This document shows, piece by piece, positions 1 through 32,221 of a stretch of 32,221 nt of DNA. Below the pieces are notes generated by a model that was given only the letters and a program-made list of their open reading frames with translations, did not search any database and was not told where the DNA came from. A program made the translations under genes and the position numbers. The DNA comes from Abditibacteriaceae bacterium. GTDB taxonomy: Bacteria; Armatimonadota; Abditibacteriia; Abditibacteriales; Abditibacteriaceae. The stretch lies in the NCBI GenBank assembly GCA_031372065.1, contig JANMKN010000182.1, forward strand, positions 1 to 32,221, in the 5' to 3' direction. Position 1 is the first letter of the stretch, and every line of letters begins with the position of its first letter.

Positions 1-1262
1 ACATTTTGATGATCGGCCCGACCGGCGTCGGCAAGACCGAAATCGCGCGCCGCCTCGCCACATTGGCCGGAGCGCCGCTTTTGAAAGTCGAAGCGACGAA
101 GTTCACCGAAGTCGGCTACGTCGGGCGCGACGTGGACGCGATGGTGCGCGACATCACCGACATCGCGGTGGCGATGGTCGAAAAAGAAAAAATCGCCGAA
201 GTGCAAGAGCGCGCCGCCGAGCGCGTGCAGGAGCGCATTCTCGATTTGCTGGTCGAACGCCCGCAGCCGCGCGCCAAAACGCCAACTTCGATGAATCCGA
301 TGGGTTTCTGGGGCACGCCGGACGCCGAAGAGAATCCCGCCGAAGACGAAAACTATAAATTGCAGTTGGAACAGGCCGAGCGCCTGCGTTCGCGCATGAA
401 AGACAAGCTCGAACGCGGCGAACTGGAAAACGCCGAAGTCGAACTCGACATCGAGCAGCAAAAAAGCGGTGGAGCGCGCATTTTCACGCCCGCCGGCATG
501 GAAGAAATGGGCTTCGATATGCAAAGTATGTTTTCCAATATGTTCCCCAAAGAGCGCAAGCGTCGCAAAATGAAAATAGCCGAAGCGCGCGGCGTTTTGC
601 AGGCCGAAGAAGCGCAAAAACTGCTCGACCGCGACGCGATTATCAGCGAAGCGCTCTCGCGCGTGCAGGAAACCGGCATCATGTTCATTGACGAAATAGA
701 CAAAGTGGCGGGACGCGAAGGCGGCGGTCATTCCGGCCCGCAAGTTTCGCGCGAAGGCGTGCAGCGCGACCTTTTGCCGATTGTCGAAGGCAGCACCGTG
801 ATGACCAAACACGGCCCCGTTCAAACCAATCATATGTTGTTCATCGCGGCAGGCGCTTTTAACGTCGCCAAACCGAGTGACCTGATTCCCGAATTGCAAG
901 GCCGCTTCCCGATTCGCGTCGAACTCGAACCATTAACCGAAGCCGATTTCCGGCGCATTTTAGTCGAGCCGCAAAACGCGCTTTTGAAGCAATATGCGGC
1001 CCTTTTGGGCGCTGACGGCGTGGAGCTGCAATTTGAAGAAGACGGCATCGCCGAAATCGCGCGTTTGGCTTGTTTAGTCAATGAACAAACCGAAAACATC
1101 GGCGCCCGCCGCCTGCACACGATGGTCGAACGCCTGCTCGAAGAAATCTCCTTCGACGCGCCCGACACCGACACCAAATCGCTCACCATAAACGCCGCCT
1201 TCGTCAAAGAACACCTCGGCCCGCTCGTCAAAGACGAAGATTTGAGCCGCTATATTTTGTGA
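1..1262 (+). CDS. hslU: ATP-dependent protease ATPase subunit HslU (5'-truncated by the window edge)
   Basis: Walker A ILMIGPTGVGKTEIARRLA, KVEATKFTEVGYVGRDV, Walker B FIDEIDK, VSREGVQRDLLP, ELQGRFPIRVEL, NIGARRLHT and C-terminal DLSRYIL. The frame is open to base 1. Confidence 0.98.
   Translation, partial: ILMIGPTGVGKTEIARRLATLAGAPLLKVEATKFTEVGYVGRDVDAMVRDITDIAVAMVEKEKIAEVQERAAERVQERILDLLVERPQPRAKTPTSMNPMGFWGTPDAEENPAEDENYKLQLEQAERLRSRMKDKLERGELENAEVELDIEQQKSGGARIFTPAGMEEMGFDMQSMFSNMFPKERKRRKMKIAEARGVLQAEEAQKLLDRDAIISEALSRVQETGIMFIDEIDKVAGREGGGHSGPQVSREGVQRDLLPIVEGSTVMTKHGPVQTNHMLFIAAGAFNVAKPSDLIPELQGRFPIRVELEPLTEADFRRILVEPQNALLKQYAALLGADGVELQFEEDGIAEIARLACLVNEQTENIGARRLHTMVERLLEEISFDAPDTDTKSLTINAAFVKEHLGPLVKDEDLSRYIL
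1240..1261 (+). repeat. Direct repeat copy 1 (3' end of hslU)
   Basis: ATTTGAGCCGCTATATTTTGTG; matches 2441..2462 at 21/22 nt. Confidence 0.9.
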
Positions 1263-1264
1263 AC

Positions 1265-2050
1265 TCAGCGTTTCGGAGGATTTGTGAGCAGTTGGATAAA
1301 TTGAGAAGTGGCTTCATTTTGCTCTGCCTTTTGAGCAATCTGCAATGCCGTTTTGCCGGACTTGTTCTTTAAATTGATTCGTGCTCCACGCAAAAGAAGC
1401 AAGCGCGTTAATGCAATTCCGTCATTATCTGGCTCTTGGGCTATACGCATCAGCGGCGTATAGCCTTCTTTGTCGCGAATATTGATCATTGCGCCCTGTT
1501 TTATCAATTCTTGTCCCGTCTCAAAATTGGAAGCGCAGCCGCAACTGCCACAAGAGTAAACCGCGTGCAATAAAGCTGTTGCGCCGTTTGAATCTTTCAT
1601 TTCCAATTTTGCGCCATGTTTCAAAAGAAGTTGAATTGTAGCACCATTAAGAAAAGCCGCTGCATACATCAGAGGAGTGGCTTGATTCGATAGTCGTCGA
1701 ATATTTACATCTGCTCCTCTCTTGAGTAAGGGCGCCACCATAGAATTACCGTTCCGCAAGGCGATAAAAATCACTGGTAGGCCATTTTCATCGCGCGCAT
1801 TGGGATTGGCTCCCTTATCCAACAAAGTTTGAGCTTCCTTGCTCCGACCGTTTTCAAACGCGCGATCCAATTTTAGACTCAATTGATGCCGTTGTGCAGA
1901 ATGCAAAGTAACTGAACCTTGCCCTAGAACTCTGGCTCCGACACGGCACCAAACAAAAGAAGTAATGCCGAACAGAAAAACAGCAATTGCGACAATTTTG
2001 CGAGAAGACCACATAAACTCAATTATGGCGTTTCTGGCAAATTTTCGCAT
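1265..2050 (-). CDS. Ankyrin-repeat protein with N-terminal signal/membrane anchor (alternative start at 2014)
   Basis: Ankyrin motifs LLDKGANPNARDENG, LLKRGADVNI, TPLMYAA, LLLKHGAKLEMKDSNGATALLHA, GYTPLM, GKTALQIA; hydrophobic N-terminus IVAIAVFLFGITSFVW. Confidence 0.92.
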   Translation of the reverse strand: MRKFARNAIIEFMWSSRKIVAIAVFLFGITSFVWCRVGARVLGQGSVTLHSAQRHQLSLKLDRAFENGRSKEAQTLLDKGANPNARDENGLPVIFIALRNGNSMVAPLLKRGADVNIRRLSNQATPLMYAAAFLNGATIQLLLKHGAKLEMKDSNGATALLHAVYSCGSCGCASNFETGQELIKQGAMINIRDKEGYTPLMRIAQEPDNDGIALTRLLLLRGARINLKNKSGKTALQIAQKAEQNEATSQFIQLLTNPPKR

Positions 2051-2088
2051 TTGTTGAATAGAAAAACCACTGTATTTTGTGAGTTATC

Positions 2089-2439
2089 ATGTCCGCCAAA
2101 GCAATTTTTCAGTCGCATTGGGCATCCTTTCTGTTTTTGCTGCCTTTTGTTGTCTTGTTTGCCTTGCATAACGCGTTGGGGCTGTCGAATGCGGTTATGG
2201 TGTTGGCTGACGATTATCCCGGACGCGACAAAGTGTTCGGCATGGACGTGCAACTCTACAATTTGATAATGTGTTTAGCTTTTATAGGCGGCCTATTCGC
2301 TTTTTGGATGCACGCTGCCTATCTTTTTGGTGGCAGTAAAGATAAGAATCGCATTTGGGTTTTTGCCGCCAAAACTGTGTTTGCAGGTTTATTTTGGGCA
2401 GCAATTTTATTGCTTATGCAATACACAGACAGCAGATAA
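2089..2439 (+). CDS. Hypothetical small membrane protein (about 3 TM segments)
   Basis: 116-aa ORF with three hydrophobic stretches, divergent from the ankyrin gene; stop lies just before repeat copy 2. Confidence 0.7.
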   Translation: MSAKAIFQSHWASFLFLLPFVVLFALHNALGLSNAVMVLADDYPGRDKVFGMDVQLYNLIMCLAFIGGLFAFWMHAAYLFGGSKDKNRIWVFAAKTVFAGLFWAAILLLMQYTDSR

Positions 2440-2440
2440 A

Positions 2441-2462
2441 ATTTGAGCCGCTCTATTTTGTG
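2441..2462 (+). repeat. Direct repeat copy 2 of the hslU 3' end
   Basis: ATTTGAGCCGCTCTATTTTGTG; one mismatch to 1240..1261. Confidence 0.9.
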
Positions 2463-2478
2463 CGGGACTAAAACAGCG

Positions 2479-2560
2479 GGGCTACGCTACGCTCCACCCT
2501 CTTCCAAACGGGGGCTGTTTGAAATTCATGTTTGGAAGAGGGTGGAGCGTAGCGTAGCCC
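2479..2560. repeat. REP/REPIN-like perfect inverted repeat upstream of RAYT
   Basis: 31-bp arm GGGCTACGCTACGCTCCACCCTCTTCCAAAC (2479..2509), 20-nt loop, exact reverse complement at 2530..2560. Confidence 0.9.
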
Positions 2561-2580
2561 TGCCCTAAAACTAAGAAGCC

Positions 2581-3120
2581 ATGAGTCAGCGTTTTAATCG
2601 GCCTGATGCTGCCGGAGTGCTGCATTATGTCACTTTAAATGTGCGCGAACGGCGACCGATTTTCTCACACGGCGCTTATGCACTGGCCTTGCTGCAAACC
2701 ATGCGGACTATTTGCGATAATTATCCGGCCAAATTGGTGGCTTATGTTGTCATGCCCAATCATTTGCATTTCGTTATGCATCCTCAAGACGGCAAATTAG
2801 GCCATTTTTTATCACGTTTTAAACCAGCCGCGACAAAAAGTATGGATGCTCTGGCTCTTGAGAAAAATCATCTCAAGATGCAAGCTTGGCTACGCACAGA
2901 ATACGGCAGAAATCTGTGGCAAGACGGAAAACACAGTTTGCACTTGTGGAGCGACAAATTAATCTGGCAGAAAATTCACTATATTCATAATAATCCGGTG
3001 CGTGCTGGCCTCGTTTCTCACTCTGCGGATTATCGTTGGTCAAGTTTTGGTGCCTTTGAAGTGCAATCCGCCCATCAAATTCCTGTTGCAGTGGACAGTG
3101 ATTGGTGGTGGGAGAATTAA
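2581..3120 (+). CDS. REP-associated tyrosine transposase (RAYT; Y1 HUH family)
   Basis: HYVTLNVRERRPIF, HUH motif YVVMPNHLH, LWQ, catalytic Tyr motif YIHNNPVRAGLV, YRWSS; flanked by palindromes. Confidence 0.93.
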   Translation: MSQRFNRPDAAGVLHYVTLNVRERRPIFSHGAYALALLQTMRTICDNYPAKLVAYVVMPNHLHFVMHPQDGKLGHFLSRFKPAATKSMDALALEKNHLKMQAWLRTEYGRNLWQDGKHSLHLWSDKLIWQKIHYIHNNPVRAGLVSHSADYRWSSFGAFEVQSAHQIPVAVDSDWWWEN

Positions 3121-3139
3121 GCGAGGCTATCTGTTAATG

Positions 3140-3233
3140 GCGGGGCTGTCGCCCTCTTCCAAACGGGCAAATGCAAATTAAAATAAGTCGCCCCGTTTGG
3201 AAGAGAAACCGCCCAAAGGGCACCCGGCCCCGC
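3140..3233. repeat. REP-like inverted repeat downstream of RAYT
   Basis: CTCTTCCAAACGGG (3154..3167) pairs with CCCGTTTGGAAGAG (3192..3205); outer GCGGGGC (3140..3146) pairs with GCCCCGC (3227..3233). CCCTCTTCCAAACGGG is shared with the upstream hairpin region (2497..2512). Confidence 0.85.
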
Positions 3234-3234
3234 T

Positions 3235-3717
3235 TTCCAGCCAACTTCTGCCTGTTTCCAGCCTCTGTAAGCGCTTTTCCCGCTTGCCTGAGTGCTATTC
3301 CAACCTACAAGAGCGCCTTTCCAGCCTCCAAGAGACATCTTTCAGCCAACTTCCACCTTCTTCCAACTTGCTCAAGTGTGTTTCCAACCTCCAAGAGCGA
3401 CTTTCCAGCCTCTATGGGCCTGTTTCCAGCTATCTTATGCGTGCTTCCAGCCGACGTTCGTGATGTTCCAGTGATAATTCGTGACCTTCCAGTGACCTTT
3501 TGTGATGTTCCAATGAACATTAGCGTGCTTCCAGCAAACATTAGGGTGCTTCCAACGAACACGAGCGTTGTTCCAACGAACATGAGGGTGCTTCCAACGA
3601 ACACGAGACAGCTTCCAACCGATGTGAGACACCTTCCAACGAACATCAGACACGTTTCAACAAGCTCAAGGCACGTTCCAACGAACACGAGACAGCTTCC
3701 AACGCTGCAACTTGGAA
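3235..3717. repeat. Strictly phased array of 23 degenerate 21-bp units, consensus TTCCARY-N8-G-N5
   Basis: Units start at 3235, 3256, 3277 and so on to 3697, exactly 21 bp apart. TTCCA in 20/23 (TTCCC once, TTTCA twice); G at unit position 16 in 21/23; units 18 and 22 identical. Confidence 0.95.
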
Positions 3718-3795
3718 ATCACAAGGCAAATGCGACTGTGTGGCTTGCCTTATAAGTTTCTTGTTGGGATGAGGGCGAAAGTGCGCGCTTTTTGC

Positions 3796-3824
3796 TTGTG
3801 CAATGTTTCACAGGTCGGTAGAAT
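3796..3824 (+). promoter_or_regulatory. Putative sigma70-type promoter for the nuoC cluster
   Basis: TTGTGC (3796..3801), 17-bp spacer, TAGAAT (3819..3824), 24 nt before the nuoC ATG. Confidence 0.45.
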
Positions 3825-3848
3825 GAAAAGCTGAAAAGCGAAAAGATT

Positions 3849-4445
3849 ATGGCGAAGCACATCAGCGATTCGGTGACGGGGCCAAACCCGACAATGGAAG
3901 CCGTGCCGATTGAAAGCAGCGGCGCGGCAAAATATGAAATTCCGGCCAAAGCCGAGGAAACTGTGACGCGTTTGGCGGCGCAATTCGGCGATATTGCGTG
4001 GGAAATCGTGCGCTTTCGCAATGAAGTGACACTTTATGTGCCGCGTGAGCGCATTGTTGAGGTTTGCCAATTTTGCAAAAGCGAACTGGGCTTTAATTAT
4101 CTCAGCGATTTAACAGGCAACGATTGGCCGGAGCGCGAGACGCGATTTGAAGTGATTTATCATTTGTATTCGATGGAGCATTTCACAAGGTTTCGCCTCA
4201 AAGTGCGCGTGCCGGAAGAGCCTTGCATTTGTCCGAGCGTGACGAGCGTTTGGGCCACGGCCAACTGGCACGAGCGCGAAACATTCGATCTGTTCGGCAT
4301 CGTTTTCGAGGGTCATCCCGATTTGCGGCGCATTTTGCTGACCGAAGAATGGCAAGGCCATCCGTTGCGGCAAGATTATCCCATCGGCTGGGAAGAACCG
4401 GAGTTTACCGTTCGCAAAATCAATCGCGATTACGCGACAGGATAG
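3849..4445 (+). CDS. nuoC: NADH-quinone oxidoreductase subunit C
   Basis: FNYLSDLTGND, RFEVIYHLYS, WATANWHERETFDLFGIVFEGHPDLRRILL, GHPLRQDYP. Confidence 0.96.
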   Translation: MAKHISDSVTGPNPTMEAVPIESSGAAKYEIPAKAEETVTRLAAQFGDIAWEIVRFRNEVTLYVPRERIVEVCQFCKSELGFNYLSDLTGNDWPERETRFEVIYHLYSMEHFTRFRLKVRVPEEPCICPSVTSVWATANWHERETFDLFGIVFEGHPDLRRILLTEEWQGHPLRQDYPIGWEEPEFTVRKINRDYATG

Positions 4446-4518
4446 CAGTGAGCGGTGTTCAGTGATCAGAACTTTTTTGCACTGAACACTGCTCACTGAA
4501 CACTGAACACTGAACACT
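4446..4518. repeat. Intergenic heptamer (CACTGAA) repeat hairpin
   Basis: CAGTGAGCGGTGTTCAGTG (4446..4464) pairs with 4480..4498 at 18/19; tandem CACTGAA copies at 4494, 4501, 4508. Confidence 0.85.
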
Positions 4519-4523
4519 TCATC

Positions 4524-5864
4524 ATGTTAGGTTTAAAACCAAAGCGCGATCCGGCGCAAATTTTCGATAACAAACGGGCCGACATGGCGCCGATTGAAGC
4601 CTTGCAGCGCCGCACGCAGCAGGAAGAAGCCATCGAACGTGGCGGGCAACTGGCGTCGGGCGTCAGCATTGAACGCTTGCCGGGCGGCGCCGGGCAGTCG
4701 GAGCGGATGCTCATCAATATGGGGCCGCAGCATCCATCCACGCACGGCGTTTTGCGTTTGGTGCTGGAACTCGATGGAGAAACCGTCACTAAAGTCGAAC
4801 CGGCCATCGGTTATTTGCACACTGGCATGGAAAAGACGATGCAAAGCAAGTCGTATCAGCAAGCCATCGTCGTCACGGATCGCTTCGATTACACCAATTC
4901 GATGGGCAATAACTTGGTTTATTGCCTCGCTGTCGAAAAGCTGCTTGGCGCCGAAATTCCGCCGCGCGCGCAGGCTTTGCGCGTTATTTGCGCCGAACTT
5001 GGCCGCTTGGCCGCGCATATGGTGTGGCTCGGCACGCACGCGCTCGATTTAGGCGCCATGAGCGTCTTGTTTTATTGTTTCCGCGAACGCGAGATGATTC
5101 TCGATATGTTCGATACGCTGTGCGGCGCGCGTTTAACGTATTCGTATATGCGTGTGGGCGGCGTGGTGCAGGACGCGCCGCCCGAATTTTTGCGGCAGTT
5201 GGAAGCGTTTTGCAAAATCATTGACGAGCGCATTGACGAATACGCGTATTTGCTGCAAGACAACGAAATTTTCCGCTCGCGCACCATCGGCATCGGCTAT
5301 ATGTCGAAGGAAGACATCATTGATATGGGCCTGTCCGGGCCATTGATTCGCGCGGCGGGACTCGATTGGGACGTGCGCAAAGCCGAGCCGTATTCGGGCT
5401 ACGAAAATTACAATTTTGAAATTCCCATCGGCGTTAATTCCGATGTGTATGATCGCTTTTTGGTGCGCATGGAAGAAATGCGCCAGAGCGCGCAAATTAT
5501 CAAGCAAGCATTGGCAAATTTGCCTTCTGGCGCCACGCGCTGCGCGGATCGCAAGATTTCCCTACCGCCGCGTGAGGAACTGGCGAACTCGATGGAAGCC
5601 GTGATTCATCACTTCAAATTGATAACCGAAGGCTTCCATCCGCCGTATAATCAAGAAGTTTATGTAGCGAATGAATCGCCCAAAGGCGAGATCGCGTTTT
5701 ACATCGTCAGCGACGGCAGCAACAAGCCGTATCGCTGTCATTTGCGCGGGCCAAGTTTCGTGAATTTGCAAGGCCTGGCGAAGATGATTGAAGGCGAACT
5801 CATCGCCGATGCCGTAGCGATTATCGGCTCGATTGACATTGTTTTGGGCGAGGTTGACAGATAG
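4524..5864 (+). CDS. nuoD: NADH-quinone oxidoreductase subunit D
   Basis: NMGPQHPSTHGVLRL, IGYLHTGMEK, DRFDY, ESPKGE, RGPSFVNL, IIGSIDIVLGEVDR. Confidence 0.97.
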   Translation: MLGLKPKRDPAQIFDNKRADMAPIEALQRRTQQEEAIERGGQLASGVSIERLPGGAGQSERMLINMGPQHPSTHGVLRLVLELDGETVTKVEPAIGYLHTGMEKTMQSKSYQQAIVVTDRFDYTNSMGNNLVYCLAVEKLLGAEIPPRAQALRVICAELGRLAAHMVWLGTHALDLGAMSVLFYCFREREMILDMFDTLCGARLTYSYMRVGGVVQDAPPEFLRQLEAFCKIIDERIDEYAYLLQDNEIFRSRTIGIGYMSKEDIIDMGLSGPLIRAAGLDWDVRKAEPYSGYENYNFEIPIGVNSDVYDRFLVRMEEMRQSAQIIKQALANLPSGATRCADRKISLPPREELANSMEAVIHHFKLITEGFHPPYNQEVYVANESPKGEIAFYIVSDGSNKPYRCHLRGPSFVNLQGLAKMIEGELIADAVAIIGSIDIVLGEVDR

Positions 5865-5865
5865 G

Positions 5866-5946
5866 ATTTAGGTCTTTGGACTTTGGTTTTAGGTCTTTGA
5901 TTCCGCCGCGCGCGTTTCCCAAAACCAAAACCCAAAACCCAAAACC
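5866..5946. repeat. Intergenic heptamer-type repeat with imperfect hairpin potential
   Basis: TTAGGTCTTTG at 5868 and 5889, followed by CCAAAAC-type tandem copies at about 5919..5946. Confidence 0.75.
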
Positions 5947-5963
5947 GGGAGCGAAGCGACCTA

Positions 5964-6593
5964 ATGTTAAGCAACGCGGCGATTGACCGCATTCAACAAC
6001 TGGTGAAGGAATATCCGAACACCAAATCGGCGCTTGTGCCCGCGCTTTATGTGGCGCAGCGCGATAATGGCGGCCATTTGTCGCGCGATTCGATGGTTGA
6101 AGTGGCCGAAGAACTGAGCCTGCCCGAATCGCACGTTTTTGGCGTGGCGACGTTTTATTCGATGTTCTATTTCGAGCCGGTCGGCAAACATTTGGTGCAA
6201 GTCTGCGGCACTTCTCCGTGCCGTTTGCGCGGCGCAGCGAACGCCATTGATTGCTTTAAAGGCAAACTCGGCCTCGAAATCGGGCAAACCAGCGAAGACG
6301 GCCTGTTTACTTTGCAGGAAGTCGAATGCTTGGCTGCCTGCCATTTGGCACCAATGGCGCAGATAAATGAAGATTACTTTTTTCATCTGACCGAAGCGCG
6401 CGTTGATGAAATCATCGAAGCCTTGCGGCGCGGCGAAAAGCCGCAAGGCGCCGAGTTTGAAACCATGCGGTTCAACGCCCATCCGATTGCCTTAAGCGAT
6501 GAAGAACTGGGCATTGATGTTTCGCATTTAACGCCCGCTGAACCAGTTGTGAAAAAAGAAAAATCCGCCGAAGCTGCTCCGGCAACGGCTTAA
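5964..6593 (+). CDS. nuoE: NADH-quinone oxidoreductase subunit E
   Basis: VATFYSMF; [2Fe-2S] ligands VCGTSPC and ECLAAC. Confidence 0.96.
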
Positions 6594-6610
6594 AGCAAGG
6601 CTCAAATTAC

Positions 6611-7912
6611 ATGGCCTACGAAGATCAACCTAAAATCATTCACAAATTGCTGAACGTGCCCAATATAAACCATATTGAGGTTTATGAAGAGCATGGCGGC
6701 TACAGCGCGCTGCGCAAGGCGTTGGAAAGTTTTTCGCCCGATGATGTGCTGAACGAAGTGAAAACTTCGGGTCTTCGCGGACGCGGCGGCGCGGGCTTCC
6801 CGACGGGCCTCAAGTGGTCTTTCATGCCCAAGCCGCTTTTTCCCAAATACTTGGTATGCAATGCCGACGAAAGCGAGCCGGGCACCTTTTCCAACCGCGA
6901 TATTTTGAATATGCACCCGCATATTCTTATTGAAGGTTTCATCATTTCGTGCTATGCAATCGGTTGCACGCATGGCTATATTTACATTCGCGGCGAGTTT
7001 TTCAAAGGTTTTGAAACCATGCGCCGCGCCTTGGCCGAAGCCAAAGCGCGCGGTTATCTGGGCAAAAACATTTTGGGAAGCGGCTTCGATTGCGAAATCA
7101 CGCTGCATACCGGCGCCGGAGCCTATATTTGTGGCGAAGAGACTGCGCTTTTGAGTTCGCTCGAAGGCGACCGGGGCCAACCGCGCCTCAAGCCGCCGTT
7201 TCCGGCAGTGGCGGGGCTTTATGCCAAGCCGACGAGTGTCAACAACGTCGAAACGCTGTCCAATGTGCCGTTTATCATCGGCGAAGGCGCGGCGGAATTT
7301 CGTAAGTTTGGGACGGATAAATCGCCGGGCATGAAAATCATGAGCGTATCGGGCCATGTCAACAAGCCGGGCAACTACGAAATGCCACTGGGCACGCCGA
7401 TTCGAGAAATCATCGAAACAGCGGGCGGCGTGCGCGGCGGCAAAGCGGTCAAAGGCTTTTTTCCCGGCGGCAGTTCCACGCCGATGCTGACACCGGATTT
7501 TCTCGATACGCCGATGGACTTTGAAAGCATCACGGCAGCGGGCAGTTTGTTGGGCACAGCGGCGCTGATTGTTTTCGACGAAGACACTGACATCGTGCAA
7601 GTAACCAAGCGTTTGTTGCAGTTTTACAAGCACGAATCGTGCGGCAAATGCACGCCGTGCCGCGAAGGTAATGACTGGTTAGTGCGCGTTTTGGACAGGC
7701 TGGACAGAAGCAAAGGCAAGGATGGCGACGCCGATTTGCTGGTAGACATGGCAAGTCAAATCGCCGGACGCTCGTTTTGTCCGCTGGGTGACGCTGCCGC
7801 GACGCCGGTTTTAAGCGGCATCAAACGCTTCCGCCCCGATTTCGAGTCGCGCATTACCAACCCGGATGAAGCGCCGCTTTTCATTCCAACAGAACAATTT
7901 TTTGGACATTAA
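6611..7912 (+). CDS. nuoF: NADH-quinone oxidoreductase subunit F
   Basis: [59 protein letters not shown]. Confidence 0.98.
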
Positions 7913-7932
7913 CCCATTTCAGGAGACACATC

Positions 7933-8175
7933 ATGACTTATGTGATTGCCGAGCCGTGCATTGACGTGAAGGACAAAGCCTGCGTCGAAGTTTGCCCCGT
8001 GGATTGCATCCACGGCGGCGACGAGGACAAGCAACTTTTTATTAATCCGCAAGAATGCATTGACTGCGGCGCTTGCGAACCGGAATGCCCCGTAGAAGCC
8101 ATTTTTGAAGAATCGGCTTTGCCCGCCGAGTGGAAACATTTCACCGAAATCAACGCGAAATATTTTGAAGCATAG
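7933..8175 (+). CDS. Dicluster ferredoxin (7Fe, FdxA-like)
   Basis: MTYVIAEPCIDVKDKACVEVCPVDCIH and CIDCGACEPECPVEAI; AGGAG ribosome-binding site at 7921. Confidence 0.93.
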   Translation: MTYVIAEPCIDVKDKACVEVCPVDCIHGGDEDKQLFINPQECIDCGACEPECPVEAIFEESALPAEWKHFTEINAKYFEA

Positions 8176-8256
8176 GTTTTAGGTCTTTGGCTTTTGAGCT
8201 TAGGTCTTTGGAAGAATCGCACAAAAACCAAAGCCAAAATCCAAAGACCTAAAACC
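8175..8256. repeat. Intergenic heptamer-type hairpin
   Basis: GGTTTTAGGTCTTTGG (8175..8190) is the exact reverse complement of CCAAAGACCTAAAACC (8241..8256); TTAGGTCTTTG at 8179 and 8200, as in the nuoD-nuoE spacer. Confidence 0.85.
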
Positions 8257-8269
8257 ACCCGAAGGGTTT

Positions 8270-10879
8270 ATGGCCGACCTTGTAACGCTTACCATTGACG
8301 GGCGAAAAGTGTCCGTCCCCAAAGGCACTTTAGCCATCGAAGCCGCCACGCAAGCCGGCGTGGATGTGCCGCGTTTTTGCTATCATCCGAAATTGTCGGC
8401 GGTTGGGATGTGCCGGATGTGTCTGGGCGAAGTCGGGATGCCGAAAATGAATCCCGATAAAACGCCCGCGCTCAATGAAGATGGCACGCCGCAAATCGCC
8501 ATGATGCCCAAGCCGCAAACGCTTTGCACCACGCAAGCCGCCGATGGCATGGTCGTTCTCACCGAAAGCGATGCCGTCAAGAAAATGCAGCATGGCGTGT
8601 TGGAATTTTTCCTTGCCAATCACCCGCTTGATTGCCCGATTTGCGACAAGGGCGGCGAATGTATGCTGCAAGATCAGGCGATGGCCTATGGTCAGGGTGC
8701 TTCTCGCGTGCAGGATTTATACGCACAGAAAAAAGACCTTTCCAAAAACTATCATCTCAGCGAACTGATTACGCTCGACCAAGAGCGTTGCATTCAATGC
8801 GCGCGTTGCACGCGCTTTAGCGATGAAGTGGCGCAAGATCACGTTTTGGGCCTTTATTCGCGTGGCAGCAAAACCTATATCGGCACGCTTTCCGACCCGC
8901 CCTTCGATTCCAAATTTAGCGGCAACACCGTTGATATTTGCCCGGTTGGTGCTTTAACCAGTCGCGCCTTTCGCTTTCGCGCGCGCGTTTGGGAACTGAA
9001 AAACACGCCGACAGTTTCGATGGTGGATGGCTCTGGCACCAACATTTTTGTAGGTCAACGCAACGAAACTTTCGTGCGCGTTATTCCGCGCGATAATGAA
9101 GCGATTAACGAATGCTGGATTTCTGACCGTGACCGTTTTGGCCTCGAATGGGTAGATCATCCCAGCCGTTTGGCGCAGCCTTTGGTGCGACGTGACGGCA
9201 AGTTACAACCTGCGACGTGGGATGAAGCGTTGCAATTAGTGGCCGATAAAGTCCGCGATGCCGAAGGCGCAATTGGCGCCGTGGGGAGTGCGAAACTGAC
9301 CAACGAAGGCGCGCTTGCAATGGCGCGCTTGTTCCGCGAAACCGTCGGCACACCGAATGTAGATCACGAATTTTCGCCGACTTTAGCCAACGCCGCGCCG
9401 CTTCCCGATACCTTTTACGAAAATTTGGAAAGTGCCGATGTGATTTTGGTAGTCGGTGCGAATCCTAACGAAGAACTGCCGATTCTCGATTTGCGCCTCA
9501 AAAAAGCCGCTTTTCAGCGCGGCGCGAATTTAATTAACATTCAAAATTTCAAAACTTCGCTCAGTGACCTCGCTAAAACCAATTTGCTGATTCATGCGGG
9601 CGGCGAGGCGGCGCTGTTAAACGGTCTGGCGCGCGCCATGCATCAAGGTTGGCAGTCCGAGCCGGAACTTGATGCCAACTTGCGCGCCGACATGGAAAGC
9701 CGCGCCGAAGGCAAAGCGTGGCTCGATTCCTTGGCGCCGTTTGGCTCGGCCAAAGTGGAAAGCGCAAGCGGTGTGGATGAAACCACGTTGCGCGAACTGG
9801 CCGAAACGATTACCAAAGCGCAAAAACTCTTTGTGTTAATCGGCGCCAATTTATCGCCCGAAGCGCACAAAGCGGCGCAAAACTTGGCGGCCATGAAAGG
9901 CCGCAGCGAAAGTTGCGCCGTTCTCAACGGCGGCCCGAACGAACAAGGCGTGCGCCGCGCCGGATTAATTCCCGGCGCCAAAGGCTTAAGCGGCGCGCAG
10001 ATTCTTGAAACTGGCGCTTTGGGCGGCCTCAAAGTGCTGTATATCGCGGCCAATAACCCCTTAAATGGCGCCACCAAGCACGAAACGGCGCGACGCGCTT
10101 TGGAAAAGACGCCGTTTGTCGTGGTGCAATCGCTCTTTGAAAACGAATTGACGCAATACGCCGATGTGGTTTTGCCGGCGGCCAGTTTCTTAGAGCAAGA
10201 CGGCACGACGACCAATTTCCACGGCAAAATGCAGGTTCTCAAAGCGGCGTTTCGCCCGCGCGAACGGCGCAATGAAAACGGCGAAACGCTTTCGGCCTGC
10301 GCGCCCGATTGGATTATTTTTACGCGCCTTGCGCAAATTTTGGGCGCCGATTGGGGATGGCGTTCGCCATCCGATTTGACACGCGCTTTTCAAGCGATTC
10401 CGAACAGCGAAAACGATTGGAAATTTGCCCCGGCCAATGCCTCTTCGCTGGACGAAGCGAAATCTTCGACTGCTCCACTTGGCTCGTTCAAAGTGGTAAC
10501 CGGCACGCTGTTTTACGATGGCGGCGAAAGCCTGCAATATTGCGAGCGCTTGGGCCGCGTCGTGCCAAAAGAATTTGTGACAATCAACCGCAGCGATGCG
10601 CGCAAAATCGGCGTGGAGAACAACGATACCGTTGAAATCAAAGGTGAATGGGGCCGCGCGACGGCGCTTGTCAAAGTGGGCCGTGCCGTAAAAGAAGGCA
10701 CCGTTTTCGTGCCGCGTCGCCTGCGCGATTTGCAACTCAACAAAATCGCGCCCGGCAACGGTGCTTTGGTGTCGCTGACGAAAACCGCGCCGCAAGCCGA
10801 TTTACAAGAAACGCGGCCTTCCGATGGCGTTTCCGAAGAACCGGCTGGCTTTGCTCTGGCCGGTCAAGACAGAAGTTGA
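8270..10879 (+). CDS. nuoG: NADH-quinone oxidoreductase subunit G
   Basis: FCYHPKLSAVGMCRMC, HPLDCPICDKGGEC, CIQCARC, DICPVGAL; molybdopterin-oxidoreductase-like C-terminal part (ADVVLPAA). Confidence 0.96.
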   Translation: MADLVTLTIDGRKVSVPKGTLAIEAATQAGVDVPRFCYHPKLSAVGMCRMCLGEVGMPKMNPDKTPALNEDGTPQIAMMPKPQTLCTTQAADGMVVLTESDAVKKMQHGVLEFFLANHPLDCPICDKGGECMLQDQAMAYGQGASRVQDLYAQKKDLSKNYHLSELITLDQERCIQCARCTRFSDEVAQDHVLGLYSRGSKTYIGTLSDPPFDSKFSGNTVDICPVGALTSRAFRFRARVWELKNTPTVSMVDGSGTNIFVGQRNETFVRVIPRDNEAINECWISDRDRFGLEWVDHPSRLAQPLVRRDGKLQPATWDEALQLVADKVRDAEGAIGAVGSAKLTNEGALAMARLFRETVGTPNVDHEFSPTLANAAPLPDTFYENLESADVILVVGANPNEELPILDLRLKKAAFQRGANLINIQNFKTSLSDLAKTNLLIHAGGEAALLNGLARAMHQGWQSEPELDANLRADMESRAEGKAWLDSLAPFGSAKVESASGVDETTLRELAETITKAQKLFVLIGANLSPEAHKAAQNLAAMKGRSESCAVLNGGPNEQGVRRAGLIPGAKGLSGAQILETGALGGLKVLYIAANNPLNGATKHETARRALEKTPFVVVQSLFENELTQYADVVLPAASFLEQDGTTTNFHGKMQVLKAAFRPRERRNENGETLSACAPDWIIFTRLAQILGADWGWRSPSDLTRAFQAIPNSENDWKFAPANASSLDEAKSSTAPLGSFKVVTGTLFYDGGESLQYCERLGRVVPKEFVTINRSDARKIGVENNDTVEIKGEWGRATALVKVGRAVKEGTVFVPRRLRDLQLNKIAPGNGALVSLTKTAPQADLQETRPSDGVSEEPAGFALAGQDRS

Positions 10880-10886
10880 AAATTTC

Positions 10887-11031
10887 ACCACAGAGGACAC
10901 AGAGAAAATGAAGGATTAGCCACGAGAATACGTAAATGGCACGAAAGTTTTTGTTCTTTTTGTGTTTTCTGCGTTTTTTCGTGGCTATTCAAAACCTCTG
11001 TGTCCTCTGTGTCCTCTGTGTTCTCTGTGGT
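10887..11031. repeat. Nested nonamer-repeat hairpin element
   Basis: Outer ACCACAGAGGACACAGAG (10887..10904) pairs with 11014..11031 at 17/18; four CTCTGTG-containing 9-mers at 10996..11031; inner TAGCCACGA (10917..10925) pairs with TCGTGGCTA (10979..10987). Confidence 0.85.
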
Positions 11032-11047
11032 TAATAAGGTTTGAATT

Positions 11048-12085
11048 ATGCTTTGGTGGGATTTAGCGTTTACCGTTATCCGCACGTTTTTGATTTTCTT
11101 TATCGCGCTGAATTTGGTGCCGGGCCTCATCTGGATGGAACGGCGCGTTTTGGCGGAATTTCAAATGCGCGTCGGCCCCAATCGCGTCGGGCCGTTCGGC
11201 CTCTTGCAACCGATTGCGGATGCCGTCAAGCTGATGATGAAAGAAGACATCACGCCCGCCGGTGTGGATAAACCGATTTATTATCTGGCGCCGGTTTTGG
11301 CTTTGCTGCCCGCTGTAATGGCCTTGGCCGTGATTCCGTTTGGCCCTTCCAGTTGGTCCCAGATTGCCGATATTCCCAATTCTTTGCTGTATTCGCTGGC
11401 GATTTCGGGCCTTTCGGTTTACGCCGTAGCAATGGCGGGCTGGTCTTCCAACAACAAATATTCGCTGCTCGGCGGCCTGCGCGCTTCGGCGCAGATGATT
11501 TCTTACGAATTGGGAATGGGCTTGGCGATCATCGTGATTTTGCTGGGAACCGGTAGCACATCACTCAGCGAAATTGTCGAACTGCAAGCGAAACACGGCT
11601 GGAATATCATCGGCGGCGGCAACTTGTTCCTGATTCCTTCGATGCTGATCGCCTGCCTAACCTATTTCACTTGCGGCGTGGCCGAAACCAATCGCGCGCC
11701 GTTTGATATGGCCGAAGCCGAATCGGAACTGACTGCCGGTTTTCACACCGAATATTCCAGCTTCAAGTTCGCCATGTTTTTCTTGTCAGAATACGTCAAT
11801 ATGCTGATTATCGCCGCGCTTGCCACCACGCTGTTTTTGGGTGGTTGGAGCGGGCCGTTTATCAACGGCGCCGATGGCTATTCGATTGGCGAAACGCTGC
11901 TCGGCGTGGCGTATTTTTTGGCGAAAGTTTTCTTTTTTATCTTTGTTTACATCTGGCTGCGCGCCAGTTTGCCACGTTTTCGTTACGACCAGTTGATGAA
12001 TTTCGGCTGGAAATTTTTAGTGCCGCTCGGCCTCGCCAACATCTTTCTGGTAGCGATGGCGATTATGCTGAACGGCTGGAAGTAG
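11048..12085 (+). CDS. nuoH: NADH-quinone oxidoreductase subunit H
   Basis: [62 protein letters not shown]. Confidence 0.98.
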
Positions 12086-12087
12086 GA

Positions 12088-12165
12088 AGCGGTTACCTGT
12101 AAGCGTTTAGCAGTTAGCTTTTAGAATTTCGCAAATTAGCTAACCGCTCACCGCTCAAAGCTAAA
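12088..12165. repeat. Degenerate heptamer repeats in inverted arrangement
   Basis: AGCGGTT/AGCGTTT/AGCAGTT/AGCTTTT followed by GCTAACC/GCTCACC/GCTCAAA/GCTAAAG. Confidence 0.65.
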
Positions 12166-12174
12166 GGAACAATT

Positions 12175-12717
12175 ATGAGTCTCATCCCCGCATTCGCCAA
12201 AGGCATGGCCCGCACGCTGAAACACGCAGTGGGCACGACGGTTGGCGATGAAAACATAACCGTTCAATATCCCGAAGAAGAAAAAGCGCGCCCTGTTCGT
12301 TTTCGTGGGCGCCACATCCTCAATCGCTACGAAAACGGCCTCGAACGTTGTATCGGCTGCTCGCTGTGCGCCGCCGCGTGTCCGGCAGAAGCGATTTGGG
12401 TCGAAGCGGCGGAAAACGACCCCGAAAAGCGCGTTTCGCCCGGCGAACGCTACGCGGCGCGCTATGAAATCAATATGCTGCGCTGCATCTTTTGCGGCTA
12501 CTGCGAAGAAGCCTGCCCCACAGGCGCCGTGCAACTGGGCCACGATTACAAAATGGTGGACGAAGACGGCGTTCAACACGATTGGACAGACCGCGACAGC
12601 TTCATTTTCACCAAAGACATGATGCTGGTGGCACCCAACAGCAACAAACCCGACCCGCTCATTGACGCCCTTGACGAACGCATGAAACAAAATCCCGATG
12701 CTGACCGCGTTTGGTAA
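12175..12717 (+). CDS. nuoI: NADH-quinone oxidoreductase subunit I
   Basis: [37 protein letters not shown]. Confidence 0.97.
12654..12717 (+). repeat. Direct repeat copy 1 (last 64 bp of nuoI)
   Basis: CCCGCTCATTGACGCCC...GACCGCGTTTGGTAA; 63/64 identical to 13343..13406. Confidence 0.97.
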
Positions 12718-12763
12718 AGGGTGCGTTTCAACCATAAAACCGTAACCGACACTTTGTCCTGCC

Positions 12764-13354
12764 ATGAAAAACGTTTGGCTCTACTTAATCGCCGGTCTAG
12801 TCTTTGGCGGACTTTCTGTATGTCGCAGTGAGGATTCTAAACTCAATGTGACCTATGCTGGGAAGGTATCAGCGTTGAAACTCCCAGCCACCGCCCTCGG
12901 TCAAGATTGGACCGGGCCTACGGGCCTCGTTGTGGACGATTTCCAACAAGCCCTCAGCAAACAGCCGGTTGAAGTTAAATCGGAAATTGAAAAGTTGAGA
13001 AAACTGTTTCAACCAATCGGCATTGTAAGCGTAGCTGACTTTACATATCGGAAGAAATCGAAACCCCTGAGTCAAATTACGCTGAGGGTATTCCTATTCA
13101 AAAATGATGCTGTTTGCAAGAGTTGGTGGGAGAAGAAGTATCGGTATGAGGGTTGGGAAAAGCATTATACAGTTGTCAAAGGTGTTCCATATGACGCTGT
13201 TGCCAGCACTCAAATCACAAAGCGTGCCGTGGCATTTGGAAATGTCTGGATGACCTGTGGCGCACTGGACAAAACCGAGGATCATATCAAACTTTTAGAA
13301 CTCTACATTAACAAGATAAAGAATGTTGTCAATCAGAAGCGCCCCGCTCATTGA
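12764..13354 (+). CDS. Hypothetical exported protein in an inserted cassette
   Basis: 196-aa ORF with signal-peptide-like MKNVWLYLIAGLVFGGLS; codon usage visibly AT-richer than nuo; its stop codon lies inside repeat copy 2. Confidence 0.8.
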   Translation: MKNVWLYLIAGLVFGGLSVCRSEDSKLNVTYAGKVSALKLPATALGQDWTGPTGLVVDDFQQALSKQPVEVKSEIEKLRKLFQPIGIVSVADFTYRKKSKPLSQITLRVFLFKNDAVCKSWWEKKYRYEGWEKHYTVVKGVPYDAVASTQITKRAVAFGNVWMTCGALDKTEDHIKLLELYINKIKNVVNQKRPAH

Positions 13355-13406
13355 CGCCCTTGACGAACGCATGAAACAAAATCCCGATGCTGACCGCGCT
13401 TGGTAA
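13343..13406 (+). repeat. Direct repeat copy 2 of the nuoI 3' end, including stop codon
   Basis: One mismatch (GCGCTTGG versus GCGTTTGG) to 12654..12717. Confidence 0.97.
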
Positions 13407-13518
13407 GAAGACCTTAGCTTTTAGCAATTAGCGATGAGGTTTTAGGTTTTGCTTTTTCGATTTGTATGCGTCTTGCTCGGCCAGTCTGTGTTTGTAGTGA
13501 CAAGCTAATGTGAAAAAC

Positions 13519-13558
13519 AAAAGGCCGGAGCAGGAAAGTTTCCTGCTCCGGCCTTTTT
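13519..13558. terminator. Bidirectional intrinsic terminator
   Basis: AAAAGGCCGGAGCAGGAAA-G-TTTCCTGCTCCGGCCTTTTT, between convergent transcription units. Confidence 0.88.
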
Positions 13559-13559
13559 G

Positions 13560-14420
13560 TCATTTAATTTCGATAAAAAGCGGCGGGGCGAGAAGTTGTG
13601 GCGTGGACTGCAAAACAGTTTGCACACGGTAACGTCCCGGCTTGATTTGGCTGGTGCCATTGTCGCCGGGCAGGGCCACACCATTCCAAATGCGGGTGTA
13701 ATTTTTGGTTTCGCCATTTTGCCACGTCACTTCGCCCAAAGCGCGGATGAAACGCAAATTGGCGCCGTAATTCCATACCATGTTGCCGCGCTCGTCGCTG
13801 ATGGTGACATCACAATCCAAACCCGACTCGAATTTCAGAGTTTTGTCAGCGCCGCTCTTGTTAGCGGCCAGCACATCAATTTGCACCGCTTCGCCAATTT
13901 TGTAGCGCGTTTTATCGGTGCGTGCCGCGAGCGCGATGGTATTTTGCGCGGCGATCTCAAAGGCAAGCGGCGCGGCTACAATGGGGCGCGGCGTATTAGC
14001 AAGGCGCGCCACAAGGCGATATTTGCCGGGTTTGAGTTGTCCCATTTCATCGCCTATAACGTCGTTGTAATGCTGGCTTTGACCCGGTTTTAACCACAAT
14101 GAACCCAGAGATTGCACAAACATCCGCGAGGCACTCCATGTGTAAACGGTTTCGTTATTGCCTTGCCGGTAAACCGAAAAATCAAAGCGTTGGCCGCTGG
14201 TGAAACGCAAATATGCGCCCTTTTTCGCAGTATTGATGGCCGTTAAACGCACTTGAATCGGCTGACCGGGCGCATAAACTTTCTTATCGGTGGAGGCGTA
14301 GAGTTTTACCCACGAACGCGCTGCGGCCTGAGCGGTTTTTTTCTGCGGGCGCGCTTGTGCTTCAAAGGGCGCCGCCAAAATCGAAGCGGCAAACGCCGCA
14401 CTCCAAATAAACTGTTTCAT
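13560..14420 (-). CDS. Exported protein with two BsuPI-like (proteinase inhibitor-related) domains
   Basis: Signal peptide ending around AQA; two homologous halves (TDKKVYAPGQPI..LRFTSGQRFDFSV..VYTWS..PGKYRL and TDKTRYKIGEAV..LKFESGLDCDVTI..VWNY..PGRYRV). Confidence 0.8.
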   Translation of the reverse strand: MKQFIWSAAFAASILAAPFEAQARPQKKTAQAAARSWVKLYASTDKKVYAPGQPIQVRLTAINTAKKGAYLRFTSGQRFDFSVYRQGNNETVYTWSASRMFVQSLGSLWLKPGQSQHYNDVIGDEMGQLKPGKYRLVARLANTPRPIVAAPLAFEIAAQNTIALAARTDKTRYKIGEAVQIDVLAANKSGADKTLKFESGLDCDVTISDERGNMVWNYGANLRFIRALGEVTWQNGETKNYTRIWNGVALPGDNGTSQIKPGRYRVQTVLQSTPQLLAPPLFIEIK

Positions 14421-14546
14421 GATGTTTCTCTTTCTTCGCCAAGGGGCGAGGGCTTTTAAACGTCCAAAGCGTCTGCAAGTTCTAAACGAGCGTGACCAGT
14501 TTCACAGCAGGACAGTCAAACTCAAGCCTGAAAAGATTGGAAAATA

Positions 14547-14804
14547 ATGGAATCACAACCAAACGCCCAGCCGAAAAACCCGTTACATGGCGTCACGTTG
14601 GAGCGTATGCTGACCGAATTGGTCGAACATTTTGGTTGGGACGCCTTGGCGCAGCGCATCCGCATTCGCTGCTTCGCCAGCGATCCAAGCATCGCTTCCA
14701 GTCTCAAATTTCTGCGCAAAACCCCGTGGGCGCGCGCCGAAGTGGAAAGCCTCTATTTATTTTTGCTGCGCGAAAGGGCACGGCAAAATAAGGCTCGCCG
14801 ATAA
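14547..14804 (+). CDS. VF530-like (DUF2132) putative DNA-binding protein
   Basis: [21 protein letters not shown] and [26 protein letters not shown]. Confidence 0.92.
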
Positions 14805-14922
14805 TGCAAGACGTTTATGCCGGCTTGTAACCGGCGCAGGCGCTACAGTTGGCGGGCTATGGCAGTGAGGAGTTTTGAAAATTATAAAGCCAGCGCTGCT
14901 AAAATAGAATTGAGGATACGTG

Positions 14923-15138
14923 ATGCAAACCATCGAACTTATCACAACTTCGCCGGACGTTTTGGGCGGCACTCCGACTTTCGTGGGCACGCGCGTGCCC
15001 GTAAAGAACCTGACCGATTATTTGGAAGCGGGCGACACCATAAATGAATTTTTAGAAGATTTTCCCTCGGTATCGCGCGAGCAAGCTATTGCCGTCTTGG
15101 AAAGCGGTAGGTCATTTTCAGAAAAGGTATTGGCATGA
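14923..15138 (+). CDS. DUF433 family protein (putative antitoxin)
   Basis: SPDVLGGTPTFVGTRVPV, LEAGDTINEFLEDFPSVSREQAIAVLE; GAGGA ribosome-binding site; GTG at 14920 is an alternative start. Confidence 0.9.
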   Translation: MQTIELITTSPDVLGGTPTFVGTRVPVKNLTDYLEAGDTINEFLEDFPSVSREQAIAVLESGRSFSEKVLA

Positions 15139-16382
15139 CTAAGAAATCACTCGTTGTCTTAACAGTGGTCGTTATGGGTTTGGGACTTTTGGGTTGGCGT
15201 TATTTGCGTCCGCCCGCATCTCCTTTAAAAGTCACTCTTGTCGAGCAGGGAACCAGAATGACTTACGACCCCGTTTACCAAAATCTCTATTTATATGGGA
15301 TTTTGCACGCGGAAGACAATGCGGCGCAAATTGCCGGACGAGATGTGCAACAAGATGAGTTTTTATGGGAAGTAAGAGGCGCACGCTATAGACCCAACGC
15401 ACAATCTCCATGGCAAGATGTGCCTCCACTACCCTACAACAAAGTGTCTTCGTGGCCCGTGGTTTATTCTATGAAAATAGATTTTTCCTATTACTTGGTG
15501 CAAAGATTCGCTGATAAGCCCGGCGATTGGCAGATTTCAGTGCGTCACATCCGCAACTATACAAAACGAAGTGGCCTAAGGCTTTTGCGGTGGCGTGGGA
15601 GTGCCGACTATCTCTGGTCTTTTTCTCTGCCCAAGTTGCCTCCGCGACGCGATGATTCTCTGGTGCCGGGTCAAGCCTACGTTGGCGCTATTGAATGGAA
15701 TTTCAACGATGGCTGGCAGGAAATTCCTCAAGCGGGTCAACCCGGCTTTCCCTTGACCTTAACGGCAAGGCATATGGTTGATTTACGCGCCGTTAGAAAA
15801 AATCCTAATCGCCCATGGCCCGATAGAGGTAAAGAGGAAAAACCTTGGCCGCACTGGAAAGGTGTTGGTGTGGACGCGTTTGGTAACGGAGATGCCATGA
15901 TTAATTGCGATAATCCGGCGCTTCTATCTCGACACGCACGCGATTTCAAGACAATATCCGCCATTTGCGGCAACACACTTACACGACAAATTCTGGTTTT
16001 GCCGAAGCCTGATATTTTCGTTTATGAGCCGACTGAGGTGCTTTCACAATCAAAAAGCAAAAAAACTATGACTTTACCAATAGAAGCCAAAGTCGTTTGG
16101 ACATCTGAATGGCACCCACCCATCAAAGTTCGCTTTGCGGCTTATAAAGCGCTTAACGCCCGCGACCCAAATGCTCCTGTTGGCGAACCGATAGGCCAAA
16201 TCAATGGCCCTTCAGCAAAAGACGACGTGATAATTTTGCCCGGTGATGAAGGCATGGCAAAAGCTACTCTGACTCTGCCTGAAAATGCCACGAACATCAA
16301 ATTGAAAGCGATATTAGTTATCCCGAACAACAACAGTGAGTTTCACATCGCCAATTTCAATGCTGCTGAACTCAGAAGGTAA
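15135..16382 (+). CDS. Hypothetical membrane-anchored/exported protein
   Basis: 415-aa ORF with N-terminal hydrophobic segment LVVLTVVVMGLGLLGW; ATGA overlap with DUF433; no family recognised. Confidence 0.8.
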   Translation: MTKKSLVVLTVVVMGLGLLGWRYLRPPASPLKVTLVEQGTRMTYDPVYQNLYLYGILHAEDNAAQIAGRDVQQDEFLWEVRGARYRPNAQSPWQDVPPLPYNKVSSWPVVYSMKIDFSYYLVQRFADKPGDWQISVRHIRNYTKRSGLRLLRWRGSADYLWSFSLPKLPPRRDDSLVPGQAYVGAIEWNFNDGWQEIPQAGQPGFPLTLTARHMVDLRAVRKNPNRPWPDRGKEEKPWPHWKGVGVDAFGNGDAMINCDNPALLSRHARDFKTISAICGNTLTRQILVLPKPDIFVYEPTEVLSQSKSKKTMTLPIEAKVVWTSEWHPPIKVRFAAYKALNARDPNAPVGEPIGQINGPSAKDDVIILPGDEGMAKATLTLPENATNIKLKAILVIPNNNSEFHIANFNAAELRR

Positions 16383-16418
16383 AGTTGGTCGTAGGTAACA
16401 CAGTGAACAGCGAAAACC

Positions 16419-17927
16419 ATGACAAATCAAGCAATTCTTGATGTTTACAAAGGACTCGAACCGGCGCAGGTGTGGCGGCATTTTGCCAGTTTGAATCTCA
16501 TTCCACGCCCGTCGGGGCAGGAAATGATGGCTTCGGCTTATGTGCGCCATGTGGCCGAAACTCATGGCGCAACGTGGAAAAGCGATGCGCGCGGCAACAC
16601 TGTGGTTTACGTTCCGGCTACCAAGGGGCGCAAAGTGCGGGCGACGATGGTTTTGCAGGCACACCTCGATATGGTCTGCGAAAAGCGGCCCGAAGTGGAG
16701 ATTGATTTTTCACGCGACCCGATTCGCCCGCAACTTGTAGATTCACCGGACGGCCCGCGCATTTACGCCAGCGGCACCACGCTGGGCGCCGATAACGGCC
16801 TTGGCGCGGCGATGGCTCTGGCGGTTTTGACCGATCCCACCATCGAACACGGGCCACTTGAATTACTTTTCACCGTCGAAGAAGAAACCGGGCTTTTCGG
16901 CGCGGCGGAATTGGACGGCGCGCTGCTTTCGGGCAAAAAACTGATTAACCTCGATACTGAAGACCCGCACGAAATCGTGATCGGCTGCGCCGGAGGCAGC
17001 GGCGTAAATTTAACCTTGTCCTTGCCGGGCGAAACTTTAAATCTCGGCCATGCCGCGCTGCGACTTCGCGTCGGCGGCTTGCAGGGCGGGCACAGCGGCA
17101 TCGAAATTAATCAGCCGCGCGCCAATGCCATCAAGGTTTTAACCGCCGTTCTCGACCACATCGGCGCGGCGAATATTCCGTTTCACATCTGGCACATCGA
17201 AGGCGGGCAGGCGCACAATGCCATCCCGCGCGATGCGTTTGCCGAAATCGCTTGTTCGCCCAATGATGTCGAAAAAATCGAAGCCGTCGCAGAGGAAATG
17301 GAAACCGAACTGCACGGCAGCGCGGGCACGCACGAACCGGACGCCAAAATTACCCTTGAGCCTATCGAAGCGCCGCCTGCCGCGTGGCGGCGGCCCCACG
17401 ATCAGGTTCTTATCGCCTTGCTCAGTCAATTGCCGCACGGCGTTTTGCAAATGAGCCAGCGTTTTGCGGGCAAAGTCGAAACATCGGCCAATCTTGCCAC
17501 GCTGCGCACCCAAAGTGTCGGCGATGAGTTCAAAGACGCCTTTAAAATTGAATTACACGTCAGTTTGCGCTCGTTTATCGGCAGCGAAATCGAACGCCTG
17601 CGCGCTTCGCTGATTCAAACCGCGCAGGCACTCGCGCCCGAAGTCGAAGTTTCCATTCGCGACGGTTATCCCGGCTGGGAGCCGAATCCCGGCCCGCTTT
17701 TGGAAACCGCCAAGCGCGTTTACAAGGACGTTTTCGGACGCGAAGCCGTGATTGAAATCGTTCATGCCGGACTCGAATGCGGCATTATCGCCGACAAAGT
17801 GCCCGGCCTCGAAGCCGTTTCGTTCGGCCCGCTCATCAAAGGCGCCCACACGCCCGAAGAATGGGCCGATGTGAACAGCACCGAAGCCATTTGGAAACTG
17901 CTGGCGGCACTGTTGAAAGAGATTTGA
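16419..17927 (+). CDS. pepD: Aminoacyl-histidine dipeptidase (peptidase D, M20 family)
   Basis: LQAHLDMVCEK, GTTLGADNG, TVEEETGL, NLDTED, GGHSG, HAGLECG, AHTPEE. Confidence 0.94.
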   Translation: MTNQAILDVYKGLEPAQVWRHFASLNLIPRPSGQEMMASAYVRHVAETHGATWKSDARGNTVVYVPATKGRKVRATMVLQAHLDMVCEKRPEVEIDFSRDPIRPQLVDSPDGPRIYASGTTLGADNGLGAAMALAVLTDPTIEHGPLELLFTVEEETGLFGAAELDGALLSGKKLINLDTEDPHEIVIGCAGGSGVNLTLSLPGETLNLGHAALRLRVGGLQGGHSGIEINQPRANAIKVLTAVLDHIGAANIPFHIWHIEGGQAHNAIPRDAFAEIACSPNDVEKIEAVAEEMETELHGSAGTHEPDAKITLEPIEAPPAAWRRPHDQVLIALLSQLPHGVLQMSQRFAGKVETSANLATLRTQSVGDEFKDAFKIELHVSLRSFIGSEIERLRASLIQTAQALAPEVEVSIRDGYPGWEPNPGPLLETAKRVYKDVFGREAVIEIVHAGLECGIIADKVPGLEAVSFGPLIKGAHTPEEWADVNSTEAIWKLLAALLKEI

Positions 17928-17966
17928 TTTACTGCTGTCAAGGCAAGTCGGGCTTAGGAGTTCTGC

Positions 17967-19103
17967 ATGAAACGAAACAGCATGAACCTATTAAGGTTTC
18001 TATTGTGGAGCCTTATTCTTTTTGCCGTCGGCAGCGGCGTAGCGAATGCCGATGTAACGGTAGACGGCATCACCTACCATGAAATTAGCCACGCGCACAA
18101 CAACCAGCTTGAACACGCCGCGCGCATTCGTTCGCTTGTTGAGCAGATTAAAGCGATTGAAAGGCAATTGGCCGACGTGCGCAGTCGCGCGGCGCGACTG
18201 CAAAGCGAAATCACGGCTTTAGAAGCGGAAAAAAAGCGCGTTTTAGATGAATATCGCCAGGGCGCGTTTTGCACTGGCTGTGACAAAGCCCGTTCAGAAT
18301 TTGCGCCCGGCGAAGCCTTTCCTCATGCCGGGCAGCAAGTGCGAGGCGCCACGCCGGAAGAACTTGCCAGAAAAGAGAAAGGATATAACGATAAAATCGC
18401 CGCCAAGCAGCGCGAATTAGCCGCCCTGCCCAATGCGACGACACTTGAAACCGATCGTTTAGCGCTGACGAACAAGCTGATCAACAACGAAATTCCCTGG
18501 TGGGCCGGTTGCGTGGACGCTGAAGTTGAACTGCGTAAGCAGGCTTGGGAAAACGACAAAAAGAATCTCAAAGATAAAATCAGCCAGACCCAAAAAAGCC
18601 TTTCTGATGCCAACGCCGCTTACAATCGGGCGGCAGCGCAAGCTAAACCAAATCCGGCGGTGCTTGACGGCATGAAAACCGGCATAGAGTCGCTTAAGAC
18701 ACAAACGAGAAACTTACAAGACGATTTACCCCGCTTGCGCGAATCGCACGTCAAAACGATGGACGATTTTTCGCGTCAGGCTTTGGGCGCGCAGAAAGAA
18801 TTAGCCGATTTATGCGCCACTATCCGCGATGACATGGGCCTATTTAGCGGCACCGACATCGCCAACAAGATGCGCGGCTATGGATGGGATTTCAGGCTGT
18901 CGTTTGTTGATGCCAATCCTTTGACCGGACTTTCCTTAACGCCGCTCACCGGCCTTTCTTCCAGCGGGCAAACCATAAACGACATTAAAATTCTGCTCGA
19001 AGGCGGTAAGCCTGCAAGTGGCATTGGATTAGGCGCGGGCGCTCATCCTAATTTTGGACTGGGTGGCAGCGACCCGAAAGCAGTGTTGGAAGGCAAAAAA
19101 TGA
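17967..19103 (+). CDS. Hypothetical exported coiled-coil protein with a CxxC motif
   Basis: Signal peptide ending around ANA; long amphipathic heptad segments; FCTGC; AGGAG ribosome-binding site upstream. Confidence 0.82.
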   Translation: MKRNSMNLLRFLLWSLILFAVGSGVANADVTVDGITYHEISHAHNNQLEHAARIRSLVEQIKAIERQLADVRSRAARLQSEITALEAEKKRVLDEYRQGAFCTGCDKARSEFAPGEAFPHAGQQVRGATPEELARKEKGYNDKIAAKQRELAALPNATTLETDRLALTNKLINNEIPWWAGCVDAEVELRKQAWENDKKNLKDKISQTQKSLSDANAAYNRAAAQAKPNPAVLDGMKTGIESLKTQTRNLQDDLPRLRESHVKTMDDFSRQALGAQKELADLCATIRDDMGLFSGTDIANKMRGYGWDFRLSFVDANPLTGLSLTPLTGLSSSGQTINDIKILLEGGKPASGIGLGAGAHPNFGLGGSDPKAVLEGKK

Positions 19104-21184
19104 ATTACAAAAATTCGTTGCGCGTTTTTGTTGTAGCGTGTTTTCTGTGGATGCTCGGAGGCTGGCCGGCGCAAAGTCAGAATGCCAATGACTACGCAGG
19201 GTTGATTGAAGATGCCAAGTCATTGATCAATGAAGAGAAGCCCGAACAAGCGTTTCAAAAAGCTCTTAAAGCTATCGAAGTGGACGGCAACCGCGCCGAT
19301 GCTTATTTTTATGCGGGCGTGGCGATGTATCGTCAGGATTTGCTGGACGCCGCCGAAAAATACGTAAAATTAGCTCTCGACCGCGCGCCAAACGATGAAA
19401 AACAAGCCGTCAACAAGCAGTTCATCACGGGAACACTCAAAGCGATTGCTGAAAAACGTGATTTTTTAGCGCGTGTAAAAGTGGCCGCACAAGCCGAACA
19501 GGATGGCCTGACCGCCAAAGCCGCGCGCGAATATGGCGCCGCCTGGAAACTATTTCCCTCGCGCAGCGATGTCGGTTTAAAAGCCGCCGTTTTGTGGGTT
19601 GATAAATTATCCGACCCCATCAAAGCCGTCGAAATTCTGCATTATGTCGCCGAGCATCCCCAAGCGCCGCCCGATGCCGAACAAGCCAACACAATGCTGG
19701 CGGCTATGCAACCGGCGTTAAATAAGTTGGGGTCAGAAAAATTTGAGTTGGGTGAAAAATTTATTCAACAAGCCCAAACCAAGCAAGCAATCCGCGCCTT
19801 TGAAGAAGCGATAGCTATTCAGCCGGAAGTGGCTGGCGCACATTATCAATTAAGCACGATTTATGCAGCGTTGAACGATTATGAAGCATTCACCAAGGAA
19901 TTGTTGCTATGGATTAAGGGCATTCAACTTTCTCCAGAGGCAGTGGGCTACGAGGCATTTTATGACCGCTTTTTCGATGACCCGCGCTTTCTAACTTTTC
20001 TTTCCGATGTATTTGGTGATGTGGGACAGGCAAAAGCTATTGCGGCGCGAAAAAAACGGCACACTTTGGAAGAATTGGACAGCAAAACCGTCGAAGAAAA
20101 ACTCATCGCGCTACGCCAAATTTTGAAAGATTCTCCTGAGGATACAGACTTAAAGTGGCAATTATTCAACACTCTTTTAGCCATGCCAATGCCAATTAAA
20201 GGTGATGTCATCGCAGCGGCTGATGATTACTTGAAAAAGTATTATGGAGAGGAAAAAGAATTTTACTATCCGCTTTATTCATTGGCACTTACGTTGTCAG
20301 GGACCAATCTTTTCCTCGATGAAGCGCGCCGATACGGTGAAAAGGCTGTGCCCTTACTGCCCGCTGATGCGGACGACAATAGCCGCGCCAATCTGTATCA
20401 CGTTTTAGGAGGCATTTATTATCAGCAGGGCGATTACCCTGACGCCCTGCTCTGGCTCAAAAAGGCGACTGATATTTACAAAACGGACGAGTTTGCTTCG
20501 CCGGCGCAGTGGCTGCCATTGGCGCAAGCGGAAGAGAAAAGCGCCAAAACCGATGAAGCCTTAGCCGACTATTTGAAAGTCGCCGCAATGTTTCTCCAAA
20601 ACGACTCTTCTACCGAAGCCGAAGCTGGCTATTTGCGCGTTGGGCTGGCTAAAGGACGCGCCGAAGGCGAACTGAAGGACGAACTGGAAAAACAGCGAAA
20701 AGCCAATACCGAGAATTGGCTGGCTTCGTTGCGTATTGACAAACCGGCACCATCGTGGACAGCTTCTAAGTCTGATGGCAGCGTCCTGAAAATGAGCGAT
20801 TATGCGGGCAAGGTCGTCGTGCTTTTTATTTGGTCAAGCGCCTCAGTTGACCAAATAAAGTCTTTGATGGCACTTCAGGAAAAGTATAAAGGCCGCGTCG
20901 AATTTGTCGGCTTGAATCAAGAGGATGTATATTCACTCGCTAAAATAGGCTCCGTGCAAAAGTTCATGACCGAAAAAGGTTATAACTTCACCACAATTCT
21001 CGATCATGAATGGAAAGTGAGGGATCAACTCGATCCCGAAACGAATTTTTCCAGCACTGTTCACATCATTGATGAACACGGCATCCTTCGCTATCACTAT
21101 GGTCAGCTTGAGGATAGTAAGGAATTTAATTTGTTGTTAAGCCAGGTGCTAAACAACGAGAAGGCAGCGAAGCCCGCTGAGTAA
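19100..21184 (+). CDS. Exported TPR-repeat protein with C-terminal TlpA/redoxin-like domain lacking CxxC
   Basis: Signal peptide; TPR-like helices (ADAYFYAGVAMYRQ, AGAHYQLSTIY, LYHVLGGIYYQQGDY); KPAPSW..DGSVLKMSDYAGKVVVLFIW, VEFVGLN, HIIDEHGILRY. Confidence 0.85.
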   Translation: MNYKNSLRVFVVACFLWMLGGWPAQSQNANDYAGLIEDAKSLINEEKPEQAFQKALKAIEVDGNRADAYFYAGVAMYRQDLLDAAEKYVKLALDRAPNDEKQAVNKQFITGTLKAIAEKRDFLARVKVAAQAEQDGLTAKAAREYGAAWKLFPSRSDVGLKAAVLWVDKLSDPIKAVEILHYVAEHPQAPPDAEQANTMLAAMQPALNKLGSEKFELGEKFIQQAQTKQAIRAFEEAIAIQPEVAGAHYQLSTIYAALNDYEAFTKELLLWIKGIQLSPEAVGYEAFYDRFFDDPRFLTFLSDVFGDVGQAKAIAARKKRHTLEELDSKTVEEKLIALRQILKDSPEDTDLKWQLFNTLLAMPMPIKGDVIAAADDYLKKYYGEEKEFYYPLYSLALTLSGTNLFLDEARRYGEKAVPLLPADADDNSRANLYHVLGGIYYQQGDYPDALLWLKKATDIYKTDEFASPAQWLPLAQAEEKSAKTDEALADYLKVAAMFLQNDSSTEAEAGYLRVGLAKGRAEGELKDELEKQRKANTENWLASLRIDKPAPSWTASKSDGSVLKMSDYAGKVVVLFIWSSASVDQIKSLMALQEKYKGRVEFVGLNQEDVYSLAKIGSVQKFMTEKGYNFTTILDHEWKVRDQLDPETNFSSTVHIIDEHGILRYHYGQLEDSKEFNLLLSQVLNNEKAAKPAE

Positions 21185-21226
21185 GGCGCTAACCGTCAAC
21201 TGCTTACCGCTTTATCTTCGTTCGCT

Positions 21227-21949
21227 TCAATCAGGCAGCTTTTGCAGTTCGCTTTTCAATTGGCGATAGATTTCTTTTGTCCAAATTGGCGAATTGATTT
21301 TTGGCGCGGGTTTGGCGCGCAAATCACGCGGGCACAGCAAAACTTTGATGGTTTGCGGCCATTTTTCCGCCGCGAGGCAGAATAATTCTTCGGCAGCTTC
21401 ATCGCCCATTGCGAGGCAGCCAACCGAGCCGTTGCTGCCGTGAATCATGATGTCGCCGCCTAAATTGTCGCGATTTTCGCGCGCGGCTTGGGCGCGGTCG
21501 TAATCATTTGGATAATCCACGCGCAAGGCCAAATGGAACAAGCTGTTAGGATTGAGCGATTCGATTTGATACACGCCTTCGGGCACTTGAAAATCGCCTT
21601 CGCGCAGTTTCGGGCCGGAATGACCGCTGGCCGCTAAAATATCGTAAGCGCGAATGAATTTTAAATCGCCATTAACACCAGCGGCGTAAAGTTCAAGCTG
21701 GCGTTCTTCTTTCAGACCGACTAAAACTATTTTGGAGGGCGGATATTCCATGCCCGCTTTGGTAAAATAGGGCGCCAAACGCTCTCGCACTGGGGCGCCG
21801 TATTCTTGCAAGCGGTCTTCGCTTGTCGTGCGGCCTTTGATTTTGTTCACCAAGCGTTCGCCTCCCGGAATAGAACGATAAAACTTCACGAACAGCGTCA
21901 ACAAGACGGCAACGAGCAAGAATCCGAGCAAAAAACGGCGCATTTTCAT
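21227..21949 (-). CDS. YkuD-family L,D-transpeptidase-like protein (YafK-like)
   Basis: GPKLREGDFQVPEGVY, DYPN, GGDIMIHG..GSVGCLAM with catalytic His/Cys; N-terminal anchor. Confidence 0.9.
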   Translation of the reverse strand: MKMRRFLLGFLLVAVLLTLFVKFYRSIPGGERLVNKIKGRTTSEDRLQEYGAPVRERLAPYFTKAGMEYPPSKIVLVGLKEERQLELYAAGVNGDLKFIRAYDILAASGHSGPKLREGDFQVPEGVYQIESLNPNSLFHLALRVDYPNDYDRAQAARENRDNLGGDIMIHGSNGSVGCLAMGDEAAEELFCLAAEKWPQTIKVLLCPRDLRAKPAPKINSPIWTKEIYRQLKSELQKLPD

Positions 21950-21992
21950 GAGCTAAAGGATAAAATATCAGCGAGGGCAGCGATAGATTCTT

Positions 21993-23225
21993 ATGGCGAC
22001 CAAAACAACCACGCCGGTTTCGCAAAAGCGCAGTGGCAACCCAACAGGCTGTTTGGTCTTATTCGGCCTGATTTTTCTGCTGGCCGGTCTCGGCGCCTTT
22101 TTCTTCACGTTTTTAACCCCGCTATTGCAAATTCAGGCGGCCCAAAATTGGAAGCCGGTTGCCGCCACTATTATTTCCAGCAGCGTGGGCAGCAACCGCG
22201 ACAGCGATGGCGACACGACTTATCGCGTCGAAGTCCAATACTCCTTCCCCTTCAACGGCCAAACGTATTACGGCAACACTTATCAATTTGGCGCCAATGG
22301 TTCCAGCAATGCCACCGAGAAAAACGCTATCGTGGCGAAATTACCGCCCGGCACAAAAATCACTTGCTATGTCAATCCGGCGAATCCGAATCAATCTGTC
22401 ATCAATCCCAGCATGAACCGCGACCTATGGCCCGGCTTGTTTTCGCTGATTTTTGTGGCAGTGGGCGCCGGAATTATCATAGCGGGCATAAAAAGCGGAA
22501 AATCGGGCGCAGTGCGGGCAGGCGCGCAAAGCTGGCAGCCCAAAAGCACGATGGGTTCTGGCGCGATGGGTTCTGGTGGCGCGGTGGAACGGATGCCACA
22601 AAGCGCGATTCCTACCGCAGCGGGCGGGCCGGTCACGCTCAAACCGCGCACCACGCGTTTTGGCGGATTTTGCGGTTTGCTTGTCTTCAGCGTTTTCTGG
22701 AACGGCATTGTCGGCGTTTTTTTGGCGAGTGCTTTCTTTGGAAAATCGGGCAGTTTTCCTATATTCATGTGGCTATTTCTCACGCCGTTTATTTTAGTCG
22801 GCATCATAATGATCGGCGCCACATTTCATCAATTTTTGGCGATGTTCGGCCCCAAAGTCGAACTCACCGTGTCACAAGCCCAAGTGCCGCTCGGCAGCAG
22901 CATAAATATCAACTGGAAACTCAGCGGGCGCCAAAATGTGACGAAGTTTCAAATCTTTCTCGAAGGCCGCGAAGAAGCGACTTACCGGCGCGGAACCGAC
23001 ACTTACACCGATAAAAACACCTTTTGCGTGCTGGATGTGACCAACACTCTGAGCAGCGTCACGCAAGGCGACGCCACAGTGCAAATTCCCATCGCCACGA
23101 TGCATTCGTTTGAAGCGCGCAACAATAAAATCCTCTGGCAATTAGTTGTCAAAGGCGAAATCCCCATCTGGCCCGACATCAAAGACGAGTATCCAATTGT
23201 GGTTTTGCCGGTTAATTTTTCATGA
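21993..23225 (+). CDS. DUF3592-domain membrane protein
   Basis: TM, then AQNWKPVAATIISSSV..YRVEVQYSF..GQTYYG..CYVNPANPNQSVI, then further TMs and a soluble beta-rich C-terminus. Confidence 0.85.
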   Translation: MATKTTTPVSQKRSGNPTGCLVLFGLIFLLAGLGAFFFTFLTPLLQIQAAQNWKPVAATIISSSVGSNRDSDGDTTYRVEVQYSFPFNGQTYYGNTYQFGANGSSNATEKNAIVAKLPPGTKITCYVNPANPNQSVINPSMNRDLWPGLFSLIFVAVGAGIIIAGIKSGKSGAVRAGAQSWQPKSTMGSGAMGSGGAVERMPQSAIPTAAGGPVTLKPRTTRFGGFCGLLVFSVFWNGIVGVFLASAFFGKSGSFPIFMWLFLTPFILVGIIMIGATFHQFLAMFGPKVELTVSQAQVPLGSSININWKLSGRQNVTKFQIFLEGREEATYRRGTDTYTDKNTFCVLDVTNTLSSVTQGDATVQIPIATMHSFEARNNKILWQLVVKGEIPIWPDIKDEYPIVVLPVNFS

Positions 23226-23764
23226 ATCAACTCGATATTTCCACCAACAATCAAAGCAGTTTCCGGCCCGGCGAATGGATTGAAGGCAAAGCCATCTGGC
23301 AACTTGATAAAAGCGCCGACTGGCTCGAAGTGCGCCTTTTATGGTTCACACAAGGCAAAGGCGATGCGGACATTAGCATCGAAAACGCCCTGCGCGTTGA
23401 AAACCCGTCGTCCAACGACAGCCTGCCGTTTCGCTTTCAATTGCCCGCCGCGCCCTACTCGTTTTCCGGCAAGCTGATTTCTTTGGTTTGGGCCATCGAA
23501 ATCGTCGCTGAAGGCATCAAAGAAGCGGCGCGTTTTGAATTTACCTTGGCGCCCGATGGCCGCGAAATCGAACTCGGCACCGAGACAGCGCATCTTTCGG
23601 CCAAAGAAAAAGCATTGCAAGATAAAGCCAACGCGTTTGCGCAACGCTTGGTCGAAAAACACGGCGGCACGGCTCCGGCACCCACTTCAAGTTCCAACTC
23701 TTCGGGGCCGTGGTCGGATAATAAAGAATCCCCGCAGCAAGCTACGGGGTATTTGAATGAGTAG
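23222..23764 (+). CDS. Hypothetical beta-sandwich (arrestin/Spo0M-like) protein; C-terminus extended by an inserted element
   Basis: ATGA overlap with the upstream gene; FRPGEWIEG, EVRLLWFTQGKG, FRFQLPAAPYSFSGKLISLVW. The fold assignment is inference. Confidence 0.8.
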   Translation: MNQLDISTNNQSSFRPGEWIEGKAIWQLDKSADWLEVRLLWFTQGKGDADISIENALRVENPSSNDSLPFRFQLPAAPYSFSGKLISLVWAIEIVAEGIKEAARFEFTLAPDGREIELGTETAHLSAKEKALQDKANAFAQRLVEKHGGTAPAPTSSSNSSGPWSDNKESPQQATGYLNE

Positions 23765-23886
23765 TTTAACTTTTTTGTCAAGGCCAACGGGTTCTTTCTC
23801 AAGAGCGCTCTGCGCTCCAAGGGAAGAGTGCTTCGCACTCGCGGTTACGCAGCAAGCTGCGGGGAATTGAACCCGAAGAGATTAAA
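23726..23886. mobile_element. Putative non-autonomous palindrome-bounded element (IS200/IS605-derived PATE-like or MITE)
   Basis: CGCAGCAAGCT(A/G)CGGGG at 23733..23749 and 23848..23864, each forming a hairpin; TAAA at both junctions; removal gives AAT AAA TGA in the host gene frame. Confidence 0.65.
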
Positions 23887-24227
23887 TGATTCGCAGGCAC
23901 AAAAAAGTGAGTGGAAGGCTCAGAAGGCTGCGTGGAACTTCCAGACGATGGCCGAATGTCTCAGAACGCCGCGCGATCCTTCAGAACTTGGCGGAAGCCT
24001 CAAACCGCCTAAATTGCGCGTTTAAGAGGCAAAAATGGGTCTAAAATAGCGAAAAGTGCCTCAATTAGCATGATTTTGGGCCTCGCGCAACAGATTTCAG
24101 CCTACTCATTTTCGTATTTCATAATAGCTTGTTTTGAGATCGCTCTCATATGCTAATATGTGTTGAAGTAAAACCTGACAAAAGTTCCATCACAAATTAC
24201 AAAAGTGGCGGGCGATATACTATCAGT

Positions 24228-25013
24228 ATGACTGTCTCGCACAGTAAGAAAATTTCAACTAAACGGCCTAAATTCAAATTTAGCACATGGATTTTTATGC
24301 TGGCCACGCTCGTTTTTGGCTTTCTGTGGCAGCTTATCGGCTATCGCTGTCATCCTTTGTATCGTGCGTTTCTGAAGTTGCAACTTGCTTTTTTTCGTTG
24401 GAAATTGCAAGTTTGGCCTTCAATACAAGGCGCACGCGCGGCAGGGCATTTACAGTTGATGGTTTTATACGATAAACGGGCTGCATGGCCCGAATTTGTG
24501 CCGCATTTGGAGAAGTTATCTATAAAACAGCGCGTGGAAGTTGCGCAATATTTGTTTTATCTGTTTTGGATAAACGCACGCTTTGCGGAAGCCTCAGAAA
24601 CCTGCAACTACTGGCAAAAAAACGCGCACGCATGGATTAGCGAAAATGAAAACAACGCGCGCCACGCCTTATATTCGCTACGGCAAATTGCCACTTGGAA
24701 GCCGGGTTATCGCGAAACCAGCAAAGCCACGCAATTTGAAGCGACAGAATTGCGAGATAAGGCTCGCAAATATGGCAGTTTCTGGGTAACCCATTACCGC
24801 AACGCGAAGTTGGCGGGCTTGATTTTAGAGTGGCTGAAAGAAAAAGATTACGCTCCGGCGATTGATTTTTTACGCAGCCATAAAATGAATCGCAATCCGC
24901 CATTTCCGCCGCGTTTTTATTTCTCCCACGATTTTGGCTTCGATTTATCACAAGAATTGGGTATGGAAGAAAACCTCTTTCTCAACCTGTGCCGCAAAGC
25001 CGAAGTGTTTTAA
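24228..25013 (+). CDS. Hypothetical membrane-anchored protein (ORF is open from 24150)
   Basis: Basic N-terminus then hydrophobic WIFMLATLVFGFLWQLIGY; AT-richer; ATG at 24228 preferred because TATACT lies just upstream. Confidence 0.7.
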   Translation: MTVSHSKKISTKRPKFKFSTWIFMLATLVFGFLWQLIGYRCHPLYRAFLKLQLAFFRWKLQVWPSIQGARAAGHLQLMVLYDKRAAWPEFVPHLEKLSIKQRVEVAQYLFYLFWINARFAEASETCNYWQKNAHAWISENENNARHALYSLRQIATWKPGYRETSKATQFEATELRDKARKYGSFWVTHYRNAKLAGLILEWLKEKDYAPAIDFLRSHKMNRNPPFPPRFYFSHDFGFDLSQELGMEENLFLNLCRKAEVF

Positions 25014-25015
25014 AA

Positions 25016-26827
25016 TTACTTCAATGCGAACGGCCAGAGAATCGGAATGAGAGCCACGCAGATAACCCACAAAATGATGTTAAGCGGCAGGCCAATACGG
25101 GTAAAATCGGAGAATTTATAGCCACCGGGTCCGTAAACCATGAGGTTGGTTTGATAGCCAATCGGTGTGGCAAAGGCCAACGAAGCGGCGAACATAATCG
25201 CCACACAAAACGGGCGAGGGCTGATGCCCATTTGATGTGCGACAGCGAGGCCAAAGGGAAACATCAAAACTGCCGCCGCATTGTTGGATAAAAGTTCCGT
25301 GAAGATCATCGTCACTAAATATATTGTTGCCAGCACTGCGATTGGCCCCATTGTGCCCGCGTATTTTACGACGAATCCGGCGATGACTTCCGCAGCACCC
25401 GATTTATCCAGCGCCTTGCCCAGACCAAAAGAAGCGGCGATAGCGATCAATGTTTGCCAATTGATGCTCTCGCGCGCCGCCGAAGTGGACAGGCATCGTG
25501 TGGCAATCATTAAAGCGGCAATCGCAAAAGCACTAAGCGATACATCTATCACTTCTGTGATCATCAAAACTAATAATAGCCCCAGTAAAACCAGAGAAAT
25601 CACAGCGCGATCATGACGCAAAGGCCGCGATTCTTCGACGCCGCTGACTAAAATAAAATCGGGGTTGTTGCGATGTGCCCGCGCGAAGTGGGCGCCGGTT
25701 TGCAAGAGCAAAGTGTCGCCGGTGCGCAAAACGATGTCGCCGATGCGCCCCTGCAAGCGTTCGCCACCGCGATGCACGGCAACAATCGCCGCGTTATACA
25801 ACGCACGAAAATCGGCGCCGCGAATAGTGCGGCCAATCAGCGGCGAACTGGGCGAAATGACAGCTTCGGACAATGACCGCGCACGGCGTTTGGCCGGGTC
25901 GGCTTCATAGGCTTCATCCGCCACAGGCACCAGACCGGGAATGCGTTCCAAATCTACCACGGAAGTTACCACGCCCGAAAACGTCAGTTGATCGCCTTCG
26001 TGCAAAATCTGATCAGGCGTAACGGGGGCAATAGATTCAGTGCCGCGTGTCAGTTCTACCAGAAATAGGCCGGGCAAAGCGCGCAAACCCGATTCAGCCA
26101 CGGTTTTTCCGCTGAGGCGGCATCCCGGTTCAATTAGCATTGCCACCAAATAATCGCGCGCTGATTCATGCATTTGCTCCAACAAATCGCGACGATCAGG
26201 CAAAAGGCGCACGCCCCAAGTCAGCAGATAAAAAATACCTACGGCGGCGCAGGCAATGCCAAGCGGCGTGATTTCAAAAATTGCAGGCGGCGTCAGCGCC
26301 ACTTTCATCGGCCCTTCAGCGGTTTTGGCGGCATCACTCATCAAGCCGCGCATCACCAAGTTGGTGCTGGTGCCGATCATCGAACACACACCGCCTAAGA
26401 CTGTAATGAACGATAAGGGAATCAATAATTTGGAAGGCGAAACACGATGTTTGCGACACCAATCGGTCACGACGGGCAGCATCATCGCCACAATCGGCGT
26501 ATTGTTAAGCACCGCCGAAAAAACGGTCAGAAAAACCGCCATACGCCGCAAAACCGCTTTGGGGTTATCGGCCTTCATGATTTGTCTGCCCATTATGTCC
26601 AGCGCGCCAGTTTCACGCAACGCCGTTACGACAACGAACAAAGCTGCTACCGTGAGCATACCATCGTTGGAAAAACCGGAGAACAAATCTTTGGTCGTGA
26701 TGACACCCGCCAGCGCCAGCATAAGGCTGCCAGCCAGCAAAATGAGGTCGGGCGCCCCTATTTCCTTAACCAACGCAAGGAAAACCAGCGCCACAATGCC
26801 AATCGTAAACCAGCCTTGCCAATCCAT
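25016..26827 (-). CDS. SLC13/CitMHS-family permease with two TrkA-C domains
   Basis: SAVLNNTPIV, SMIGTSTNL, SPLIGRTIR, ELLSNNAAA, FATPIGYQTNLMVYGPGGYKFSDF. Confidence 0.94.
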   Translation of the reverse strand: MDWQGWFTIGIVALVFLALVKEIGAPDLILLAGSLMLALAGVITTKDLFSGFSNDGMLTVAALFVVVTALRETGALDIMGRQIMKADNPKAVLRRMAVFLTVFSAVLNNTPIVAMMLPVVTDWCRKHRVSPSKLLIPLSFITVLGGVCSMIGTSTNLVMRGLMSDAAKTAEGPMKVALTPPAIFEITPLGIACAAVGIFYLLTWGVRLLPDRRDLLEQMHESARDYLVAMLIEPGCRLSGKTVAESGLRALPGLFLVELTRGTESIAPVTPDQILHEGDQLTFSGVVTSVVDLERIPGLVPVADEAYEADPAKRRARSLSEAVISPSSPLIGRTIRGADFRALYNAAIVAVHRGGERLQGRIGDIVLRTGDTLLLQTGAHFARAHRNNPDFILVSGVEESRPLRHDRAVISLVLLGLLLVLMITEVIDVSLSAFAIAALMIATRCLSTSAARESINWQTLIAIAASFGLGKALDKSGAAEVIAGFVVKYAGTMGPIAVLATIYLVTMIFTELLSNNAAAVLMFPFGLAVAHQMGISPRPFCVAIMFAASLAFATPIGYQTNLMVYGPGGYKFSDFTRIGLPLNIILWVICVALIPILWPFALK

Positions 26828-26963
26828 AAATGTTCCTGAGAAATTCTATTTTTATACGAAGAGCCACAAAACGACACGCAGCAGTTTCGAGTGAAAAACG
26901 CGATTTTTGTGGCACCAATCGTGGCACCAATCGGTGATGCCACTAAAATGAGGGTAAACCACG

Positions 26964-26982
26964 CTTGGCAAGCCTTGCCAAG
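26964..26982. promoter_or_regulatory. Perfect palindrome, possible operator upstream of the permease
   Basis: CTTGGCAAG-C-CTTGCCAAG (9-1-9). Confidence 0.4.
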
Positions 26983-27005
26983 TCACAAAAGAAGCCTACT
27001 GACAC

Positions 27006-27037
27006 AAAAAGGCACGGGAAAGTTTTCCCGTGCCTTT
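27006..27037 (-). terminator. Intrinsic terminator of the oxidase operon
   Basis: AAAAAGGCACGGGAAA-GT-TTTCCCGTGCCTTT just downstream of the subunit IV stop; U-tract on the minus strand. Confidence 0.85.
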
Positions 27038-27048
27038 GAAAGTCAATT

Positions 27049-27459
27049 TTAAAATGTGTATTGTCCGGGATAGTGCGTCATGCCGCGTGACATATAGTCG
27101 CACAGCGTCATCACGAACAAGATGACTACCCAGTAAAACGCCGCGCCCGCAAAAACCCACACCAGTTTGCTGGAATAGCGAACGTGCATGAAATACAGAA
27201 TGATAATCACGGCTTTGATGACGGCAATTGTCATGGCGATGATGATGTTAAGCGCTGCAAAAAACGGATTGCCCGGCACCATCGCCGAAAAGTCAATCGC
27301 AGCCGCGCCCAAGGTGATAATGAGCAGCACCATCAACGACAGGATGACGATGACATAGGTTTTAACCGGCACGATATGGTGGCCCGGATCGTGGGTTTCC
27401 TCAATGTGAGGATTGGAATGATGATGCGAATCGTGATGGTCTGTTTTGGAATGCGACAT
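27049..27459 (-). CDS. ctaF: Cytochrome c oxidase subunit IV (caa3-type)
   Basis: Starts MSHSKTDHH at 27459 with TGATG coupling to subunit III; IAVIKAVIIILYFMHVRYS; three TM segments. Confidence 0.88.
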   Translation of the reverse strand: MSHSKTDHHDSHHHSNPHIEETHDPGHHIVPVKTYVIVILSLMVLLIITLGAAAIDFSAMVPGNPFFAALNIIIAMTIAVIKAVIIILYFMHVRYSSKLVWVFAGAAFYWVVILFVMTLCDYMSRGMTHYPGQYTF

Positions 27460-28334
27460 CAGTGACCTCCCGGATGGAATCCGGCAATGAGATAAAGCAA
27501 GGGGAAGAGAAACACCCACACAATGTCCACAAAGTGCCAGTAAAGTCCAAATATTTCTATTGGCTGATCGTTGCCGTTGCCAAAATGCCCGTTCATCGCC
27601 ATGAGAATCATCACCAGCAGAATCAAGGCACCCGCGACCATGTGGATGGCGTGCAAGCCAGTCATGCAAAAATACAGCATGAAATACATCTTCACTTCTT
27701 CGGATTTGACTGGTTTCTTGTGTTTGTAATCCCAGACGTAACCTTCAGGTGTCGGCCCTGCTTTCAGACCAGCTTCGTGTGCATGATGCGAAGTGCGCCA
27801 AGTTTGGCCGGTTTCATCCCAATTGCCGCGCGACCCGAAAGCCTGAAAATGCGGCACCATGCCTTCGTGGTAATCGGCAGACCACTCTATGCCTTTGATG
27901 CCCAAAAAAGCGCCGCCGAAAATCAAGGTGCCAATCATATAGGCCACCAATTTTTTGCGATCACCAATTTGCGCGCAATGGACGGCCATCGCCATTGTCA
28001 TCGAAGAAGCGAGCAGCACAAAGGTGTTGCCGGTGCCCAAATTAATATCAAGCTGCTGGCTGCCCAGCATGAACGCGTCATGAAACTTCCAGCGGAAAAA
28101 CGCATAACAAAAGAACAAACCGCTGAACATCATGATTTCGGTCATGAGGAACGTCCACATACCGATAGTGATGCTTTCGCGCTGTTGCACCATGTCATCG
28201 AAATGGTGCATCAACGGGCCATGATCATCGTGACCGTGGTCGTGGTCGCCGTGCGCTTCATGGGCGTCCTGATACGAAGTCGTGACAGGCGGCGGCGCAA
28301 CGGAATGCTCACTAACTTTGGTTTTAGTTGCCAT
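27459..28334 (-). CDS. ctaE: Cytochrome c oxidase subunit III
   Basis: [41 protein letters not shown]; likely start MATKTK at 28334. Confidence 0.93.
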
Positions 28335-30204
28335 ACGGATTCTCCTTTCCGGTGGCGCCCGTGGCGTCGGCAGATTTCGCATTGCCCGTTACCGCTTGCG
28401 CAATGACAGCTTCGTTTTCGGGCGAGTGACCTTCTTCGAGTTGCATTCGCTCGCGGTCTGCTGCGATTTTGGCGCGTGCGGCAGCGAATTCCATTTCGGC
28501 GCGCTCCATATCTAAGCGAGCATCCTGAATTTCATCGTCTTCAGCAGAATACGCATACGGGCCGATGGTCACGATGGGAGTTTTATCAAAGTTGAAAGTG
28601 GTCGGCGGCGATGGGCACTGCCACTCCAAACCGGTGGCACGCCACGGATTTGGCCCAGCTCTTTCGCCCCATTTGAGCGACCACAGCAAGTAAAACACCG
28701 GCAAAATGTAGCCCAACGCCATTACTGTCGCGCCCGCAGTCGAAAGCACATTCATCACATGATATTCCGGGTCATACATCGCATAACGGCGTGGCATTCC
28801 GCAATATCCAGCGATGAATTGGGGCATAAACGTCAGGCTAAAGCCAACGAAAAGCGTCACTGCCGCCGTGCGGCCCCAACCTTCGGGATACATTCGGCCC
28901 GTCATCTTCGGCCACCAATAATGAATGCCCGCCATATAAGCCATGACTGTCGAACCAACCATAACGTAGTGAAAATGCGCCACCACGAAATAGGTGTCCT
29001 GCAAGTGAATATCCGTTGCCAGCGAGGACAAATACAAACCAGTCAAGCCGCCAATGGTGAACAAGCCAATAAAGCCAAGAGCGTAAATCATCGGTGTGTT
29101 CAAGCGCACCGAGCCTTTATAAAGCGTCGCTGTCCAGTTGAACACTTTAATCGCCGAGGGAATCGCCACAAGGAACGAGATAATCGAGAACACAATCGCC
29201 GACAGTGGAGACTGATCAGTGGTGAACATATGATGTCCCCACACCAAAAAGCTTAGAATCGCAATCGCCATGCTCGAAAAGGCGATGAAACGATAGCCGA
29301 ATACGGGTTTGCGCGAAAAGCAGGCAATAACTTCGGAAATGATTGCCATGCCCGGCAAAATCATGATGTAAACCGCCGGATGCGAGTAGAACCAGAACAA
29401 ATGCTGGAACAAAACCGGATCGCCGCCTTTGGTCGCATCGAACACACCGGCTTTGAAAACGATTTCGACAGCCAGCAGCAAAATCGTAATGGCAACTACG
29501 GGCGTGCCCAAAATCTGCAACAGGCTGGTGGCATACATTCCCCACACAAAAAGCGGCAGGCGAAACCACGTCATGCCCGGAGCACGCATTTTATGCACTG
29601 TAATGATGAAATTCAATCCGGTGAGAATCGAAGAAAACCCGGCGACAAAAACGCCCAGCGCTACGAAAACAATAGGCCCAGTCGTGTATTGACTCGACAA
29701 CGGCGCGTAGAACGTCCAACCCGTTGCCACACCGCCCGACGCCAGAGCGCCAAGCACCAACAAGGCGCCGACGATATAAAGATACCAACTAAACAAGTTG
29801 ATTTTGGGAAACGCAAGGTCTTTGGCGCCGATCATCATCGGCACGAAAAAGTTGCCCAGAATCGCCGGAATCGCCGGAATGATGAAGAAAAACACCATCA
29901 CGATGCCGTGCGCCGAAAACATTTTGTTATAGGTTTCGGGGCTGATTAAAAAGCCCTGCGGATCAAGCAAATCAATGCGCACCATGCCCGCTGCCGTGCC
30001 GCCCACAATGAACATCAGCGAAACCGAAATCAAATACAGCATCGCGATGCGCTTGTGATCGAGTGTGAACAGCCATGACCGGATGCCGGTGGTGGCATTG
30101 AGATAATTGATCGTCTCGCCCTGCGGTGTGAGGCCTTGCGCTGCGGGAACTTCTTCCGCAGGCCGCGAACTCAAACCCAAACCTTCCGCTGGTGTGCTAA
30201 CCAT
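28324..30204 (-). CDS. ctaD: Cytochrome c oxidase subunit I, type A2
   Basis: LDHKRI (D-channel Asp), [17 protein letters not shown] (YS motif of A2), [19 protein letters not shown]. Confidence 0.97.
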
Positions 30205-30248
30205 ATACTTCCCTTCAGTCCTTCAATCTGACACGCAAAAACTAACTC

Positions 30249-31358
30249 TTACTGCACCTTCACGGGCGCCGGATTGATGCCGGTGCGGGCACGAATGTCA
30301 TCGGCTCCAATGTCGCTGGTGCGCTTGTTGTTGCCAGCACCCTGGCCCGGATAACCTTGCAATCCGCCACTACTGCTGCCGTTATGCGTGCCGTTGCTGG
30401 TCTTCAGCGTTTTGATGTATTCGATGATTTGCACGATTTCTTCTTCGCTCAACTTGCCTTTGAACGAAGGCATGATCGGCTTGAAACCAGCCGCAACTTC
30501 GTTGACAGGCAAGACGATGGCATCGTGGATATAACGATTATCTGCCGTGATGACTTTGGCCGGAATGCGCTCCAAAGGCACGCCATCCTGCGGAATCTGA
30601 ATCGGACGCTGCGCACCATACAAACCTTCGAGATATGGCGCACGCACATTGGAATTGGCCCCATGACAACCGCTGCAACCATGCTGGCGGAACAATTGTT
30701 CGCCTTTGGTCGACAGCGACTGATTAACATTGCCGGTTTGCAGCCATGATTCATATTCCGACGGCTCCAACACCACAACTTTGCCAATCATGCGGCTGTG
30801 ATCAGTGCCACAAAACTCGGCGCAAAACAAACGAAACGTGCCGGTTTTGGTGGCATTGAACCAGATTTGTGTGTAACGCCCCGGAATTACATCCGATTTC
30901 ACGCGAAATTCGGGAATAAAAAAGGCGTGAATCACATCTTCGGAAGTCATAGTGAGTTTCACGTTGCGGCCTTTGGGCACAGTTAAGGTGTTCATTTCCC
31001 AGCGGCCTTCAGGATGCTGCAACTTCCACATCCACTGCTTGCCGACAACGTAAATTTCTAAAGCGTCTTTGGGCACCACTTTGTTTTGGTAATACACCAC
31101 CGTTGACCAGCCGAAAATGACCAAGCAAATGATCATCGGAATCACTGACCATGTAATTTCCAAAACGTGATGTTCCAAAGGCGGATTCGAGCGATCTACT
31201 TTGGCACCGCGCCGGTAGCGCACCACGAAATAAATCATGGCGATAAAGATGCCCGCCGTGAAAATAAACGTCACGGCGTTCAGCAGGTGCATGATATTGT
31301 CAATCGGCCCCGCTTGCACCGATGCCTGTTCCGGCCAAATTGAAATTGATCCCTGCAT
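30249..31358 (-). CDS. ctaC: Cytochrome c oxidase subunit II with fused cytochrome c
   Basis: LEITWSVIP, GKQWMW, DVIHAF, CuA motif CAEFCGTDHSRM, heme c motif CSGCH with distal Met (IMPSF). Confidence 0.96.
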   Translation of the reverse strand: MQGSISIWPEQASVQAGPIDNIMHLLNAVTFIFTAGIFIAMIYFVVRYRRGAKVDRSNPPLEHHVLEITWSVIPMIICLVIFGWSTVVYYQNKVVPKDALEIYVVGKQWMWKLQHPEGRWEMNTLTVPKGRNVKLTMTSEDVIHAFFIPEFRVKSDVIPGRYTQIWFNATKTGTFRLFCAEFCGTDHSRMIGKVVVLEPSEYESWLQTGNVNQSLSTKGEQLFRQHGCSGCHGANSNVRAPYLEGLYGAQRPIQIPQDGVPLERIPAKVITADNRYIHDAIVLPVNEVAAGFKPIMPSFKGKLSEEEIVQIIEYIKTLKTSNGTHNGSSSGGLQGYPGQGAGNNKRTSDIGADDIRARTGINPAPVKVQ

Positions 31359-31402
31359 AGCGTTTCCAAAAATTCAGATCAAAATGTGTTGCCCCTGCTG
31401 CC

Positions 31403-32221
31403 TTATTTGGCGGCTGGCAAAACGTCTGAATGATTTTCTTTCTTTTTTTCCGCCTTCGTTTCTTCGCTGTCCAAAGCCCGCTGTGTTGCGCGTTTTTCGC
31501 GGCCTACGGCAATAGCAATCACAGATAAGCACAGCACGACAAACCCGGCACTAAACAATCGCAACACTTTCATAATGCTCAAGTTGTATTTTCCGGTTGT
31601 CGGGTCGTAATGAAAGCAACTCCACGCCAGATAATCCAGCGGCGAACCTATGCGCTCTTTGGAAGCATCCATCAAACCAAATTGCACATCGCGCGGCGGA
31701 TAATCCAAACGGTAAAAATAGCGCGACACTTTGCCTTCGGGCGTCGCCACCACAATGCCATCGGGGTGCGCATATTCGCCGGTTTTTTCAACATAAGCGT
31801 AGCGAAAACCAATGGCATCGCACAATTTGTCAATCGCTTCGTGTTGGCCCGTCAAAAAATGCCAACCGACTTCAGCGCTGGCTGCATCGCGCTCATACTG
31901 TTTGATGTAACCCTTTTTCGTTTCCGCCGCGATAGCGGGCGTTTCCGTTGGGTCAATGCTCACCGTAACAATTTGAAAATCGCGTCCGATAGTCGGCTTG
32001 ATTTGCTTCAAAGAGCGCAGCATTTCTTCGGCTCCCATCGGGCAAAGCATTCCGCAGCGATAATAAATCGGCAAAATAACAACCGGCGTTGTGCCGAAAA
32101 ATTGGCGCAGGGGCACGGTTTTTCCGCTTTCGTCGCGGAACTGCAAATCAAGCGGCACTTGATTGTCAAGTTTCTGGTCGAAGCCGACCTGATCTAAAAT
32201 CTTGTCGTCGCCGGTGCGAAT
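31403..32221 (-). CDS. SCO1/SenC family protein (5'-truncated by the window edge)
   Basis: Frame open to base 32221 (IRTGDDKILDQVGFDQKLDNQVPLD); YYRCGMLC (CxxxC), VSIDP, WHFLTG, YAHP, CFHYDP. Confidence 0.93.
   Translation of the reverse strand: MRTGDDKILDQVGFDQKLDNQVPLDLQFRDESGKTVPLRQFFGTTPVVILPIYYRCGMLCPMGAEEMLRSLKQIKPTIGRDFQIVTVSIDPTETPAIAAETKKGYIKQYERDAASAEVGWHFLTGQHEAIDKLCDAIGFRYAYVEKTGEYAHPDGIVVATPEGKVSRYFYRLDYPPRDVQFGLMDASKERIGSPLDYLAWSCFHYDPTTGKYNLSIMKVLRLFSAGFVVLCLSVIAIAVGREKRATQRALDSEETKAEKKKENHSDVLPAAK

What the first reader, a model, noticed from the sequence alone, without database searches (positions are those of the whole stretch)
2479..3717. RAYT HUH nuclease with REP-like hairpins abutting a 23 x 21-bp fixed-core, variable-interior array
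Seen: an intact RAYT lies between two hairpins sharing CCCTCTTCCAAAC. One base after the outer stem of the right hairpin (3233), 23 units of exactly 21 bp begin, with no indels. Each starts TT(C/T)C(A/C)RY, resembling the TTCCAA core of the REP arms; 21/23 have G at position 16, and the rest varies widely. The last unit folds on itself (TTCCAA-N9-TTGGAA). Known: RAYTs are Y1 HUH enzymes that bind and nick ssDNA REP hairpins, and their cellular role is unresolved; 21 bp is two helical turns. Inference: the array could be a RAYT-built or RAYT-read cassette (iterated joining at a TTCCA site, a short-spacer small-RNA array, or a phased protein-binding platform). I know of no described RAYT locus with this layout, but adjacency could be coincidental.
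Basis: partly seen in the sequence, partly recalled or inferred. Interest (0 to 1): 0.85.

Follow-up and report, generated by a model that had tools for sequence, protein, structure and literature searches.

The report
RAYT inserted beside pre-existing 21-bp array
The row of 23 repeats of 21 bases is real but is one of about 260 such rows between genes in this bacterium, and a related genome has a short version at the same spot without the DNA-nicking enzyme (RAYT) gene, so the enzyme cassette likely landed beside an older, probably protein-binding repeat row rather than building it, although its hairpins do sit next to such rows far more often than chance.

Summary
In detail: an intact RAYT lies between two hairpins (REPINs), followed by 23 x 21-bp units. 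The idea that RAYT built the array is not supported.

- The genome holds 258 such arrays outside genes, in about 100 sequence families; 250 have no REP arm nearby.
- A congener has a 6-unit orthologue before nuoC with no RAYT or REP.
- One contig from a related sample joins the upstream gene straight to the array, lacking the 782-bp cassette between two CCGCT repeats.
- None of 24 close RAYT homologue loci has a detected 21-bp array.

The array fits the published, unexplained class of 20-21-nt constant-size, variable-sequence repeats (PMC8161180). This scan also noted the class before, on other DNA. Across the arrays, conservation shows a 10.5-nt rather than a 3-nt rhythm, which points to a helically phased DNA platform.

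One link survives: this REPIN family shares spacers with arrays in 8 of 16 cases against 1.1 expected, whatever the array's sequence. The best reading is that RAYT/REPINs insert preferentially beside existing arrays.

The parts
2089..2439 (+). Upstream small membrane-type ORF (flank; not part of the cassette)
   Evidence: its orthologue lies upstream of nuoC in G002 with two other small ORFs, no RAYT and no array, in between
2448..2452 (+). Left CCGCT direct repeat, inferred left boundary of the RAYT cassette
   Evidence: the empty-site contig rejoins here (tables 5 and 5c)
2476..2563 (.). Left REPIN: 34-nt inverted arms, 20-nt loop
   Evidence: same arm variant flanks the 70%-identical RAYT in L043
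2581..3120 (+). RAYT / TnpA-REP, 179 aa, HUH at H61-H63, catalytic Y134, single close copy in the genome
3140..3233 (.). Right REPIN, composite: a second hairpin-repeat class lies inside its right arm at about 3209-3228
   Evidence: a longer version of the insert is seen in run X4 (table 4)
3230..3234 (+). Right CCGCT direct repeat = REPIN end, ending in C-T; inferred right boundary of the cassette
   Evidence: T follows the REP end in 80 of 139 arms in relatives
3235..3717 (.). Non-coding array of 23 x 21-bp degenerate units, core TTCCARY plus G16, grown by local duplication (units 18 and 22 identical; 4 and 8 match at 19 of 21)
   Evidence: 6-unit orthologue in G001
3718..3765 (.). Tail that travels with the array: conserved in G001, absent in G002
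3794..3824 (+). Conserved promoter-like block of nuoC (TTGTGC-17-TAGAAT, read by eye; below the scanner's threshold)
   Evidence: conserved before nuoC in family relatives; not listed
3849..4445 (+). nuoC (complex I 30-kDa subunit), downstream housekeeping gene
   Evidence: PF00329, E 7e-48

Best explanation
An intact RAYT gene with its two REPINs sits directly beside a 21-bp repeat array that likely predates it and probably works as a helically phased binding platform on double-stranded DNA, the cassette having likely inserted at the CCGCT site on the array's edge. Shown: the array is one of 258 such arrays outside genes, it exists at this site without RAYT in a congener, and REPINs of this family are over-represented beside arrays of unrelated sequence. 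Inferred: the array grew by local unit duplication while keeping the 21-bp register; RAYT nicked and rejoined single-stranded DNA at C|T, as its relatives do in vitro; and array-bearing spacers are preferred or tolerated landing sites. My odds: independent origin of array and RAYT about 0.9; insertion rather than deletion about 0.75; protein platform as the array's function about 0.5.
For: Genome-wide class: 275 period-21 segments against 0-40 at the other periods from 10 to 45, apart from 42; 258 lie outside strong genes; 200 profiled arrays fall into 101 families. Orthologue: G001 has 6 units plus the tail before nuoC, with no REP or RAYT in the 1 kb upstream. Empty site: one X4 contig joins 2429 to 3230 with 18 letters that align in length to 2430-2447 (10 of 18 alike, compared by hand), so it lacks exactly the segment between two CCGCT repeats. 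RAYTs cleave at CT (PMC8266576, passages). Homologues: 0 of 24 close RAYT loci have a 21-bp array, and 0 of 86 assessable REP loci in five relatives lie within 200 bp of one. Phasing: in 249 arrays, column conservation has power at 10.5 nt (z 15.4) and none at 3 nt (z -2.4), whereas coding repeats give z 5-11 at 3 nt. Autocorrelation dips at lag 5 and recovers at lag 10, and AA/TT makes up 30% of conserved steps against 12% of variable ones. Neighbourhood bias: 8 of 16 against 1.06 expected; 5 of 13 two-armed REPINs against a null of 0.053, p 4e-4.
Against: The empty site rests on one contig at depth 3.4 with a 26-base short side, laid at 85% likeness, a setting for which the tool warns of foreign joints. 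It does not by itself give the direction of the event. My detector missed the short G001 array (score 14), so 'no array' elsewhere means no long array, and 6 of the 24 RAYT loci had under 500 bp downstream. The relatives' stretches held only 5 arrays in 1.31 Mb, so they cannot test enrichment. At three other REPIN-plus-array sites the relatives have neither element, so the order of events is unknown there. 125 of 176 arrays keep a stop-free frame against 99 expected. The column-shuffle null breaks conserved blocks and inflates the 10.5-nt z. No binding protein is identified, and this array lacks the dyad symmetry seen in about half of the others.
Confidence: 0.68

Rival explanations
1. RAYT and its REPINs actively target or carry 21-bp arrays, moving array-plus-REPIN modules around the genome and so helping the arrays spread in this lineage.
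For: REPIN-array co-location is about 8-fold and largely specific to this family; 17 other repeat seeds gave p of 0.028 or more. Two REPIN-adjacent arrays (C378, C225) are of one family, 62-69% alike. At C378 the flanking genes abut in G001, so array and REP were both gained in this lineage. REPINs also follow two array-led genes (C277, C368).
Against: 250 of 258 arrays have no REP arm within 120 bp. REPIN-rich relatives are array-poor. This array predates its REPIN. Neighbouring arrays share no core.
Confidence: 0.15
2. RAYT built this array by repeated joining at a TTCCA site, or reads it as a cassette.
For: The array starts one base after the REPIN stem and shares TTCCA with the arm.
Against: The orthologous array exists without RAYT or REP. 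The interiors are duplicates of each other, and they match elsewhere in the genome once against 1.4 expected. 0 of 8 other REP-adjacent arrays have the core, and 9 of 200 arrays have it with or without a REP. A 3-unit relative in G003 has no REP or RAYT nearby.
Confidence: 0.03
3. The array is transcribed and acts as RNA, either as 21-nt phased small RNAs or as a protein sponge.
For: Bacterial satellites are reported to be transcribed in Bacillus coagulans (PMC8625621, abstract and passages). The array lies downstream of RAYT on the same strand.
Against: It folds no better than shuffles (z -0.04). It has no Rfam match. Conservation follows the 10.5-nt pitch of B-DNA.
Confidence: 0.08
4. The array encodes a heptad-repeat peptide (ORF 3171-3755, 194 aa).
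For: One + frame is stop-free across all units. The unit shortened in G001 loses 3 bases, which keeps frame. Stop-free frames are in excess genome-wide (125 against 99 of 176).
Against: A stop-free frame has P 0.13 by chance here. Its ATG lies in the REPIN loop, which the empty site lacks. There is no Pfam or NCBIfam hit. The class shows no codon-position rhythm.
Confidence: 0.05

Closest known systems
Constant-size (20-21 nt), variable-sequence bacterial tandem repeats (Subirana and Messeguer, PMC8161180; abstract, introduction, part of methods, sections 3.3 and 4.2 read)
   Same: Fixed 21-nt period, many sequence families in one genome, mostly non-coding, lineage-specific abundance, function unknown; the authors note the two-helical-turn length.
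   Different: This genome has 258 arrays (4.2 per 100 kb), against 22-30 in the 20-21-nt column for the three 21-nt-rich Bacillus species and B. selenatarsenatis in that paper's table (different detector). A 10.5-nt conservation rhythm is measured here. The word 'transposase' does not occur in that paper's main text, so no REP/RAYT link is discussed there. Its supplements were not read.
REPtron / REPIN-RAYT systems (E. coli TnpA-REP, PDB 4ER8; P. fluorescens REPINs, PMC3116915; PMC8266576; 10.1101/279083; passages read)
   Same: Single-copy Y1 HUH enzyme with the Y---NP signature, flanked by inverted hairpin doublets that are also dispersed between genes, with ends at C-T.
   Different: The tag before the hairpin is mostly GAGG (111 of 139; GTGG 28) rather than GTAG. 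A RAYT-gene presence/absence allele bounded by 5-bp repeats is seen. REPINs cluster beside non-hairpin 21-bp arrays, which I did not find in print (searches).
21-bp arrays upstream of small helical+FN3 genes
   Same: This genome has the pairing: 7 of 9 members of a 230-aa family have an array on their 5' side, and a model shows helices plus an FN3-like sandwich.
   Different: The window's array has no such gene next to it. It faces the nuoC promoter and forms a single-member sequence family.

Membership tests
RAYT / REPtron | Y1 HUH enzyme with HUH motif and catalytic Tyr (Y---NP) | tested here: met
   H61-L-H63, Y134-I-H-N-N-P; NF047646 above cut-off; 4ER8 hit, E 2e-4
RAYT / REPtron | Gene flanked by cognate REP/REPIN hairpins | tested here: met
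   the same arms flank homologues L003-L006 and L043
RAYT / REPtron | Cognate REPINs dispersed in the genome, enzyme in low copy | tested here: met
   15 two-armed loci among 31 hits; one close RAYT
RAYT / REPtron | 5' GT[AG]G tetranucleotide at the hairpin foot | tested here: inconclusive
   GAGG in 111 and GTGG in 28 of 139 arms in relatives; GAGG in this window
RAYT / REPtron | REP-dependent ssDNA cleavage at C|T | not testable with these tools
   only indirect: cassette bounded by CCGCT repeats; T follows the REP end in 80 of 139 arms
20-21-nt constant-size variable-sequence repeats | Fixed repeat length, no indels | tested here: met
20-21-nt constant-size variable-sequence repeats | Many sequence families within one genome, lineage-specific | tested here: met
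   101 families among 200 arrays; 4.66 per 100 kb here against 0-2.2 in stretches of five relatives
20-21-nt constant-size variable-sequence repeats | Not protein-coding | tested here: met
   no 3-nt rhythm (z -2.4) against z 5-11 in coding repeats; the excess of stop-free frames is a caveat
20-21-nt constant-size variable-sequence repeats | One short motif shared by most arrays of the species | tested here: inconclusive
   only AA/TT enrichment at conserved steps; TTCCA in 9 of 200
CRISPR-like acquired-spacer array | Constant repeats separated by unrelated, acquired spacers | tested here: not met
   interiors are related by duplication, similarity falls with distance, and two units are identical; matches to phages were not searched
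BIME / tandem REPIN cluster | Repeat units are themselves hairpin REPs | tested here: not met
   the array folds like shuffles and has no dyad symmetry
Helical+FN3-gene-linked 21-bp array (scan notes) | Cognate small helical+FN3 gene directly downstream | tested here: not met
   neighbours are the RAYT 3' end and nuoC; the pairing exists elsewhere in the genome

The most novel reading that the evidence does not exclude
This RAYT recognises the edges of helically phased 21-bp arrays as landing sites regardless of their sequence, and moves its own gene and its REPINs there, possibly carrying arrays along. That would give RAYTs a structure-defined target rule and tie two unexplained repeat classes into one system that has filled about 1% of this genome.
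Probability: 0.25. Interest if true: 0.72.

Novelty: new member of a known kind. Interest (0 to 1): 0.42.

Why it matters
It removes a tempting false lead, a RAYT-written memory cassette, and leaves two testable handles. First, how REPINs and RAYT genes choose insertion sites is open; here there is a candidate filled/empty pair with a defined C|T junction and an eightfold bias toward array-bearing spacers. Second, the 20-21-nt repeat class has no known function; a genome with 258 arrays lets its constraints be measured, and they follow the pitch of the DNA helix rather than the genetic code or RNA folding.

Tried and rejected
- REP-derived core: rejected.
- Interiors acquired from the host genome: 1 match against 1.4 expected.
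- Structured RNA: z -0.04; Rfam gave only two sub-threshold microRNA-family hits on the left hairpin.
- Hidden decayed REP arms beside most arrays: 8 of 258 at score 12 or more, 16 of 258 at the loosest cut.
- Arrays beside distant RAYT hits: L017's period-42 signal is a REP-type tandem, and L042 has a true 21-bp array but matches only 17 residues of the query.
- The tail 3697-3770 has no clear second copy in the genome.
- Three-unit TTCCARY pattern: 12 of 301 phylum genomes; the four-unit pattern hit 4 viral contigs. None of the 17 loci inspected had a REP or RAYT, and many were coding.
- Orthologue look-ups for four other REPIN-plus-array sites found no usable orthologue.
- No RNA holder listed.
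- Pfam named none of 12 array-linked proteins above cut-off; the Atlas gave unnamed clusters only.
- No paper on repeats in this lineage turned up in the listing.

Full report
1. Observation. The window carries, in order, a small membrane-type ORF (2089-2439), a hairpin (2476-2563), a 179-aa ORF (2581-3120), a second hairpin (3140-3233), the array (3235-3717) and nuoC (3849-4445) at the head of a complex I gene run. The ORF is a RAYT: NF047646 scores 102.6 bits against a cut-off of 80, the HUH and Y---NP motifs are intact, and its only solved relative is E. coli TnpA-REP. Similarity between units falls with distance, units 18 and 22 are identical and units 4 and 8 match at 19 of 21, which is the pattern of local duplication. 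The closest named record for the RAYT is an Abditibacteriaceae MAG, so the host is likely of that lineage.

2. The array is one of many. A periodicity scan of the 6.14-Mb assembly gave 275 segments at period 21 and 251 at period 42, against 0-40 at every other period from 10 to 45. Merging 21 and 42 and removing 3-, 6-, 7- and 14-periodic DNA left 285 arrays, 258 of them outside strong genes by my own hexamer gene caller, covering about 64 kb. The window's array is the longest. The 200 arrays that could be profiled fall into 101 families, and this one is a singleton. Stretches of five relatives are poorer: 0-2.2 per 100 kb against 4.66 in a sample of this genome at the same threshold. Those stretches were chosen around REPINs and cover 1.31 Mb in all.

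3. The arrays look like non-coding DNA phased to the helix. Across 249 arrays, conservation per column has no 3-nt rhythm (z -2.4), while coding repeats give z 5-11. It has a strong 10.5-nt rhythm (z 15.4), higher than at 21 or 7. That null breaks conserved blocks, so I also took the autocorrelation: it dips to -0.17 at lag 5 and returns to -0.02 at lag 10 (s.e. about 0.016). AA/TT makes up 30% of conserved steps against 12% of variable ones, and about half of the arrays are dyad-symmetric, though this one is not. Against this reading, 125 of 176 arrays keep a stop-free frame where column shuffles give 99; shuffling creates new codons, so I treat this as inconclusive. For the window array a stop-free frame has P 0.13. 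As RNA it folds like shuffles.

4. The array does not need RAYT. In congener G001 the DNA before nuoC holds six homologous units, five of which match window units at 15-17 of 21. It has a similar self-pairing last unit and the same tail and promoter block (71% over 219 nt), with no REP or RAYT in the kilobase upstream. G001's RAYT lies on another contig, in two pieces. G002 has the upstream gene but neither RAYT nor array there, and no array was detected at eight further nuoC loci. The detector scored the G001 array only 14, so short arrays can be missed.

5. An empty site. Laying 4 of the 5 listed runs (the probable source run was left out), one contig of run X4 joins 2429 to 3230 through 18 letters that correspond in length to 2430-2447. 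The window has CCGCT at both 2448-2452 and 3230-3234, so the contig lacks exactly the 782 bp between these repeats: both REPINs and the RAYT gene. RAYTs cleave at CT (PMC8266576, passages), and T follows this REP's end in 80 of 139 arms in relatives. The limits are one contig, depth 3.4, a 26-base short side and 85% likeness. X4 also holds a filled allele with a longer insert in the right arm, and X2 and X3 match the window across the junction.

6. RAYT homologues. The same REPIN flanks homologues at 47-70% identity and occurs in 15 of 31 genomes searched, all within the family or order. Of 24 distinct close loci (34-76% identity; loci returned twice counted once), none has a period-21 array; 18 had 500 bp or more downstream. 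Among the remaining, more distant loci, one weak 17-residue hit has a true array nearby and one has a REP-type tandem. In the relatives, 0 of 86 assessable REP loci (of 99) lie within 200 bp of an array, but only 5 arrays were present.

7. What survives of the link. In this genome, outside the window, 8 of 16 REP-bearing intergenic regions also hold an array, against 1.06 expected for length-matched regions (p about 1e-5). Of 23 REP loci at E up to 1, 18 fell in a defined spacer and 2 were the window's own. Seventeen other repeat seeds gave p of 0.028 or more, three of them near 0.03-0.04 uncorrected. Two-armed REPINs alone give 5 of 13 against a null of 0.053 (p 4e-4). From the arrays' side the link is rare: 8 of 258. 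At three such sites with orthologues in relatives neither element is present, so the order of events is open there.

8. Mechanism. Most likely a short array stood before the nuoC promoter and grew by unit duplication in this lineage, with selection keeping two conserved patches per 21 bp on one face of the helix, as a DNA-binding or DNA-bending platform would require (inferred; no protein identified). The RAYT cassette then entered at the C|T site on its edge (inferred and known RAYT chemistry). REPINs favour array edges either because these are safe places or because RAYT finds exposed single strands there; the data cannot tell these apart.

9. Comparison. The array matches the class of 20-21-nt constant-size, variable-sequence repeats of Subirana and Messeguer (PMC8161180; abstract, introduction, part of methods and sections 3.3 and 4.2 read; supplements not read). 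That class is described as widespread, mostly non-coding and of unknown role. Earlier notes of this scan report such arrays before small helical+FN3 genes. I confirmed that pairing elsewhere in this genome (7 of 9 members of one family; model pLDDT 86.5 with FN3-type fold matches) but not at this locus. The cassette is an ordinary REPtron except for its GAGG tag (passages of PMC3116915, PMC3733652, 10.1101/279083 and 10.1101/2022.05.22.493013). I found no paper linking REPINs to 21-nt arrays in searches, which cover open-licence papers and preprints only.

10. Verdict. The feature is real, the headline interpretation is not supported, and both parts are members of known kinds. What is new is modest but testable: a filled/empty RAYT site, a REPIN bias toward array edges, and a measured helical rhythm in a large set of arrays. 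Interest 0.42.

Noticed in passing
G000:C161:18306-18775; C173:4381-4798; C125:979-1389; C14:1618-2027: These 21-bp arrays flip orientation midway and form long inverted arms; 74 of 258 arrays have substantial reverse-complement self-matches.
   Followed up: partly
window 3209-3228: A second hairpin-repeat class sits inside the right REPIN arm; it occurs in dozens of spacers, and run X4 has a longer version here.
   Followed up: partly
window 4480-4518, 5918-5946, 8222-8257: 7-nt tandem repeats lie between the nuo genes, some as inverted arms.
   Followed up: no
L201-L212 (G000 contigs C184, C201, C277, C106, C129, C234, C382, C102, C395, C166, C368): At least six small paralogue families (126-324 aa) without a Pfam name mostly have a 21-bp array on a fixed side; one models as helices plus FN3.
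   Followed up: partly
window 2440-3790 against L062-L071: The slot before the nuoC promoter is a variable hotspot, with differing upstream genes across relatives; one looks like an aminoglycoside-phosphotransferase-type ORF (L065, judged by eye from the translation).
   Followed up: no
L006 (G001:C207): The RAYT homologue of G001 is in two pieces, apparently frameshifted, yet still flanked by REPINs.
   Followed up: no
window 1265-2050 (-): Ankyrin-repeat gene inserted between an HslU-like ATPase gene (named from recall of the translation) and the membrane ORF.
   Followed up: no
window 2462-2469: A truncated REP-like start lies just left of the left REPIN, inside the inferred cassette.
   Followed up: no
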